Made by a program: the position numbers and the translations under genes. Source: a virus (Duplodnaviria > Caudoviricetes). From it: 60,263 bases of DNA. The notes below the pieces were generated by a model, which searched no databases, had not been told where the DNA came from, and worked only from the letters and a program-made list of their open reading frames with translations. Positions 1 through 60,263 of the stretch are shown one piece after another (the stretch's first letter is position 1; each line of letters opens with the position of its first letter). The stretch lies in the IMG/VR virus record IMGVR_UViG_3300039002_000009, positions 1 to 60,263 of that record. One strand, given 5' to 3'.

Positions 1-88
1 GCCCACGCAGCAGCCCACGCAGCAGCCCTCGCAGCAGCCCCCGCAGCAGCCCTCGCAGCAGCCCCCGCAGCAGCCCCCGCAGCAGCCA
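1..88 (-). repeat. 12-nt coding tandem repeat GCTGCTGCG(G/A/T)GG, about 7 units
   Basis: Directly visible. Only the first base of the fourth codon varies (Gly/Arg/Trp). Confidence 0.95.
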
Positions 89-377
89 TTCCTTCTCGGG
101 TGGCCTCGCCCGTGGCAAAACGTCTGGCAATCTCAATCGCCTGTTTGGGCCGATCTTCTCCAGCAGGGACCAAATGCAAAACGGCCTCGGCAAAATCACA
201 GGCTATAAGACGCAAACGAGAGTCATTTTTGTCTATAGTGGTCCGGGCGAGGAGCCAGATCATCCAATCGGAGCGATGGCAGTTCGTCCATGCTGTTTGG
301 AGATCGGGTTGGGTGGAGGCCCAATTACGAGCTTCCTCACATGCGTTGAGATGGGAGAGGATTGTTTTGAGTTTCAT
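1..377 (-). CDS. Imm5-like domain protein with C-terminal AAA(G/R/W) repeats, truncated at window edge
   Basis: Not in the ORF track because it runs off the edge. Manual translation from ATG at 377: MKLKTILSHLNACEEARNWA...CHRSDWMIWLL...RLRLIACDFAEAVLHL...EDRPKQAIEIARRFATGEAT then AAAG/AAAR/AAAW repeats. Confidence 0.75.
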   Translation of the reverse strand, partial: MKLKTILSHLNACEEARNWASTQPDLQTAWTNCHRSDWMIWLLARTTIDKNDSRLRLIACDFAEAVLHLVPAGEDRPKQAIEIARRFATGEATREGMAAAGAAAGAAARAAAGAAARAAAWAAAW

Positions 378-384
378 AAGTGGC

Positions 385-816
385 CTACGCTTTCGTAATA
401 TGGATGAGGGTTCCTGATTTGGAGTCATAGGTTCGAATACGGAGGCCAATGGCTGAGCCGATGGATTTCATGGACTGTTCGCCACTCATACCTTGCAAAT
501 AGATATCTCCCTCGCCTCTGCATACTCCATAGAAGTCTGGAAAGTGAGCGAAACGGCCGTTGATTTCAATCTTGATATCAGGATCCGAAAAGAACGCGCG
601 TAATTCATTTTGCCAGAGGTTTTCGAGGATCTGGGCAATGGCGCATCCAATGCGATCAAAGCCACATCCGCCAATGGCAAAAATACGTTTCTCGCGGTCA
701 TAGACCTGTAAGGACATGCCAGTCCGCGAAGGGATGCACTCCAGGATGATCGGGCGAGGATCCGGGAAGGCGATCCAATCCTTCAGATAAGCGTAACTGA
801 CAGGGTGCGTGGCCAT
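385..816 (-). CDS. hypothetical early phage protein
   Basis: ORF 385..876. Start moved to ATG 816, which follows an AAGGAG RBS and an intergenic hairpin. Confidence 0.75.
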   Translation of the reverse strand: MATHPVSYAYLKDWIAFPDPRPIILECIPSRTGMSLQVYDREKRIFAIGGCGFDRIGCAIAQILENLWQNELRAFFSDPDIKIEINGRFAHFPDFYGVCRGEGDIYLQGMSGEQSMKSIGSAIGLRIRTYDSKSGTLIHITKA

Positions 817-843
817 AGGCCGAACTCCTTTTTGTGCCTGCGA

Positions 844-885
844 TAGTGCAGGATGGAAAGCCCGCAGGCCCTCCACTCTGGACTA
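844..885 (-). promoter_or_regulatory. long intergenic hairpin with cUGCGg tetraloop (possible RNase III-type processing site)
   Basis: TAGTCCAGAGTGGAGGGCC-TGCG-GGCTTTCCATCCTGCACTA pairs end to end with C.C and A.C mismatches. Confidence 0.6.
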
Positions 886-1383
886 GATATCCTTCGAATG
901 ATCAGCATCGGCGCCTAGAAACGGCACGATAGCCATTTGTGGGTTATAGAGGACGAAGATGGGCAGATTATTCAAGGCATCATACATGACAAAGACCGGC
1001 ACTTCCTCAGATGTTTGTGGATCGAGAATGACCATATATTTTGCGGTATAAGACTCTTCGTCCATCTTGAAGGTATGTGTCTTGAGCAACTGGCCATCCT
1101 TGAAAGGATCTTCCTTGGCCTCTTCCATGCCAAAAGCGAGTTTCACGTGATTCATGCCGATCGCGAGGAGATGTCCATGATCGTTGTAGAGAAAGAGGAG
1201 GTCCTGAAATCTGCGCAAGGTGTATTCGCGGCCATAGATCTTTGCGATCTTGATGGTCTCACCCTGTGTTAACGCTACGTAGTTGAGTTGTTGAACCTGG
1301 ATCGTAAGTCCTGGTGTAGGGCTAGGCAGCGGCGCTGATGTCAGCATGGTCAGGGTCGCTGCCAGGATGAAACCTCGCAGCAT
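883..1383 (-). CDS. hypothetical protein with signal-peptide-like N-terminus
   Basis: 166 aa ORF, AAGGAG RBS, hydrophobic N-terminus MLRGFILAATLTMLTSA. Confidence 0.7.
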   Translation of the reverse strand: MLRGFILAATLTMLTSAPLPSPTPGLTIQVQQLNYVALTQGETIKIAKIYGREYTLRRFQDLLFLYNDHGHLLAIGMNHVKLAFGMEEAKEDPFKDGQLLKTHTFKMDEESYTAKYMVILDPQTSEEVPVFVMYDALNNLPIFVLYNPQMAIVPFLGADADHSKDI

Positions 1384-1481
1384 AAAGCATCTCCTTAGAG
1401 AGGGTCTCCGAAATTGGAGAAGGTAAATCGTAATCGTAGGGATTATCGATGGGATCGGGATCCATGATGACCTCCCGCGTT

Positions 1482-1523
1482 AGGTGTTAACCGCAGAGCC
1501 CGAAGGCTCTGGCGTTAGCATCT
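1482..1523 (-). promoter_or_regulatory. intergenic hairpin with cUUCGg tetraloop
   Basis: AGATGCTAACGCCAGAGCC-TTCG-GGCTCTGCGGTTAACACCT, followed by a GGGAGG RBS. Confidence 0.6.
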
Positions 1524-1713
1524 AGGAAAGGCGCTCCCCATAAATGGCCAGGAAGTTTTCAGATTTGCGCCACAGATGGAAGTCTGGCCGGCCTCCCACG
1601 TAGCGATAACGCACCTGATGTTCCTTGTCGTTGAATTCCAGGACTTCGACGATGGGACGTGTTCCCATCGGACCTGGCTCAACGAAGCGATAGCGGCTTC
1701 CGACTTTGATCAT
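1522..1713 (-). CDS. small hypothetical protein
   Basis: 63 aa, ATGA overlap with the upstream gene. Confidence 0.7.
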   Translation of the reverse strand: MIKVGSRYRFVEPGPMGTRPIVEVLEFNDKEHQVRYRYVGGRPDFHLWRKSENFLAIYGERLS

Positions 1714-2015
1714 GGCTGGATCCTTTCTGTGTGTTTGACGAATCGATTGTCTTCCGCGATATCACAGCAAGCGAGCCAAAGGAGACGCTTAAGATTTGGT
1801 TGATGATCCTGCATTTCGTGGTCTTCCCAAGCTCCATATTCGCTGAGGACCGTTTTGACGGTCTCCGGGTCCAACTTGTCTAGTTGGCGGCGAATGGATG
1901 GTTTCTCCATAAGTACCAATACGTCCAATTCACAATCTCCTTGATGACTACATGAGCGAGCATCACGGAGTTTGATGTTTAATTCAATCCGGCCTAGAGA
2001 TTCATACCAAATCAT
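1710..2015 (-). CDS. hypothetical early phage protein
   Basis: 101 aa, AAGGAG RBS, motifs CSHQGDC and RLLWLACCDI. Confidence 0.75.
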   Translation of the reverse strand: MIWYESLGRIELNIKLRDARSCSHQGDCELDVLVLMEKPSIRRQLDKLDPETVKTVLSEYGAWEDHEMQDHQPNLKRLLWLACCDIAEDNRFVKHTERIQP

Positions 2016-2028
2016 CGGATTCTCCTTG

Positions 2029-2073
2029 GTTGGTTTTCACCGTAAGGGCCATAGCCCCTGACGTGAGGATCAA
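2029..2073 (-). promoter_or_regulatory. intergenic hairpin with the same architecture as 1482-1523
   Basis: TCACGTCAGGGGC-TATG-GCCCTTACGGTGA, followed by an AAGGAG RBS. Confidence 0.55.
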
Positions 2074-2076
2074 TGG

Positions 2077-2271
2077 CTATGCATATACGTCTCGGATGCC
2101 CTCCCATACGAGCTGGCCAGCTTCGCACACTCTGATAGCTAAGCGATGGAGTCCTGTGCCGATTTCGTCGCCACAAAGGTTAGCTGCGGCCTCAATATAG
2201 CCCTTCTCGGTGCTGGCTCTGGTTATTCGCATTGCGCTATTGGTTCCTGTGCTGATGTAGATGCGCTTCAT
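2077..2271 (-). CDS. small hypothetical protein, first gene of the leftward arm
   Basis: 64 aa, GGGAGG RBS. Confidence 0.7.
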   Translation of the reverse strand: MKRIYISTGTNSAMRITRASTEKGYIEAAANLCGDEIGTGLHRLAIRVCEAGQLVWEGIRDVYA

Positions 2272-3660
2272 CTTGTCCTCCCGTGCTATCCCCTATAATG
2301 TATGATGGATGCCAAGATTAAAAATTTGCATCCCCAATGATATCAACACCGGATCCCTGAATAAACACACTGAGTGTCGCTATTGGTCAGTTTCGTGCGC
2401 CCATTACGTCACTTCTGGCCTCCATAGCGTCACCAAGCAATTTTTGCCTACTCACCCTAGTACATCTGTAACTATGTTATGTCTCAAAAAACCTAGATAA
2501 CTGGCGACAGCCAGTGCTCTGTCAGCCGGAGGCTGATACTCTTCTGCTATCCCATCACTTTAACTGTTAGCTCACACTTGAACTGTTCCCATAACAGTTT
2601 CCGGGATCTGCTGTGTCTTCTGTACAATTATACTATGACTATGCTCGCACCCTATACCATGTCATATTTACATGACACACTGTCGTATAATACCTCGTCA
2701 TACCGTTATTGTGATGTATATCATTTGTGTGTCATGTTATTATGACACCTCATATTCCTCTTTCTTATACAGGGTCGCATAATACAGTATCTAAGGAGGG
2801 GTGATGCAGTATGAGACGTGGCGATGCAGTATGCGGCGCGGAGGAGGGGGAGCGGAGCACACGGGGCCACGCGATGATGCGGAATAATACGTAGGCATCG
2901 TTTGCCGTGTGGGTCGCGCACGGGGGGTATGCCCTGGGGAAATGGGTCGCGAGATTGCGCGAGGGAGGGGTACGATGCATCTCTCATTGAACCAAAAATT
3001 CAGAATTCAGGTCCGGGTATTTCGAGAATTTCAGAAAACAGTCCCTTTCTCATTGAGCGTGAATTTCAGATTTCATCCAGGTTATTTTGCATTTTACCAA
3101 AAATCCCCCCGCATGAGGGGGGATTTAGTCATACGAGGGCAAAGCCCGAGTAGATCAGTAAACGACCGAGTGGGTCGAGGGGATAGGTTCCAACAGACAG
3201 AGTATCCCCCTTGGAGAATATTAGCGAAGGATACTCAAGTCTTTTAGGGACGTGTCAGAAGGACAGATTATTTCGGATTTCAGAAAAATCCTGAATCAGA
3301 CTCACGGTTCCGCGAGAGAGTCTGGGGGATTGCTCCCGTGTATCTGCGTAGTCGGAACGGTCAGTGGGAACTTGTCGTCCACACCACTTTGGCCCAGTCA
3401 GCCCTTCTGAAAGCCGAATGGGTTTCGCCTCACCAGGGGTCTTAGCCGTGGTCTTGGCTTCGTTGAAGATTTCCCCGCCGCATAACGCGGTGCTAAGGAG
3501 CGCGATGGGGTCCATGAGGAACATCGAGGGGGTCCTCTATCGCGGCCACTTGGGTCGCTTGACCCCAAGACTAAGACACTTGACCCCTCCCCGCAATACC
3601 ATTCGTTACGATACATCTTATTACGAGGTATTGACAGCCGGTGGGAATGTTCCACCATTA
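2272..3660. other. divergent, largely non-coding control region; candidate genome terminus/packaging region
   Basis: No convincing ORF. Contains paired palindromes, G-runs (2835-2970), repeated ATTTCAGA-like words (2998-3075, 3270-3290) and a hairpin at 3101-3126. Confidence 0.55.
2660..2747. promoter_or_regulatory. two TGTCAT-N6-ATGACA palindromes (operator-like)
   Basis: Copies at 2660-2677 and 2730-2747. Confidence 0.55.
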
Positions 3661-3676
3661 GACGCAGGTGGTGATT

Positions 3677-3871
3677 ATGAAATCCAAGATTAAAAAAACC
3701 CTTGAGCCTCGGAAGGTAGATTCCAAGCGGCGTATCATCCTCCCCGACTCTTTCGCTAGTCCTGGGGATGTTGTCCGCATTCAGCAGCCGACGGCTAATA
3801 GGATCATTATCAATCGGGTGAGGGTCAAACTTGTCCTTATCGACAAGGACCAGGGAGATAGTCGTGGCTAA
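3677..3871 (+). CDS. AbrB/MraZ/SpoVT-like DNA-binding protein
   Basis: RKVDSKRRIILP...PGDVVRI motif. TTGACA upstream, followed by an inverted repeat GGTGGGAATGTTCCACC. Confidence 0.65.
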   Translation: MKSKIKKTLEPRKVDSKRRIILPDSFASPGDVVRIQQPTANRIIINRVRVKLVLIDKDQGDSRG

Positions 3872-4157
3872 CATTGATATCCCGATCATCCAGAACAACA
3901 TGATCAAGGAGGCGGCCAAGGTTTCGATTTGGCATCAGCTCTTATCCATGGCTAATGCCAAGGGGTTCAAAAAGGGTTGGGCAGCTCACCAATTCATGGA
4001 GATCTTTGGTGATTATCCAAAGGGTATTCCGGACGGCATAGAACCGGTAACCCCTTCAATGAGGGCATGGTTTAGGGCCAAGGCCGAGGAGTGGCACGAG
4101 TCGCAACATGATCGAATCCCAAAAGGCGAGAAGAGCGATGAAGGAAGCCAAGCTTGA
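3864..4157 (+). CDS. protein resembling the C-terminal tail domain of phage SF2 helicases
   Basis: AKGFKKGWAAHQFMEIFGDYP motif, with no ATPase motifs present. Confidence 0.55.
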   Translation: MANIDIPIIQNNMIKEAAKVSIWHQLLSMANAKGFKKGWAAHQFMEIFGDYPKGIPDGIEPVTPSMRAWFRAKAEEWHESQHDRIPKGEKSDEGSQA

Positions 4158-4594
4158 CCGGAAAGGACCTTGTGATGATAGCCATCGATTACTGTTACAG
4201 GCATCAAGTGTGGAAATTATATGGAGCTTCCTGCCCGATGTGTGACCGAGAAATATCTTCTCATCCAAAACCAAGGCTTTGCAAGAGCAGGGATAGACAT
4301 GGGAATCATTGCTGCCTCCATGCTCTAGAGCAGACTGATTTTTGTAGACGTCATCAACCAAGGGAGAAGAATATGTCGACTAACTCTAGACCGAAAAGTG
4401 TCTATACTGAGGAAGAATGGTTTATTAAACAATGGGAAAAGGTCCACGATGTATTTTTAAATATGCCCGAATCTAAAGCTAAAACAGTTTGGAGGGAGGT
4501 TGGTAGGTATCACGGGGATCTTGATTATTGGGCGGAGGTTGCGAAATATCTCGTGAGTCTCATCCCTGATGAAGTCGTAAAGGACAACCCATGA
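4154..4594 (+). CDS. Cys/His-rich hypothetical protein
   Basis: 146 aa, several CxxC/CxxH motifs, coupled to neighbours. Confidence 0.6.
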   Translation: MTGKDLVMIAIDYCYRHQVWKLYGASCPMCDREISSHPKPRLCKSRDRHGNHCCLHALEQTDFCRRHQPREKNMSTNSRPKSVYTEEEWFIKQWEKVHDVFLNMPESKAKTVWREVGRYHGDLDYWAEVAKYLVSLIPDEVVKDNP

Positions 4595-4878
4595 GATCCC
4601 AAGTGCCTCCTGAGCTTCGAGCTGAACTTTGTTTCATAGCCGCAGGGGTGATGCTAGTCCCATTCTTGTGGATCATTCACCCTGGATCAGAAGTCCATCA
4701 CTGGTTCCGTATCGCATGGTGGATCTGTATGGCCATCGTCGCTATTGTAATCTACCGATTGAAACCATGGGACAACATCATCGGATCCATCTTTTGTATT
4801 ATCTTTGGTCCCATCACCCTGCTTACACTTCTTCTCTTCCGACTCACCTTGAGATGGGGGTCAACTCATGAGACTTGA
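4591..4878 (+). CDS. membrane protein (about 3 TM segments)
   Basis: Three hydrophobic stretches, ATGA overlap. Confidence 0.7.
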   Translation: MRSQVPPELRAELCFIAAGVMLVPFLWIIHPGSEVHHWFRIAWWICMAIVAIVIYRLKPWDNIIGSIFCIIFGPITLLTLLLFRLTLRWGSTHET

Positions 4879-5227
4879 AAAGCAAATCACAGTCGTTCGT
4901 TGTCCATGGAATGGATCCGTGGATCTTCGTTATGGGGAATCAGCCGGGGGCAACAAATGGTCCGCTGCCACCAACCTTATCATGGCGACCGTGGAAGATG
5001 GTGAACGCGTCCCCGCCTTCCTGACCCTTGATCGTGATGTTGCCCAACAACTTATCGATGGACTCTATGCCTGCGGATTCCGACCTTCAGGAGAGGTGGA
5101 ATCAGTCGGTCACCTTGCTGCGGTGAAGTACCACCTGGAGGACATGCGCACGTTAGCTTTCCATGCTCTTGGGAAATTACAAAAACCCTCAGAGAAGTTT
5201 GTGTGGCCAAACGGACCAAAGGCATAA
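4868..5227 (+). CDS. conserved phage hypothetical protein
   Basis: AQQLIDGLYACGFRPS...AVKYHLEDMR motif. Confidence 0.75.
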   Translation: MRLEKQITVVRCPWNGSVDLRYGESAGGNKWSAATNLIMATVEDGERVPAFLTLDRDVAQQLIDGLYACGFRPSGEVESVGHLAAVKYHLEDMRTLAFHALGKLQKPSEKFVWPNGPKA

Positions 5228-5229
5228 CC

Positions 5230-5400
5230 ATGACCAAGATTCTCTGCTACGAGTGTCCCACCTGTGGCTTCATGGTCTCCAGAAGGGAATACGAAGGCAC
5301 CGTCTGCTCTCCTGATTGCCACTGTGGTACACCTTGGTTTGAGTTCGTCCCTGTGTTTGGAGAAGAGAAACAACATGATCTCCTGAAAGGAGAGACCTAA
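5230..5400 (+). CDS. small zinc-ribbon protein
   Basis: CPTCG...CHCG. Confidence 0.6.
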   Translation: MTKILCYECPTCGFMVSRREYEGTVCSPDCHCGTPWFEFVPVFGEEKQHDLLKGET

Positions 5401-5802
5401 ATGACCTACATCCTGCGTTGCAATCGGTGCAGCAAAGAAATCGAGACCAAGCCTCACACGGCTGACACTCCAGATGGGTGGCTCTGGATCGAGCAAGATG
5501 TATACCTCTGCCCTGATTGCCGAAAGATCGTGATGGGATGGATCGATCGCAAGAGTCCTCTCCCAGATGAGAACAAGATCAACATCGTCCTGGTCTCATG
5601 GAAGGGGGAACACTCGGAGGGCGTTATCCCCGCCACTGACAAAACCTTCGAGGCCGACTCTAGTGGCATCCTTCTTGTCCATATCCCACACGTTCTCTAC
5701 CCTCCATCCACCTCCGGCCTTTCCTCCGAGAGAATGGAACAAGTCCTTAAGGTGATTGGGGCGGCGGTACGTGTGGGTCTCCACTTAGAGGACGAACTAT
5801 GA
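5401..5802 (+). CDS. zinc-finger hypothetical protein
   Basis: CNRC...CPDC, AGGAG RBS. Confidence 0.7.
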   Translation: MTYILRCNRCSKEIETKPHTADTPDGWLWIEQDVYLCPDCRKIVMGWIDRKSPLPDENKINIVLVSWKGEHSEGVIPATDKTFEADSSGILLVHIPHVLYPPSTSGLSSERMEQVLKVIGAAVRVGLHLEDEL

Positions 5803-5948
5803 ACACCCAACAGCGAGTTGACATGTGGTGTGCCATCTTCCTTCTCCTGGGGCTCATGGCCGGTCTTGGTGCAGCGTTCATGACCTCATCCTGCCGCGTC
5901 CCCGCCGTGGCTGAACACCCTGTGAAACCTCAAATCATTCGAGTCTAA
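5799..5948 (+). CDS. small membrane/lipoprotein-like protein (49 aa)
   Basis: Manual translation MNTQQRVDMWCAIFLLLGLMAGLGAAFMTSSCRVP..., ATGA overlap. Confidence 0.55.
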   Translation: MNTQQRVDMWCAIFLLLGLMAGLGAAFMTSSCRVPAVAEHPVKPQIIRV

Positions 5949-5957
5949 GGAGAAGGT

Positions 5958-6122
5958 ATGAAAACCAAACTTGGTCTTCCTGGTCTTGCCGCAGTCATGG
6001 TTATTGCCGCTGGTGCTGTTGCCTATTCGTGCCGCAATATATTTGCCGTGGTGATGTTAATAGTGGCTATCGCCCTCATCGCGTTTTTCTCCACTCTTGC
6101 CATTATCGTCACGGATATCTGA
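5958..6122 (+). CDS. small two-TM membrane protein (54 aa)
   Basis: AAGGAG RBS. MKTKLGLPGLAAVMVIAAGAVAYSCRNIFAVVMLIVAIALIAFFSTLAIIVTDI. Confidence 0.6.
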   Translation: MKTKLGLPGLAAVMVIAAGAVAYSCRNIFAVVMLIVAIALIAFFSTLAIIVTDI

Positions 6123-6355
6123 TGACCCCATCCGATACTTACTGTTATGCCACTCCAATAGAGATCATTAAGCATGAAAGCGATTTTGTGTATCGCGCTC
6201 GATGTATGGTCTTCATTGGTAACTTAGCTGCATATGCCATGAAGTATTTCGAATTACCCTTTCCGGGGAAAGTGTTTACCGAGGCCCTTGAGAATCGTCT
6301 TCAAGTGGAGTGTATTCGTGTCATGGCCCGAGAATTGGCTAAGGAGAACTCATGA
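6122..6355 (+). CDS. hypothetical protein
   Basis: TGATG coupling to the previous gene. Confidence 0.55.
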   Translation: MTPSDTYCYATPIEIIKHESDFVYRARCMVFIGNLAAYAMKYFELPFPGKVFTEALENRLQVECIRVMARELAKENS

Positions 6356-6597
6356 TCCAACCCGATGAACACAACGTCCCCGGCAGGAAGATCCCTGATC
6401 AAACCGTGGAGCTAACCAATGAACAGGCTCATCGAATAGCGAATATGGCAATACTTCAGTATCTAAGCCGATGGGCCTATCCGACAAGCAAAGGAGCCTA
6501 TAGCCTCCCTGGAACATTGAATCTACAATCCGCTATCGAAGATGCCATTGGCGAGCATCCTGGAGGCGATCCATATCCCCTAAAGGAGAAACGATAA
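6352..6597 (+). CDS. hypothetical protein
   Basis: AAGGAG RBS, ATGA overlap. Confidence 0.65.
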   Translation: MIQPDEHNVPGRKIPDQTVELTNEQAHRIANMAILQYLSRWAYPTSKGAYSLPGTLNLQSAIEDAIGEHPGGDPYPLKEKR

Positions 6598-6815
6598 TGC
6601 CAACCATAGTCAAAAACCTCAAAGGTGAAGACATCAAACTTCCCGTTGGCGAATACCGGCGCCGCAGGGCTCAAGCATATAAGGCGGGGACCATGTCCCA
6701 GCATGGCCAACCCCAGCCCATCTATTTCGAATTCTCCTTCGAGGTCGAGGAATGGCGCCGTGGCAAACAAGCCGATTTGCGGCTACGTGCAGAAATTGCC
6801 GATGGATTGAGATAA
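6597..6815 (+). CDS. hypothetical protein
   Basis: AAGGAG RBS, TAATG overlap. Confidence 0.65.
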   Translation: MPTIVKNLKGEDIKLPVGEYRRRRAQAYKAGTMSQHGQPQPIYFEFSFEVEEWRRGKQADLRLRAEIADGLR

Positions 6816-6824
6816 AAAATAGGC

Positions 6825-6853
6825 TTGCCTCTGCAAAGCAGAGACCTTACTCT
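6825..6853 (+). promoter_or_regulatory. sigma70-like promoter
   Basis: TTGCCT-N17-TACTCT with an A-tract upstream. Confidence 0.5.
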
Positions 6854-6870
6854 GATAGAGGATTGAAGGA

Positions 6871-7170
6871 GTGAGGCTATTTATGCAAGTGGTTCTCAAG
6901 CGGAAGTTGGGACTCGTTCTGAATCAAATGGATATGCGGGATGCAGGTGTGTTCCTGCATCTCTGTTTCAATGCAATGAAGTGCCAGCCTGAAGTTGTAT
7001 CGATCAGCGTAAAGCGGATGGCGGAGGCTCTAAGGTTCCATCCGATCACCGTCAAGGGCGCGCTGGACCATCTTGAAGAGATGGGTCTCGTTCAACTAGG
7101 GGAGCAGGAGCGCGGACCGAACGCTCAGCTCTACTACAAGATCCCAACCAAGTATGTGATCTTCGAATGA
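6871..7170 (+). CDS. winged HTH DNA-binding protein
   Basis: SVKRMAEALRFHPITVKGALDHLEEMGLV. Confidence 0.75.
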   Translation: MRLFMQVVLKRKLGLVLNQMDMRDAGVFLHLCFNAMKCQPEVVSISVKRMAEALRFHPITVKGALDHLEEMGLVQLGEQERGPNAQLYYKIPTKYVIFE

Positions 7171-7910
7171 CATCTGATCCCACAAAGAAACTTCCTATCA
7201 CGCTCCGTTCGCGGATGGAGGAATATTTCGAGGAGAATCCGACCATTGGCATGGGCGATCTCCGGGGATCAATGGCGCTAGAGATTCTTCAGCGACGGGA
7301 AGGCGGGGATTCGTGGATGATCCACGGGAAGAAATGTTCCCGCGCGGACGTTATGGAAATCATCGTGGACATGATGTGTGAGGGCTATCTCATCCCTGAC
7401 ATCCTGGCCTATAAAGGCGAGGGCGTGGCTGGCGATACGAAGATGCCCAAGAAGATCACCGTCGCTAACTGGATCAATGACTACGCTGACTTTCGTAAGG
7501 CTCTTGAGGCCGCTGAGATGATGTATGCCTTCCAGAAGGTTTCCGAGGCAGAACACATCCTTGATGGCTCGGATGACGTGAAGCAGACCAACCGGGATAA
7601 GGCACGAGCAGATCTCCGAATGCAGCTCGCGCAGGCCCTGCATTCCAAGAAGTTCGGCAAGAAGCAGACGATCGATGTCCAGCACCACGATGAGATCTCT
7701 GGTCCTGAAGCATGGACGCGCCTCAAAGCATTCCTGGTCAATAACCAGAAACTCATCGAAGAACATACAGGGATCGGCCTCAATGTCCCCGTGATTGAGG
7801 CTGAAGTCATCGAAGACCCTGTCCAGGAAACACCGGATGTCATGACACTCGGCATGGAAGGTGGTACCACCAAAGGCTCTTTCGAGGAGGGGTTACTATG
7901 GGATCAATAG
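7167..7910 (+). CDS. terS: terminase small subunit (Sf6-like HTH type)
   Basis: P..ITVANWI...FRKALEAA...RDKARADLRMQLAQALHSKKFG pattern, upstream of TerL. Confidence 0.7.
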   Translation: MTSDPTKKLPITLRSRMEEYFEENPTIGMGDLRGSMALEILQRREGGDSWMIHGKKCSRADVMEIIVDMMCEGYLIPDILAYKGEGVAGDTKMPKKITVANWINDYADFRKALEAAEMMYAFQKVSEAEHILDGSDDVKQTNRDKARADLRMQLAQALHSKKFGKKQTIDVQHHDEISGPEAWTRLKAFLVNNQKLIEEHTGIGLNVPVIEAEVIEDPVQETPDVMTLGMEGGTTKGSFEEGLLWDQ

Positions 7911-8098
7911 TCAGGTTTTTTGGAATTTCCGGAATAACCATTTTCACGATCACCGCGATTTATGGAGTAGGCATCTTGACAGGGAGGGTTTACTTCGGAA
8001 AGTCGGACGAGCCGTGGAAGAACGCTTTGGCCTGGCCGAAGTGGGTAGCCTTCGTGTTGTTGACCAAGCTGGGTGATTATCTCAAGAAGACGGTGTAG
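7898..8098 (+). CDS. small membrane protein
   Basis: 66 aa, two hydrophobic segments, GAGGAGG RBS. Confidence 0.6.
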   Translation: MGSIVRFFGISGITIFTITAIYGVGILTGRVYFGKSDEPWKNALAWPKWVAFVLLTKLGDYLKKTV

Positions 8099-8099
8099 A

Positions 8100-8333
8100 G
8101 TGTGCCCACCGTTGTATGAGCACGAATGCCTCGATTGCCATGCGATTGAGGAGCGGCTTCTCCCGGTAGAGAAGGGATGGGATTGTCAGATCTGTTCGAA
8201 GTGCGGAGGTCTGGCGTATCGAATCATATCGGCCTGTTCGTTCCAAATGCCTGGGTTCCACCATGGGCAAAATATCACACCTGACGATCTGTTAAACGGC
8301 TTCGAAAATGGGGACCCTCGGGACAAGGTTTAA
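8100..8333 (+). CDS. FmdB-family zinc-ribbon protein
   Basis: PLYEHECLDCH...CSKCGG..YRIIS...F...GF. Confidence 0.75.
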   Translation: MCPPLYEHECLDCHAIEERLLPVEKGWDCQICSKCGGLAYRIISACSFQMPGFHHGQNITPDDLLNGFENGDPRDKV

Positions 8334-8335
8334 TT

Positions 8336-8725
8336 ATGGCCAAGGTCCATTACTATCATACAGGTCCATTCCCAATTGAGTTCGGTTTCACGACGGATGA
8401 AGTGGCCTTCCGGCGGGAATGCAAAAAGTTAAGACCTGACGAAGATGTCCCCTTTCCCGATCTTGGAGCTACCTATTTTTTCCCTTCAGACAATAGATCT
8501 CCAGATTATGTCATCGTAGCGCTCCGGGTCCCAAAAGATCTCACGCCAAGAAGGGCTGCTGCCATCTTGGCCCACGAGGCGGTTCATGTATGGGGCCGCG
8601 TACTCGATACGATAGAAGCTAAAGACTACGACCGTCGCCCTAATGAGTTCCAAGCGTATTCAGTTCAGTATTTCCTTCAGTGTATGCTATGCAGTTTGGC
8701 AGAAATGACCAAAATCAAGGTGTAG
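8336..8725 (+). CDS. HExxH metallopeptidase-like phage protein
   Basis: LAHEAVH...NEFQAY. Confidence 0.7.
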   Translation: MAKVHYYHTGPFPIEFGFTTDEVAFRRECKKLRPDEDVPFPDLGATYFFPSDNRSPDYVIVALRVPKDLTPRRAAAILAHEAVHVWGRVLDTIEAKDYDRRPNEFQAYSVQYFLQCMLCSLAEMTKIKV

Positions 8726-8727
8726 TC

Positions 8728-9069
8728 ATGGATTGCCGGTACTTCCACGGAGACCATTCTTATTCCCCATCGGAGTGTGACCGGCGTTTCTGCCATGAAG
8801 TCTTAGGACCATCGAGCCGTCTTCGAGAAGTTCCTCTCCCGCTCCGCATGGATCCTGCTTTGTGCGATCACGAGATGGAGATGTACTATGTCCGCTACTC
8901 CGCCAAGGTGATTCGCCGAATGGTGGGGAGCCGGATGGTTCTGTTGGAGGACGGACGATTGGCTTTGGCGGATCAGGCATTTGCCGTGTGCAAGCGGTGC
9001 GGTGTGGTCCAGTATTATCACGAGAGGCTCGGGATGGTGACGTGCTGTCCCATTGACGTGGAGATTTGA
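8728..9069 (+). CDS. hypothetical protein
   Basis: In-frame ATG after the previous stop, Cys motifs. Confidence 0.55.
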   Translation: MDCRYFHGDHSYSPSECDRRFCHEVLGPSSRLREVPLPLRMDPALCDHEMEMYYVRYSAKVIRRMVGSRMVLLEDGRLALADQAFAVCKRCGVVQYYHERLGMVTCCPIDVEI

Positions 9070-9070
9070 C

Positions 9071-9280
9071 ATGGGCTGGTTTAATGGATGGTTCCATTTC
9101 TGCACTAGCCATACGGAATGGGGTCCTTTAGAGAAGACTGCGGTAGCGGGTTATAATAGTGATTGTAGGCCATTATGTGTTGTGATGAGGCGCTTCCGTC
9201 AGGAAGGGCGATGTTCTGTGTGCAAAAAGATATTCATTCGATATGTTGACAAAAAGATTGATCCCCCAGAGGAGGTATGA
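9071..9280 (+). CDS. small hypothetical protein
   Basis: GGAG RBS, CSVC motif. Confidence 0.55.
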   Translation: MGWFNGWFHFCTSHTEWGPLEKTAVAGYNSDCRPLCVVMRRFRQEGRCSVCKKIFIRYVDKKIDPPEEV

Positions 9281-9281
9281 C

Positions 9282-10091
9282 ATGGATGTTCCAGACATGA
9301 TTGTAAATTGGTGGCTGAAGATCTTTGGATGGGTTCCATCGTGGATGTTGCCGGCTATCCCCGCCCCGGGTCCAGGCAAGATCCCATGCTACATCTTGTC
9401 GGGCCAGTCCAATGCTGCAGGCGCACCAGAGAGTTCTGGGCTCACACCAAAACAGGCGGCCATAACCTCGGGATGGGGGATCTTCGCAGATGGGACTGCG
9501 GTAGACCCCGCTAAGAAGCATGTCTGGTGCATGGGGGTGGAACCAGGATTCGGTGCCGATGCAACAAAGTTTGGGCCTGAAGTCGGGTTTGCACAGGTCA
9601 TGAAGCCTGCCTTCAATACGGGTCTGATTATCAAGTTCACGGCACCTGGGATGGGTCTAGAGCAATACTTCCTCTCACCCTCCGGAGGAGGAGCAAAGGA
9701 GGGTTATGTTAGGCTACTCAGGACCATTCGGGATGCCTTCAACCCCGCCAATGCCTACCTCGCGGGGGTGATCTGGATGCAGGGCGAAACAGATGCCACA
9801 GCCCTCAATACTGCGAACGACTACGCCAAGAACCTCATGTGTCTCATATCAGACCTAAGACGAGACACAAAGTACCCTAGCCTTCGTTTCGTGATAGGCA
9901 AGATTCATACATCGCCTTACTGGCCTTTCGCATACATCGTTCGGGCAACACAGGATTCAGTGGCCAAGGTGTGCGCCAATGTAAAGGATTTTGAAACTGA
10001 GGACCTAGCCTTGGGAGCGGATAACGCTCATTTCAATGCTCAGAGTGAGTATATTTTGGGTGTGAGGTTCGCGGAGGCCATGCTTGCCTAA
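9282..10091 (+). CDS. SASA/DUF303 sialate O-acetylesterase-like SGNH hydrolase
   Basis: GQSN nucleophile motif, FGPEVGFA, WMQGETD and DNAH catalytic motif. Confidence 0.85.
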   Translation: MDVPDMIVNWWLKIFGWVPSWMLPAIPAPGPGKIPCYILSGQSNAAGAPESSGLTPKQAAITSGWGIFADGTAVDPAKKHVWCMGVEPGFGADATKFGPEVGFAQVMKPAFNTGLIIKFTAPGMGLEQYFLSPSGGGAKEGYVRLLRTIRDAFNPANAYLAGVIWMQGETDATALNTANDYAKNLMCLISDLRRDTKYPSLRFVIGKIHTSPYWPFAYIVRATQDSVAKVCANVKDFETEDLALGADNAHFNAQSEYILGVRFAEAMLA

Positions 10092-11655
10092 CGATCACAA
10101 TGTCCCTGCCCTGGAGGGGCTGGAGCTGGGTAAGACCATCCTGGCGCGGGAGGCAGAGTCGGCATTCCTAACAACAGGGATCGCCAAGACTCCCTATGAT
10201 CCTCAACGCGAGATTCTAAACTCTACACAGAAGATCCTGGCATTTCTGGGAGCGAACCAGTCAGGAAAGACTCATACTGGTGTCATTAAAATGGCCTGGG
10301 ATGCAACAGGGTTATACCCTGAATGGTATCACGGAAGGCGAACAACCAGAGGGATTGACGCATGGATCATGGGGAAGACGGCTGAAAACACCCGTGATAC
10401 AGCTCAAAAAAAATTATTTGGCTCTAATATTGATAAGCCGGGATGGACAGATAAGCCTGGGCAAGAGGCTTTGATCGGCCAGAAGTATATCCTCGCGAAG
10501 CCTACGCGGAAGCCTGTCCCCGGAGCCTTCGATACGGTTCTTGTGAAGCATGTCCCGAGCGATACTACATCTCGACTGATGTTCAAGTCTCACCAGATGG
10601 ATACGGTAGCCCTGGCCTCTTGGTCTGGTGACCGAGTGCTCGTGGATGAGGAGTGCCCAAAGGAGGTTCTGGATGAACTCATCGCCCGTGTATCGGTTTC
10701 GGATGGGCAGATCTTCATAACGTTATGTCCTTTGGATGGGCTAACGCCACTCGTGAAATGGATCATGGAGATGGCAGAGCGGCATCCAAGCTTGCTCAAG
10801 CTCTGCTATCTCACATACGATGACGCACAGCACCTTGATCCTACTGTGAAAGCTGCGAACAGGGCATTGTGGTCTTCTAACCCGGCGATGATGGCGGCTC
10901 GAACCGAGGGAAGAGCTGTAAGCAACCACGGTCTCATTTTCCCGTTCGCGATCGCTGATATCACCTACGATCCGACCCAGATCATCATCCCTGACCACTG
11001 GCCTCGTCTAGGTGGACTCGATGTAGGCTTCCGACATCCAACTGCGGCTGTAGCCACCGCTTTGGACCTCGCCTCAGATACCGCCTACGTCTATGCCAGC
11101 TACGAACGTGCAGAGATGCCCTACGGCTATCACCATGGCCAGCTCTTGAACTGGGGCCAGAACATGACGTTCATGATCGACCCCGCCTCGGATCAGGTTT
11201 CTCAAGCCGACGGGAAGACCATCCTCCAAGGTCTCTGGTCCTTGACTCATGGCCAGCCTGACATCGATGGCGAAGGCGGATACATGGCCATCGAAGAAAC
11301 CAAGCGTAAGTATATCAAGGCTAACAATTCATTCGCCGAGTCTCAGGATGCGATGTGGCATCGTTTCGGATCCCGGCGTCTTCTGATCTCTAGAGTCCTG
11401 AAATCCTTACTAGATCAGTATGGTTCCTATGCCTGGAACACGGATGGGAACGGCCCGAAGCGTGAGACTCCAGCTCTCCGCTACGATATCATCACGTCCC
11501 TCCGCTACTGCACGCTTGGCCTGGCTCAATATGCCCACCGGCTCAATGCGATCCCGCCCTGGCAGGAAGTCGAGGAGTGGGAGGATGTGCCGCAGGTCAA
11601 GGAATGGAAAAAATATCGCGCCGGCGAAGGCGGTCAGGGGCAGGTCCTCCGGTAG
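10084..11655 (+). CDS. terL: terminase large subunit
   Basis: Walker A GANQSGKT, Walker B VLVDEE, TLCPLDG, nuclease GLDVG.RHPTA and DIITSLRY. Confidence 0.95.
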   Translation: MPNDHNVPALEGLELGKTILAREAESAFLTTGIAKTPYDPQREILNSTQKILAFLGANQSGKTHTGVIKMAWDATGLYPEWYHGRRTTRGIDAWIMGKTAENTRDTAQKKLFGSNIDKPGWTDKPGQEALIGQKYILAKPTRKPVPGAFDTVLVKHVPSDTTSRLMFKSHQMDTVALASWSGDRVLVDEECPKEVLDELIARVSVSDGQIFITLCPLDGLTPLVKWIMEMAERHPSLLKLCYLTYDDAQHLDPTVKAANRALWSSNPAMMAARTEGRAVSNHGLIFPFAIADITYDPTQIIIPDHWPRLGGLDVGFRHPTAAVATALDLASDTAYVYASYERAEMPYGYHHGQLLNWGQNMTFMIDPASDQVSQADGKTILQGLWSLTHGQPDIDGEGGYMAIEETKRKYIKANNSFAESQDAMWHRFGSRRLLISRVLKSLLDQYGSYAWNTDGNGPKRETPALRYDIITSLRYCTLGLAQYAHRLNAIPPWQEVEEWEDVPQVKEWKKYRAGEGGQGQVLR

Positions 11656-11733
11656 ACCCCCTAAAGGGTAAGCCCTTGCGGAGTTAGAAGATTTATCTCA
11701 CCCTGGAGTGGGTAATGTTTACCCTTGGGGGAG

Positions 11734-14670
11734 ATGCAGATGGCCGAACCCATGCAAGGACTTGGAGGGCTACTCCCAGCTCGCTTGCCTTCGGCCCCGG
11801 CACCCAATGCCGTCATGTCAGTCGGTCCCCCGAATTATGGTCCTGGTGCCCCGCCTCCTCCCGAGACGCCTCCTATTGAAGAGGCGATGCCTGCGATACC
11901 CGAGGAAACCGAGGTCGGGAAACTCATCGGTCAGTTCAATCTTGAGATCGAGTTGGCTGACCAGGGACGGCAACCGAAGGAATGGAAGTGGATCAAGATC
12001 GAGAAGTATCTGGCGGGCAAGGATGTCCAGGATGCCGAACCCGGATATGAGGAAAGCAAGTTCTTCTATCGGCGCCTCCCCCGCCTAACCCAGATCGGGA
12101 AAGAGAAACTATTCAAGCATGTGTGCCCCCTACATGGGAGGCCCTGGGAAGTCCGTTCCTCGCCTCGCCATAACCAGAATGTGAAGCAGGACGTTCAGAA
12201 CAAGAACGTGAGCTGGCTCAGGGAAAATATTGAGGATGTCCATGAGTCGATGGAACTCGAAACCTTCCTGGATGACACCTGCGAATTCCTATCTAACCTT
12301 GGGACTGGCGTCGTCTATGGCCCGATCAGTCTCTCGAATCCCCATCTCCGTTGGCAGAATGGCGAAGAAGAGATCGAGGCCCAGGACAAGCGCAAGCCTA
12401 TGTGGCAGGTTTATGACCCGAAGCGGGTCTACCCTGATCCTAACGGGAAGAAGGTTGAAGACCTGGAGTATGTTCATTTCCATCATGTCTTGAGCCGGCA
12501 TCAGATCCGGTCCTTGATGGATGACAAGAGTTTCATCAAAGAGCAACTGGGTGACTTGCTCGCCACGATGAAGGTAGGCAACTGGGCGGGGAATCTCAAG
12601 AAGTGGGAAGTCATCCCCTTCCCCACGAATATCACGGGTTCTGCGCTAGACCGGTACCTTGTCTGGAAGCGTGTCGGATTCCTAAGTGAAGAAGCCCTGA
12701 AGGCTTTGGGCGAGAAGAATCTCGGCAAGGAACTGGAGGGTTTCGAAGCCCTGGACAAGGATCAGCGTCTCGCACTCACGGAATCGCTTTGGGAAATCTG
12801 GTTCTGCGATAAGTTCATCCTGAAGGTGGCCAAGCGCAAGTTCCAGCCCAACAAGCTCCCGGTCTACTTCATCCCCTTCCGGCGTGATCCGACCTCCATC
12901 TTTGGCATCGGCATTGGTGAAGCCGCGCTTGAAGTCGTGGAGATGCTGATCAACATCACGCGCTCCATCGATGACGCGCTGGCTGACACCTCTGGCTTCC
13001 AGGCGATGATTGACGCGGGGGCCATTGAGAACAAGGACCTAACGGTTCGTGGCCGCAAGACCTGGATCTATCGCAACAAGGGGACCTCTCGCAAGGAAGG
13101 GCCTTCCGGACGGCCCATAGAATTCTTCGCTGTCCCGAGCAACATGGAGCACCTGCTCGCGTGCTTCAAGACGTTCGAGGCGATGCTCCCCGTGGTGACC
13201 GGCATCATGGAGATGACGACCGGAGCCGATCTTGGGTCTGGGGTCCGCACAGACCAGATGATGAACGACATTTGGGCCAGCCTTGAGGAATTTCTCCGGA
13301 GCACGGTCGGCAATGTGGACCGCTACTGGTGGAAGCCCCATCTTCATGATGCTTATGCCTGGATCAAGGCTTACGATCCTGAATGGCCGGCGCATCAGAT
13401 TGAGGCTGATCTTGTGGTATCCGGTGTGCGTGGTGCTCTCCGGCGAGAGCTGGTTGGCCGGAAACTCAAAGATCTCTACGCTACGCTGCATCAGTTCGGA
13501 ATGCCGGATTGGTTTGATGAAATCGAACTCATCCGCGCCATCGTGGAAGGCATCGGTCTTGAATCCGAGAAGGCTGTGCTCACGGCAGATCAGTACGTCG
13601 AGAAACAGGCGCTCAAGGCGAAACAGACCGAACTCATGGCCAAGGCTGGCGCAGCTCCGCAGAATGCCGAGAACGACAAGGAGCGTGCCCACACCTCTGC
13701 TCGCGATGCGATCATCGAGTCCTTCAAGTCCTTGATGACGGCCAACCCGAATGATCCAGCGACAATCCCTCTCTTGGAGAGAATCTTTAAGCTTACGGGT
13801 CAGCTTGATGAGAAGGCGCAGATTGCGCTTACAATCCGTGCCCGTATGCTGGCTCAAGCCTATGAAGCTCAAGGCGTGGCTTCGAAGGAAGAAGAAACCC
13901 GTCTCGCGGCAGATGTGAAGCCCGATTCCCCACTCGATGTGCCCAAGAAGCCTTTCGATAAGGAAGCAGCGAAGCAGGACACCGAGATGGTGGCCGTCAA
14001 CCCGCAAGAGAAAGCCCAGCTTGTCGCTAATGGCGGAGCGGGCGCTATTAATCCTGAAACGGGAGTCCGGCATTTCTACCAGGCTGAAGGTAGCGGTGGA
14101 GATGGGGATGACAAGAGTAAAACCAAGGATAAAGGGACTGAAGAGAAGGGCGAAGGTAACGAAGAGGGGCCACAAGGTCCATCTGCTCCATCAGGACCAT
14201 CCCCAGCCAAGACAGAGGGAACTCCTGAAGGTATTGCCCCCAATATGGCCCAAGAGTCCAGAATCCAAAGGCAACAAGCTCTTTCGACAGGCGCTGAGGC
14301 CATCCAGAAAGAGGCTACGACCGCAGCTACCGAAGCAGCCAAGCCCATTCTCTCAAATCAGCCGTCTGTTCGGGGCATAGTGACTGGGGCCTTGGATCCC
14401 AGCAAGCCGATCGTTGGGAGGATCAAGGACATCCTTCAGGCGGGGATTGCCTCTGAGAAGGCTGAATCCGGTGTATATGGCAAATACCATGCTGAAAAAG
14501 TTGCCGATCCGACTCAGACTCGTTCACCTGAAGGCGGTCAGTCACCATCGGGGACGCCTCTCCCGCCGATGCCTCCTGGATGGGGAATCGGAGAGGATGA
14601 AGAGACGCGCCGGCGGACATGGGAAGCCCATTATCGGAGAACTCAGAGTTTCGGAGGGTCTGACACATGA
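11734..14670 (+). CDS. portal protein with long C-terminal extension
   Basis: Follows TerL. VYPDP and FGIGIGE...INITRSIDD motifs of podovirus portals. Confidence 0.85.
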   Translation: MQMAEPMQGLGGLLPARLPSAPAPNAVMSVGPPNYGPGAPPPPETPPIEEAMPAIPEETEVGKLIGQFNLEIELADQGRQPKEWKWIKIEKYLAGKDVQDAEPGYEESKFFYRRLPRLTQIGKEKLFKHVCPLHGRPWEVRSSPRHNQNVKQDVQNKNVSWLRENIEDVHESMELETFLDDTCEFLSNLGTGVVYGPISLSNPHLRWQNGEEEIEAQDKRKPMWQVYDPKRVYPDPNGKKVEDLEYVHFHHVLSRHQIRSLMDDKSFIKEQLGDLLATMKVGNWAGNLKKWEVIPFPTNITGSALDRYLVWKRVGFLSEEALKALGEKNLGKELEGFEALDKDQRLALTESLWEIWFCDKFILKVAKRKFQPNKLPVYFIPFRRDPTSIFGIGIGEAALEVVEMLINITRSIDDALADTSGFQAMIDAGAIENKDLTVRGRKTWIYRNKGTSRKEGPSGRPIEFFAVPSNMEHLLACFKTFEAMLPVVTGIMEMTTGADLGSGVRTDQMMNDIWASLEEFLRSTVGNVDRYWWKPHLHDAYAWIKAYDPEWPAHQIEADLVVSGVRGALRRELVGRKLKDLYATLHQFGMPDWFDEIELIRAIVEGIGLESEKAVLTADQYVEKQALKAKQTELMAKAGAAPQNAENDKERAHTSARDAIIESFKSLMTANPNDPATIPLLERIFKLTGQLDEKAQIALTIRARMLAQAYEAQGVASKEEETRLAADVKPDSPLDVPKKPFDKEAAKQDTEMVAVNPQEKAQLVANGGAGAINPETGVRHFYQAEGSGGDGDDKSKTKDKGTEEKGEGNEEGPQGPSAPSGPSPAKTEGTPEGIAPNMAQESRIQRQQALSTGAEAIQKEATTAATEAAKPILSNQPSVRGIVTGALDPSKPIVGRIKDILQAGIASEKAESGVYGKYHAEKVADPTQTRSPEGGQSPSGTPLPPMPPGWGIGEDEETRRRTWEAHYRRTQSFGGSDT

Positions 14671-14921
14671 ACGCCGTTTCGGAATCCGGGCGCAATGCCT
14701 TCATCGAGAAGTATGGAGTAGAGCCCGAATATCTTCTTCCCGCTATGAAGGATGACCGCATTCGTGTGGTTCTCCACCATCTTTACCTGGACGCTATGGA
14801 AGATTTGCGTGAATGCAATCTAAAGGAAGACGGGGAACGAATTCAAGGAGAAGCAGTAGCCTACTGGAATCTTTTAAACATCCAGAAGGAGATTGAAAAC
14901 ATCATTGGCAAGCAAGAATGA
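14667..14921 (+). CDS. small head-region protein
   Basis: 84 aa, RIQGEAVAY motif, between portal and scaffold. Confidence 0.7.
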   Translation: MNAVSESGRNAFIEKYGVEPEYLLPAMKDDRIRVVLHHLYLDAMEDLRECNLKEDGERIQGEAVAYWNLLNIQKEIENIIGKQE

Positions 14922-14976
14922 CCACGTCTTTCTGGTCGCCGGCATTCCGCCGGTCCCAGGTGGTTCGGAGTAACAC

Positions 14977-16137
14977 ATGTCACCTAAACCAAACCAGCCT
15001 ATCTCAGATCATGACCAGGCTCATGTGGATCTGCTGAAGTCCGTAGGGCTTGAGCTAGATCCTGTAACCATGCGGCCTAGGGTGGTAGATGAGAAGGCGT
15101 TCCAGGGCGTGACGAAGCCGTCGGATGGGATTCCCGAACCAGTGTCCGGCTCCCAGACCGTTACCGTGCTCCCGTCTGCCGAACCCATCGAGATCGAAGA
15201 GGAAGAGATTCCAGCCGTTCCTCCGGTTCCCATTGAACCGGAATCAACGGAATCTCTACCTCCCAAAAAGCCCGAGGGTGAAGAAAAGCGCCTGCAAGAC
15301 ACCCGTGAGGCGCAACAGAAACTCAGCAAGCTGGACAAGAAGATCCAGGATAAGGAAGCCGCGCTGAATAAGCTCAGCGATGACATTACCCGGAAACAGT
15401 CCGCACTTGAAGATCAGATCAATAAGTTGGCGGCTCTCCAGGCAACATCGGGCGGTATCTATCCTGAACATCTTGATCCTGCGGACGCTGAGACGGTTGC
15501 GAACTTCCGCAAGGAATATCCGGAAGCGGTAAGCGTGATGGAGGCGGTTGTTGCCCCCGTTTACGATGCCCTCTCTAAACTTTCCGAGCGGGTCAATGGG
15601 TTATTGCAGCAGTGGGGAGAGCAGGTCAGCAAGCAGCGTGAAACCGAAATCCTTGAAGGGGTCTATCAAAAGATCCCGAAAGAGCGTGTTGATCAGATTG
15701 TCAAGAGCGATGATTTTGGCGAATGGCTCGCGGGTAAACCAGAGCGGAAGCGCTTACTCTACATCGACATTTTGAACAATACGACCAAGGGCGGGTACAC
15801 GTCTGCCGATGCACTGGATGTCTTCGATGAGTTTTCGAAAGACACCGGCGTCAAGCTGATCACAAACGGGAAGGCTCCCCGGCGCGAAACGCCTCCCATG
15901 GACGAGACCCCTCGATTGAGAACAGGTAGTGCTTTGCCGACTGCCGCTCCTCCGGCCCCGGCTCGTCCGAATCCCTCCAATGAACTTGCTCCCCTGTCTC
16001 TTCAGGAAGCAGCCAACTTCAAGTATCTCCTTGAAGAGGCTCCTACTTTAGAGGCGAGGAACATCTTACTTCAACGTCTCTCCCTAACCCAACTTTCTGG
16101 CGATGCAACCAAACGACCTCAAAGTGTCATGCATTAG
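14977..16137 (+). CDS. capsid scaffolding protein
   Basis: Acidic Pro-rich N-terminus and a coiled coil, directly before the capsid gene. Confidence 0.75.
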   Translation: MSPKPNQPISDHDQAHVDLLKSVGLELDPVTMRPRVVDEKAFQGVTKPSDGIPEPVSGSQTVTVLPSAEPIEIEEEEIPAVPPVPIEPESTESLPPKKPEGEEKRLQDTREAQQKLSKLDKKIQDKEAALNKLSDDITRKQSALEDQINKLAALQATSGGIYPEHLDPADAETVANFRKEYPEAVSVMEAVVAPVYDALSKLSERVNGLLQQWGEQVSKQRETEILEGVYQKIPKERVDQIVKSDDFGEWLAGKPERKRLLYIDILNNTTKGGYTSADALDVFDEFSKDTGVKLITNGKAPRRETPPMDETPRLRTGSALPTAAPPAPARPNPSNELAPLSLQEAANFKYLLEEAPTLEARNILLQRLSLTQLSGDATKRPQSVMH

Positions 16138-16173
16138 GCCCAGAAGGGGAGAGCCAGCTAAAGGACAACTACA

Positions 16174-17181
16174 ATGGCCGATATTAATACCCAGCTTGAT
16201 CTAACTTACGGCATCGGTGCGACCGTAAGCCGATCCGGCTCTCCCTCTGGTGGCGTTACCGACGCCTCCCAGCCTTATCTTATTGAGAACATCGTGGAAG
16301 GTCTGGCCATGGAAATCATGCGCCGGGAATCCTTTCTGAATCGCATCTGCAACACGCAGGCGATGAAGAAGCTGACCGAATTCGGTCAGATGATTACCTT
16401 CCGCGTCCTCAATCCTCCTGCCGTGAAAGCCTACACGGTGAACCAGAAGCTCGTCGTTGATACTGTCACTGGTACCAACTTCTCGCTGACCGTGGACAAT
16501 TCCTGGTACAGCTATCCCGTGATCGATCCTATCGATCTCAAGCAGATCAATGTGGACCTGCTCGGGAATCTGGCCCGGATGATGGCCGATGCCCATGCCG
16601 AAAACGAATACTCCATCGTAGTGGCTGCAATGATCACTGCGATCTTCGGCGCGACCCAGATGGCTTACCATGGCCAGACTCCCGGAACGGTTGCTTATGG
16701 TGGGGCTACTCCCATCAACCCCGTTTCGACGGATCGCACGGACAGCGACTACATCATCAAGTACTTCCTCAGCGCTCAGAAGCGCTACAACCAGATGGCC
16801 GTTCCCAAGAAGGGCCGCTATGCTCTCGTCAATTCCGACGTGAACGAGATCCTGCTTCTGTCGGATCAGTTCACTTACAACATCGGCGGAGAGGGCAACA
16901 AGAAGCTGATCGAAGAGGGCGAGGGTTCCATTCGTGTTGCCGGCTTCGATATCTATGTTACCGATGAAATTCCGACCACGACCTACGGTGGCGTTGCCAA
17001 CATCGCCCAGGTCATCTTGGGCCACCAGAATGGAGCTGCGTTCGTTCGCCAGCTCCTCGAAACTGAAATTGGTTTCAAGCTTCAGGATCAGATGGGCCGT
17101 GCCATGCGGACGCTCGATGTCTTCGGCTTCGGGCTTTCGGATAGCCGTCTCATGGGGTACCTGCCGCTGAAGGTCGCATAA
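16174..17181 (+). CDS. major capsid protein (HK97 fold)
   Basis: 335 aa, VPKKGRYALVN and G.IRVAGFDIYVTDEIP motifs, strong codon bias. Confidence 0.9.
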   Translation: MADINTQLDLTYGIGATVSRSGSPSGGVTDASQPYLIENIVEGLAMEIMRRESFLNRICNTQAMKKLTEFGQMITFRVLNPPAVKAYTVNQKLVVDTVTGTNFSLTVDNSWYSYPVIDPIDLKQINVDLLGNLARMMADAHAENEYSIVVAAMITAIFGATQMAYHGQTPGTVAYGGATPINPVSTDRTDSDYIIKYFLSAQKRYNQMAVPKKGRYALVNSDVNEILLLSDQFTYNIGGEGNKKLIEEGEGSIRVAGFDIYVTDEIPTTTYGGVANIAQVILGHQNGAAFVRQLLETEIGFKLQDQMGRAMRTLDVFGFGLSDSRLMGYLPLKVA

Positions 17182-17189
17182 CCTTTCCC

Positions 17190-17229
17190 GCAGTCGTGGG
17201 GAGAGTGGCGATCCATTCTCCCCATCCTG
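17190..17229 (+). terminator. long stem-loop after the capsid gene (terminator or processing site)
   Basis: TGGGGAGAGTGG-CGAT-CCATTCTCCCCA, with no clear U-tract. Confidence 0.55.
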
Positions 17230-17246
17230 CACTTTACGAGGTTCAC

Positions 17247-17627
17247 ATGTCACAAAATGCAATGCAGGTAGACTATCCAGCGCTCGCCGAAAAGACCGTG
17301 GCGATCACATACCCGAGTACTCCCAAACGGCCTCCTCTTTTCCGGAAGGATTATCTCGACTATGAGCGATTGTGGATCGGGATAGTTAAAGAAGGCCACA
17401 ACAACAAGGACTGCAAGCTCATCGTCGAAGATTCCGATGAGGGCCGTGCATTGTTGACTGGCGAGGCCCCCAAGGTTTTGACCTCTGACTACCTCCAGCT
17501 CCTTGGCGAGGATGAGATCAAGACCTATGCGACCAAATACAAGGTTCGCATCACGGCAAAGAGCACCAAGAATTCTCTGATTCTTGGGATTCTCCGGGCC
17601 ATCGAAGAGGGGGAAGCTGGAGAGTAG
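17247..17627 (+). CDS. hypothetical protein with small helical (Rho-N/SAP-like) C-terminus
   Basis: EIKTYATKYKV..TAKSTKNSLILGIL. Confidence 0.65.
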   Translation: MSQNAMQVDYPALAEKTVAITYPSTPKRPPLFRKDYLDYERLWIGIVKEGHNNKDCKLIVEDSDEGRALLTGEAPKVLTSDYLQLLGEDEIKTYATKYKVRITAKSTKNSLILGILRAIEEGEAGE

Positions 17628-17646
17628 TAGCCTCAGCGGGGTAACC

Positions 17647-18327
17647 ATGACCATTGCCTTTTCGCAAATTCAAGACCGGATTCTCCCCATGCGTGGGGAT
17701 ATCAAGGATCGTCGTGGACTCATGGCGTTTCAGGTTGCCGCGAGAAGGCTGGCTGTCGAGACGTTGGGGCTCCAAGAGGAAGTGACATTCACGGTGACGG
17801 CCAATACAGTTATCACCACACTTGTTTATCCTCCTGATCAACCCAAAGAAAGTCTCTACATCTTTAAAGCGGAATGGCTGAAGTCTGATGGTGTGACGTT
17901 TGAGCCGATTCGCATCTACAATCAAGATGCGCTGAAGGAACTCACACACCATACCCATAACAACCCTGGCGAAATGAAGGGGTATACCTCCGACCAGGGA
18001 CGCTTCTATCCAAACCGTCCGCCCGCAGTTGACACCCAGGTTCGAGCGATCGTTGCCTACAAACCGACTGGCGACTTCGACGAAGTTGACTTTGGGCATG
18101 AATTCGAGGATGCGCTCGTAGAGGGCGCTTTATCGTATTTCATGCGCCTCCCTGGACCCGACAAGGACATGTTCTCTGCCGAGTTATCCGAGAGGCGCTT
18201 CCTATCTGAAGCCAGTGCCCTCCGAGGAATGGTCCTCATTGGGGATGTTGGCTATCTCCGTGCTTCCGTGAAACCTCGCAAACATCATTTTGGGGGGTTC
18301 ATGGGGCAAGACAAACTGAGGTTCTAG
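17647..18327 (+). CDS. head-tail adaptor-like protein
   Basis: Position, plus the YPNRPP...IVAYKPT...FEDALVEGALSYFMRLPG pattern. Confidence 0.65.
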   Translation: MTIAFSQIQDRILPMRGDIKDRRGLMAFQVAARRLAVETLGLQEEVTFTVTANTVITTLVYPPDQPKESLYIFKAEWLKSDGVTFEPIRIYNQDALKELTHHTHNNPGEMKGYTSDQGRFYPNRPPAVDTQVRAIVAYKPTGDFDEVDFGHEFEDALVEGALSYFMRLPGPDKDMFSAELSERRFLSEASALRGMVLIGDVGYLRASVKPRKHHFGGFMGQDKLRF

Positions 18328-19605
18328 ATGCCCCGCAAAATCCTTGTAGTCTCGCATTTCGGCGCAGTTGGTGAACTGTGCCAGAGACTCATGGCTGAGG
18401 GTAATCAAGTCAAATTTCACATCAAGGACAAGCCGTCGAAAGACATCAACGATGGACTCATCGCTAAAGTCCCCAATTGGGAACGATGGGTTGACTGGTC
18501 TGATCTCATTATTTTTGATGATACCAACTTTGGAAAGACCATCGACGAGCTTCGAGCGAATGGCAAGGCTGTGGTGGGAGGTTGTCCTTACACGGACAAG
18601 CTGGAGATGGACCGGGGTTTCGGGCAGGAAGAAATGCGACGAGTGGGAATGAATGTCCTGCCTGACTGGTCCTTCAAGAACCTCGATGAAGCCATCAAAT
18701 TCGTACAGCAGAATCCTGGACGTTATGTTGCGAAGCCATCTGGGACCGCTCAGGACGAGAAGGCGTTAACGTACGTGGGGAAGATGGACGATGGGTCAGA
18801 TGTCGTGGCTACGTTGGAGAACTACAAGAAGAAGTGGTCAGGGAAAATCCATGAGATTCAGATCCAAACGTTCGCCAAGGGCGTGGAAGTAGCCATTGGT
18901 GGGTTCTTCAATGGCAAAGAATTCATCCAGCCTATGTTCGTCAATTTTGAATACAAGAAGCTGATGGATGGAGACCTAGGTCCAAATTGCGGCGAAGCCG
19001 GGACGACATCATTCTGGTCTGATCGATCGCGTCTCTTTAAGGAAACGCTCAAGAAGATGGAGGCCCCTCTCGCGGAATATGGTTATACAGGCTACTTCGA
19101 TGTGAATACGATCTGCAATAAGGATGGGTGCTGGCCATTGGAGTTCACGCCGCGTTTTGGTTATCCAACTATCTGGCTCCAGGTAGATTCGATCAACTCT
19201 CCCCTTGGGGATTTCTTTGAGGCGGTTGCTACAGGTAAGAAATTCCATCTCGATACCGAGAGCGGGTTCCAGCTTGCGGTGGTTGGCGCGGTCCATCCTT
19301 ATCCTTTCGAAGATCCCGTAGCATTCACGAAGTATGCAAGCGAGAAGACAATCCAGTTCAAGGATCCCACAATGGATGGGATCTATCTCTCTGATGTGAA
19401 GCTCGTGGGAGACGAATGGAAACTTGCTGGTAATTCTGGGTATCTCGTCATCTGTGTAGGCAAGGGCCATACGATCGAAGAGGCGAAAGAGGAAGCCTAC
19501 AAACGTATCAAGACGGTTCAGGTCCCTGATCTTTTCTATCGAACAGACATCGGGTGCCACTGGTTAAAGGATAGAGACAAGCTTCAAAGCTGGGGATGGA
19601 TTTGA
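18328..19605 (+). CDS. PurD (GAR synthetase)-like ATP-grasp ligase
   Basis: KLEMDR.FG, YVAKPSG, EYKKLMDGDLGPNCGEAG, LEFTPRFGYP and FYRTDIG align with PurD motifs. Confidence 0.85.
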   Translation: MPRKILVVSHFGAVGELCQRLMAEGNQVKFHIKDKPSKDINDGLIAKVPNWERWVDWSDLIIFDDTNFGKTIDELRANGKAVVGGCPYTDKLEMDRGFGQEEMRRVGMNVLPDWSFKNLDEAIKFVQQNPGRYVAKPSGTAQDEKALTYVGKMDDGSDVVATLENYKKKWSGKIHEIQIQTFAKGVEVAIGGFFNGKEFIQPMFVNFEYKKLMDGDLGPNCGEAGTTSFWSDRSRLFKETLKKMEAPLAEYGYTGYFDVNTICNKDGCWPLEFTPRFGYPTIWLQVDSINSPLGDFFEAVATGKKFHLDTESGFQLAVVGAVHPYPFEDPVAFTKYASEKTIQFKDPTMDGIYLSDVKLVGDEWKLAGNSGYLVICVGKGHTIEEAKEEAYKRIKTVQVPDLFYRTDIGCHWLKDRDKLQSWGWI

Positions 19606-19847
19606 TGAGCACACTTGCCGATCTTCGAGAAGAAGTCCGACAACTCCTTGGGCCAGGCGTTTACGATCGTTTCTTGCCCAGTGGTAGCACGCGATGGGTA
19701 GATGATGCTTTGAACTTAGCTTGTTCTCATACGTGTGAACTTCTTGGCCTGACTCGTATCGAAGCTCTCGTGGCCGTGACGAATAAGCAAGCCGCTGCGC
19801 CTTCAGACGCCATCAGCATTGTGAGTGCGAGGAGGACCGATGGGTAA
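19605..19847 (+). CDS. adaptor-like protein, N-terminal half
   Basis: TLADLREEVRQLL...DDALNLA...PSDAISI. Confidence 0.6.
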   Translation: MSTLADLREEVRQLLGPGVYDRFLPSGSTRWVDDALNLACSHTCELLGLTRIEALVAVTNKQAAAPSDAISIVSARRTDG

Positions 19848-20217
19848 GATACTCTATCAATCCACTCTTGACATCGAGGACCAGAAGAACCTCAATTGGA
19901 GATCCAATACGGGTGAACCTAATGCGTGGATTCCTGTCAGCGGTAAGCTCATCCTCCTCAATGGCATCCCCTCCACGGGGCAAGTTGTCATCGGCTATAT
20001 CCAGGAACCGGTGCAGATGGTAAACGATACCGACACACCGGATTCCCGTATCCCTGAATTTGTTCATCAGTATCTGAAATACGCGGCTGTCGCTTTCCTG
20101 AAACAGCAGGCAGGTCAGACACAAGATCTGAAGATGGCTTCTGAAATGTACGCCAAGTTTACGACTGGACTTGGCCTTGGACCGATGGGATTGGCGTCAC
20201 GTGATGTCAAGAGGTAA
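19840..20217 (+). CDS. adaptor-like protein, C-terminal half
   Basis: NWRSNTGEP.AW...Y...P......D.P..RIPEFVHQYLKYAA, GGAGG RBS. Confidence 0.6.
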   Translation: MGKILYQSTLDIEDQKNLNWRSNTGEPNAWIPVSGKLILLNGIPSTGQVVIGYIQEPVQMVNDTDTPDSRIPEFVHQYLKYAAVAFLKQQAGQTQDLKMASEMYAKFTTGLGLGPMGLASRDVKR

Positions 20218-20222
20218 TCCAC

Positions 20223-20507
20223 ATGCAGTATTCGGATATCAAGCTGAAGACCCTTGAATTGGTCGGCGATATCGCCGAAGGGTCAAGCGCGTATAGTCCG
20301 GAACTGGTGGCCAAAGCAGCTCAATGGTCTCAGGAGCAGGCATGTCAACTTCTGGGACTTTCCTATATCGAGGGGATCACTGGCCTCACGGGTGTGACAT
20401 ATGCGGCAGGAGAAACGGGCGTGGGAGTTCTGGTCCCGGCTGATGCGATCAAGGTGACGAGAATCCAACTCTGGGATAGTTCGATGATTGACTTGGTAGG
20501 GGGTTAA
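20223..20507 (+). CDS. paralog of 19605-19847 with a TGxTG insertion
   Basis: CQLLGLSYIEG vs CELLGLTRIEA, and PADAIKV vs PSDAISI. Confidence 0.6.
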   Translation: MQYSDIKLKTLELVGDIAEGSSAYSPELVAKAAQWSQEQACQLLGLSYIEGITGLTGVTYAAGETGVGVLVPADAIKVTRIQLWDSSMIDLVGG

Positions 20508-20508
20508 G

Positions 20509-21243
20509 ATGGCGACGACTCTATATGGATGGACCTGGGTGGGAGATGATCAGCCTACTACCGGGGTTCTCCCAACTCAGGAATGGCGTCAACCGACTAC
20601 AGGGGATTGCTTTGTCCGAGATACAGCGAATGCAAATTGGATCTTTGTGGGGAATGTTGGTTCCCGTCTGTATGGCGCGGTCGAAGTTGCTGGATCCACA
20701 GTAACGGGGCCTCTCGTTGATGTTCCCAATTTGCTTCCGACAAACAATCCGGATGCTACGGGCAATATCCGGCAGGAGGGGTTTTCTGTCGCACTTTTAA
20801 AGGATCTTGCCGATCTAGAGAAACGATTCAACAACCGAATCAACGAAGCGGTGGCTGAAGCGTTTTTGAGTAATACCAAGCTCAGTGCGGTGGCTGCGAA
20901 CATTGCGGTTTACGCTCAGATACTTACACCTTCCGTATATCAACTGCTGAATTCGGGCGTGTCGGTTCCTCTCCCCACATTCCAGTCGGATGGGACGAAG
21001 GCTACAAAGGACCAGCTTGTTGCTTACGGGGCTGCACTAGCCGGATGGAACATGCAGATCTTTGGCGCCGGAATTGGGTTCAATTTTCAATTGAAGTTGT
21101 ACGAAACGGTTCCGGGAACACTAGGATCGGGGGGTTCCGTGGGATCCATGCTTTACCTGCTTGATTATGTGGCCAGTGCGAGCATCCCGTCTGATCAAAG
21201 TGAAATTTCTCCAATATTTGCATTTTCAATCGCAGTGAGGTAA
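20509..21243 (+). CDS. virion structural protein (short fibre/appendage-like)
   Basis: 244 aa in the tail module, with a short coiled coil. Confidence 0.6.
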   Translation: MATTLYGWTWVGDDQPTTGVLPTQEWRQPTTGDCFVRDTANANWIFVGNVGSRLYGAVEVAGSTVTGPLVDVPNLLPTNNPDATGNIRQEGFSVALLKDLADLEKRFNNRINEAVAEAFLSNTKLSAVAANIAVYAQILTPSVYQLLNSGVSVPLPTFQSDGTKATKDQLVAYGAALAGWNMQIFGAGIGFNFQLKLYETVPGTLGSGGSVGSMLYLLDYVASASIPSDQSEISPIFAFSIAVR

Positions 21244-21246
21244 GCC

Positions 21247-24099
21247 GTGAAGACGTTCCGGGTCTCTGTGGCAGGCGGCATTGATGCGGTCACCGATCTT
21301 GCGATGGGTGATAACAAACATGTCGTCTACATGGAGAACCTTGATGTTCGCGGCGGGGTGGCGAGGCCCTTCAACCTCCCTAAGATCAACCCCAATGTGA
21401 CGGTCCCAGACGGATCAGTTCAAGTCTTCTCTTACCGGGGTAGGCTGATCTTCAGCACGAAGCGACGGAACTACACGGCAGAATTCACGAATAGCCACGA
21501 GATCATCTACTGGACAGAGTACGGTGGAAATCCTATGAAGATGGTGGATGGGATCGCCGTATCGCTTGGTATCCCCAATCCGTCATCTGCTCCAATTGTG
21601 GCAATCGGGAATGCGGTTGCCCCAACAAATATCCAGATTGCTATCACAGTCGGCACTCCGGGGGCGTCGATACCGAAGAATACACAGGTATCATTCAGGC
21701 TTGCTTATCGAACAGCATTGGGCGTGTTCCCGGCGAGCGGCGCCATCACGACAACAACATCACAGGATAATTCTGGGATCACTCTTAGTTGGGGGAATCC
21801 CTCTTTAGATATCCCCGCCTTAGAGACACTCATTTTCATAGGAACAGGGAACAAAGATGAGAGGTACCTGACCTCCATCCCTGCCAAGCGCCAGACATTC
21901 GCTTATCTATCTCCCATGGCCGCATCGGGCGAGATGGCTACTCTTTATGACCAGACGGCACAATATCAATATTCCACAACATGGCTTCGTGATGTTGATG
22001 GGGTTCAGAATGAGAGCGGGCCTTCGTCGCTTTCTGCGGCTATCCAGGCTTTCTATGCAAGGCATGTAACAATTGATCCTTGGTTTGAGGGGTTCCTCGA
22101 CTCTCCTAATTTGGTGACATGGACAACGCCTAATCAGCCAACATTCGAATTCATTGCAGGGTCAGAATTGTCTGGGTCTGGATCCGATAAGGCGATTTCT
22201 GTGTCATCCATCGTTGTTGATACGGATACCGGTAGGGTCCTATGCACGTTCGCCACTCCTCATTATTTTTGCAATGGTGAAAGAATTTTGATTGTTGGGT
22301 GTTCTCCGGACCCATTCGAAGGATTACCGGTTGAGATTCAGGTTGAGGATGGCCAATTCACTTCTTGCTATCTTGTCGTAGGGACATCATTCGCGGCACC
22401 AGGGGCTTCCTTGGTTGGAGTCTCCGCTTATCGTGTCATGAGTGTCGGGATCGTTTCTATGGCTTACAGCTCTACGGTCGGAGCGATTGTCGTAACGGCT
22501 GATCGTAAGCATACATTCGGCGCGGAACGAGTTCTCTTCCAAGGGTTGAAAGATCCTAATTGGAGTGATCAACAAATTGATGTCTTCCCGGACATCGAAA
22601 ACGCTTATCGCTTTTATGTCAAAGAGAGGGCTATGCCTTCTGGCCTCACGGGAAATACTGGTATCACCGGCGCCATGGCTAGCAGAGCGCTGACGGCGAT
22701 CAACTATGCCACGACAGGCGCGACAGGGACATTGCCCGTCATTGATGACATTTTGTACTTCAATATGTCTACTACGGGGGCCACGGGAGCGGTCATCAAG
22801 ACAGCCTACGCTGTTCTGGCGGCACCCCAGAATGCTCTTTTGGTCAATGCATCCATCCCTGGTGCAACGGCCTCGGGAGGGCCTGTCTATAATAGCGGCA
22901 TCCAATTCATCCCTCACAATGACTACATCACGCGCCGTCGAATCTACCGCATTGGTGGGACTGAACTGGCTCAGCTCGTGAAGGAACTCAAACTTGACGA
23001 TTTATCTTTCCTTGATGCTATTCCAGATGCGGGGCTTGGGCAGGTCATTCCAACTTTGTTTACACAGGACGATATAGATGTTGTTGTAAATCCTGCCCCA
23101 TTTGGATTGGCTGGGCTCACTCAACATTATGCGATAGGGTTCGGGTGGGACCCTGCGAGCAATCGGCTCCGAGTGTCGCTCACGAACAACCTTGATGCAT
23201 GGCCCCCTGAAATCTATTTCGATTTTGACCATCGCATTCTTGCTCTGAAATCATTTAACCAGGCGCTTTGTGTCTTCTGTGAGGATGGAGTCTATCGCGT
23301 TGATGGAACATCTCCGACCGCACTCATGCTCCACAAAACGAAAGCCGCTCCATGCCGAGCGGGAGGAAGCGTTCAGTTTCTGAACAATAGCCTGATCTAT
23401 CTCAGTGACGAAGGACTAATGGCCTTCGACGGGAATGAATCGCAATGCCTCACAGACCTTAAGATTCCTCCTGATTTCTGGCTAGGCAATTCCAGATATC
23501 TCGACAATCGGGATCCCGGTGAATATCTTGTCCCATTCGTTCAGAATTCTGCATTCGAACGGTTGAGAGGAAACGATCTTCCTAGCGTGACCCCTCGGTG
23601 TCTGATGCCTTATCTCGCGCAGCATGGCGTTGCACAGAACGGGATTAGATCCTTCGTGCGATATGGGAAATATTTCCTTTATTGGGCCGGGGATTATCCT
23701 CAGTATGCAGCTCAGACGATGATCTGTGTAGATTTCTCAGCGGAGGGTTCTCCAATCTCCGTTATCGGCATCAAGGCGATGGACGCTTTTGTGGATGAAT
23801 TAGAGCAGGTCCATATGATTCTGAGCCACCCTTCTAAGTCGATCACTTGGGATTGCCCTGCCACCCTACATTCGCCAGATAACCTAGGAACGTTATTTGT
23901 TACCGTGACAGGGGGGGGTACGTTCCACTGGACTATTGATAGTCCTGGACCAGACTATACATTCCTCGCTGACCCGGACGGGAATCCAACCATGACCGTC
24001 GGTTATTATAATAAAAGCATGAACTATCATTTCAATCTCTCATGTCTTGTGGATGGTATAACCCTATTAACACAGAATGTTGAGGTTCAATATCCATGA
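21247..24099 (+). CDS. tail nozzle/stabilisation-like protein
   Basis: 950 aa, [16 protein letters not shown] and NNLDAWP plus beta-propeller-like C-terminal blades. Confidence 0.7.
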
Positions 24100-27000
24100 A
24101 GTTTCCTGTCCCAACTGGCAACACTGTTGAGGAGCTTCAGCGATGCTTCCAGCAGCTTGCCATGTACATGAAACAGCACGTTTCATCGGCAACGCAGGCG
24201 GTCCAGCAGGCAACTACACAAGCGATTCAGTCGTCGGGTGCAGGATCTGCATCATCGATTCCAGGTCCCCGTGGGCTAGCGGCTACGATTGAGATCGGGA
24301 ATGTGACAGGCGGAACGGCGCCAAGTGTGGTCAACTCTGGGACTAATACAGATGCGATTTTTGACTTCGTACTCCAAATTGGAGACACTGGCCCTACTGG
24401 ACCAACCGGTGCGACTGGCCCTCAAGGTGTCACTGGGGCTACTGGATCCCAGGGGGATACCGGCGCTCAGGGCATAACCGGTGATACAGGACCTCAGGGT
24501 GCTGCAGGACCATCTGGTCCTCAAGGCCCAACGGGTGCAACAGGTTCCCAGGGAATCCAGGGCTCGGTTGGGCCAACAGGAGCAACTGGGTCTCAGGGAG
24601 ACCAGGGCATCCAAGGCATCCAGGGCGTTGCTGGACCTACGGGTGCTACGGGTAGCACCGGTCCTCAGGGACCATCGGGATCAACTGGAGTACAGGGGCC
24701 TGTCGGACCTCAGGGTATTCAAGGGTTCCAGGGGATGACTGGCCTTCAGGGACCAACTGGCGCGACTGGACCCCAAGGACCTACTGGTCTTCAGGGTCCT
24801 CCGGGAGTGACTGGACCTACTGGTGATACGGGCGCGGTCGGCGCTCAAGGAGCTATAGGCCCTCAAGGTCCTCAGGGTAACGCGGGGGCTACAGGGGCTC
24901 AGGGGCTGACTGGTTCCACAGGCCCCCAAGGGGCTCAAGGTCCCCAGGGTGTACCAGGGGCAACGGGTGCTCAGGGGCTTCAAGGCATTCAAGGCATTCA
25001 AGGCCCTACTGGACCAACCGGTGCGACTGGAGCCCAGGGATCACAAGGGGCTCAGGGTCCCCAGGGATTACAGGGGATCCAAGGAGTTCAAGGCCCGGCA
25101 GGGACTAATGGGAACACGGGTGCAACTGGCCCACAGGGGCCAGCCGGTCCTCAAGGCCCAACGGGTGCAACTGGGCCGGCTGGTCCGACGCTTTCAGGAC
25201 CGGGGAATCAAGTCGTCGCCACGCCTGATGGTTCTACTGGAGCATCGGGGCTGCGTTCTCTTGTTGCGAATGATATTCCTTTACTTACCACGTCTAAGAT
25301 TAGTGATCTTGTTCCCTCGCCGACGCTTGGAATCTATACAGGATTTTCGGATACTTCGGCACCTGAGATTAGCTATGATTCCACGGCTCAGAAGATCACA
25401 CTTTCAGGAACGTTCACGGCTTATTACAAGGGTGTGTTGGTCCCCGCCATCACCAATGGATATGTGAGTCCGGCACACACGAATACGGCGGGGCATGACT
25501 ATTGGCTCTACTACGATGGCGTATCGATCCAATGGGGAACCGATACGTTCCCAGGTTTCGACAAGCTTCTGATCGCATTCGTGCATTATGGAGCAACCGA
25601 TAAATTTGGGTGCCGAGAGCCTCATGGGTGTGCTTATCCTTGGCCTTCTCACCAGGAAGATCACCGAAAGATTGGAACCTATCGCCAGTCTGGAGGTTCT
25701 CTTTCTGGCTATGTTTTGGCGAGCACGACCGCTGCGGATCGCAGACCAGCCGTATCCGCGTGCGTTATCTATGACGAGGACATCCCGACGACCAATGGGG
25801 CACTGGCGGCTGGGACCTACTCGCAGCTATACCTGACAACGTCTGGAATTACAACTTCAGCACTGGGCGCTTCCGACATCATCCCCTTGTCGGGGAGCAA
25901 TCCGTACTATAATCAGTTCTCAAGCCCCAACTGGGTCCAGACGCTTATGCCCGCGAATTCGGTTGCGTCTGTGTGGCTCATCGCTATCCCAGTTGCTTCT
26001 GATGCGACGAGCCAGGCATATCGGTTTGTCTGGCTTCAGCCCCAGTGGATCACGCAAGCACAGAATTCATCCTCTGGTGCTTTAGCAACCGCCTTGGCGA
26101 ATGAACTCCAAACCACGACAGCTTCTTTGAACTTTGGAGACTTATTCGCATCCGTCCCCGAATATATTGCGATTGAACGAATTGTTGTCCAGTATACAGG
26201 TGGTAATTGGACGATCGTTAACGTATCGGATTTGACGGGGTCACGGACTAATGTTGTACAGTCCCCTGGGGGGATCTGGCTATCGTCCGTGACAACGGAT
26301 TCGACTCTTACAGGGAGCGGTACTCCTGCGAGCCCCCTCGGCGTGAGTAGCACCATCGCTACAGATTATGGCATCGCGAAGATCCATCAACTTTCAACAG
26401 ACCCCGACATCACCATAGATGCCAATTCTCAAAGGATTGTCTATGGCCAAAGCATCATTGAGGGGAATGAGGTTATTTACGGGCAAGAGATCATCTATGG
26501 CAACCCTGAAGTTCCTGTGGATTTAACTGATTTATCAATCTCATTGGGTGCAGATGGGATAACACATAATTACAAATATATAAATGTAAGCACTAAATCA
26601 TTCACTTGCACCATAAATATACTTACGAACGGTATAGATGGATCAAGTGCTGGGGTTCCTGTAATTTCCACTTTCTATGATATTTATGTAGCGCGCAAAT
26701 TATCAGATGGGGTTGTCCATGGGACGGTCTTCCAGAGAGGGAATGTAGTTAATTTCCCCAATGGGTATGGCGCACCTAAATATATTGGTACGTGTGTAAC
26801 CAGATCTGATGCTAGTTATTTGATCCCAATGCGATGGAATGGAAGACATGCAGAATATGTAATGGATAATTCCATTATAACATCATGGCTAGTGATTGCT
26901 TCAGGTAACGTTGGCACAACCGCAGGCGTATTCGCATCTATCGCGGGGCTTGCCCCAACCGATGCGGCGCGGTATCACGTTGTAGGATATGCTCCTAGTG

Positions 27001-27191
27001 GTTATATTACAGATGTATTTACTAATACACTGGTCGGGTCACGAATTGGACGAGCATTTGGTGCTCTTTCTGTCAATGGCTGGGAAGCCTTCTGGGTCAA
27101 TAATAATGACTCGGGGATTTACTGGGGATCCAATAATTCAGGATGTTGGGTTGCTATATTAGGATGGGAAGACAATGACGTTATTTTATAG
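24096..27191 (+). CDS. collagen-like tail fibre
   Basis: About 90 Gly-X-Y triplets, followed by globular domains. Confidence 0.9.
24381..25190 (+). repeat. collagen Gly-X-Y repeat region (GPT/GAT/GPQ)
   Basis: Directly visible 9-nt periodicity. Confidence 0.95.
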
Positions 27192-27197
27192 GAGTTT

Positions 27198-28004
27198 GTG
27201 ATGGCTACTCCAAATCTTAATCCAAATGGGACATTATTCCAGATCAATGGTAACGGTTCATCGGGCGGAATAGGGACGCTTCAGTGGCCAAATACCGCTA
27301 GTGCTTATACTTGGACTCTTCCGCTTTATACCGGAACACTGCTCGTCAATACGGGCTACCAGATTCCGGCTTTAGTGACGAACGGCGGCGTCCAAACGAT
27401 CGTTTTACCTAACAGCGCAAGCAGCTACACATACACCTTCCCGGCGGCAACCGGAACGGTTCTGCTGAATGTGAGTGGGGCTTTCTCGGTCTCAGTAGCG
27501 GCGGGGGGCACGCATACAGTGCAATTCCCGGCGACGGCATCTAGTTACACCTACACGTTCCCGGCTGTATCGGGGACTAATCTGAACACTGGCAGCGCCA
27601 CAAATAGCTTTACGCCATCGAATCCAGCTGCGACGACCTCCGCTACTGCCGTCATGATGGGGTTAGGGTCTACCATTGCCTTCACGCCCAACCAGTCCAC
27701 TAGGCTTTTGATTATCATTTCTGGCCAGATGGGGAATACGGTGGCGGGCGATGTCGTAACGGCCCAGTTGCGTTACGGAACAGGCACGGCCCCGGCTAAT
27801 GGAGTGGCGGTGACTGGAACGCAGATCGCTGGCTCCCAAACGATTACATCTGTCTCCGCCGGCCAAAGGTCTGGCCTTTGTCTTACCTGCATTCTCCCGG
27901 GTCTATCTATCGGGACTGCTTATTGGTTTGATCTCGCTTTAAATATCACCACGGGAGGATCGGGTAGCGTTACCGGCGTGAACTGTTCTATTGCGGAGAT
28001 ATAG
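27198..28004 (+). CDS. Thr/Gly-rich fibre-like structural protein
   Basis: Three internal repeats of P..AS.YT.T.P..(T/S)GT. Confidence 0.7.
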   Translation: MMATPNLNPNGTLFQINGNGSSGGIGTLQWPNTASAYTWTLPLYTGTLLVNTGYQIPALVTNGGVQTIVLPNSASSYTYTFPAATGTVLLNVSGAFSVSVAAGGTHTVQFPATASSYTYTFPAVSGTNLNTGSATNSFTPSNPAATTSATAVMMGLGSTIAFTPNQSTRLLIIISGQMGNTVAGDVVTAQLRYGTGTAPANGVAVTGTQIAGSQTITSVSAGQRSGLCLTCILPGLSIGTAYWFDLALNITTGGSGSVTGVNCSIAEI

Positions 28005-28063
28005 CCTACCTATAGCACCGGAGAGGGGAATCAACGATCATTTAGGAGAGGAGGAATGCGAAT

Positions 28064-28357
28064 ATGAATATAGCCAGTGATCGCCGAAAGTTACAGTTCT
28101 ATAACCTCATTGTCCCCATCTTAATCACCGCGCTGGGATTCGTCTTCTCGGTCTGCACATATGTGGTGGTCAATAAGATCGGGGAGCTCGGGGACAAAGT
28201 GGAATCACTCGTGGATAAGGTGGCGGATCTCAATGCCACACTCCAGCGTCAGGCAGAACATCAGGCTCAAACAGATCTCAAGATCTCTGATCTCCAGAAG
28301 CAGGATCAATGGCTTCTTGACTACATCAATAAGCAGTGCCAGCAACGGAGGCGTTAG
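28064..28357 (+). CDS. single-TM coiled-coil protein (holin/antiholin-like)
   Basis: N-terminal TM and coiled coil, before the lysin. Confidence 0.6.
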   Translation: MNIASDRRKLQFYNLIVPILITALGFVFSVCTYVVVNKIGELGDKVESLVDKVADLNATLQRQAEHQAQTDLKISDLQKQDQWLLDYINKQCQQRRR

Positions 28358-28554
28358 TGAATACTCCCTATAAAATCCCTAAGAAGCCGAAGGCCAAACC
28401 CAGGCCGAAGGCCAAACCCAGGCCGAAGGCCAAACCCCGGCCAAGGATGCCGAAGCGCCCGAAGCCTGTCCCTAAACCCAAATCACCCGTTCCGTCTTCT
28501 CCACAGAAGCCGATCAAAAGAGACCTCTATGGTGAAGACCAGATCATGACCTAG
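28357..28554 (+). CDS. Lys/Pro-rich small basic protein with three 18-nt repeats
   Basis: PKAKPR x3, DNA unit GCCGAAGGCCAAACCCAG at 28386-28439. Confidence 0.55.
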   Translation: MNTPYKIPKKPKAKPRPKAKPRPKAKPRPRMPKRPKPVPKPKSPVPSSPQKPIKRDLYGEDQIMT

Positions 28555-28562
28555 GAGGTCAT

Positions 28563-29003
28563 ATGGCCGATAACCTCACCTATCAGCAGTCCACAGGGAT
28601 CATGTCCCTCGGGAGTGTCGTCGTCTCACGGGGATGGGCAGGGAATGACTGCTATCCCGGCGTGAACGATAATCATATCCATGGGAAGAATAACCCTGAT
28701 GCCCAGAACATCCACAGTATCGGCCCTCTTCCGCAAGGGTGGTATACCCTCTCCGGGTTCACAGACCCCGAGTTCGGTGAACAGCCTGTGTGGGGACATC
28801 ATCATCGCCTTGGTCAGATGGTGGCCTTCCTCCAACCCGATGCGGACAACGAAATGTTTGGTCGCGCTGGGTTCTATATTCACGGTCCCTCCATGAATCC
28901 TGACTTATATGGTCAGGAATCCGAAGGGTGTGTTGTTCAGCCTCATGATCAGCGGCAGGCAACGAAGGACACCGGTGTCCTCCGTCTTCAGGTCATCGCT
29001 TAA
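28563..29003 (+). CDS. Tlde1/DUF2778 L,D-transpeptidase-like protein, probable endolysin
   Basis: IGPLPQGWY, GRAGFYIHG and SEGCV motifs, inside the lysis cassette. Confidence 0.8.
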   Translation: MADNLTYQQSTGIMSLGSVVVSRGWAGNDCYPGVNDNHIHGKNNPDAQNIHSIGPLPQGWYTLSGFTDPEFGEQPVWGHHHRLGQMVAFLQPDADNEMFGRAGFYIHGPSMNPDLYGQESEGCVVQPHDQRQATKDTGVLRLQVIA

Positions 29004-29294
29004 ATGTGCGACTCAACTCTGAAGATCCCTACTTGGAAAATCTTTACGAATGGCCTTATAGCCATGAGCAAGGATGTTTCGTCCCTTATGAGGAATTGGC
29101 GCGGAGACTGGAGTTGGGGAAGGACCTGCGCGGTGGTCGCCCTCGTGAAAGCGTGGATGTTGAGCAATTCGGCAACCCCTAATGTGCCCCTTGTGGCTCT
29201 TTGGATCAGTGTGGCGACGGCCAGCTACGGGACGAACAAGGTCACCGAGATGGTATGTGCTAGGACAACGGTTCAATCGGGAGATAACCAATGA
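29004..29294 (+). CDS. holin-like membrane protein
   Basis: WSWGR followed by two hydrophobic segments. Confidence 0.6.
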   Translation: MCDSTLKIPTWKIFTNGLIAMSKDVSSLMRNWRGDWSWGRTCAVVALVKAWMLSNSATPNVPLVALWISVATASYGTNKVTEMVCARTTVQSGDNQ

Positions 29295-29950
29295 ATGAGA
29301 CCCTGAAAAAAATTGCCATCCAGGCTGGCGTCATTGTCGTGACGGTGGGCGCAACCGGCTTTTGGATGGATCACTACAATGCGTCCAAGGTCAAAGAACT
29401 TCTCGCGGCGAATACACAGCTTCAGGCCAAAGTGGATGATCTAGCTAAGAGCGCAAGCCAGAGCGGGACCGCTTCATCTAATGATAAGCAGGCGGCCTTG
29501 GCCGTAAATCAGATTGCGATAGCCATGGGCCTAAAGACTCAGCAGCTTGAAGTGGAGATCGCGAAACTCAAGGCTGGCCAGCCTGCGAATGCTCCGATCC
29601 CTCCGATCCAGCAGGCCGAGGAATCCCTGATCGCGAATCTCAAAGACGAGAATGGGAAGGTCAAGGACGCCTATGCCCTGGCCATGAAATCCGGAGACGA
29701 GGCTCGTGCTTCTTCGGATTATTACAAGCAGGCGTACGAGTCCGAAAAGGCGATGAACGAGAACCTCCGCAAGGCACTAGAAGCTGTTCCCAAGGCTCGC
29801 CCATGGTCGATTGGCGTTTTGGCTGTTCAACAGCAGGCCGCGAAGGGCTTTGAGTATGGGCCTGATTTTGGGTACGCATTTGGCCCTGTCCGGCTTTCTG
29901 TGGGCTTAACGAAGAACACGAAGCAGATCAGACTTGATTTTGAGTTCTAA
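29291..29950 (+). CDS. spanin-like protein (TM plus long coiled coil)
   Basis: N-terminal TM, helical periplasmic part, beta-strand-like C-terminus ending in F. Confidence 0.55.
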   Translation: MNETLKKIAIQAGVIVVTVGATGFWMDHYNASKVKELLAANTQLQAKVDDLAKSASQSGTASSNDKQAALAVNQIAIAMGLKTQQLEVEIAKLKAGQPANAPIPPIQQAEESLIANLKDENGKVKDAYALAMKSGDEARASSDYYKQAYESEKAMNENLRKALEAVPKARPWSIGVLAVQQQAAKGFEYGPDFGYAFGPVRLSVGLTKNTKQIRLDFEF

Positions 29951-29990
29951 CCCTCCCAGACGCCCTGGGATTTCTAAGAAGGAGAGTAAA

Positions 29991-30302
29991 ATGGCGACCT
30001 CTAAAATTGTCCAGTGGGGGAATGGGGCCACTGGCGTTACCAGCGCGACCGGCTATTCCGATGCCGCCTACGCGCCTTACCCCACCAAAACCCTCCAGGC
30101 ATTCCTCAAGACTGGGACGCAGGCTACAGGCGTTGTTTGGGGGTCTATCGATGGGAATGTGAGGCATCAGCTCGGAACATTGACCCTTTCGGGGACCAAT
30201 GGTGAAGATGCTTATACGGGAGTTAGCGCTTACAACTATCTCTTCCTGGATATCACCGGGATCACGGGGTCTACAGTTGAAGCGTTTGCCCGAAGCACGT
30301 AA
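29991..30302 (+). CDS. small Thr/Gly-rich virion protein
   Basis: AAGGAG RBS, GATGVTSATG and ITGITGST motifs, GSIDG beta-sandwich motif. Confidence 0.7.
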   Translation: MATSKIVQWGNGATGVTSATGYSDAAYAPYPTKTLQAFLKTGTQATGVVWGSIDGNVRHQLGTLTLSGTNGEDAYTGVSAYNYLFLDITGITGSTVEAFARST

Positions 30303-30342
30303 TCCTCAAGGGGCAGAGATGCCCCTTCCTATTGGAGATCCC

Positions 30343-31386
30343 ATGAGGCTGTGTTCGATCACCCCTACATCCAACCGCGAGGCGTTGATTGGCGACGCGC
30401 TCCGGAGCGTTGTGGATTGGGTTGATGTCTGCCTCTTGTTGGATCTCGGCATTACTGATCGGACCCTTGAAGTCGCCAAGGAGGTGGCTGGCGACAAACT
30501 CAAGGCTGTGAAGGTTCCTGGCGAACTCATGATCAACTTCTGCGATGTCCGGAATTTTGGACTTGATGAAGCAGCCAAGGAGGCTGACTGGGGGGTTCTT
30601 CTTGATACAGATGAACGTCTCTATATCAATGGGACGGACGTGCGAGGAGAACTTGGCAAGATCGGGGACGGGATTGTCCTCGTCCAGAGCCAAGATAAAC
30701 ACTACCCCAAAGAGCGGTTCGTGAGCCTCCCGGCTATAGATAGATACGTTGGGAAGGTCCATGAAACGATCGTCCCCCTCCATGCAAAACAAAGCCCTCT
30801 CCCTGGAGTGGTTTTCCTAGAAATACAAAAAACACCCGAGGAGTTGAAGGCCAAGCTCGAATACATACTCCCCCTCTTGGAGGAGGAGACCCGGAAGGAT
30901 CCACAGTGCCCACGCTGGTGGTACTACCTGGGCGATACCCTGGAAGGGTTAGGCCGTCGGGATGATGCCATTGCCGCTTTCGATAGATGCTCTGTGTTGA
31001 GGGGGTGGGACGAAGAATCGGCCTGGGCCTGTTTTAGAATGGCCATACTTTTGGAGAATAGTGGCCGACGGCAGGATGCGATTGATATCTGCTGCGCGGG
31101 GCTCGCTCGCCATCCTGGGATCGCCGAATTGGCATGGCTCGCGGGAGAGGTCTCTCTCCGACTTGGATGGAACGACAAAGCCGTCTATTGGGCGAGAATG
31201 GCCGTGGCGAACGGAACGAATCATGGGGAAGGCCATTTCATTAAACCGAGGATTGGCTTCCGATATGATTTTGCCGCAAAAGAAGGCCCGTTTGATGTAA
31301 TGGCTAGGGCTTACGAAACGCTCGGGATGGCAGAGGAGGCGGCTTCAGCCAAGAAGATCTACGAGGCTCTGAGGGGGGACAAATGA
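30343..31386 (+). CDS. GT2 glycosyltransferase with C-terminal TPR repeats
   Basis: LRSV..WVD...LLDLGITDRT, FCDVRN.GL, LDTDE and GKVHE, then WYYLG..L TPRs. Confidence 0.9.
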   Translation: MRLCSITPTSNREALIGDALRSVVDWVDVCLLLDLGITDRTLEVAKEVAGDKLKAVKVPGELMINFCDVRNFGLDEAAKEADWGVLLDTDERLYINGTDVRGELGKIGDGIVLVQSQDKHYPKERFVSLPAIDRYVGKVHETIVPLHAKQSPLPGVVFLEIQKTPEELKAKLEYILPLLEEETRKDPQCPRWWYYLGDTLEGLGRRDDAIAAFDRCSVLRGWDEESAWACFRMAILLENSGRRQDAIDICCAGLARHPGIAELAWLAGEVSLRLGWNDKAVYWARMAVANGTNHGEGHFIKPRIGFRYDFAAKEGPFDVMARAYETLGMAEEAASAKKIYEALRGDK

Positions 31387-31802
31387 CGCTCATCGATCCC
31401 TATCAGGACTATCTCATCGCTTCCACCCGGTTCCAGGACCTGGCAGCTCCGGCATTGACGCAGCTCGCCTATGGTGTCTTCAATGAGGATCGTCGTCCCC
31501 TTTGTCCCATGGTGGACACAGGATTGATGTATCCAGGGTTACAGGGATCTGATCCTAGCCTGCTCAAGTACTTCCATGAGATTCGATTCGGCGGGAGCGG
31601 GAAGCTCTTCATCCGGGCCATGGTGGACAATGCGGAAGTCCAGCGCGGCTATGTGACACTCTCGGAAGACGCCTATCAGGCATCCAGCTTCAGGCTTCCG
31701 AAGGGAATGGCTGGATACGGGCTCCGTCTTCAACTGGTAGGCATTGCATGGTGGCGTTATTTTGAAATCATGTGGGATCCTGTTGTGGAGGCTATCGCGT
31801 GA
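31383..31802 (+). CDS. protein resembling the C-terminal domain of tail nozzle proteins
   Basis: DP..LKYF.EIRF...FRLPKG..G...LQL pattern. Confidence 0.5.
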   Translation: MTLIDPYQDYLIASTRFQDLAAPALTQLAYGVFNEDRRPLCPMVDTGLMYPGLQGSDPSLLKYFHEIRFGGSGKLFIRAMVDNAEVQRGYVTLSEDAYQASSFRLPKGMAGYGLRLQLVGIAWWRYFEIMWDPVVEAIA

Positions 31803-32284
31803 TCATCCATCGCGTGCAGACCAGTGGCTTCGGGGTTGCTGAACCTTCGCCGGAGAAGATCCGCGAGATGGTCTACGCTTTGGAAGCTAGCCTCAAGGGT
31901 CTACCCCAAACAGAATTGCCCCTCACTCACAAATTCGCAGATGGCCTCTACTACCGGGAGATCTTGATCCCCAAGGGGTGTTGGCTCACGGGGCGTGTCC
32001 ACAAACAAGCTGATATGAATATCGTCTACTATGGCGATATTGAGGTCCTTGTGGAGGATGGGACGTTTAAGCGTGTTGTTGGGCCGTGCTCTTTCTCGGG
32101 TAGGGCTGGGCTCAAACAGTTCGGGATTGCCAGCGAGGATACTCTGTGGGCTACGGTTCACCATACGCACTTGACAGACTTGGATGAAATCGAGAAAGAA
32201 CTGTTTGAAGATGAAGAGTCCACATTTGATTTTAAGACGGGGGAGGTGCTTCCATGTCGGCAGCTACAGCCGCAACTGTCATAG
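31799..32284 (+). CDS. cupin-like phage protein
   Basis: THKFADGLYYREILIPKG..LTGRVHK...W.TVH. Confidence 0.75.
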   Translation: MIIHRVQTSGFGVAEPSPEKIREMVYALEASLKGLPQTELPLTHKFADGLYYREILIPKGCWLTGRVHKQADMNIVYYGDIEVLVEDGTFKRVVGPCSFSGRAGLKQFGIASEDTLWATVHHTHLTDLDEIEKELFEDEESTFDFKTGEVLPCRQLQPQLS

Positions 32285-32889
32285 GCGCGGGAGTCAACAT
32301 CTACGGCGCCATGCAGGCTGGCAAAGCGGGCCAGCAGCAAGAGAACCAGGCGAGCACTGCTGATCAATTGGCCTTGATGCAATATGAGCAGAATCAGCAG
32401 ATCGCCAAAACGCTCGAAGCCCGCCAGCAGAACCTTGTGGATATTCCCCTTACGCGCAAGATCCAGGAACTCGAAGGCAAGAAGCTGACTGCCGGTGGCC
32501 ATCAGGCTCTAGACCGTTTCAATTTCGAGATGGGCAACAACCAGCGGGCTATCGAGGAAGCGGCTCCAGCGGCGGGAAGCGCGGCAACGGGTGCCCGAGA
32601 ATTGACCAATCAGTTCCGGAGAGCCCAAGGTGTCGCCGGGATCAATCTTCAGGACCAGGCTACAAAAGACGCGGAGATGGGAAGCTATTTGAACCTCGCA
32701 CAACAGACTCCCGGATGGGCAAACATTGCGGCCAATGCCAATGTCCAGACCGGAGGGGCCTTTGAACGTCAGGCGGCGACCCAGCGTGGACTTGCTCAGC
32801 AGGACTTCGCCAATGAATCGAGTAGCTATGCCGCAGCGGCGAAGGGGCTTAGCACGCTTGCCGATATGTATGCGACTGGGAATACATAG
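32254..32889 (+). CDS. internal virion/ejection protein (small)
   Basis: Ala/Gln-rich helical protein with a Gly/Ala hydrophobic N-terminus. Confidence 0.65.
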   Translation: MSAATAATVIGAGVNIYGAMQAGKAGQQQENQASTADQLALMQYEQNQQIAKTLEARQQNLVDIPLTRKIQELEGKKLTAGGHQALDRFNFEMGNNQRAIEEAAPAAGSAATGARELTNQFRRAQGVAGINLQDQATKDAEMGSYLNLAQQTPGWANIAANANVQTGGAFERQAATQRGLAQQDFANESSSYAAAAKGLSTLADMYATGNT

Positions 32890-32898
32890 GAGGATGAC

Positions 32899-34503
32899 AT
32901 GCCTGGAATGGGACTAACGGCAGGGATCGGCCAGGCCCTCGCGGCTGGGACCTCTGAATACCAGAATAAGTGGGAACAGGAGAGAACCCGCAAACGGCAG
33001 GAGGATATCCAGAATACCCTTTTGACTCGCGAGAAGGAGCAGTACGACGCGCAGCAGCAGACCCAGGAAGCCCAGGATATGCTTGGTGCGAGTAACCTCC
33101 AAGCTTTCGCTGACCCAAATATCAACCCCTTCCACATTGCCGAACAGACGGTGATGGGTCTACGGAATCCCCAGACGCCTCAAATCCCTCAAGCGGCTGC
33201 GCCAGGTACGCCACAGGATGTCCAGACGGCCCAGCCTACGCCAACCGCACCGGGGGAACGTCCCGTAGCTTCTGGGGCCATTTCTGCCCCAGCGTCAACC
33301 CCTACCCCTCCGTCATCGACGGGGGGGCTTGCCAATATCAAGGTTCCAGGGCCAGTATCGGCCCCGATCGCTCCTCAGACTCAGGCTCTTCCTACGGGGT
33401 GGAAACCCATGGACCCTGGGTTAGCTCAGATTTACGATCGCTATGAACCCATGCGTCAGCGAGTAGAAGCCGATATCGCTAAGATCAAGGCCCGCTCGGG
33501 AGGTGATCCGAAGGTCGAGAATCGCATGATGTCGGCTTATGGGAAGGTCCTGGAGAAGGATCCTAACTTCATGGCTATGAACAGTGCCATTCAGAGCTAT
33601 GTAGGGAATGCCCAGACGGAAGCAGTCGCTCAGAAGGCTAATAAATTCCTGGATGCCTTCGAAAGTGGCGATACCCAGACCCTAGAATCCATGTTTGGCA
33701 AAGGCGCTCACGCCGGCAAAGACCCTCAGACCGGGATGCCGGGAGTGATCCTTCCAAATGGCATGGTCATAGGGCAGAACCTCGCACGCGCACGGGTTAT
33801 GCTACGGTTGGGGATGATCGATAACAAGAACTTCTCGGATATCGCTAAAGAGGAAACGATCAAGACGGCGGATATGCTCAAAGCCAAGATGGAGATTGAA
33901 GGCAGGATCCGCGAGGCAGGGGTTGTCCGTCGCAGCACATCCTTCAGCGTGTCTCAACCCGCAGGAGTGACGCAGGCAGCAGAAGTTCAGCGCACAGCCG
34001 AGCAGAACGCTCGCATGAATGGATCGAGTCCCCAGGATGCCGCAAGGGCTGGCGTGAAAGCCAAGCTTGACTACCTGATGACGAATGTATCCAAGATCGA
34101 TGATAAACAAGAAGTCGAAAAGGCGAAGATTGCGCAGCAGAACGCTAAGAACCTCCAGGCCGCAGTGAAGGCTATTTATGCTCCTCCCGATGCGGATGGG
34201 TTAGTTAAGCCTAAGATTGACCAGAAGCAGGCTCTCGCCACCTTCGACACGATTGCTAAGACAGATCCTGAAGGAGCATTGGTTTATTCACAGGCTCTTC
34301 CTCCGGCGATGAATGATTACATTACAGCCCAGCTCAATGTGCGAGAAGCAAAAAAGGCGACAGAAAGCGGATTGACCGGAAACGTTTCTAAAGGTGCTCA
34401 CGGCAAGATGCCAGAGCCCAAGAGCCAACCCGAGACAATGCAACATAACGGCAAGACCTATTACCGATGGCCTGATGGGACGTACCATACCAAGAAGCCA
34501 TAG
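32899..34503 (+). CDS. internal virion/ejection protein (medium)
   Basis: 534 aa helical protein, AGGAGG RBS, position after the tail genes. Confidence 0.65.
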   Translation: MPGMGLTAGIGQALAAGTSEYQNKWEQERTRKRQEDIQNTLLTREKEQYDAQQQTQEAQDMLGASNLQAFADPNINPFHIAEQTVMGLRNPQTPQIPQAAAPGTPQDVQTAQPTPTAPGERPVASGAISAPASTPTPPSSTGGLANIKVPGPVSAPIAPQTQALPTGWKPMDPGLAQIYDRYEPMRQRVEADIAKIKARSGGDPKVENRMMSAYGKVLEKDPNFMAMNSAIQSYVGNAQTEAVAQKANKFLDAFESGDTQTLESMFGKGAHAGKDPQTGMPGVILPNGMVIGQNLARARVMLRLGMIDNKNFSDIAKEETIKTADMLKAKMEIEGRIREAGVVRRSTSFSVSQPAGVTQAAEVQRTAEQNARMNGSSPQDAARAGVKAKLDYLMTNVSKIDDKQEVEKAKIAQQNAKNLQAAVKAIYAPPDADGLVKPKIDQKQALATFDTIAKTDPEGALVYSQALPPAMNDYITAQLNVREAKKATESGLTGNVSKGAHGKMPEPKSQPETMQHNGKTYYRWPDGTYHTKKP

Positions 34504-34514
34504 AGGAGAGTATC

Positions 34515-37500
34515 GTGGCTGATCCTACCTTCATCGACGATGCATCTCCCGAAGCTTCTGGCACTCAGTTCATCGATGATGCCGGCCCCTCCAAGGAGAT
34601 GTTCCCCCGTCCCGTCTCCGATGTGATGCGAGGGACTCAGCCCGCCACCCCTCAGCCCCCAAAAGAAGAGCCTGGGTTCTTCAAGAGCGCCTGGAACGAG
34701 GCGTTATCAAATCAGGCCGAGATCGACAAGACTCGCCAGGAACAAGGTAATCTTCCGGCGATTTGGCAAACCCTGCGAATGCGGGCCAACGAGGTCAAAG
34801 ATGTGACCAAACAGGTCGGCATGGCCGTTCCCCGGCTGGCAGGCGAGATGGCGACACTCCCCACGAAGTCATCCCGAATTATCAATCAGTCTCTAGATTA
34901 TCTAGAAAAGGAACATCCAGAGGCTGCTCAATATTTCGAGACGTTCTTTCCAATGATTCAGCCGATAACCTTGGCTCGCGAGGACGAACGGCGGAAAGGA
35001 TGGGACCCCACAGAGGCTTCCAGGATGGCCAATGCCTGGGTTGAAAAGAATATCCAGAAACCAGTCGAGAACGTCAAGCCTACGACATCCGCCGGGAAAG
35101 TGGCGCGAGCTGGGAGTGACATTGCCGCCGTAACGGCTGGGACACTCCTTGCCCCTGAAGCGGCAGTTCCTTATTTCGTTTCCAGTGCTGGAATCAACAC
35201 GACCAACATGGCCATGGAACAACTCCAGGGTGACCCCGATGCCGTCCCTAAAGCCTGGAGCGCGGGACTCCTAACCGCTGCGGCAAACTATGCCGGTATG
35301 AAATATATTCCCGGTTTATCCGGGAAGATTGGTTCGATGGTTACGGCCCGCATCTCTCAGCCAGCCATTGCCGCATTCCTAAATGTGGGCATCCGTGGCT
35401 CCGCCATGGGCACCTTCATGAATACGATGGACAACGCCATCGCCAAGACATTCTATGACCCAAATCGGCCATGGGATCAGGGGATGGGCCAATCGGTAAT
35501 CCAGATGCTAGGGTACGAAGCCGCAGGACTCCCTGAAGGCTACCAGCACGAAAAGGCGGTACGAGACCTGCGTGAGGGTGCTGATATCGCCCTGAAGATC
35601 AACATGGCCTCAGCTACTGGTAAGGGCGCGATGGCGGATTTATCGCCTAAGCTCGTCCAAGAGGGGATGAGAGGCGTGGAGTTCGGCGAGAAAGTCAGCG
35701 ACGAAGCAAATAATGCCTATTCGCAGTTCAGGGACAATTTTGTCCGAATTGAAAAAGGAGGCTCAAATGCCAATGAAGAAGGGCAAATCCGACAAAACGA
35801 GGAACAAAAACATCGCGGAAGCAATGCACTCAGCGAAGCAGACCGGCAAGTTCGGCAACCAGAAGGGGCCGTTCAAGAAACTCCAGAAGTCGATCGAAGC
35901 AGCAGCGTACCGCCAGCAGGACGAGGCCAAGAGGAAAGCGCGGAAGAGGTAACGAGTCTTCCTAGAACCAATGTCCCACGTTCTCAGAACACCGCCTTGT
36001 CAGGCCGGGTAACCGAAGAGGGTCAATGGGTAGATAGGAACTGGGATGAGTTTGCTTCAGTCTATGCCGATCACCCTGACACAGCAGGAGGTAAGATCCT
36101 TTCTGCTGATGCGATCGCTGATCTTTTGCCGTCCATTCAGGAGAATCCGGTCCAGGGGCATGGGGAAGCCGTCAATTCTGGCTATCCAAGTAAGATTGTT
36201 TTGGACCAGTACGATAGACGGATGGCTCAGCCTATTTCCTCTCCGGAAGATGAAAACGTTCTCGTCATGATGGGGAATCCGGGTTCAGGGAAGACCACGG
36301 TGGCCCGCAAAAATGCATCTGGATATGGGACGGTGATCGATTCCCCTGGGGCAGATCAGCGGGGTCTAATCGATATCATCAATACCGCGCTCCGGAATGG
36401 ACGTAGGGCGGATCTTGTTATGGTCCATGCTCCCCTTGAAGAGGCCGTGGGGAGAAATATTGGGCGTCAGGGCGAGATTGGCCGGACGGTTCCGATTGAG
36501 TCTCAAGAATCTCTTGAAGCATCGACACATCTCGCATTTCGCCGGGCATGGGAAACATTTGGAGACCCAGCCTATGGGGATCAAGTATCTTTTACCTATA
36601 TCGAAAATCCCAATGATAAAAACGCACAAAATGCCTGGACAGGTGAGGAAGCCGTTAACCAGTCAGGAGAAGTAAGGCGATCTAATAGCAAAACTAATTT
36701 GCTAGATCGAGCGATCGGAGCCTATATTAGGGCAAAAGGAGAGAGAGATGTTTCCCCAGAAGCGCAGTCAATCTTTGAACAAGGAATCGAAGATCAAGTC
36801 AAAGCGCATCCCGCATCTGTCGAAGGAAGAGCTGTTTCAGGGGATCGAGGAGTCGCATCAGGAATGGCTGAAGAGACCCCGGCACCCGGCGCTCCCGCCT
36901 CGCAAGAAGTAGAGGATATCCGTGCCACTCAGAACATTCCACAGGAGACGCTAGAAAAGGCCAGGGTTGGAACGGCCAAGATGCCTCCGCCCGTCCCCAC
37001 GTCTGCCCGTAAGGCGCAAGCCGAAGACCTTGTTCGTGAGATTGTCCCCGATAAGGCTACTCGTGCAGCCATCCATGCCACTGGGATTAGTGGAAAGAAC
37101 CCGACTCCCGAAGACGTAGTGTCCGAAGCGCTGATCGCGCAGCCCAAGAAGTCTCCATTTGAAAAGAATGCTCCCGAGGCTGGAGCCATTAGGCTCCCCG
37201 AGAAGATCAACATGGGCAAGGTAATGACCCGGTTGGGAGAAGTCCTTAAGGCATCTGCCAAGGAACCGCTCGAAGCATTCAAGAATCTCAGCAACGGCGC
37301 GGTCCTTAAACTAGCCAAAGCCGAGGATGCCGCAGGGAAACTTCAGCATGCCTACGATCCGTCTAAGCCAGGAGTCTTCCCTGGATTCGCCGATTCCCCC
37401 ATTGAGGGAAGTCAAAAACCATTCCTCAAAAAAGACCTACAAGTTGGCAAACTGGGCCAAGAATTCAGATCTCCGAGCTTCCAGCTCGCACCTTATTTCG

Positions 37501-39584
37501 AGAACGGCGAGAGCCCTTCTGTGGACCGAGAAATGGTTTCTACGGATGCCATTGCTAAGGCTAGTGCGGCTACAAGCTTTGTCCGAGATGTCTATCGCCG
37601 GAACAAGATCGTTGATGATAGCACGATGATCGATCAACGCATGTCTCCCCATCAGAAAGCGATTCGTGAAACTCTCGAAAAACTGACCCCTCTTATCAAA
37701 CAGCGCGAAGCCTTGGTTGAGTCTGCGGATATGTTCGATGAAGAACGGTCCAGGGATATTGTCTCGAAGCGGTTGCAGGAATTTGATAGAGACAATCAGG
37801 CCGAAATGGAGCGCCTCCTCGAACAGAAGGATAGGCTCTATGATGCGGCTAAAAAGGAGATCCAGTCCGTAGCTCAGAAATCTTCGGATGCTCGCGTTGC
37901 TCTTTGGATGGATTCCGACCATCATCCAGTCTGGCTACAGGGGATGATACAGCCGAACGAGATCCAAGCAGCCAAGGAGATGACGTCGTTTATGGAAGAG
38001 GCTAAACGCGCTGGCGAGAAGCGTGGCTTGGCGATGAGAGATGAGCCCTACGTGACTCATCTATTCAAGCCTGTCGAAATGTATGCGAGAGACCAGAATG
38101 GGGAATCTGCACGCATCGCTCGGGATGTCTTGGACTTCCACCGTCGGCAGGAAGGTAGTATCAATCTGATGCCAAGCATCCATGCCGTGATGGACTACTA
38201 TGTCCCTACGATCAGCCGTAAGCTGGCTATGCAGCCTTTCCTGAACAAATGGTACACAGGAGGCAAGAACGACTATCTTGATCCCAATAGCAAGTACTAC
38301 GCTCCGCATTTCGGGGAATGGATGCAACGGGAGATCAACGAGATGGAACATCCCCGGCAACTCGGGATTGTCGAAAAGGGATTCGGAGTTATCAAGGATG
38401 CGGAGATCACTCGTCTTTTAGCTGCTAACCAGCGGACAGCGGTGAAGCATCTTGTCGGCAAGCTAACCAATCTTGTCGGGCTTCATCATGCCTACACGCT
38501 CCCCGGTGCGACCAATTACATGGCGCTTATGGCTCGCCGTGCGGAGAACCTGCCTCTCGTCGGTAAAGCCTTTGAGGCGACCACGGGGAAAATTCTTGAT
38601 GCCACTCACATGAGCAAGGAGGATGCCCAACTTGTTCAAACCCTCATGTCAAACCTTGCCCTCAATCGACAAGTTCGCAATGCCCTTTATGAGAATGCTC
38701 TTATCGCTGAATATCAGGAACCCATTCTGAACGCCTACTTTGGTAAGGGCGTACGTGGTATAGCAGGTAAGGCCAAGCGGGGATATATCTGGACCCGCAA
38801 TGCCCTCTCTCAGCCTGTGGCTGCCGCCGAAGCATTCGAGAATGGAGTGAACTTCTTGTCCTCCGTTCAGCATGGCGAAGCTGCTGGTCTGACTCCCGAT
38901 CAGAATCTCCGTGGGGCTATCGTGAATATGCTGGCCTACTCCCAGAGAGGCGGCCATGATGCGACACGTTTCGTGAAGAGCCCCATTGGTCGCGTAGGGA
39001 CAGCCTTAACGCAGACTCCATCTAAGATGATGGAACTTTACGCAGACATCGTTCGTAGGGGCGTGACGGGAGAGAAGGATATCTACGGCGGGGATGGCAC
39101 GGCGAATCTTGTGCGTGCGATCTTAGCCTTTGGAGCCGTGAGCACGTTGGGTGTCCTAACCAAAAACAAACTATCTAGGATGCTCATTCATCCACCCATC
39201 ACGAATACAGATTGGTTCTCGGATGCGACTCAATGGGCCTATCATTCTGCTATGGGTCACAAGCAAAAAGCCCTTGATGCCAAGGCGAGAATGCAGGGGA
39301 GCAACTGGGGACCGGCTAATCTAACTCCTGTCACGGATATCATGGCAGACGCTTACGCTGCGATGAACTCACCAAAGGGATTCCTGAAGAAGACCCCAGC
39401 GGTTCAGCAGATCAGATCTGAATTGCCTAAGAGCATGGGGGGCAAGATCCCGAAGGGGTATGAAGATACGCTTCACTACCTCACTACATCTCCTACCGAA
39501 GAGGCAGAGAAGGGGTGGCAGGAAGCCGCAAGAAAGAGAGGACTCCGCAAGATCAAGGCTGATGAAAAGCAAGGCAACGACTAG
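34515..39584 (+). CDS. large ejection/polyvalent protein with a zeta-toxin-like P-loop kinase domain
   Basis: 1689 aa. VLVMMGNPGSGKTT...VIDS...VHAPLEEAVGRNIGR...GRTVP at ~36250-36500. Confidence 0.8.
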   Translation: MADPTFIDDASPEASGTQFIDDAGPSKEMFPRPVSDVMRGTQPATPQPPKEEPGFFKSAWNEALSNQAEIDKTRQEQGNLPAIWQTLRMRANEVKDVTKQVGMAVPRLAGEMATLPTKSSRIINQSLDYLEKEHPEAAQYFETFFPMIQPITLAREDERRKGWDPTEASRMANAWVEKNIQKPVENVKPTTSAGKVARAGSDIAAVTAGTLLAPEAAVPYFVSSAGINTTNMAMEQLQGDPDAVPKAWSAGLLTAAANYAGMKYIPGLSGKIGSMVTARISQPAIAAFLNVGIRGSAMGTFMNTMDNAIAKTFYDPNRPWDQGMGQSVIQMLGYEAAGLPEGYQHEKAVRDLREGADIALKINMASATGKGAMADLSPKLVQEGMRGVEFGEKVSDEANNAYSQFRDNFVRIEKGGSNANEEGQIRQNEEQKHRGSNALSEADRQVRQPEGAVQETPEVDRSSSVPPAGRGQEESAEEVTSLPRTNVPRSQNTALSGRVTEEGQWVDRNWDEFASVYADHPDTAGGKILSADAIADLLPSIQENPVQGHGEAVNSGYPSKIVLDQYDRRMAQPISSPEDENVLVMMGNPGSGKTTVARKNASGYGTVIDSPGADQRGLIDIINTALRNGRRADLVMVHAPLEEAVGRNIGRQGEIGRTVPIESQESLEASTHLAFRRAWETFGDPAYGDQVSFTYIENPNDKNAQNAWTGEEAVNQSGEVRRSNSKTNLLDRAIGAYIRAKGERDVSPEAQSIFEQGIEDQVKAHPASVEGRAVSGDRGVASGMAEETPAPGAPASQEVEDIRATQNIPQETLEKARVGTAKMPPPVPTSARKAQAEDLVREIVPDKATRAAIHATGISGKNPTPEDVVSEALIAQPKKSPFEKNAPEAGAIRLPEKINMGKVMTRLGEVLKASAKEPLEAFKNLSNGAVLKLAKAEDAAGKLQHAYDPSKPGVFPGFADSPIEGSQKPFLKKDLQVGKLGQEFRSPSFQLAPYFENGESPSVDREMVSTDAIAKASAATSFVRDVYRRNKIVDDSTMIDQRMSPHQKAIRETLEKLTPLIKQREALVESADMFDEERSRDIVSKRLQEFDRDNQAEMERLLEQKDRLYDAAKKEIQSVAQKSSDARVALWMDSDHHPVWLQGMIQPNEIQAAKEMTSFMEEAKRAGEKRGLAMRDEPYVTHLFKPVEMYARDQNGESARIARDVLDFHRRQEGSINLMPSIHAVMDYYVPTISRKLAMQPFLNKWYTGGKNDYLDPNSKYYAPHFGEWMQREINEMEHPRQLGIVEKGFGVIKDAEITRLLAANQRTAVKHLVGKLTNLVGLHHAYTLPGATNYMALMARRAENLPLVGKAFEATTGKILDATHMSKEDAQLVQTLMSNLALNRQVRNALYENALIAEYQEPILNAYFGKGVRGIAGKAKRGYIWTRNALSQPVAAAEAFENGVNFLSSVQHGEAAGLTPDQNLRGAIVNMLAYSQRGGHDATRFVKSPIGRVGTALTQTPSKMMELYADIVRRGVTGEKDIYGGDGTANLVRAILAFGAVSTLGVLTKNKLSRMLIHPPITNTDWFSDATQWAYHSAMGHKQKALDAKARMQGSNWGPANLTPVTDIMADAYAAMNSPKGFLKKTPAVQQIRSELPKSMGGKIPKGYEDTLHYLTTSPTEEAEKGWQEAARKRGLRKIKADEKQGND
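35767..35952 (+). CDS. nested small basic protein (61 aa) in an alternative frame
   Basis: AAAGGAGG RBS just upstream of the ATG. MPMKKGKSDKTRNKNIAEAMHS...IEAAAYRQ resembles a phage small basic protein family. Confidence 0.7.
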   Translation: MPMKKGKSDKTRNKNIAEAMHSAKQTGKFGNQKGPFKKLQKSIEAAAYRQQDEAKRKARKR

Positions 39585-39593
39585 GAGGTCATC

Positions 39594-39770
39594 ATGGTTA
39601 AATGGATTTCTAAGGCAATCAAGCACCCTGGAGCACTCCACAAACAGCTCCATGTCCCTGAAGGCGAAAAGATTCCCCAGTCCAAACTCAATGCTGCAGC
39701 CAAGAAGGGCGGCAAGTTAGGCAAGCGTGCGCGTCTTGCCAAAACGCTTGGGAAGATGCACAAGAAATAA
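39594..39770 (+). CDS. small basic phage protein (58 aa)
   Basis: AGGAGG RBS. MVKWISKAIKHPGALHKQLHVPEGEKIP...GKRARLAKTL. Below the ORF-track cutoff. Confidence 0.8.
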   Translation: MVKWISKAIKHPGALHKQLHVPEGEKIPQSKLNAAAKKGGKLGKRARLAKTLGKMHKK

Positions 39771-39775
39771 TTTCC

Positions 39776-39804
39776 TTGACGAGAAGCGACAAAGGATATA
39801 TCTT
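39776..39804 (+). promoter_or_regulatory. sigma70-like promoter
   Basis: TTGACG-N17-TATCTT. Confidence 0.6.
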
Positions 39805-39810
39805 CTCTTC

Positions 39811-39954
39811 ATCAGGGATTGTCATCATGTCGTCTACCCATTCTCTGAGGTTTAGGCTTTAGAGGGTGTTCCCTGGTCACCTCATACCTGTCGGAACCAA
39901 CCCAGGGGATACTGTCGGCGTGCCGTCCCCGTGGCTAACACTGCGGGGACTTTT
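39811..39954 (+). ncRNA. candidate ~145-nt structured small RNA
   Basis: Bounded by a promoter and a terminator, nested stems, no RBS-led ORF. Confidence 0.5.
39925..39954 (+). terminator. Rho-independent terminator
   Basis: GTCCCCGTGG-CTAACA-CTGCGGGGAC-TTTT. Confidence 0.75.
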
Positions 39955-40039
39955 GCGTGTCTGAGATTTGTCTATCAACTACTAACGAATTCTAATTGCT
40001 ACCAATTTTAGGAATTGATCTTATCCAGAAGCATGGACT

Positions 40040-40270
40040 ATGGACCCCTTCGAGCGCGAAAGTGATTTTGATTTCCCCCCAAAGGGGAGTGATTTGTCTC
40101 GCTGGAGAATTTTCATCATGCGAGTCATGGGTGATGAATCAGAAGCATTCGTCTATCTGGACCTTCTATGTAAACAGTTCGGTCCCGACTACACGATAGA
40201 CCTTGACCCCAACATCTTTATGGAGCACGTCGCATGGGTAGCGTTTTCGATGTCGAGAAGGATGATGTAA
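40040..40270 (+). CDS. hypothetical protein
   Basis: 76 aa, abuts the next gene. Confidence 0.6.
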   Translation: MDPFERESDFDFPPKGSDLSRWRIFIMRVMGDESEAFVYLDLLCKQFGPDYTIDLDPNIFMEHVAWVAFSMSRRMM

Positions 40271-40271
40271 A

Positions 40272-42044
40272 ATGAGAATCGCAGACCTCATCGTCCAGCA
40301 GCTTGTCGATAAAGGAATTACAGAGGCATTCATCGTTACAGGTGGGGCCTCTATGTTTTTGACGGATGCTCTCGGTCGTCATCCCGACATGCATGTCACC
40401 TGCATGCACCACGAGTATTCATGCGTAGCTGCGGCAGAGTCCTACTTCCGCCTCACGGGCAAGGTGGCCTGCGTGTGCGTTACCTCGGGGCCAGGAAGCC
40501 TCAACACGCTCGCTGCGGTGCATGGGGCCTACACGGACTCGATGGCTGTGGTGATCCTGTCAGGACAAGCAAGGACCGATACGATCGTGGTTGATTCCGA
40601 GGAATACCGTGACGGATTGCGCCAGTTAGGGGACCAGGAGTGCAACATTGAGGGGATTGCCAGGCACATCGTAAAGAGAATGGTCTATGCCCCGTCGTCA
40701 CCTGGTGGATGTAGCGTAAATTGGCTGAGGGACATCAGTATGACTATTGATCTCGCATCTTCCGGGAGGCCGGGTCCGGTTTGGATGAACATTCCTGTAG
40801 ACATCCAATCCCTTGAAACCAACTGGTCCGATATTAAGGGATTCTTGGCAGAGGACGACATCAACCTGGATCATCGGAATTTTATCACGATGATGGAACA
40901 TCTCTATGTGGCCAAGCGTCCCGTCATCCTTGTTGGTTCGGGCCTCCGTATCGCAGGGGCTATCGATTTGTTCCATTGTGTTAGGGGATCAATCCCGGTG
41001 GTCACGGCCTTCAATGCCCATGATGTTATTCCTTCGGATGATCCATACTTCGTGGGACGTTCTGGAACCATCGGGGACCGAGCTGGAAATCTGGCGGTGC
41101 AGAATGCTGACTTCCTTTTAATCCTTGGATGTCGGTGTAACATCCGGGAGATTGGTTACAACTGGGGACAATGGGCTCCGCACGCATACAAAGTGATGGT
41201 CGATATCGACGAAGCTGAGCTGGGCAAGAAAACGCTCAAAGTTGATTTACCGATCCATGCTGATCTTCATGCCTTTTTAGAGAACATGAGGACCATCCAT
41301 TTGCAATGGCCCGAGTGGCTCGCGCAATGCAAGGGTTGGCAGAAGAAGTATCCAGTAGGCCCATCGATCGGGTCACTACCGACTCGTGACGCAAGAAAGA
41401 TTAACCCATATATATTCTTGCGATGTCTGTGGGATAGCCTTTCCGATGATGACATTGTGGTTTGCGCAAATGGATCTGCTACAGTGATGACCTATCAAGT
41501 TGCCGACATCAAGAAAGGTCAGCGCCTATATTCCAACTCTGGCAGCGCAGCGATGGGCTGGGTTCTATCTGCGGCTATCGGTGCGGCCATGGGGCGAAAA
41601 GGTAAGCGTGTGATCTGCATTGATGGTGACGGGGGCTTCATGATGAACTCCCAGGAACTTGCCACCATCGCGTATCACAAGCTTCCGATCAAGATTGTTC
41701 TTCTCGATAACAACGGCTACCACAGCATCCGGCAGACCCAGCAGCATTACTTCCCGGACTCGCCCATCGGCTTCGATCCCTCGAATGGCGTCGGCTTCCC
41801 GAATTGGGAACAACTCGTGAAGGCTTACGATATCCCATATTTCCGCATGTTCGAGAATGCGCTGAGTTGTGATGGCCCTGCATTCTGCCACGCCATCGTA
41901 GACCCAGATCAACCATTCGAGCCCAAGCTGATGTCAGAGATGCGGCCAGATGGGACGATGGTGAGCCCAACCCTGGACAATATGTGGCCATTCTTATCGG
42001 AAGAAGAACGACGGGCGAATGATCTTTGGAGAAAGGAATCTTGA
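40272..42044 (+). CDS. ThDP-dependent acetolactate-synthase-like enzyme (YerE-like, branched-sugar synthesis)
   Basis: HHE, TSGPG, GRPGPVW, DGDGGF...NNGY. Lies in a sugar-operon context. Confidence 0.9.
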   Translation: MRIADLIVQQLVDKGITEAFIVTGGASMFLTDALGRHPDMHVTCMHHEYSCVAAAESYFRLTGKVACVCVTSGPGSLNTLAAVHGAYTDSMAVVILSGQARTDTIVVDSEEYRDGLRQLGDQECNIEGIARHIVKRMVYAPSSPGGCSVNWLRDISMTIDLASSGRPGPVWMNIPVDIQSLETNWSDIKGFLAEDDINLDHRNFITMMEHLYVAKRPVILVGSGLRIAGAIDLFHCVRGSIPVVTAFNAHDVIPSDDPYFVGRSGTIGDRAGNLAVQNADFLLILGCRCNIREIGYNWGQWAPHAYKVMVDIDEAELGKKTLKVDLPIHADLHAFLENMRTIHLQWPEWLAQCKGWQKKYPVGPSIGSLPTRDARKINPYIFLRCLWDSLSDDDIVVCANGSATVMTYQVADIKKGQRLYSNSGSAAMGWVLSAAIGAAMGRKGKRVICIDGDGGFMMNSQELATIAYHKLPIKIVLLDNNGYHSIRQTQQHYFPDSPIGFDPSNGVGFPNWEQLVKAYDIPYFRMFENALSCDGPAFCHAIVDPDQPFEPKLMSEMRPDGTMVSPTLDNMWPFLSEEERRANDLWRKES

Positions 42045-43111
42045 TGGGAACAAATCTATTCAACGATCTCTTTGTTCTAGAAGCCGCAAATAATCATCTT
42101 GGGAGCATTGAGCGCGGTCTCCGCATCGTGACCGAGTATGGCCATGTCGTGCGCTACCATGGTGTCAAAGCCACGATCAAACTCCAACTTCGCGACCCGA
42201 ATACATTCGTTCACAAAGACTTTCGCGAACGAGAGGACATCCGCTACATCAAGAAGTGCATGCAGTGCCGAATGCCGCGTGAGCATTTCAAATCACTTGC
42301 CGAGGCAATTCGAAGCTATGGGTGTATCGTCTCTGCGACGGCCTTTGATGAGCCTAGTGTCGATCTTGCTGAAGAAATCGGCTGTAAGATTCTCAAGATC
42401 GCGAGTTCAGATGTGACGGATTGGGGTCTTCTGGAAAAGATCGCATCCAAGCGCATCCCGGTGATTGCCTCTCTCGGTGGGACATCCTTAGAGGACATGG
42501 ATAAGATCGTGGACTTCTTTGGCAAGCGCGGCATTCCCCTCGGAATCAACCATTGCGTTGCAATCTATCCAACCGAAGACGAAGAATTAGACCTAAATCA
42601 GATCGACTTCCTGAGGCAACGGTATCCAGGAATGACGATTGGCCTCAGCACCCATGAGCATGGGGACTGGCATACAAGCATGGCTATCTCTTATGCCAAG
42701 GGTGCTCGTATGTGGGAAAGACATGTAGAAGTTGATCATGATGGCATCAAGGTTTCACCCTATTGTTCTCTTCCTCATCAGATCGACGAGTGGTTCCGCA
42801 CCTATGCCAAGGTGAAGGCCATGTGTGGAGCACCGGGGACCGAGAAGCGCATCCCTCCTCGCAAGGAAATCGAATACCTTAACTCGCTTGTGCGTGGGGC
42901 TTATGCTTATCGGGCTATTCCGGCTGGACACGTTATTCAGCGAGGAGACCTCTATTTGGCGGTGCCCCTTCAGAAGGGCCAGCTCAGTTGTCGTGAATTT
43001 ATTCTTGGCGAGAGGTTAACGAAGTGGCTAGATAAAGACGCCCCCTTAACGGTTGATCATATCGATCTTGACCCTTCTCTCAAAAATCTCATTGCTGATC
43101 GGGGCTTGTGA
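42044..43111 (+). CDS. NeuB/SpsE-family nonulosonate synthase with SAF domain
   Basis: EAANNHLG, KIASSD, HCVAIYP, GLSTHE and ERH motifs. Confidence 0.9.
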   Translation: MGTNLFNDLFVLEAANNHLGSIERGLRIVTEYGHVVRYHGVKATIKLQLRDPNTFVHKDFREREDIRYIKKCMQCRMPREHFKSLAEAIRSYGCIVSATAFDEPSVDLAEEIGCKILKIASSDVTDWGLLEKIASKRIPVIASLGGTSLEDMDKIVDFFGKRGIPLGINHCVAIYPTEDEELDLNQIDFLRQRYPGMTIGLSTHEHGDWHTSMAISYAKGARMWERHVEVDHDGIKVSPYCSLPHQIDEWFRTYAKVKAMCGAPGTEKRIPPRKEIEYLNSLVRGAYAYRAIPAGHVIQRGDLYLAVPLQKGQLSCREFILGERLTKWLDKDAPLTVDHIDLDPSLKNLIADRGL

Positions 43112-44280
43112 TGCCGCGTGTATCTATTATTTTGACGACTTTTCAGCGTCCCGCGATGCTTCTCGAAGCAATCAATGGTGCTCTCTCTCAGACCTATGAA
43201 GACTTCGAACTCCTGGTGATGGACAATGCCAGCACAGACTATACCGGTGATGTGGTTCGACAGCTCAAGGACCCCCGATTGCTCTACATCCGCAGACCCG
43301 TAAACAATGGCAGTGCGGCGAACTGGATGGAAGGTCTGTCAAGGGCTAGGGGAGAATTGATCCTTAACACGCATGACGATGACATCATGCACCCAACCAT
43401 GCTAGAACGCGAAGTCGAGGTGATGGACGCCAGTGGAGCGAAGATGGTTGGATGCAATGTGAGAATTGTGGACAAGAATGGCGGTCTAATGCAGGATCGA
43501 TTTAGCCCGGATGCAACGGATCGTATTTTTACTCGTGGGGAATTCATTCGCGCCTATATGACGGAACGCTTCACATTCAAATGTTCTACACAATTGACTC
43601 GGAGATGCGACCATGATTGGATGTCAGGCTCTGGGGATCCGGGAATCGGTCCTTTGGGCGACATCTACATGGTTTGTCTCGCCAATTCGAAAGGGTCTGT
43701 TGTCCACATTGCCGATCCTCTTCTTGATTACCGCGTCCATGAAAGTGGTGAGACATTCACGCTCGACATCACGCCGAGTGATATCAAGTTGCACATGAAG
43801 GTAAGGGATCTGTGCAGATCCTCGGGTCTTGATTGGTGCTTGCCCTATATTCATTCATCTATGCTCCGATATCGCATTCTCCAGTCGCTCATCCATGGAG
43901 TTAAGCCTCGGTCTCTTCTCCGCAAACTCGGTGGTATCGAAACCGAATTCCCTAACAACTTCAGCCTCCCAGTCTTCCCAGACGGACGAGCACGTAAGTA
44001 TCAAGGTAAACGAGTCGCCATCGTTGGCAGCCTTCTTAATGCATTTCTTTTGGCAGAAGAATGCCTTGCGTCCGGGGTGAAGGTGGCTTACTTTGTAGAC
44101 AACAATACCAAGCGTCAAGGGAAGCGTCTCGATGATCTCAACATCTATCCCTTTAACAGGCTCCAAACCGACCCCGTTGATCTCGTTATTTCTTCTTGTG
44201 AGAAACGATCTATCGATCAAGTCCGGCCCATGGTTAGCAAATATACCGACACACATGTTGTTTCTTGGAGGGACCTGTGA
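43108..44280 (+). CDS. GT2 glycosyltransferase with C-terminal Rossmann-like domain
   Basis: PRVSIILTTFQR, QTYEDFELLVMDNASTD, HDDD and YRVH. Confidence 0.9.
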   Translation: MMPRVSIILTTFQRPAMLLEAINGALSQTYEDFELLVMDNASTDYTGDVVRQLKDPRLLYIRRPVNNGSAANWMEGLSRARGELILNTHDDDIMHPTMLEREVEVMDASGAKMVGCNVRIVDKNGGLMQDRFSPDATDRIFTRGEFIRAYMTERFTFKCSTQLTRRCDHDWMSGSGDPGIGPLGDIYMVCLANSKGSVVHIADPLLDYRVHESGETFTLDITPSDIKLHMKVRDLCRSSGLDWCLPYIHSSMLRYRILQSLIHGVKPRSLLRKLGGIETEFPNNFSLPVFPDGRARKYQGKRVAIVGSLLNAFLLAEECLASGVKVAYFVDNNTKRQGKRLDDLNIYPFNRLQTDPVDLVISSCEKRSIDQVRPMVSKYTDTHVVSWRDL

Positions 44281-44288
44281 ATATTAAT

Positions 44289-44468
44289 CTGATGGAAGAA
44301 ATAGCAGAGTGGATCATCATGCCGACTGTTAAGCTGACCGAAAATTCGCCTCGAAAATGGATTAGAGTAATAGGGTTCTTGGGATTTGTGTTCACAATGC
44401 CCTGCATAATCATTGGAGGCATATTCCTAGCTATAGTGATGATTATTGAAACAATTCAAGAGATATGA
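44289..44468 (+). CDS. small membrane protein
   Basis: Long hydrophobic segment filling the gap in the operon; start uncertain. Confidence 0.45.
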   Translation: MMEEIAEWIIMPTVKLTENSPRKWIRVIGFLGFVFTMPCIIIGGIFLAIVMIIETIQEI

Positions 44469-44479
44469 TGGGAGCGAAC

Positions 44480-45178
44480 ATGTCGCAGAAAATGGTTGCC
44501 ATCACTGGAGCAAGCCGTGGGATCGGACTTGAACTAACGCGGAAGTTCTTGGATATGGGATGGAATGTCCATGTCCTTGTAAGACGTTTCAGCGATGAAC
44601 TACGGGAACTTTATCGTAATCCTAAGCTCTCGTTCACCCTCTGTGATCTTGAAAATCCGGAAGCGATCGATAGGCATAGCCTCCCCTTCCTAGACGTTCT
44701 GATCAATAACGCGGCGGCTGTAGATTGGCAACCGCATGTTGATTCGGTCAAAACGCTTCACATGAGCCGAGGTCTTTTGGAGAAGGTCTATGCTGTCAAT
44801 GTGTTCGCTCCCCTTCTCCTTGCACAAAGGTTCGTCCTCAACCCAGATGCCCGCATCGTGAATGTCGTTTCTAGCGTGGCTGAATGCACTCATCCCGACA
44901 TGCAGACGGACTTCCAAGCGGCTTATACTTCGTCCAAAGCCGCACTTCTCGTGCTTACCAAGAAAATGGCTGCGGCATTCGGGCCTCGGGGAGTCGTGGT
45001 GAACGCAGCATGCCCTGGATGGGTGAAGACCCGTATGGGTGGTAAAGATGCTCCGCTTTCAACCTCACAGGGAGCAGATAATATCATCGCCGCGTGCCAA
45101 CTAAATTCAGATCGTCCCGTGACGGGCCGCTACTTCAAGGAAGGTAAGCTGGCTAAATACATCTCGGAATCGCTATGA
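44480..45178 (+). CDS. short-chain dehydrogenase/reductase
   Basis: TGASRGIG, NNAA, YTSSK and PGWVKTRMGG. Confidence 0.92.
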   Translation: MSQKMVAITGASRGIGLELTRKFLDMGWNVHVLVRRFSDELRELYRNPKLSFTLCDLENPEAIDRHSLPFLDVLINNAAAVDWQPHVDSVKTLHMSRGLLEKVYAVNVFAPLLLAQRFVLNPDARIVNVVSSVAECTHPDMQTDFQAAYTSSKAALLVLTKKMAAAFGPRGVVVNAACPGWVKTRMGGKDAPLSTSQGADNIIAACQLNSDRPVTGRYFKEGKLAKYISESL

Positions 45179-46170
45179 AGACATGCCGAAAGATTGAATC
45201 CGGGTTGAGGCTTGGGCCAGAAGGAATCACGCCGTGTTGCATGGGTGTGTGGTCTGGTCCGACCTATTGGGCTCCCAAGGAGATCAAGAACCTCACGATC
45301 ACCAAACAAATGGTGATGCAGAAACGCCAGGAACTTCATACAAAGCTCAATGATCCCGACAGCGATATCGTATGCAAGCGGTGCTCTCAGGTAATCGAGC
45401 AGACACGCGAGCAGCGTTTCAACGAGATAGGCCATGTGAATGTCGCGCATTTCACCTATTGTAACCTCCGATGCGATTACTGCTCTTACACCAAGGCCAA
45501 TGACTTTCGCGCTCCGCTCTATGATCCTCTTCCCTTGCTACAGCAGTTCAAGCTGTCCGATCGCGCACGGGACTGTTGGGTAGATCTCAATGGAGGAGAA
45601 CCAACGCTTCTGCCAAACCTAAAGGATTATATTGACTACTTTCGATCAATCAACGCCTTCATCTCAATGTTTACAAATGGTGTCATTTTCAGTCCCGCAA
45701 TTCACAATGGACTTGTCGATGGCACGATCAATCAGTGCATCGTGTCTCTTGACGCAGGAACTCCCGAGACGTTCAGAATGCTCAAGCGGCGAGATTCTTT
45801 CGACGAGGTAACCAATACGCTTCGCAGATATGCCGTAGCAGCCAATAACGGGAAGGGCAAGCTGATTGTCAAGTACGTGTTCTGTCCCATGAATTCGTGG
45901 AACCAAGACATCCAGCGATTCCCATCCCTGATGAAAGCTATCCGGCCTTCGCAGGTTTGGCTTATGGTGGACTTCACGCCTTTTGCATCGGACCCCCCTA
46001 TTGTCTGTGATCACTCCCGAGAGGTCTATGCATACGCTAGGATCTATCGAGAACTCAAGAAGCTTGGAATAGACGTTCGGCACTTCATGCGCGAGCAGAG
46101 TGGATGTCTCACGCCCGAAATGATTTCCCTCCAAGATAAAATCGAAGAAGAGATCAAAGGACTGCCATGA
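45175..46170 (+). CDS. radical SAM protein
   Basis: CNLRCDYC, GGEPTL, TNG and SLDAGT. Confidence 0.92.
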   Translation: MKTCRKIESGLRLGPEGITPCCMGVWSGPTYWAPKEIKNLTITKQMVMQKRQELHTKLNDPDSDIVCKRCSQVIEQTREQRFNEIGHVNVAHFTYCNLRCDYCSYTKANDFRAPLYDPLPLLQQFKLSDRARDCWVDLNGGEPTLLPNLKDYIDYFRSINAFISMFTNGVIFSPAIHNGLVDGTINQCIVSLDAGTPETFRMLKRRDSFDEVTNTLRRYAVAANNGKGKLIVKYVFCPMNSWNQDIQRFPSLMKAIRPSQVWLMVDFTPFASDPPIVCDHSREVYAYARIYRELKKLGIDVRHFMREQSGCLTPEMISLQDKIEEEIKGLP

Positions 46171-46733
46171 GCGTTAACCAATATCGTCAGGCTCTAGAGA
46201 ATATCGGATCTCAGATGAAGGAAAAGTGTGTTCGGGGTATTTGGTACTATACCCTGGAACTCAGAGTGAAGGTCACAGGTGAACGGCTCCGAACCCTGAC
46301 TGATGCTTTCCGTGGCCCAGACAAGAAAGGTGATAAACGCCTTTGGTCCTATGTAGACAAAACTGATCCTGGTGGTTGCTGGATTTGGATCGGGTCTAAT
46401 GTAGGTGGGTATGGCTATCATTTCTCAAATGGGAAGCGATACAAGGCTCACAAACTGGTTTATACAAAGCTCAAGAAAGATATTGGAACTCGACGCTTGC
46501 GTAACACCTGTGGATGCACCCTCTGCGTTAACCCTGACCACTGGGAGCCCATGGCGAAGACGCGCGGAGTCTATAGGATTAGCAAGAATCTATGGGGTGC
46601 CTGGATTTGGATCGATGGTAAGACAAAGGTCCTTGGATCATTCCCCACAAGAGCCAAGGCCCTACAGGCCAGAAGGCTTGCCGAGATGGCGGCTATTCAT
46701 GTAAAAGGGAAGAGACATGCCAAAACTGCCTGA
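46167..46733 (+). CDS. HNH endonuclease-like protein with AP2-like C-terminus
   Basis: CWIW.G...GYG...AHKL.Y...CGCTLCVNPDH, then GVY...W.A.I...LGSF.T. Confidence 0.8.
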   Translation: MSVNQYRQALENIGSQMKEKCVRGIWYYTLELRVKVTGERLRTLTDAFRGPDKKGDKRLWSYVDKTDPGGCWIWIGSNVGGYGYHFSNGKRYKAHKLVYTKLKKDIGTRRLRNTCGCTLCVNPDHWEPMAKTRGVYRISKNLWGAWIWIDGKTKVLGSFPTRAKALQARRLAEMAAIHVKGKRHAKTA

Positions 46734-47697
46734 TCGCGATATTCAAGAGGTTCTCCGAGATGTCCCCTGGAAAGACCTGAAGGGAGCCAAGATTCTCCTC
46801 TCTGGCGGGTCAGGGTTCGTGGGGTCCTGGATGGTGGATACATTCTACCATGCCAATCTGGAATATGAACTCGGAGCCACAATGACGGTCTTGACACGCG
46901 ATACGTGGAAGACCCTGCGCGGAATGGTCCACCTCCCCCAGAACGGATCGGTGACCGTACGTAAAGCCGATCTGGCTGATTCTTTCCCATCTCTAGGGTG
47001 CGGGTACACCCATATCGTTCATGCTGCATCGGAGAACCATAGAGACAGACTTTACATGCATGAAACGATTGTCGAAGGGACCAAGAAGATGCTGGAGGCT
47101 GCCTATCGTGACGGAGTGCATCGCTTCCTCTACCTCAGTTCAGGTGCGGCAGCTAAAGACCTCGATTCTATGGATCCCGAGAATGTCTACGGTATCTCTA
47201 AGAAGGCCGCCGAAAACCTGTGCACGATTTTTGTCCAGCGCGGTCTTCATGTGGCCGTTGCACGGGGCTATACCTTCTCAGGGCCACGTTTGCCTCTGGG
47301 CAAGAAGTTTGCGTTGGGAGAATTCGTAGAGGCCGGCCTGAAAGGTATGACCATTGGGACCACGAGCGGCAACACGGTTAGGTCCTACCTCTATGCATCT
47401 GATATGGCCACTTGGCTCTGGAAGATTCTTCTCAAATTCGAAAAGGGATCTGTAACTGATGTGGGATCAGATCGACCAGTCAGCATGGATACCGTTTCGT
47501 CTTATGTGGCTGCTCTGTGTGGAGTTAACCACAACTGCTATCTGACTGGCAACCCCGACACCTATTATCCGGGGTCCAGGGATGGTCGGCTTTTGGTCAA
47601 GGTCCCCTTCGAAGAGGGCGTTGAACGCATGGTTGACTGGTATAGGCATAACATGCCTAAAGATCTTGACAAACCAGGTAAAGAATTCTATCCTTAA
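46717..47697 (+). CDS. NAD-dependent epimerase/dehydratase (NDP-sugar)
   Basis: SGGSGFVG, HAAS, LSSGA, YGISK and VRSYLYASD. Confidence 0.92.
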   Translation: MPKLPDRDIQEVLRDVPWKDLKGAKILLSGGSGFVGSWMVDTFYHANLEYELGATMTVLTRDTWKTLRGMVHLPQNGSVTVRKADLADSFPSLGCGYTHIVHAASENHRDRLYMHETIVEGTKKMLEAAYRDGVHRFLYLSSGAAAKDLDSMDPENVYGISKKAAENLCTIFVQRGLHVAVARGYTFSGPRLPLGKKFALGEFVEAGLKGMTIGTTSGNTVRSYLYASDMATWLWKILLKFEKGSVTDVGSDRPVSMDTVSSYVAALCGVNHNCYLTGNPDTYYPGSRDGRLLVKVPFEEGVERMVDWYRHNMPKDLDKPGKEFYP

Positions 47698-47799
47698 GCA
47701 TGGCTCATCGGTGCCGCCTGGGTGACTGGTGACCCAAGGAGCGGACCCCGCTGCGGCTACCCACACTGTGAGGCTGGGTAGTTCGCCCGATAGATATGA

Positions 47800-47824
47800 A
47801 AAGGCCCCCATCTCTGGGGGCTTT
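47800..47824. terminator. bidirectional terminator between the convergent arms
   Basis: AAAGGCCCCCA-TCTC-TGGGGGCTTT with A/T tracts on both sides. Confidence 0.8.
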
Positions 47825-47827
47825 GGT

Positions 47828-48052
47828 TTATTGCATCACCAGGGGTGTTGTCTTCTCTTTGGTGTGAATGAAGGCCATGGCCTGCTCTGACCTCCCTTGT
47901 CGAATCTCGTAGAGGGCCTTGTCGATCCAATTGAACGGAATCCCTGTGACAGGCCCATTGGCGATGTGAGCCGCTAGGGCAGAGATGGGCTGTATGAGTC
48001 TATCTACGGGAGGAATAGGATCGCAGGCATCAGAAGGACAAATCTGAGTCAT
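47828..48052 (-). CDS. hypothetical protein
   Basis: 3' part of ORF 47828..48217; start uncertain. Confidence 0.45.
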   Translation of the reverse strand: MTQICPSDACDPIPPVDRLIQPISALAAHIANGPVTGIPFNWIDKALYEIRQGRSEQAMAFIHTKEKTTPLVMQ

Positions 48053-48446
48053 AGTCACTTCCGCCGTTGATGGTTGTAGTCTCTTCCTTGTCGGGAGCAG
48101 GCCGCTTCTCGCCGGATCGACCAAGAAGGATGAACTCTTTCGTATTGATCTCGATATACGTTTTCTTGAGGCCCTGCTTATCGGTATAGTCTCGGATATC
48201 AAGCTTCCCTTCGACATAGATCTGGTCCCCCGCCTTCACGTAGTCCATGACAACCTTGGCCTGGGGGCCATAGACAACCGCATGGAACCAGGATGTCTTG
48301 GTTTTCTTTTGGCCCTGCGAGTCCTTCCACTTCTCTGTGACTGCCACGGAAAATTTCGCTGATTCAATCCCTCCAGCAGTTACCTTACGTTCGGGGTCTT
48401 TCCCGACGTTCCCTATGAGTTCTGTCCGATTCAGGCTATAAGCCAT
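48030..48446 (-). CDS. ssb: single-stranded DNA-binding protein
   Basis: SLNRTELIGNVGKDPE...YVEGKL, acidic tail DSDLSF. Confidence 0.95.
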   Translation of the reverse strand: MAYSLNRTELIGNVGKDPERKVTAGGIESAKFSVAVTEKWKDSQGQKKTKTSWFHAVVYGPQAKVVMDYVKAGDQIYVEGKLDIRDYTDKQGLKKTYIEINTKEFILLGRSGEKRPAPDKEETTTINGGSDYDSDLSF

Positions 48447-48448
48447 CT

Positions 48449-48835
48449 TCACTCCTTCGTTCCGGTCTTTCCCGGATATGGTAGGACTGGACGTTGTTTG
48501 ATTCTTAGCTCGTGGCGTTTCGCGAGCATACAGTAAGCTAGTTCGAGGTCCAGCCCGCCCCGCTCCAGCCATGCCCATTCAATGATCTTGCCTTTGAGCG
48601 CCTCCCAAAGCCTGGGATCGGCGACCGGCATGACAAAGTATCCCTTGTCTGGACCATCGAGGATGAACTGATTCCGCTTACGCCATTGGATGAACCAAGC
48701 AAGAGCCCCGAATTGTAGGTCCTCTTCTCCATCCGTCCACACAAAGAGCACGTGCCGGAGGTTCGGAGGGTACCGGTCCTGGCCTTCGATCTGAGGCTCT
48801 TCATCAAAATCAAGACCTTCATCCCAGTCGGTCAT
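48449..48835 (-). CDS. hypothetical protein
   Basis: 128 aa, coupled to neighbours. Confidence 0.65.
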   Translation of the reverse strand: MTDWDEGLDFDEEPQIEGQDRYPPNLRHVLFVWTDGEEDLQFGALAWFIQWRKRNQFILDGPDKGYFVMPVADPRLWEALKGKIIEWAWLERGGLDLELAYCMLAKRHELRIKQRPVLPYPGKTGTKE

Positions 48836-49095
48836 GGTAATTGCTTCTTTTTGATTCGGTTCACGATATCATCGATGAAGGCTTCCGAACTTATTTGATT
48901 CAACGCTGTTTTTATTCTATATTCTATGGCTTGCGTATTGTAATAAACGGCGCTCTGCTGTCTTTCTACAGCGTCCTTTACCTGAGATCTAACCATCCCC
49001 TGGATTGCAGCAGGGTCGGTTCCCCATTCTTTTAGGATAGAGAAAACGATCTCTTTTATTTCCTCTTTAAGCTTCTCGTGTCTCTTGAAGAACAT
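48832..49095 (-). CDS. hypothetical protein
   Basis: AAGGAG RBS, AT-rich. Confidence 0.65.
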   Translation of the reverse strand: MFFKRHEKLKEEIKEIVFSILKEWGTDPAAIQGMVRSQVKDAVERQQSAVYYNTQAIEYRIKTALNQISSEAFIDDIVNRIKKKQLP

Positions 49096-49112
49096 CCACT
49101 CTCCTTAGATAT

Positions 49113-49137
49113 AAAAAGGGGGCGCAGTGCCCCCTTC
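49113..49137 (-). terminator. Rho-independent terminator
   Basis: AAGGGGGCAC-T-GCGCCCCCTTTT on the minus strand. Confidence 0.6.
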
Positions 49138-49161
49138 TAGATCACACGTGGAAGAACTTGG

Positions 49162-49290
49162 TTACATCTTCTTGTGCGTTTTCTTCTTCTGTGGCTTCAC
49201 CGGAGGTGCCGCCTTGGGGCCGATTTTCGGAAGCGATTTGGAGCTTTTGCCTCCGTCCATCGCGAGGAAGTTCTCTTTCTTTTTCTTCAT
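49162..49290 (-). CDS. very basic 42-aa protein
   Basis: GGAGG RBS. MKKKKENFLAMDGGKSSKSLPKIGPKAAPPVKPQKKKTHKKM. Confidence 0.55.
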   Translation of the reverse strand: MKKKKENFLAMDGGKSSKSLPKIGPKAAPPVKPQKKKTHKKM

Positions 49291-49372
49291 GATATTCCTC
49301 CATGGAAAGCCCCGGATCGCCGAGGGCTGGACTTGCAAGTAATCCAAGATTAAGGCTTGTCGGGCGCATTTG

Positions 49373-49852
49373 CTACCTCATAGGGAAGTCGGAAATACGG
49401 ATAACAAGGTAGGGGCTCTCCCCTGGGTTTAGGATACCGTTCGAGACATGATCCTCTAGGTGCTTCTCGTCGTCCTCCAGGATGAGCCCGTGCCCAATCC
49501 TGGACCGGTGCCAGGGCTCTCCCTTGCGCTTGCCGCTCTTGTAGATGCCTGACTCTTCCTTGGCTGGCCTCAGAACGTCAACCACGGGCTTCATCGAGAA
49601 CCAGAGGTTCTGACGGTCTAACGCTCGCTTCCCATAGCGAATGATCTCTAGATAGCGCTTCCCTTTGGGCCGGGAGATGGTGGCAAAACCTTCGGCTGAT
49701 CGGATGAGGTAGAACCAGTCTCGAAGGAGTTGTGTATAGACCGTCCAGTGCATCCGCTTAACCACGTTCCCGGATGGAGGGACTTGGTTGATCCTTAACG
49801 TCCAGGCACCTGGTTGGCTGGATCGGATAGGGATGTCTTCGAGAAGGCTCAT
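49373..49852 (-). CDS. RusA-like Holliday junction resolvase
   Basis: PPSGN, LDRQNL..SMKPVVDVL and GLILEDD. Confidence 0.7.
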   Translation of the reverse strand: MSLLEDIPIRSSQPGAWTLRINQVPPSGNVVKRMHWTVYTQLLRDWFYLIRSAEGFATISRPKGKRYLEIIRYGKRALDRQNLWFSMKPVVDVLRPAKEESGIYKSGKRKGEPWHRSRIGHGLILEDDEKHLEDHVSNGILNPGESPYLVIRISDFPMR

Positions 49853-50052
49853 ACTCTGAAGATCCTTTTGAAGCATCGTTTTAGAATGCCATCGGGAGGG
49901 TCGGGCCTAGGAGCCCATCCATGGAAATCAGGTCCACATGCATCAGGGAGCATGTTTGCAAATCGTCGTTCAGTTTTCCACGAATATCCCGTCCTGGCGC
50001 ATACATTGTCTTGTCTATACGCGCAGTTTTGGCATGTCTTAATCTCAATCAT
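49849..50052 (-). CDS. small Cys-rich protein
   Basis: CQNC...C...CGP...W, GGAGG RBS. Confidence 0.65.
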   Translation of the reverse strand: MIEIKTCQNCAYRQDNVCARTGYSWKTERRFANMLPDACGPDFHGWAPRPDPPDGILKRCFKRIFRV

Positions 50053-51367
50053 GTTTACCTCCTGGTATATCAGCCTGAATCACAGGGCCAGCGCCGATCT
50101 GTGAGAACAGCTCGTACATCGCCCCTGCCTTGTCCTTTGCGTCCTTGACGTTTTTGACGAATGCCTCCCAGCTCGCAGCCTTCTCAGGGGCAAGTCCCAG
50201 GTCTCGACAAGCCGTGGTCGCCACTGCAATGACATTTTGGAGCGTTACTTCAACCAGGGGATTGATGGCATTCGGGGATTCGGAATCCGGCCCCCTGAAT
50301 TCGAGGTGCGCCGTCCGCAGCGCCAACCGGTCCAGGGATGTTTTGATCCCCCGAATGGACTCTGTTGGGAATCCCTCAGCATTCGGGAGAGCCTTGATCT
50401 CGTCCCCCAGGCGCATGATCTCTTCCATGGCCATGATCGAGAACTTGAGCACGGCGGGATAGACCTTCTTGCCCTTCTCTTCCTTGGGCCGAAAGTCCGC
50501 AGGGGCCAGTTCCTTCTCTTGGGCCGATGCTGGCGCCTCGGTGGCCCTAGGACGCCCTGGCTTTCTTTTGGCCTTGGTGTCTAGGGGGACGACGTTATCA
50601 GCAGCCTGGGGAGTCTCCGGCGCTTGGGGTTGGGCATCCAAGGGTGGGTCTTCCTTTGGTGCGGTCTTCTTGGATAGCTTTGTTTCAAGCTCCTGATTGG
50701 CCGGGAGAGGTTCCTCAACTGCTTCAGGCTCTTCTACCGGGGGGGCGATAGGCATATCGAAGTCCAGGCCGTCTTCAAAGTTAGCCTCGGAAGAATCAGG
50801 AGACTTTTCTACTTCAGGCTCGGGCTCTGTCGCAGGAGGTTCTTCTTCGGGGGCTTCTTCCTCTTCGGCCAATCGCTCAGCCAAAGACGGCACAGCTTCC
50901 GGCATCATCGCAGCCAGATCCCCCCAGGACCGGACGAAGTTCTTCCATAGAGCTTCGTCTTTCAGTTCCGGGAACTGGGCAACCAGGGTGTTCCGATAGC
51001 CCATGATGTTGCGTGGCCATTGGAAGGTCCACGTCGTGTTTCGGTCATCATCGTCCACATCTACGAGGCAAGAATGCTTCAGGAGATGGTCCTTGATGAC
51101 CAGGGCGCATGCCATCCCATGCCAGTCGTCGCCAACCTTATGGCTTTTAGGGTCAGGAGACATCTGGCATGTACAGTGAGCCGCAGGAGTTCGGCTCATG
51201 ATGGCGATATCATTCTCGTCCCACACAAGAGTGATTCGATCGGGATCAGGGAAATCGATAGCGAACAGGCCCATGACCGCCAGGATGTTATTCTTCTCGC
51301 GTTCAGGATCCGGCTTATTTAGCAGAAGCAGGTCCTTGATTCGCGTTTTCAGATCCTTCTCTTTCAT
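50045..51367 (-). CDS. hypothetical protein with acidic Pro-rich linker and AT-hook-like KRKPGRPR
   Basis: AAAGGAG RBS before ATG 51367. Confidence 0.7.
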   Translation of the reverse strand: MKEKDLKTRIKDLLLLNKPDPEREKNNILAVMGLFAIDFPDPDRITLVWDENDIAIMSRTPAAHCTCQMSPDPKSHKVGDDWHGMACALVIKDHLLKHSCLVDVDDDDRNTTWTFQWPRNIMGYRNTLVAQFPELKDEALWKNFVRSWGDLAAMMPEAVPSLAERLAEEEEAPEEEPPATEPEPEVEKSPDSSEANFEDGLDFDMPIAPPVEEPEAVEEPLPANQELETKLSKKTAPKEDPPLDAQPQAPETPQAADNVVPLDTKAKRKPGRPRATEAPASAQEKELAPADFRPKEEKGKKVYPAVLKFSIMAMEEIMRLGDEIKALPNAEGFPTESIRGIKTSLDRLALRTAHLEFRGPDSESPNAINPLVEVTLQNVIAVATTACRDLGLAPEKAASWEAFVKNVKDAKDKAGAMYELFSQIGAGPVIQADIPGGKHD

Positions 51368-51716
51368 TAGTACTCCTTTCGCGTCTAAGCCGTTCGGCTC
51401 GTTCGGCATAGTACCGAAGTTTTTCAGGTTCTATCAGCATGTTGAAGATGGCGTCCACACGGCGCTGTTCCATGGATTCGCAGTAGGGCGATCCACATGT
51501 AGAAACACCCTGAATACATCCCATGATCGGACCGTACCGTGGTCTATGGATAGTGAACGGGTCCGGGGGAACGATGAGCAGACCTCGATAGGTGAAGGCT
51601 TCGGATCCGCAGATGTAGCAGTTGAATCTTACGTCTTTGGGGGTACGAGTCTTAGGAGCGTCGGGTTCGTGCTCGTATACGTGACCAGTTTTACGTTCTA
51701 ATACTACGTAGCGCAT
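51315..51716 (-). CDS. zinc-binding hypothetical protein
   Basis: CYICG...CGSPYC, GGAGG RBS. Confidence 0.65.
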   Translation of the reverse strand: MRYVVLERKTGHVYEHEPDAPKTRTPKDVRFNCYICGSEAFTYRGLLIVPPDPFTIHRPRYGPIMGCIQGVSTCGSPYCESMEQRRVDAIFNMLIEPEKLRYYAERAERLRRERSTNEREGSENANQGPASAK

Positions 51717-51733
51717 TTAAATCCTCCGAGATT

Positions 51734-52096
51734 CTACAGTTCGATGCCCTCTTCGGATATTTCTCCATCTACTACGGTTAACCTAGAAATATAATCTCCA
51801 CCTTCCCAAATGAGAGTGGCAACCAAACTACCTTGAGTTTGCTGGAGCAGGATTTTGAGTTCATCGAACCCATGGCCACTCCCTTCTCCCGAATGGTGTA
51901 TTTGGGAAATCTCGATCCATCCATCTACAAGTTTGCCTTCCAGTTCAAATTTCTCAGAAAACTCTGCCCCATAAATATGGATGATATTTGTTTGGAAATT
52001 GATTCTCGTATAATCTTCAAGATCTTGAATGTCTTTGGCTAATATTCTGAAGTTTTTTAATTCTTTTGTCTTCCATGTTGAAATATTGTAAGACAT
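51734..52096 (-). CDS. hypothetical protein (AT-rich)
   Basis: 120 aa, GAGGAG RBS. Confidence 0.7.
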   Translation of the reverse strand: MSYNISTWKTKELKNFRILAKDIQDLEDYTRINFQTNIIHIYGAEFSEKFELEGKLVDGWIEISQIHHSGEGSGHGFDELKILLQQTQGSLVATLIWEGGDYISRLTVVDGEISEEGIEL

Positions 52097-52108
52097 AGTT
52101 TCTCCTCT

Positions 52109-52876
52109 TTAGGCTAATCTCAAGTCGGGCAGATCTGGTGGAAGTTCGATTGCTGGTGCCAAGCCGATAAGACGGCTAATCAGGCGTGGCCCGTAGTAGT
52201 TTGGCTCACTCATCTGTTCTACCGTGTGGTTGCTCGTCCAGAACAGCTTCGCATCGTTGTTGTAGAGCGCGTCGATCAGGTTCTCTAGTTCCTCGGTAGT
52301 ATAGGCATTCTCCTTGATGGTCTCCTCGCCGATGTCATCGAGGATGAGGATGCGATCAGGGTAGGCCGTAGCCCAGATGATGAGCTGTTGCACAGAAGCA
52401 TCCTTGTCATCCCACAGTCGGCGTGCGCTAAGGCCCTTCATCCTCCGAGAGTAGGCAGGCCAGCTCACCCACATAATATCAGTCCTAAGCCTAGGTTCGA
52501 TTCGGTGGATGATGTTCCCTCCAAACTCCGAGGCTTCTTCCATCTTCGTCGGGCCGGCCTCGGCGAGTTCTTGGCGAAGCAATTCCTTAAGGCAAACAGC
52601 CAACGCGCAGGATTTTCCACAACCAGTGGGTCCAATAATTCCGAAGCAAGATTCGGGGAAGGACTGGAAAGCTTGACGGTTATAGAGCAGCCTCGGAATC
52701 CTTTCCATTGTTCCCTTAGTTGTGCGCGGAGGGACGCCAATCTCCAGCAGAGTTTTTTGAATTCTCTTTGGGAACCCTTCAGCCTTTTCTTTTTCGAATT
52801 CTTGTTCGAGGAAAAGATTTTCATTGGCGATCCTAGTACCTGCGCCTGTCAGCAAATCGGCTAGTGGATGAGACAT
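52109..52876 (-). CDS. DnaC/IstB-like AAA+ helicase loader
   Basis: GPTGCGKS, LILDDIGEE, WTSN and RLISRL. Confidence 0.88.
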   Translation of the reverse strand: MSHPLADLLTGAGTRIANENLFLEQEFEKEKAEGFPKRIQKTLLEIGVPPRTTKGTMERIPRLLYNRQAFQSFPESCFGIIGPTGCGKSCALAVCLKELLRQELAEAGPTKMEEASEFGGNIIHRIEPRLRTDIMWVSWPAYSRRMKGLSARRLWDDKDASVQQLIIWATAYPDRILILDDIGEETIKENAYTTEELENLIDALYNNDAKLFWTSNHTVEQMSEPNYYGPRLISRLIGLAPAIELPPDLPDLRLA

Positions 52877-53621
52877 GTGCCTTCTCCTGCGTTTTGAAGT
52901 CTTCTTGCTCTGCCAGTTTGGCAGCCTTGCCGTCCTGTAAGAGGTAATCAATATCCGCCTTCCAACTGCGGTCATTCTTCCCAAGATGGAAGTCTGAGGT
53001 TGCCACGTAAGAAGCAGCCTTGCGGAAGTCATCAAGCCATCCAGACTCCTTGAGCCGAGCAAGGATTATAACTGAACGCTTCGCTCCAGCTTTCTCAGCC
53101 TTAGGGAGCTTCCCTGCTGTCGCACTGTTCCAGATATCTAAGACCTCTTGGATGGATTTGCTTTTTTGAGTCTCTTTTGGAGGAGAATCATCAAAGTCTA
53201 TGTCGCCAAAACCACTAAGCTCCGCAGGAGCCAAAGGTGGATTGTCGTTTTCTGGTTTAGAGGATTGTGGATTATGGATTGTGGTTAGGGTTAAGGGTTG
53301 GTCAAGCATACCTTGAGCGGTGCTTAAGCCAGGGTTTAGTGGGGCTTGAGGATGGCTTAAGCGGTGCTTCGGAGAACCACCCTTTGACCCATGTCTTGAG
53401 CAGTCTTCCCTGAACCTTTCGGCTTCGTCCCTCATTCCTTTCCCCATACCATATCCAGCAAGGAAAGCCGGGGAAGCCCCCTCCAGGATCTTCCCATTGT
53501 TTACGCCTCTCCATAAGCCATTTGAAAAATCAGAATGGTCGTCCCTCCCATCTAGTGTCGCCCATACCGCATTGAATTGGTCTATATTCATACGTAGGTT
53601 CCATGTCCTAGATATAGCCAT
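52833..53621 (-). CDS. phage replication initiator
   Basis: GSKGG, internal low-complexity linker, WN...R...GKNDRSWKADIDYLL. Lies upstream of the DnaC-like gene. Confidence 0.8.
   Translation of the reverse strand: MAISRTWNLRMNIDQFNAVWATLDGRDDHSDFSNGLWRGVNNGKILEGASPAFLAGYGMGKGMRDEAERFREDCSRHGSKGGSPKHRLSHPQAPLNPGLSTAQGMLDQPLTLTTIHNPQSSKPENDNPPLAPAELSGFGDIDFDDSPPKETQKSKSIQEVLDIWNSATAGKLPKAEKAGAKRSVIILARLKESGWLDDFRKAASYVATSDFHLGKNDRSWKADIDYLLQDGKAAKLAEQEDFKTQEKAHVSSTSRFADRRRY
53262..53370. repeat. iteron-like repeats inside the initiator gene (candidate ori)
   Basis: GGATT(G/A)T x3, GCGGTGCTT x2, GCTTAAGC x2. Confidence 0.5.
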
Positions 53622-53760
53622 TTTGAGTTATCCAAGGTTGGCACACCCCACCGGATGAAAAACGCAGATGCTACCGTGCCGGCCATTTTCGGCACCGCTA
53701 TTCTGCCCGGTGGGGCGATGGATTTGATGGTCACGCGGTTTTCATTCCGCACGTGCCACC

Positions 53761-53789
53761 AATATGGGACGAATGAGTTGATAAGTCAA
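53761..53789 (-). promoter_or_regulatory. sigma70-like promoter for the replication genes
   Basis: TTGACT-N17-CATATT. Confidence 0.65.
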
Positions 53790-53805
53790 GATGTCCTCCT
53801 GTCCT

Positions 53806-54135
53806 TTACCCCTTAAACGGGAATTGAAGACGATCTGCCAACACGATATTGCTGGTATACCCTGACTCTTCCGCAACATGTCTTGCCTTGACGATGTGTC
53901 CTATCCCTGCTACTTCTATCCCAGACTTCAGCTTAGAGCGATATGCATTTGTGTTCTTGGTACCCGTGACCACGATGCGAACGTAGATAATGTCCTTGTA
54001 GTAATTGCCGTACCTATCATTCGTGGGAGATACGGCCATGATGGTAAACATGAGCCATGGATAAGGACGCTTGCCTTCCCAAACGCGGCCATCAATCACA
54101 CCACCAAAGTGGACATCTGCGTAAGAGAGGGTCAC
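53806..54135 (-). CDS. divergent SSB-like OB-fold protein
   Basis: V.FGG.I...FTIMAV...YVRIVVTG...LKSG.EV..IG.I...IVLADRLQF. Confidence 0.6.
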   Translation of the reverse strand: MTLSYADVHFGGVIDGRVWEGKRPYPWLMFTIMAVSPTNDRYGNYYKDIIYVRIVVTGTKNTNAYRSKLKSGIEVAGIGHIVKARHVAEESGYTSNIVLADRLQFPFKG

Positions 54136-54302
54136 GGAAGAATACTCAGTTTATCCCTGATCTCAAAATAGACATTTGATCCAAGCGGAGCGCCGTCTTT
54201 GATAAGTTCGTGGATCTTCCAAAGACGACCACGAAGATCGTCAACAATTTCTGCATAGTCTCGAATTGCCTTACAGTAGCCTTCTTCGTCATCCCTATTC
54301 AT
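54132..54302 (-). CDS. small hypothetical protein (56 aa)
   Basis: Manual translation MNRDDEEGYCKAIRDY..., overlaps coupled on both sides. Confidence 0.6.
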   Translation of the reverse strand: MNRDDEEGYCKAIRDYAEIVDDLRGRLWKIHELIKDGAPLGSNVYFEIRDKLSILP

Positions 54303-55372
54303 TTCGGGATCCTCATCTTATCGCCGTAGCCTTGCATGGCCTTAGCAAGAGCCAGAATCTTTTCTTCCTTAGACTCTCCACCTTGGAATTGCAAGAGGGC
54401 CTTGGTTTTGTCACGAATCTTGACAGCTTCAGCATGAGGGTCCGTAGCTCCCGCCTCCTTATAGGCCCGTTCGAATCGTTCACAGGCATCGTTATATGCC
54501 TTCTTCGCGAACTCCGGGAATTCGGGATCACTTGGTTTCGGCTCATCAGGACCCACCATAGGAGGAGGGATCGGGGGAGGTTCAGACTTAGCCGGCTCGG
54601 GAGGGGGGGGATGCGTAGCGGCTTTCTTGGCCTTCTCTGCCGCGATAGCCGATTTGAACGCCATGATGAAATCTTTGAGGCCCTTGAGAACTTTAGTTGA
54701 AGGATCAGACTTCTTGCGTTCATCCCACTTTGCCTTCTGTTCTTCGTATTTCTCGGGATGACCACCTTCTTTATAGAGTTTGTAAAGGTCATCCAAGAGC
54801 GAGACATAGGCGCTTTGTTCATCCACGCTCCAACCATCAGTCTGCGGCGGTGGTGCGAGGGTCCCTTTAGGTTTGTCGTCAGGGATGATTTCAGATACGA
54901 CAGCGCCGGGAATAGTCTCAACCTCTGTCTCATCCATCATACCGAGACCCATGTGCGCCAAGACAGAACGTCGAATGGCCTTTGTCGTGGCCTTTAGCAT
55001 AGCGTTAGCCTTAGCATCACCCTTGAGCCCTTCCACCGGAACAGCACCCATATTCTCAGTAGATCTTCCATCAGGGCCGGTGACGCGGCAGAAGACGCAA
55101 TATACACCTTCTGATACTTCGCGAGCAGTGATGGTGTGACTAAGTTTGTGGATACTTGTGAGCTGCTGCGTGCAGCTTGCGTTGGCGTAAAGAATCTCTT
55201 TCCCATTGAGAGAAAGAAGGTCGAAGGGCTTGGCGCTTGGATCTAGCCCTGCTTGCTGGCAACGGTAGTTGTAATACTCGACTTTCTGTATTGGCGAGAG
55301 ACGTTTAAGGTCTCCGTTGATCACTAAAGAAGAGATGATCTCTGGGTTCAGGGTTCTAAGTTCGTCAGCCAT
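54299..55372 (-). CDS. RecT/Red-beta-like single-strand annealing protein
   Basis: C...GLDP..KPF, AMLKATTKAIRR.VL...G.GMMDETE. Confidence 0.75.
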   Translation of the reverse strand: MADELRTLNPEIISSLVINGDLKRLSPIQKVEYYNYRCQQAGLDPSAKPFDLLSLNGKEILYANASCTQQLTSIHKLSHTITAREVSEGVYCVFCRVTGPDGRSTENMGAVPVEGLKGDAKANAMLKATTKAIRRSVLAHMGLGMMDETEVETIPGAVVSEIIPDDKPKGTLAPPPQTDGWSVDEQSAYVSLLDDLYKLYKEGGHPEKYEEQKAKWDERKKSDPSTKVLKGLKDFIMAFKSAIAAEKAKKAATHPPPPEPAKSEPPPIPPPMVGPDEPKPSDPEFPEFAKKAYNDACERFERAYKEAGATDPHAEAVKIRDKTKALLQFQGGESKEEKILALAKAMQGYGDKMRIPK

Positions 55373-55619
55373 TGCTCACCTGCCTCAGTGTATAGATGTT
55401 GATTTCTTTCCCAGCAAAGGCGATCAAAGCGGAGTCTTCAGCCTCTTTATGCTTTGCGATAAATTTTTCGGCAGCCTTAAATGTTTTGAACGTGTAGTAA
55501 TAATCGGAGCCGGTCTTGCCAATCCGGTGTGGATGGCACCACACCCGAATCTCTGGAGATGCCAAATTCCCATTCACTTCTTGGATAACGTCTCTTGTAT
55601 AGGGGATATGTTTGGTCAT
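55365..55619 (-). CDS. hypothetical protein
   Basis: 84 aa, GGAG RBS. Confidence 0.65.
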   Translation of the reverse strand: MTKHIPYTRDVIQEVNGNLASPEIRVWCHPHRIGKTGSDYYYTFKTFKAAEKFIAKHKEAEDSALIAFAGKEINIYTLRQVSNG

Positions 55620-55621
55620 AT

Positions 55622-56566
55622 TTATCTCCCGGCGATTCTCGCCTTCTCGGTAATGGATAGCCCTGGATAGTCCAGGGGATTTAGCTTATGGATGTCATCT
55701 CCCAACACTTCCTTGAGCCGCTTGGCCAAGGCGTTGAGTTTGGTCTGATCAGGGGAACAATACTTGCGGTCCACCATCTCTTCGTTGGTGACCTCGACAA
55801 ACCAGGGAAACGATACGCGCGTGCCTGACCCGACAATCGGAGCGATGGCTTCTGGCATCTCGACACGAGTTGATGCAAGCGCGACTTCAACGAGGGCTTC
55901 TCGGACATCTTCCTTGGCTTCCGGCAATTCCATGGCTGCAAGCGCGGCCAAGAACGGATCTTCCGATTCCGTCTGTTGGCGCATCGCTTCGAGATCAGCC
56001 TTAGCTTTGGTTGCTTCCGCCTTGGCTTTGTCTTCGGCTTCCTTGATCTTCTGTTGACGCTCCTCTTCCTGCTTGCGGAGATCGTCACGCTCCTTCATCT
56101 TGAAGGCGGCCATCGGTGGTTCGTAGGTATCGATCACTTCTTGCCAGATAACAGCGGTCTCCTTGAATGCATCGTCGATCTTGCGCTTGGCATCCAAGAG
56201 GGGGGTCGTGAGGTCCTTCCGCTTCTTCTCGTTTTCGCGTAGACCCTTCTTGGCGTAGGCTAGTTTGACTGAGGCTGCTTCGTATTCTTCGGGCGTGGTG
56301 ATAACGATCTTCTCGGCCACCTTCGCCGCTTCTGCCTCCTTGCGGGTTTTGAGGATTTGCTCGTCGGGGGTTAGATCTTTCGGAGGATCGGGTTTCGCGT
56401 CAGGATCTTCTTCACCGGGGTCCTCTTCCGCCGCAGCTTGGATGGCCTCATCTGATGGATCCGATTTAAGGAATCCCGGTTTGCGGTAGAGACGGTTCCG
56501 AAGCGCTTTCTGATTATCGCCAGGGTACATCTCCCTGATTCGGTCTCGAACTTCGGCTTCAGTCAT
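55622..56566 (-). CDS. coiled-coil recombination-module protein (DUF1351/Gp157-like)
   Basis: I.T.EEY..A...RKDLTTPL.DAKRKIDD.FK...W.VEVT....V.RKY..PD...PG. Confidence 0.65.
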   Translation of the reverse strand: MTEAEVRDRIREMYPGDNQKALRNRLYRKPGFLKSDPSDEAIQAAAEEDPGEEDPDAKPDPPKDLTPDEQILKTRKEAEAAKVAEKIVITTPEEYEAASVKLAYAKKGLRENEKKRKDLTTPLLDAKRKIDDAFKETAVIWQEVIDTYEPPMAAFKMKERDDLRKQEEERQQKIKEAEDKAKAEATKAKADLEAMRQQTESEDPFLAALAAMELPEAKEDVREALVEVALASTRVEMPEAIAPIVGSGTRVSFPWFVEVTNEEMVDRKYCSPDQTKLNALAKRLKEVLGDDIHKLNPLDYPGLSITEKARIAGR

Positions 56567-56583
56567 GGCACACCTCTAGAGTA

Positions 56584-56612
56584 ATGATACTATTTAACCT
56601 TATTCTGTGCAA
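56584..56612 (-). promoter_or_regulatory. sigma70-like promoter for the recombination genes
   Basis: TTGCAC-N17-TATCAT. Confidence 0.65.
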
Positions 56613-56655
56613 GGATATTTTTGAGAATCCAGAAAATGCTAAACCCCCCTGGACA

Positions 56656-56787
56656 TCAATGTTTGTGAATCAGCCACCAAAGCCATACCCGGCCAACCGG
56701 GAGTAATTTCTCTCCAGCCATCCGAAAAGCCACAGGGAACGGCTTCCAGTGGAAGCCATAACACCCTGGATCACGACTGATTTTCAT
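56656..56787 (-). CDS. small Trp-rich protein (unit 7, second gene)
   Basis: AAAGGA RBS, MKISRDPGCYGFHW... Confidence 0.55.
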   Translation of the reverse strand: MKISRDPGCYGFHWKPFPVAFRMAGEKLLPVGRVWLWWLIHKH

Positions 56788-56801
56788 ATCGATTTCCTTT
56801 C

Positions 56802-56999
56802 TCATAGGATGCGGCATGGAATGTTCGCGATCTTGGTATAGACCATCGGATGATCCTGCTTGTGGACGGAGAGACTGTCTGTTTCGAATTGATCGATCTG
56901 GAGCCGGAGAGTCGAAGACAGCCCAGCTACGGCTATGCGGAGCCGAGTGACTGCCGCCTCTTCTTCGGGCGCCGGTGGGATGTGCTTCGGGAACTTCAC
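56802..56999 (-). CDS. small hypothetical protein (unit 7, first gene)
   Basis: AAAGGA RBS, GTG start. Confidence 0.55.
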   Translation of the reverse strand: MKFPKHIPPAPEEEAAVTRLRIAVAGLSSTLRLQIDQFETDSLSVHKQDHPMVYTKIANIPCRIL

Positions 57000-57036
57000 G
57001 GATTCCTTTCAGCCAGAGCTTCCGGCAGATGGACAT

Positions 57037-57201
57037 CTACATCTGGGGCAGTTGAGAGGTGGCGTTCTTGATGGCAATGCTGAGTTCTGGGCTTCGCGCC
57101 GACCAGGGACACGCTCCAGTGGCGTCCTTCACACGGACCTCGTAGACCTCCCAGTTGGCGACGTGCTCAGTGTCGATCTCGATGGTGTATAGGCGTTTCA
57201 C
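57037..57201 (-). CDS. small hypothetical protein (unit 6)
   Basis: GGGAGG RBS, GTG start. Confidence 0.6.
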   Translation of the reverse strand: MKRLYTIEIDTEHVANWEVYEVRVKDATGACPWSARSPELSIAIKNATSQLPQM

Positions 57202-57223
57202 GATGCCTCCCGCATCTGGACAT

Positions 57224-57412
57224 CTACTTCTTGATGGGGTCGCCACTGTCATCGACCAGCGACAACGACATGAAAGTGCCGGAGTGTTCCGGAAAACCAG
57301 TCTTCAGGAGACCGATGATCCGATCGCTCAGCCAATCGAGATCACTCTGTCCTACCTTGCAACTGGGATCGAAAATCAAGGTCACTTTGATGTTGGCTTT
57401 CATCTTCCACAT
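57224..57412 (-). CDS. small hypothetical protein (unit 5)
   Basis: AGGAG RBS overlapping the junction motif. Confidence 0.6.
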   Translation of the reverse strand: MWKMKANIKVTLIFDPSCKVGQSDLDWLSDRIIGLLKTGFPEHSGTFMSLSLVDDSGDPIKK

Positions 57413-57436
57413 CGGGGATCTCCTGGACAGTCGCAC

Positions 57437-57763
57437 TCAGGGGCGGATGAACGATCCGCACGAGTCAGGTTTCGTTTCACACTTCGGGCAATATGGAATT
57501 TCCTCATGGTGGACCCTCCCCGACCCAGAGAGCGGGAAGGGTCCGTCATGGATTGAGTGGCACACGCCGGCAGCCATGATCAGCCCACCGCAAACCGTGC
57601 AGACACAGTCCCCGTTTTCTTCCATTCGGTAAGGGATCTTTCTGCCGGTGCCCCTCATATACCGCGTGCCATCCGGAGCGGTCGCAAACTCCGGGATAAA
57701 GAATCCGGCGGGAGCAGCCTTCCAGGAAGGATCTATTTCAAAATTGAGAGAATTCAAATCCAT
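57437..57763 (-). CDS. zinc-binding hypothetical protein (unit 4)
   Basis: AAAGGA RBS, CTVCG...PYCPKCE. Confidence 0.7.
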   Translation of the reverse strand: MDLNSLNFEIDPSWKAAPAGFFIPEFATAPDGTRYMRGTGRKIPYRMEENGDCVCTVCGGLIMAAGVCHSIHDGPFPLSGSGRVHHEEIPYCPKCETKPDSCGSFIRP

Positions 57764-57804
57764 GGAAATCCTTTCGATGGGTGGGTCCAGGCTGCTGCTG
57801 GACA

Positions 57805-58083
57805 TCACTTGCTGTTGAGAATCAGATCGATGCGCCGCTGCATGGCCGCGTCGTCCGGATAGCGATTCCCGATATGGAGATGGCACTCGCGGAGCAGCTC
57901 CTCCAGCTTCGCCACACGGGTGCACACACGACGAATGGCATCGTTGAAACCTTCGTCTTCGTGGATCCCAAGAAGATGACTCAGTTCCTCCTGGATTTTC
58001 ACATTCTTCTCGTAGTAGCCCTTGCCGAAGATCGCTTCCCCTGCGGCAATGTAGACGTCCATCAATTCACCGAGGTTTGACAT
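57805..58083 (-). CDS. hypothetical protein (unit 3)
   Basis: 92 aa, AAGGTG RBS. Confidence 0.7.
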   Translation of the reverse strand: MSNLGELMDVYIAAGEAIFGKGYYEKNVKIQEELSHLLGIHEDEGFNDAIRRVCTRVAKLEELLRECHLHIGNRYPDDAAMQRRIDLILNSK

Positions 58084-58101
58084 GGGTTCACCTTCTGGAC
58101 A

Positions 58102-58317
58102 TCAGCGTTTAAGAAGCGCTTTGGCGCGAAGAACGCTCGGGCATTCGCTATCAGACGGCGTGTGCCAATCCAAAACATCGCGCAGGGCCGTTTCCAGCTC
58201 CGCCACGCGGACTTCGACTTCGCTCAGGAGTTGGCTAACACGTTCGCGAACGGCATCGGAAGGACCATAAAACGAAACACGTTCAAGCTGAGATCGGATT
58301 TCTTGGACCTTATTCAT
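58102..58317 (-). CDS. helical hypothetical protein (unit 2)
   Basis: 71 aa, GGTG RBS. Confidence 0.7.
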   Translation of the reverse strand: MNKVQEIRSQLERVSFYGPSDAVRERVSQLLSEVEVRVAELETALRDVLDWHTPSDSECPSVLRAKALLKR

Positions 58318-58335
58318 GGTTCACCGTTCTGGACA

Positions 58336-58632
58336 TCAGCGCAGTTGCGCGATGAGTTGTTTGCGGGCGGCGGCGAGCTCCTTCTCTTTTCGTTCCGGGG
58401 ATAGCTTCCACCAGTAGTAGTCGTCGGAACTGGCAACCGTGGTCCACCATCCCGTTCTCAGCTCTGTGTTCGTGAATTTGCACCACCGATTCCCGCAGGG
58501 ACCGTCATGGAAAAACGAGACATACCTGTAGCCATGGGGCCAGCCACCAGTGGCGTCAATTAGAGCCATAAACTTCTCTTCCGGCGCTCCCCACGGATGG
58601 ACCAATTCTTTACGGTCTAGTTCGTCGCTCAT
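58336..58632 (-). CDS. hypothetical protein (unit 1)
   Basis: 98 aa, AAAGGAG RBS. Confidence 0.7.
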   Translation of the reverse strand: MSDELDRKELVHPWGAPEEKFMALIDATGGWPHGYRYVSFFHDGPCGNRWCKFTNTELRTGWWTTVASSDDYYWWKLSPERKEKELAAARKQLIAQLR

Positions 58633-58669
58633 CGGGGGCTCCTTTCTTGGGTCGTGCAGATGGACAGTA

Positions 58670-58951
58670 TTACTCGATGGTTATTTGTGTTGCTTGAGAC
58701 TTCGTATCAATTTCTGTTTGATTTGCATGAATATTGATTTTGATGGGTTCACTCTCGGGAATGCTCAGACACATACTGTCTGATTTCCTACGCTCAGCTT
58801 CAGCATATCGTCTCCACTTTTGCGACCCGCAATGGTGTTTGAAGTGCTCTCGATGGATAATGCGATTCTCCTTACGCCGCTTGGCATCATCCGCCTGGCA
58901 TTCTTCATGAGCACGGAACAGATCGGCTTGAAATTGAGCCTTGGGGGTCAT
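58670..58951 (-). CDS. hypothetical protein
   Basis: 93 aa, GAGG RBS. Confidence 0.6.
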   Translation of the reverse strand: MTPKAQFQADLFRAHEECQADDAKRRKENRIIHREHFKHHCGSQKWRRYAEAERRKSDSMCLSIPESEPIKINIHANQTEIDTKSQATQITIE

Positions 58952-59085
58952 TTCTTGACCTCAGCGAGCAATCTTTCGGCCTTCTCATAATATGCTTTGG
59001 CATCGTTAAGAAGTCTTTGAGCTTCCCAAAGGTTGTACCAAGAGAGAATGACGCAGACTGTTATTAGCGTCCAAGCCAAATCCAT
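58948..59085 (-). CDS. small single-TM protein (45 aa)
   Basis: Manual translation MDLAWTLITVCVILSWYNLWEAQRLL..., coupled on both sides. Confidence 0.55.
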   Translation of the reverse strand: MDLAWTLITVCVILSWYNLWEAQRLLNDAKAYYEKAERLLAEVKK

Positions 59086-59459
59086 CACCACTCCCATCCT
59101 TTCTGCCGAGCTTCTTTCAACACGGCTTCACTTGCAGGTTTAAGATCTTCAGCGCTACCAATGTATCGAGATGATTTGCCCCACCCCGTTTCCAAACTCC
59201 AAGCACGCCACCCCATTGGATGGCAGGCGATCATGACTCCATGATGTTTTTCTCGTGGCTGAACATAAAGCTGAGGTTTGATTCCGTGGAGAACACAAAG
59301 ATCGAAAATCAGATCGGCTGATTCTTTTGGCATTTCACAACGGCTTCTCGCAATTTCCTGAAGGTCTCGGACTTCAACACCCATGATATGGGCCAAGACA
59401 TGTTCGCCGAATTTATTGACGAGCGTATCCCAAATTCCGATGTAGATCTTGGATTTCAT
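59085..59459 (-). CDS. hypothetical protein with possible HTH
   Basis: LAHIMGVEVRDLQEIA. Confidence 0.6.
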   Translation of the reverse strand: MKSKIYIGIWDTLVNKFGEHVLAHIMGVEVRDLQEIARSRCEMPKESADLIFDLCVLHGIKPQLYVQPREKHHGVMIACHPMGWRAWSLETGWGKSSRYIGSAEDLKPASEAVLKEARQKGWEW

Positions 59460-59460
59460 T

Positions 59461-60263
59461 CTATGTCTCAACGTCAGGATGATACTCTTCAGCGCGCTTG
59501 CCAAAAGTGCTAGCTACAGCAGCGCGGGCTGTCATCTCTTGAGGTTCTCCGAGAGAGCCATCCGGGTGCATAGGACGTAGTTCGGGGTGTACGCGGAGGA
59601 AATACGTTTTGCGAGACCCGTCAGGTTCTGGTGTCGAATTCAGGACTTCCACCATCACCATCGGATCATCATCAGCTAAATCACGTTTCCAAAGTTTTCC
59701 AGTCTCATCCTGATGGACTAGTTTCGCTCCAGATTCCTGCAAAAAACGTGAAGGCCCAAAACGTTCGATCATCACGCGGCGAACTTCAGTGTTTTCTTCT
59801 GCCAGGATAGATTCAGGCGTTAATGATTGAGGGTGTTCAATGACCCTGCATGGCACCCGAACACCTTTATACGCATAAAGTGCATAGCCATCGGAGAAGG
59901 CCATGGCAGGACCGTTTTCGCAATGGAGGCGATTACGCGAATCTTGATGGATCTCGGTGGGACGGTCACAAATAAAACAGATACCCTCAAAGGTATAGAC
60001 CCATCCACACGATTGGGCACATCGCTCCCATTGATGCAATAGCTCACGCTGGTCATCTGTATAGATTGGATGGATGAACCGATCAGGGAATGTGTAAAAT
60101 GAAATCCAATATTCGTCCCATTGACCCCAAAACCAAGTCCAGTAATAGACCATCTTGGTTTTGTCGAGGAGCTGGTCGAGGAGCTGGCCGCGGAGCTGGC
60201 CGCCGAGCTGGTTGCCGAGCTGGTCGAGGAGCTGGTCGCGGAGCTGGTCGCCGAGCTGGCCGC
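59461..60263 (-). CDS. DUF6745-domain protein with N-terminal QLxx repeats, 5' truncated
   Basis: CDRPTEIH.D..NRLHCENGPA..FSDG..LY..KGVRVP, ENTEVRRVMIER and NSTPEPDGS.KTYFLRV. Frame stays open to the window end. Confidence 0.85.
   Translation of the reverse strand, partial: GQLGDQLRDQLLDQLGNQLGGQLRGQLLDQLLDKTKMVYYWTWFWGQWDEYWISFYTFPDRFIHPIYTDDQRELLHQWERCAQSCGWVYTFEGICFICDRPTEIHQDSRNRLHCENGPAMAFSDGYALYAYKGVRVPCRVIEHPQSLTPESILAEENTEVRRVMIERFGPSRFLQESGAKLVHQDETGKLWKRDLADDDPMVMVEVLNSTPEPDGSRKTYFLRVHPELRPMHPDGSLGEPQEMTARAAVASTFGKRAEEYHPDVET
60163..60263 (-). repeat. 12-nt coding tandem repeat CAGCTC-NNC-NNC (QL(R/G/L)(G/D/N)), about 8 units
   Basis: Directly visible GAGCTGG units at 12-nt spacing. 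Confidence 0.95.

What the first reader, a model, noticed from the sequence alone, without database searches (positions are those of the whole stretch)
56650..58666. Cassette-like gene array: a TGTCCA core follows the stop codon at nearly every gene boundary
Seen in sequence (minus strand, in reading order): TAA-TAC-TGTCCATCTG (58661), TGA-TGTCCAGAAC (58330), TGA-TGTCCAGAAG (58096), TGA-TGTCCAGCAG (57799), TGA-GTGCGAC-TGTCCAGGAG (57424), TAG-A-TGTCCAGATG (57217), TAG-A-TGTCCATCTG (57030), TGA-TGTCCAGGGG (56650). The consensus is (A/C)TGTCCA(G/T)NNG. All 8 copies I can find in these 2 kb are intergenic and on one strand, where about 0.5 copies of a given 6-mer are expected by chance. They delimit 7 units of 187-380 bp. 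Each unit is motif, short leader with RBS, one unrelated promoterless small ORF (one unit has two), stop, then the next motif. Flanking genes instead use ordinary ATGA/TGATG overlaps. Established: integron cassettes have this unit structure, but their core is GTTRRRY and they carry attC hairpins, neither of which is present here. Inference: these are crossover scars from repeated site-specific insertion of circular gene cassettes by a non-integron recombinase. No recombinase is encoded in the window, so it would come from the host or another element. An alternative is translational re-initiation from the ATG in (TG)ATGTCC, but two sites read CTGTCCA and have no ATG.
Basis: partly seen in the sequence, partly recalled or inferred. 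Interest (0 to 1): 0.92.

Follow-up and report, generated by a model that had tools for sequence, protein, structure and literature searches.

The report
TGTCCA-bounded phage gene cassette array
A row of small early genes in this phage is separated by the same six-letter DNA word, and in related phages whole genes are gained, lost, swapped and reordered exactly at that word, so it marks the joints of a gene-shuffling array whose enzyme is still unknown.

Summary
Eight minus-strand TGTCCA copies lie at 56650-58666, each 0-7 nt after a stop codon (0.55 copies expected, P about 1e-7). They cut the block into seven units of 187-380 bp.

The motif is not private to this phage. The same hexamer sits in the same stop-proximal position and orientation in about 30 other uncultivated phage records and in a prophage in a Holophagaceae chromosome. 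Some of these phages share only 22-35% identical virion proteins with this one.

In those relatives, units that are 93-100% identical sit among unrelated neighbours, in permuted order (A-B versus B-A), or in present/absent states. Homology stops inside a window of 13 nt or less at the hexamer. No close relative of this phage itself was found.

The array is not an integron (no attC, no GTTRRRY, no IntI), not a T4 PeSL (no promoter or stem-loop), and not a start-associated sequence.

The enzyme is unknown. This phage encodes no tyrosine or serine recombinase. A temperate sub-lineage carries a Xer-like recombinase gene whose stop abuts the first hexamer.

This scan noted the same phenomenon before on other DNA. 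My literature searches found no description of it.

The parts
58661..58666 (-). Hexamer 1 (TAA-TAC-TGTCCA), directly after the anchor gene 58670-58951
58670..58951 (-). Anchor gene (93 aa) upstream of the array. It is translationally coupled to the genes before it by an ATGA overlap.
   Evidence: only a weak PHROG hit, E 0.0044
58336..58632 (-). Unit 1 ORF A (98 aa), with a 28-nt leader after hexamer 1
   Evidence: Homologues at 51% and 40% identity in L001 and L002, without hexamers.
58330..58335 (-). Hexamer 2 (TGA-TGTCCA-GAACGGTGAACC-ATG)
58102..58317 (-). Unit 2 ORF B (71 aa)
   Evidence: no PHROG hit; only weak similarity to ORF C (E 0.01)
58096..58101 (-). Hexamer 3 (TGA-TGTCCA-GAAGGTGAACCC-ATG)
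57805..58083 (-). Unit 3 ORF C (92 aa)
   Evidence: A homologue with 48% identity over 58 aa lies inside a hexamer-bounded unit of L160.
57799..57804 (-). Hexamer 4. Its GTCCAG pairs with CTGGAC 7 nt downstream (inverted repeat 57785-57803).
   Evidence: This hairpin-type leader is a minority class: CTGGA lies within +8..+40 at 17 of 215 junctions.
57437..57763 (-). Unit 4 ORF D (108 aa, Cys-rich). The ATG that overlaps the preceding TGA is also in frame.
   Evidence: no relatives found
57424..57429 (-). Hexamer 5 (TGA-GTGCGAC-TGTCCA-GGAGATCCCCG-ATG)
57224..57412 (-). Unit 5 ORF E (62 aa)
57217..57222 (-). Hexamer 6, followed by the leader GATGC-GGGAG-GCATC and then GTG
   Evidence: The same 21-nt hexamer plus leader occurs in L129, L137 and L143.
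57037..57201 (-). Unit 6 ORF F (54 aa, GTG start)
57030..57035 (-). Hexamer 7
56802..56999 (-). Unit 7, first ORF G (65 aa)
   Evidence: A homologue with 77% aa identity lies in L129 between two hexamers, with different neighbours.
56788..56801 (-). The one junction in the block without a hexamer (TGA-GAAAGGAAATCGAT-ATG)
56656..56787 (-). Unit 7, second ORF H (43 aa)
56650..56655 (-). Hexamer 8, the terminal copy. No gene follows for 83 nt.
56584..56611 (-). Sigma-70-like promoter match (TGCACA-16-TATCAT) just after the array, in front of gene 55622-56566
   Evidence: a consensus match only
54299..55372 (-). 357-aa protein 1.3 kb downstream of the array. It is a possible Rad52-like annealing protein (lead only).
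   Evidence: No hit in Pfam, PHROGs or PDB. The Atlas nearest cluster has PF04098 on 20% of its members, structure TM 0.77. 65% identical to a protein in L140.

Best explanation
The eight TGTCCA copies are the joints of a cassette-like array. The array is a hypervariable block in the early, leftward-transcribed arm. Each unit consists of a leader with a ribosome-binding site, one small ORF (two ORFs in one unit), a stop codon and, 0-7 nt later, the hexamer.

Shown in relatives: units of this kind are exchanged between phages, inserted, deleted and permuted, and the crossover falls within the hexamer or at most a few flanking bases.

Shown for the window: the anatomy is identical. Two of its ORFs recur as hexamer-bounded units elsewhere. 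The block has the G+C content of the shared unit pool rather than that of its own backbone.

Inferred: how the joining is done. This phage has no site-specific recombinase, so I see two possible engines.
(a) About 45%: annealing or short-identity recombination during co-infection, at a junction word that is kept constant for a still unknown cis function. This follows the logic of T4 PeSL shuffling. A possible Rad52-like annealing protein is encoded 1.3 kb away.
(b) About 35-40%: a hexamer-directed enzyme supplied in trans by the host or a resident prophage. The candidate is the Xer-like recombinase whose gene abuts the first hexamer in temperate relatives.

The confidence given is for the cassette-joint reading as a whole.
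For: Family-wide motif:
- A degenerate pattern scan of viral contigs gave 26 stretches. 17 of them carry 3-17 stop-associated copies on one strand, for example L125 17 of 20, L011 14 of 16 and L134 10 of 11.
- A 21-mer scan of metagenome contigs gave 17 stretches, 14 with 3 or more such copies. Four of the 17 are the same records as viral contigs.

Anchoring to the stop codon:
- The stop-to-hexamer distance is 0-7 nt in 125 of 144 array copies. The hexamer-to-start distance ranges from 9 to 159 nt.
- In the 47 junctions of 35 nt or more, the hexamer lies nearer the stop in 34.

Breakpoints:
- Among 216 stop-associated copies, 20 inter-record pairs share 80% or more identity on a flank. 19 of the 20 are one-sided.
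- Homology blocks start at offsets -3..0 in 7 of 7 cases. They end at +5..+10 in 10 of 12 cases and at +18..+20 in 2 of 12.
- L125 (11.4 kb) matches the whole 27-kb record G004 only in two single units, 98% and 96% identical, each bounded by hexamers.
- L160 and L170 share unit A (161 bp, 100%) and unit B (381 bp, 99.7%) in the order A-B versus B-A, and nothing else.
- L165 and L164 have 100%-identical flanks. L164 holds two extra units (588 bp) where L165 has one hexamer, and three units where L165 has one. The two L164 junctions involved share only 11 nt.
- L157 and G005 share three units, two of them permuted.

Shared pool:
- Array G+C is 0.584 (sd 0.025) in 14 records whose backbones range from 0.49 to 0.654. 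Arrays are richer than poor backbones and poorer than rich ones.
- In the window the array is 0.551 against 0.522 for the rest, with local flanks at 0.47-0.52.

Deep conservation: the window, G002 and G003 share only virion genes, at 22-35% identity.
Against: - No close relative of this phage was found. Viral-contig searches with the 314-aa neighbour, ORF C and ORF D returned nothing. Mobility is therefore not shown for these eight junctions themselves.
- ORF A homologues in L001 and L002 have no hexamer.
- The 20 junction pairs are not independent events; several belong to the same unit.
- The family was collected with patterns that contain the hexamer, so phages with another junction word would have been missed. 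The fraction of related phages that have arrays is unknown.
- Selection alone would also place surviving breakpoints between genes, although it would not explain the constant hexamer.
- Against engine (a): the identity visible at recent breakpoints is only 6-13 nt, and no expression role for the hexamer could be shown. There is no promoter match inside the array, no structure, and one junction works without the hexamer.
- Against engine (b): 6 of 7 records that are at least 90% complete, including the window, have no tyrosine recombinase. The site has no second arm.
Confidence: 0.8

Rival explanations
1. Dedicated site-specific system, an integron analogue. A tyrosine recombinase recognises the hexamer core, excises units as circles and inserts them at another hexamer. 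Phages without the enzyme, such as this one, are serviced in trans by the host or by a resident prophage of the same family.
For: - A Xer-like recombinase (PF00589 E 2.7e-29; XerC model E 1e-40 over its full length) ends 1-3 nt before the first hexamer in L170, L167, G012 and L183. That is 4 of the 4 records in which its 3' flank is held.
- L170 and L167 are 92.7% identical over 2,068 bp up to exactly that first hexamer, and different after it.
- G012, G013 and the Holophagaceae prophage also carry a second, ordinary integrase after the array, so the first one is not needed for lysogeny.
- There are n+1 copies for n units, and the terminal copy in the window is not followed by a gene.
- A-B versus B-A permutation at 100% identity is what opening a two-unit circle would give.
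- Two rearrangements separate L164 from L165 with no substitution in about 1.1 kb of flanks, and only 11 nt of identity at the joint.
Against: - There is no tyrosine recombinase in the window, G002-G009 and no serine recombinase in the window.
- No non-structural protein is shared by the window, G002 and G003.
- The recombinase-bearing records are one lineage (61-99% identical), so adjacency may be inherited synteny.
- In the Holophagaceae prophage about 470 nt separate its stop from the first hexamer.
- Known tyrosine recombinases use two inverted arms around a spacer (my own knowledge). Only about 7% of junctions have an inverted copy.
- Its scores are far below the curated cut-offs for XerC and integron integrase.
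Confidence: 0.35
2. Passive PeSL-like shuffling. The hexamer, often together with a shared leader class of 15-25 nt, is a cis signal for expression of the small genes. Because it is the only sequence common to unrelated units, general or annealing-type recombination and replication slippage produce viable recombinants there.
For: - The hexamer always has the orientation of transcription, sits at a fixed place after the stop and usually precedes a ribosome-binding site.
- Leader classes recur in front of unrelated ORFs. For example, the identical 21-mer TGTCCAGAAAGGTGAACCATG occurs in 10 loci, which gives longer identity at some joints. 2 of 12 block ends extend to +18..+20.
- There is a possible Rad52-like annealing protein in the window (a lead only).
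- A precedent exists: recombination between repeated regulatory cassettes shuffles ORFans and makes mini-circles in T4-type phages (PMC2839356; abstract and sections 14 and 16 read).
Against: - No function for the hexamer could be shown. There is no promoter-like site in 56650-58666, no terminator and no structure enrichment (mean z -0.1 to -0.3, the same as the control). It is not the Shine-Dalgarno sequence.
- The hexamer stays with the stop when the leader is long, and the last copy has no gene behind it.
- Only the accessory block uses it, not the other early genes.
- At 17 of 19 breakpoints the shared identity is 6-13 nt. As far as I know that is far below what PeSLs (about 100 bp) or annealing proteins use.
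Confidence: 0.4
3. Purely regulatory repeat, a stoperator-like or SAS-like binding site for a protein or RNA, with no role in recombination. The mosaic boundaries coincide with it only because both must lie between genes.
For: - It has one orientation relative to transcription and sits close to stop codons, as described for Cluster A stoperators (PMC6550527, passages read).
- Position -5 is G in 107 of 142 copies whatever the stop offset, which hints at a longer asymmetric site.
Against: - Breakpoints fall within 13 nt or less of the hexamer, not just anywhere in junctions of 18-90 nt.
- Arrays regress to a common G+C.
- The site is confined to one block, not spread over the genome.
- No repressor or other shared factor was found.
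- It occurs in phages without integrase.
Confidence: 0.1
4. Chance, or a residue of tandem duplication.
For: Junctions 2 and 3 are nearly identical over 24 nt.
Against: - P is about 1e-7 for the clustering.
- ORFs B and C are barely similar (E 0.01), and the other units are unrelated.
- The same arrangement occurs in about 30 other records.
Confidence: 0.01

Closest known systems
PeSL (promoter-early stem-loop) modular shuffling in T4-type phages (Arbiol et al. 2010, PMC2839356; Comeau et al. 2014, PMC4122927, abstract only)
   Same: Both are repeated intergenic elements that lie between the stop of one ORFan and the ribosome-binding site of the next, in a hyperplastic block of non-essential early genes. 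In both, insertions, deletions and replacements between related phages are bounded by the repeats, and excised units are proposed to travel as circles.
   Different: PeSLs are about 100 bp, carry a sigma-70 promoter and a terminator stem-loop, and recombine by homology. Here only 6-7 nt are constant. There is no promoter or stem-loop, and the identity at breakpoints is 6-13 nt. The same word is also shared by phages with only 22-35% identical virion proteins.
Integron cassette arrays (IntI, attI, attC), including attC clusters reported in phage genomes (PMC9892861; search listing and abstract seen)
   Same: Both are co-oriented, mostly promoterless single-ORF units. The site follows the stop codon, there are n+1 sites for n units, and units are gained, lost and reordered at the site. 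In a temperate sub-lineage a tyrosine recombinase gene sits at the array start.
   Different: There are no attC hairpins: junctions are 18-45 nt in most cases and show no structure signal. The core is TGTCCA, not GTTRRRY. There is no IntI in the window. The recombinase of relatives is Xer-like, co-oriented with the array and scores below the integron-integrase cut-off.
Start-associated sequences (SAS/ESAS) of Cluster K mycobacteriophages (PMC3203893, passages of section 15 read)
   Same: Both are short asymmetric repeats in one orientation, restricted to non-structural genes and found in front of genes of different families. In both cases the reader of the signal is unknown.
   Different: SAS is 13 bp, contains the Shine-Dalgarno core and lies 3-7 bp from the start codon. 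The hexamer has no SD, keeps 0-7 nt from the stop and varies 9-159 nt from the start. SAS are not reported as recombination breakpoints in the passages I read.
Stoperators of Cluster A mycobacteriophages (PMC6550527, passages read; PMC9283540, abstract)
   Same: Both are asymmetric sites with one orientation relative to transcription and many copies per genome.
   Different: Stoperators are 13 bp, spread over the genome, and bound by the phage's own immunity repressor. Here the site is 6-7 nt and confined to one block, no repressor was found, and most carriers have no integrase.

Membership tests
Integron | Integron integrase (IntI) gene next to the array | tested here: not met
   PF00589 is absent from the window. 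The recombinase of relatives scores 89.8 bits on the integron-integrase model, against a cut-off of 265.
Integron | attC sites: structured imperfect palindromes of roughly 55-140 nt after each ORF (size from my own knowledge) | tested here: not met
   Stop-to-start junctions in the window are 18-92 nt. Folding of 213 junctions gives a mean z of -0.1 to -0.3, the same as the control stretches. No Rfam hit of note.
Integron | Core site GTTRRRY at cassette boundaries | tested here: not met
   The boundaries read TGTCCA.
Integron | Units gained, lost and reordered at the site | tested here: met
   Shown in relatives, not in the window itself.
PeSL regulatory cassettes (T4-type phages) | Sigma-70-like early promoter in each repeat | tested here: not met
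   There is no promoter-like site within 56650-58666. The nearest lies after the array at 56584-56611.
PeSL regulatory cassettes (T4-type phages) | Stable stem-loop (terminator/attenuator) in each repeat | tested here: not met
   No minus-strand terminator-like site in the array and no structure enrichment.
PeSL regulatory cassettes (T4-type phages) | Indels and replacements of ORFans bounded by the repeats | tested here: met
   (in relatives)
PeSL regulatory cassettes (T4-type phages) | Mini-circles formed by recombination between neighbouring repeats | not testable with these tools
   No sequencing run was listed for the region, and read laying was not used.
Start-associated sequences (Cluster K) | Repeat lies 3-7 bp upstream of the start codon and contains the SD core | tested here: not met
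   The hexamer-to-start distance is 9-159 nt (9-16 nt in 77 of 143), while the stop distance is 0-7 nt in 125 of 144.
Stoperators (Cluster A) | 13-bp asymmetric sites spread over the genome and bound by the phage repressor | tested here: inconclusive
   The one-orientation feature is met. Distribution over the genome is not met: there is a single block. No repressor was identified in 50 window ORFs scanned by Pfam and/or PHROGs. Binding cannot be tested here.
Xer/Cre-type simple tyrosine recombinase site | Two inverted binding arms around a 6-8 bp spacer (my own knowledge) | tested here: not met
   An inverted copy (CTGGA within +8..+40) is present at 17 of 215 junctions, including window 57785-57803. 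The rest have a single hexamer.

The most novel reading that the evidence does not exclude
TGTCCA arrays are a previously undescribed, phage-borne counterpart of the integron. A Xer-like recombinase, encoded by temperate members including a prophage of a Holophagaceae (Acidobacteriota) chromosome, uses a 6-bp core with no attC-type structure. It excises and inserts single-gene units. Virulent relatives such as this phage draw on the same circulating pool of units, using the enzyme in trans.
Probability: 0.3. Interest if true: 0.92.

Novelty: new variant of a known kind. Interest (0 to 1): 0.82.

Why it matters
Small early phage genes are where host-takeover and anti-defence functions are usually found, and how phages acquire and exchange them so quickly is poorly understood. 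This array gives a concrete and very compact rule: one gene, one stop, one six-letter word.

The rule holds across phages that otherwise share almost nothing. Near-identical units sit in different genomes, in different orders, or are present in one genome and absent in another. That makes the process testable, by reads across junctions, by assays with the Xer-like protein, and by crosses.

If an enzyme reads the hexamer, this would be a new minimal site-specific gene-capture system. If not, it would show how little sequence identity is enough to make a phage locus modular.

Tried and rejected
Readings rejected:
- Re-initiation at the ATG of TGATG. Position -1 is A in only 53 of 142 junctions.
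- Start-associated signal. The distances do not fit.
- Promoter or terminator in each junction. None was found.
- Structured RNA or attC. No known family matched (the only hit was Pab91, E 0.081, far below its gathering score) and there is no folding signal.
- Recent tandem duplication.

Readings considered but not testable or not tested:
- Extended Shine-Dalgarno or rRNA tethering could not be tested because the host rRNA is unknown. It is made unlikely because the hexamer stays at the stop when the leader is long.
- Chi-like, nick or primase sites were considered but not tested. None of them explains a strictly intergenic position.
- Assembly chimeras are unlikely. The identity at breakpoints is 6-13 nt, which is shorter than assembler k-mers as far as I know. 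The same unit combinations also recur in separate records (L167/L183 and L160/L170/L167).

Searches that led nowhere:
- blastn of the region against isolated phages: no match.
- Relatives of the 314-aa neighbour, ORF D and ORF C in viral contigs: none.
- The 14-mer scan gave 120 stretches. Only L011 and L060 of the 122 loci then held turned out to be real family members.
- The 21-mer in genome contigs: 0 hits.
- The 357-aa and 454-aa proteins against PDB: no hit.
- The Atlas search on the DUF6745 protein gave no host clue.
- tRNA scans were empty.
- The host-wide count of TGATGTCCAG in the Holophagaceae genome gave 45 dispersed copies and no cluster beyond the prophage. This does not test stop association.
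- Sequencing runs: none was listed and no RNA holder was listed.
- Literature: searches for TGTCCA+phage+intergenic, CALIN/attC/phage genomes and bacteriophage+gene cassettes+hypervariable region+conserved intergenic+recombination returned nothing that describes this array. Supplementary files were not consulted.
- The ORF-stop census (135 of 192) uses crude ORF calls in G+C-rich DNA and is only a lower bound.


Full report
THE OBSERVATION

The window is a complete 60,263-bp phage contig (the completeness estimate of 100 is shown). Virion and sugar-metabolism genes lie on the plus strand at roughly 2.9-47.7 kb. An early/replication arm lies on the minus strand: SSB at 48030-48578, a DnaC-like loader at 52109-53062, an O-like initiator at 52833-53621 and a DUF6745 protein at 59461-60153.

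In that arm, eight TGTCCA copies lie at 56650-58666, all on the minus strand. Each lies 3, 0, 0, 0, 7, 1, 1 or 0 nt after a stop codon. The hexamer is not enriched in the window overall (40 copies against 33 +/- 5.7). Eight copies in 2,017 nt, where 0.55 are expected, gives P = 1.3e-7.

Eight of the nine ORF stops in the block carry the hexamer. The ninth junction (56788-56801) reads TGA-GAAAGGAAATCGAT-ATG, an ordinary junction minus the hexamer. The genes before the block overlap (ATGA, GTGATG). After the last copy come 83 nt with a sigma-70-like match, and then genes without the hexamer.

The nine small ORFs have no PHROG family. Ten small ORFs were scanned, and the only hit was a weak one for the 93-aa anchor gene upstream (E 0.0044).

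A FAMILY-WIDE ELEMENT

A 14-mer scan happened to return two contigs with arrays of the same kind, L011 and L060.

A degenerate 18-mer scan then gave 26 stretches. Seventeen of them carry 3 to 17 stop-associated copies on one strand. Seven look like chance matches, and two short loci carry two copies each.

A 21-mer scan of metagenome contigs gave 17 stretches, 14 with three or more such copies. Four of the 17 are records already seen as viral contigs. In whole records the copies form one local cluster of small ORFs. Other hits on that strand in G005 are in-gene background.

Over 142 junctions the hexamer is followed by G in 87. Position -5 is G in 107, and position -1 is almost never G (2 of 142).

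The hexamer is tied to the stop, not the start. The stop distance is 0-7 nt in 125 of 144 copies. The start distance is 9-16 nt in 77 of 143, 18-37 nt in 38, and 47 nt or more in 17. In junctions of 35 nt or more the hexamer lies nearer the stop in 34 of 47.

The leaders after the hexamer fall into recurring classes that are shared between phages and stand in front of unrelated ORFs. Examples are the 21-mer TGTCCAGAAAGGTGAACCATG in ten loci, and the window's TGTCCAGATGCGGGAGGCATC in L129, L137 and L143.

The window, G002 and G003 share only virion genes, at 22-35% identity. The word is therefore conserved over a deep divergence and over backbones of 49-65% G+C.

UNITS MOVE, AND THE BREAK IS AT THE HEXAMER

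All-against-all blastn showed that similarity between arrays is confined to single units.

- L125 and L144 share two units at 97.6% and 95.9% identity. Their homology begins at the T of TGTCCA and ends at or just after the next hexamer, with unrelated flanks. Against the whole 27-kb record of L144, nothing else in 11.4 kb of L125 matches beyond 50 nt.
- L160 and L170 share unit A (161 bp, 100%) and unit B (381 bp, 99.7%) in opposite order, and nothing else.
- L165 and L164 have flanks that are 100% identical (126 and 708 bp) and a shared unit at 99.6%. L164 holds two extra units (588 bp) where L165 has a single hexamer, and three units where L165 has one. The two L164 junctions concerned share only 11 nt.
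- L157 and G005 share three units, two of them in permuted order.

In a census of 216 stop-associated copies, 20 inter-record pairs had a flank with 80% or more identity. Nineteen of these were one-sided. Blocks start at offsets -3..0 in 7 of 7 cases. They end at +5..+10 in 10 of 12 and at +18..+20 in 2 of 12. These pairs are not independent events.

Of 131 unit ORFs, only 23 fall into families shared between loci, so the content is mostly ORFans.

Array G+C clusters at 0.584 (sd 0.025), while backbones range from 0.49 to 0.654. The array is richer than the backbone in the four poorest backbones, including the window, and poorer in most of the rest, by up to 0.083 (local profile). This fits a common pool of units.

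WHAT APPLIES TO THE WINDOW ITSELF

- ORF G has a homologue with 77% aa identity in L129, between two hexamers but with other neighbours.
- ORF C has a homologue with 48% identity in a hexamer-bounded unit of L160.
- The gene at 3-449 has a homologue inside the array of G003, but it has no hexamer in the window.
- ORF A homologues in L001 and L002 sit in ordinary overlapping operons.
- No close relative of the phage was found. Turnover at these eight joints is therefore inferred from the family.

WHAT THE HEXAMER IS NOT

It is not a promoter or terminator, not a folded element and not the ribosome-binding site. It is not a start codon context and not a duplication residue.

One-mismatch variants (TGCCCA, TGTCTA, TGTTCA) occur at some junctions.

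RECOMBINASES

The window has no tyrosine recombinase, no serine recombinase and no Pfam RecT. Pfam and PHROG scans covering 50 of its ORFs found no nuclease or recombinase.

Of the seven records that are at least 90% complete, only G010 has a tyrosine recombinase.

In one temperate lineage a Xer-like recombinase is present (full-length similarity to the XerC/XerD/XerA models at E 1e-38 to 1e-41, below their cut-offs). Its gene ends 1-3 nt before the first hexamer in L170, L167, G012 and L183. L170 and L167 are 92.7% identical up to exactly that hexamer and differ afterwards.

G012 and G013 carry a second, ordinary integrase downstream of the array. G010 carries that type near the end of its array, and G001 has a 95-aa fragment of it after its last hexamer.

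A scan of genomes with this recombinase found, as best hit (61% identity), a 5.7-Mb contig titled as an uncultured Holophagaceae MAG. There the gene is followed about 470 nt later by 10-11 hexamer junctions in 3.5 kb, and then by an integrase with a phage-integrase central domain. This names a host for part of the family and shows the architecture recombinase - array - integrase inside a chromosome.

The window's 357-aa protein at 54299-55372 is a possible Rad52-like annealing protein. The evidence is an Atlas lead only, with the family present on 20% of the members of the nearest cluster.

MECHANISM

Shown: the hexamer is the joint at which units are exchanged.

Inferred: the engine. Short-identity or annealing recombination at a conserved cis signal follows the logic of PeSLs (PMC2839356, sections 14 and 16). 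It needs no missing gene, but it leaves two things unexplained: the function that keeps the hexamer constant, and the 6-13-nt identity at very recent events.

A hexamer-directed enzyme explains the precision, the n+1 topology, the permutations and the recombinase at the array start. It is absent from most complete genomes, however, and the site lacks a second arm.

I put these two engines at about 45% and 35-40%.

COMPARISON AND NOVELTY

The array works like an integron and like PeSL shuffling, but it fails the defining features of both (see the membership test). It also differs from SAS (PMC3203893) and from stoperators (PMC6550527).

My three literature searches found no description of it.

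Earlier notes of this scan describe the same TGTCCA-bounded arrays in at least three other genomes. I saw them after reaching the cassette reading. Two things are new relative to the lines I could read: the stop-anchoring, and the Xer-like recombinase abutting the array. One of those notes stated that there is no integrase.

Noticed in passing
window 1-449 and 59461-60263: The contig ends fall inside one gene. An Imm5-like N-terminal part (ATG at 376, PF21805 E 9e-6) runs into Ala-rich GCTGCTGCG repeats at position 1. The other end of the contig has similar low-complexity repeats leading into the DUF6745 domain. The contig is probably circularly permuted, or was cut inside a repeat.
   Followed up: partly
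window 57202-57216: The leader GATGC-GGGAG-GCATC places a GGA-containing Shine-Dalgarno sequence in a hairpin loop. The identical hexamer plus leader recurs in L129, L137 and L143. An earlier scan note (e1-5703970) reads such hairpins as CsrA-type sites. I did not test this.
   Followed up: no
L125, L130, L131, L134, L137, L140, L141, L144, L145, L160 and others: An identical 21-nt hexamer-plus-leader-plus-ATG (TGTCCAGAAAGGTGAACCATG) stands in front of at least nine unrelated ORFs. So the leader itself behaves as a module, or there is a second breakpoint at the start codon.
   Followed up: partly
L189/L269-L271 (G014, contig titled uncultured Holophagaceae MAG): A chromosomal prophage has the layout Xer-like recombinase - 3.5-kb hexamer array - phage integrase. 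Array G+C is 0.59 against 0.65 for the surroundings.
   Followed up: partly
L179 5174-5725 (G013): A truncated copy (183 aa) of the Xer-like recombinase is followed by TGATCTGATCAGG, which looks like a decayed TGATCTGTCCAGG junction.
   Followed up: no
window 57437-57763: ORF D is Cys-rich (CxxC ... CPKC), like a small zinc-ribbon protein. No relatives were found.
   Followed up: partly
window 55622-56566: The 314-aa protein just after the array is 28-30% identical to the 235/237-aa proteins encoded two genes upstream of the Xer-like recombinase in L167 and L170. The same neighbourhood is therefore kept, with the array on the other side.
   Followed up: no
family arrays: Some junctions carry one-mismatch variants of the hexamer: TGCCCA three times, plus TGTCTA, TGTTCA and TATCCA. 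TGCCCA occurs twice with the same leader class (T[CT]TGGAGGAACC). This could help to place the crossover point inside the hexamer.
   Followed up: no
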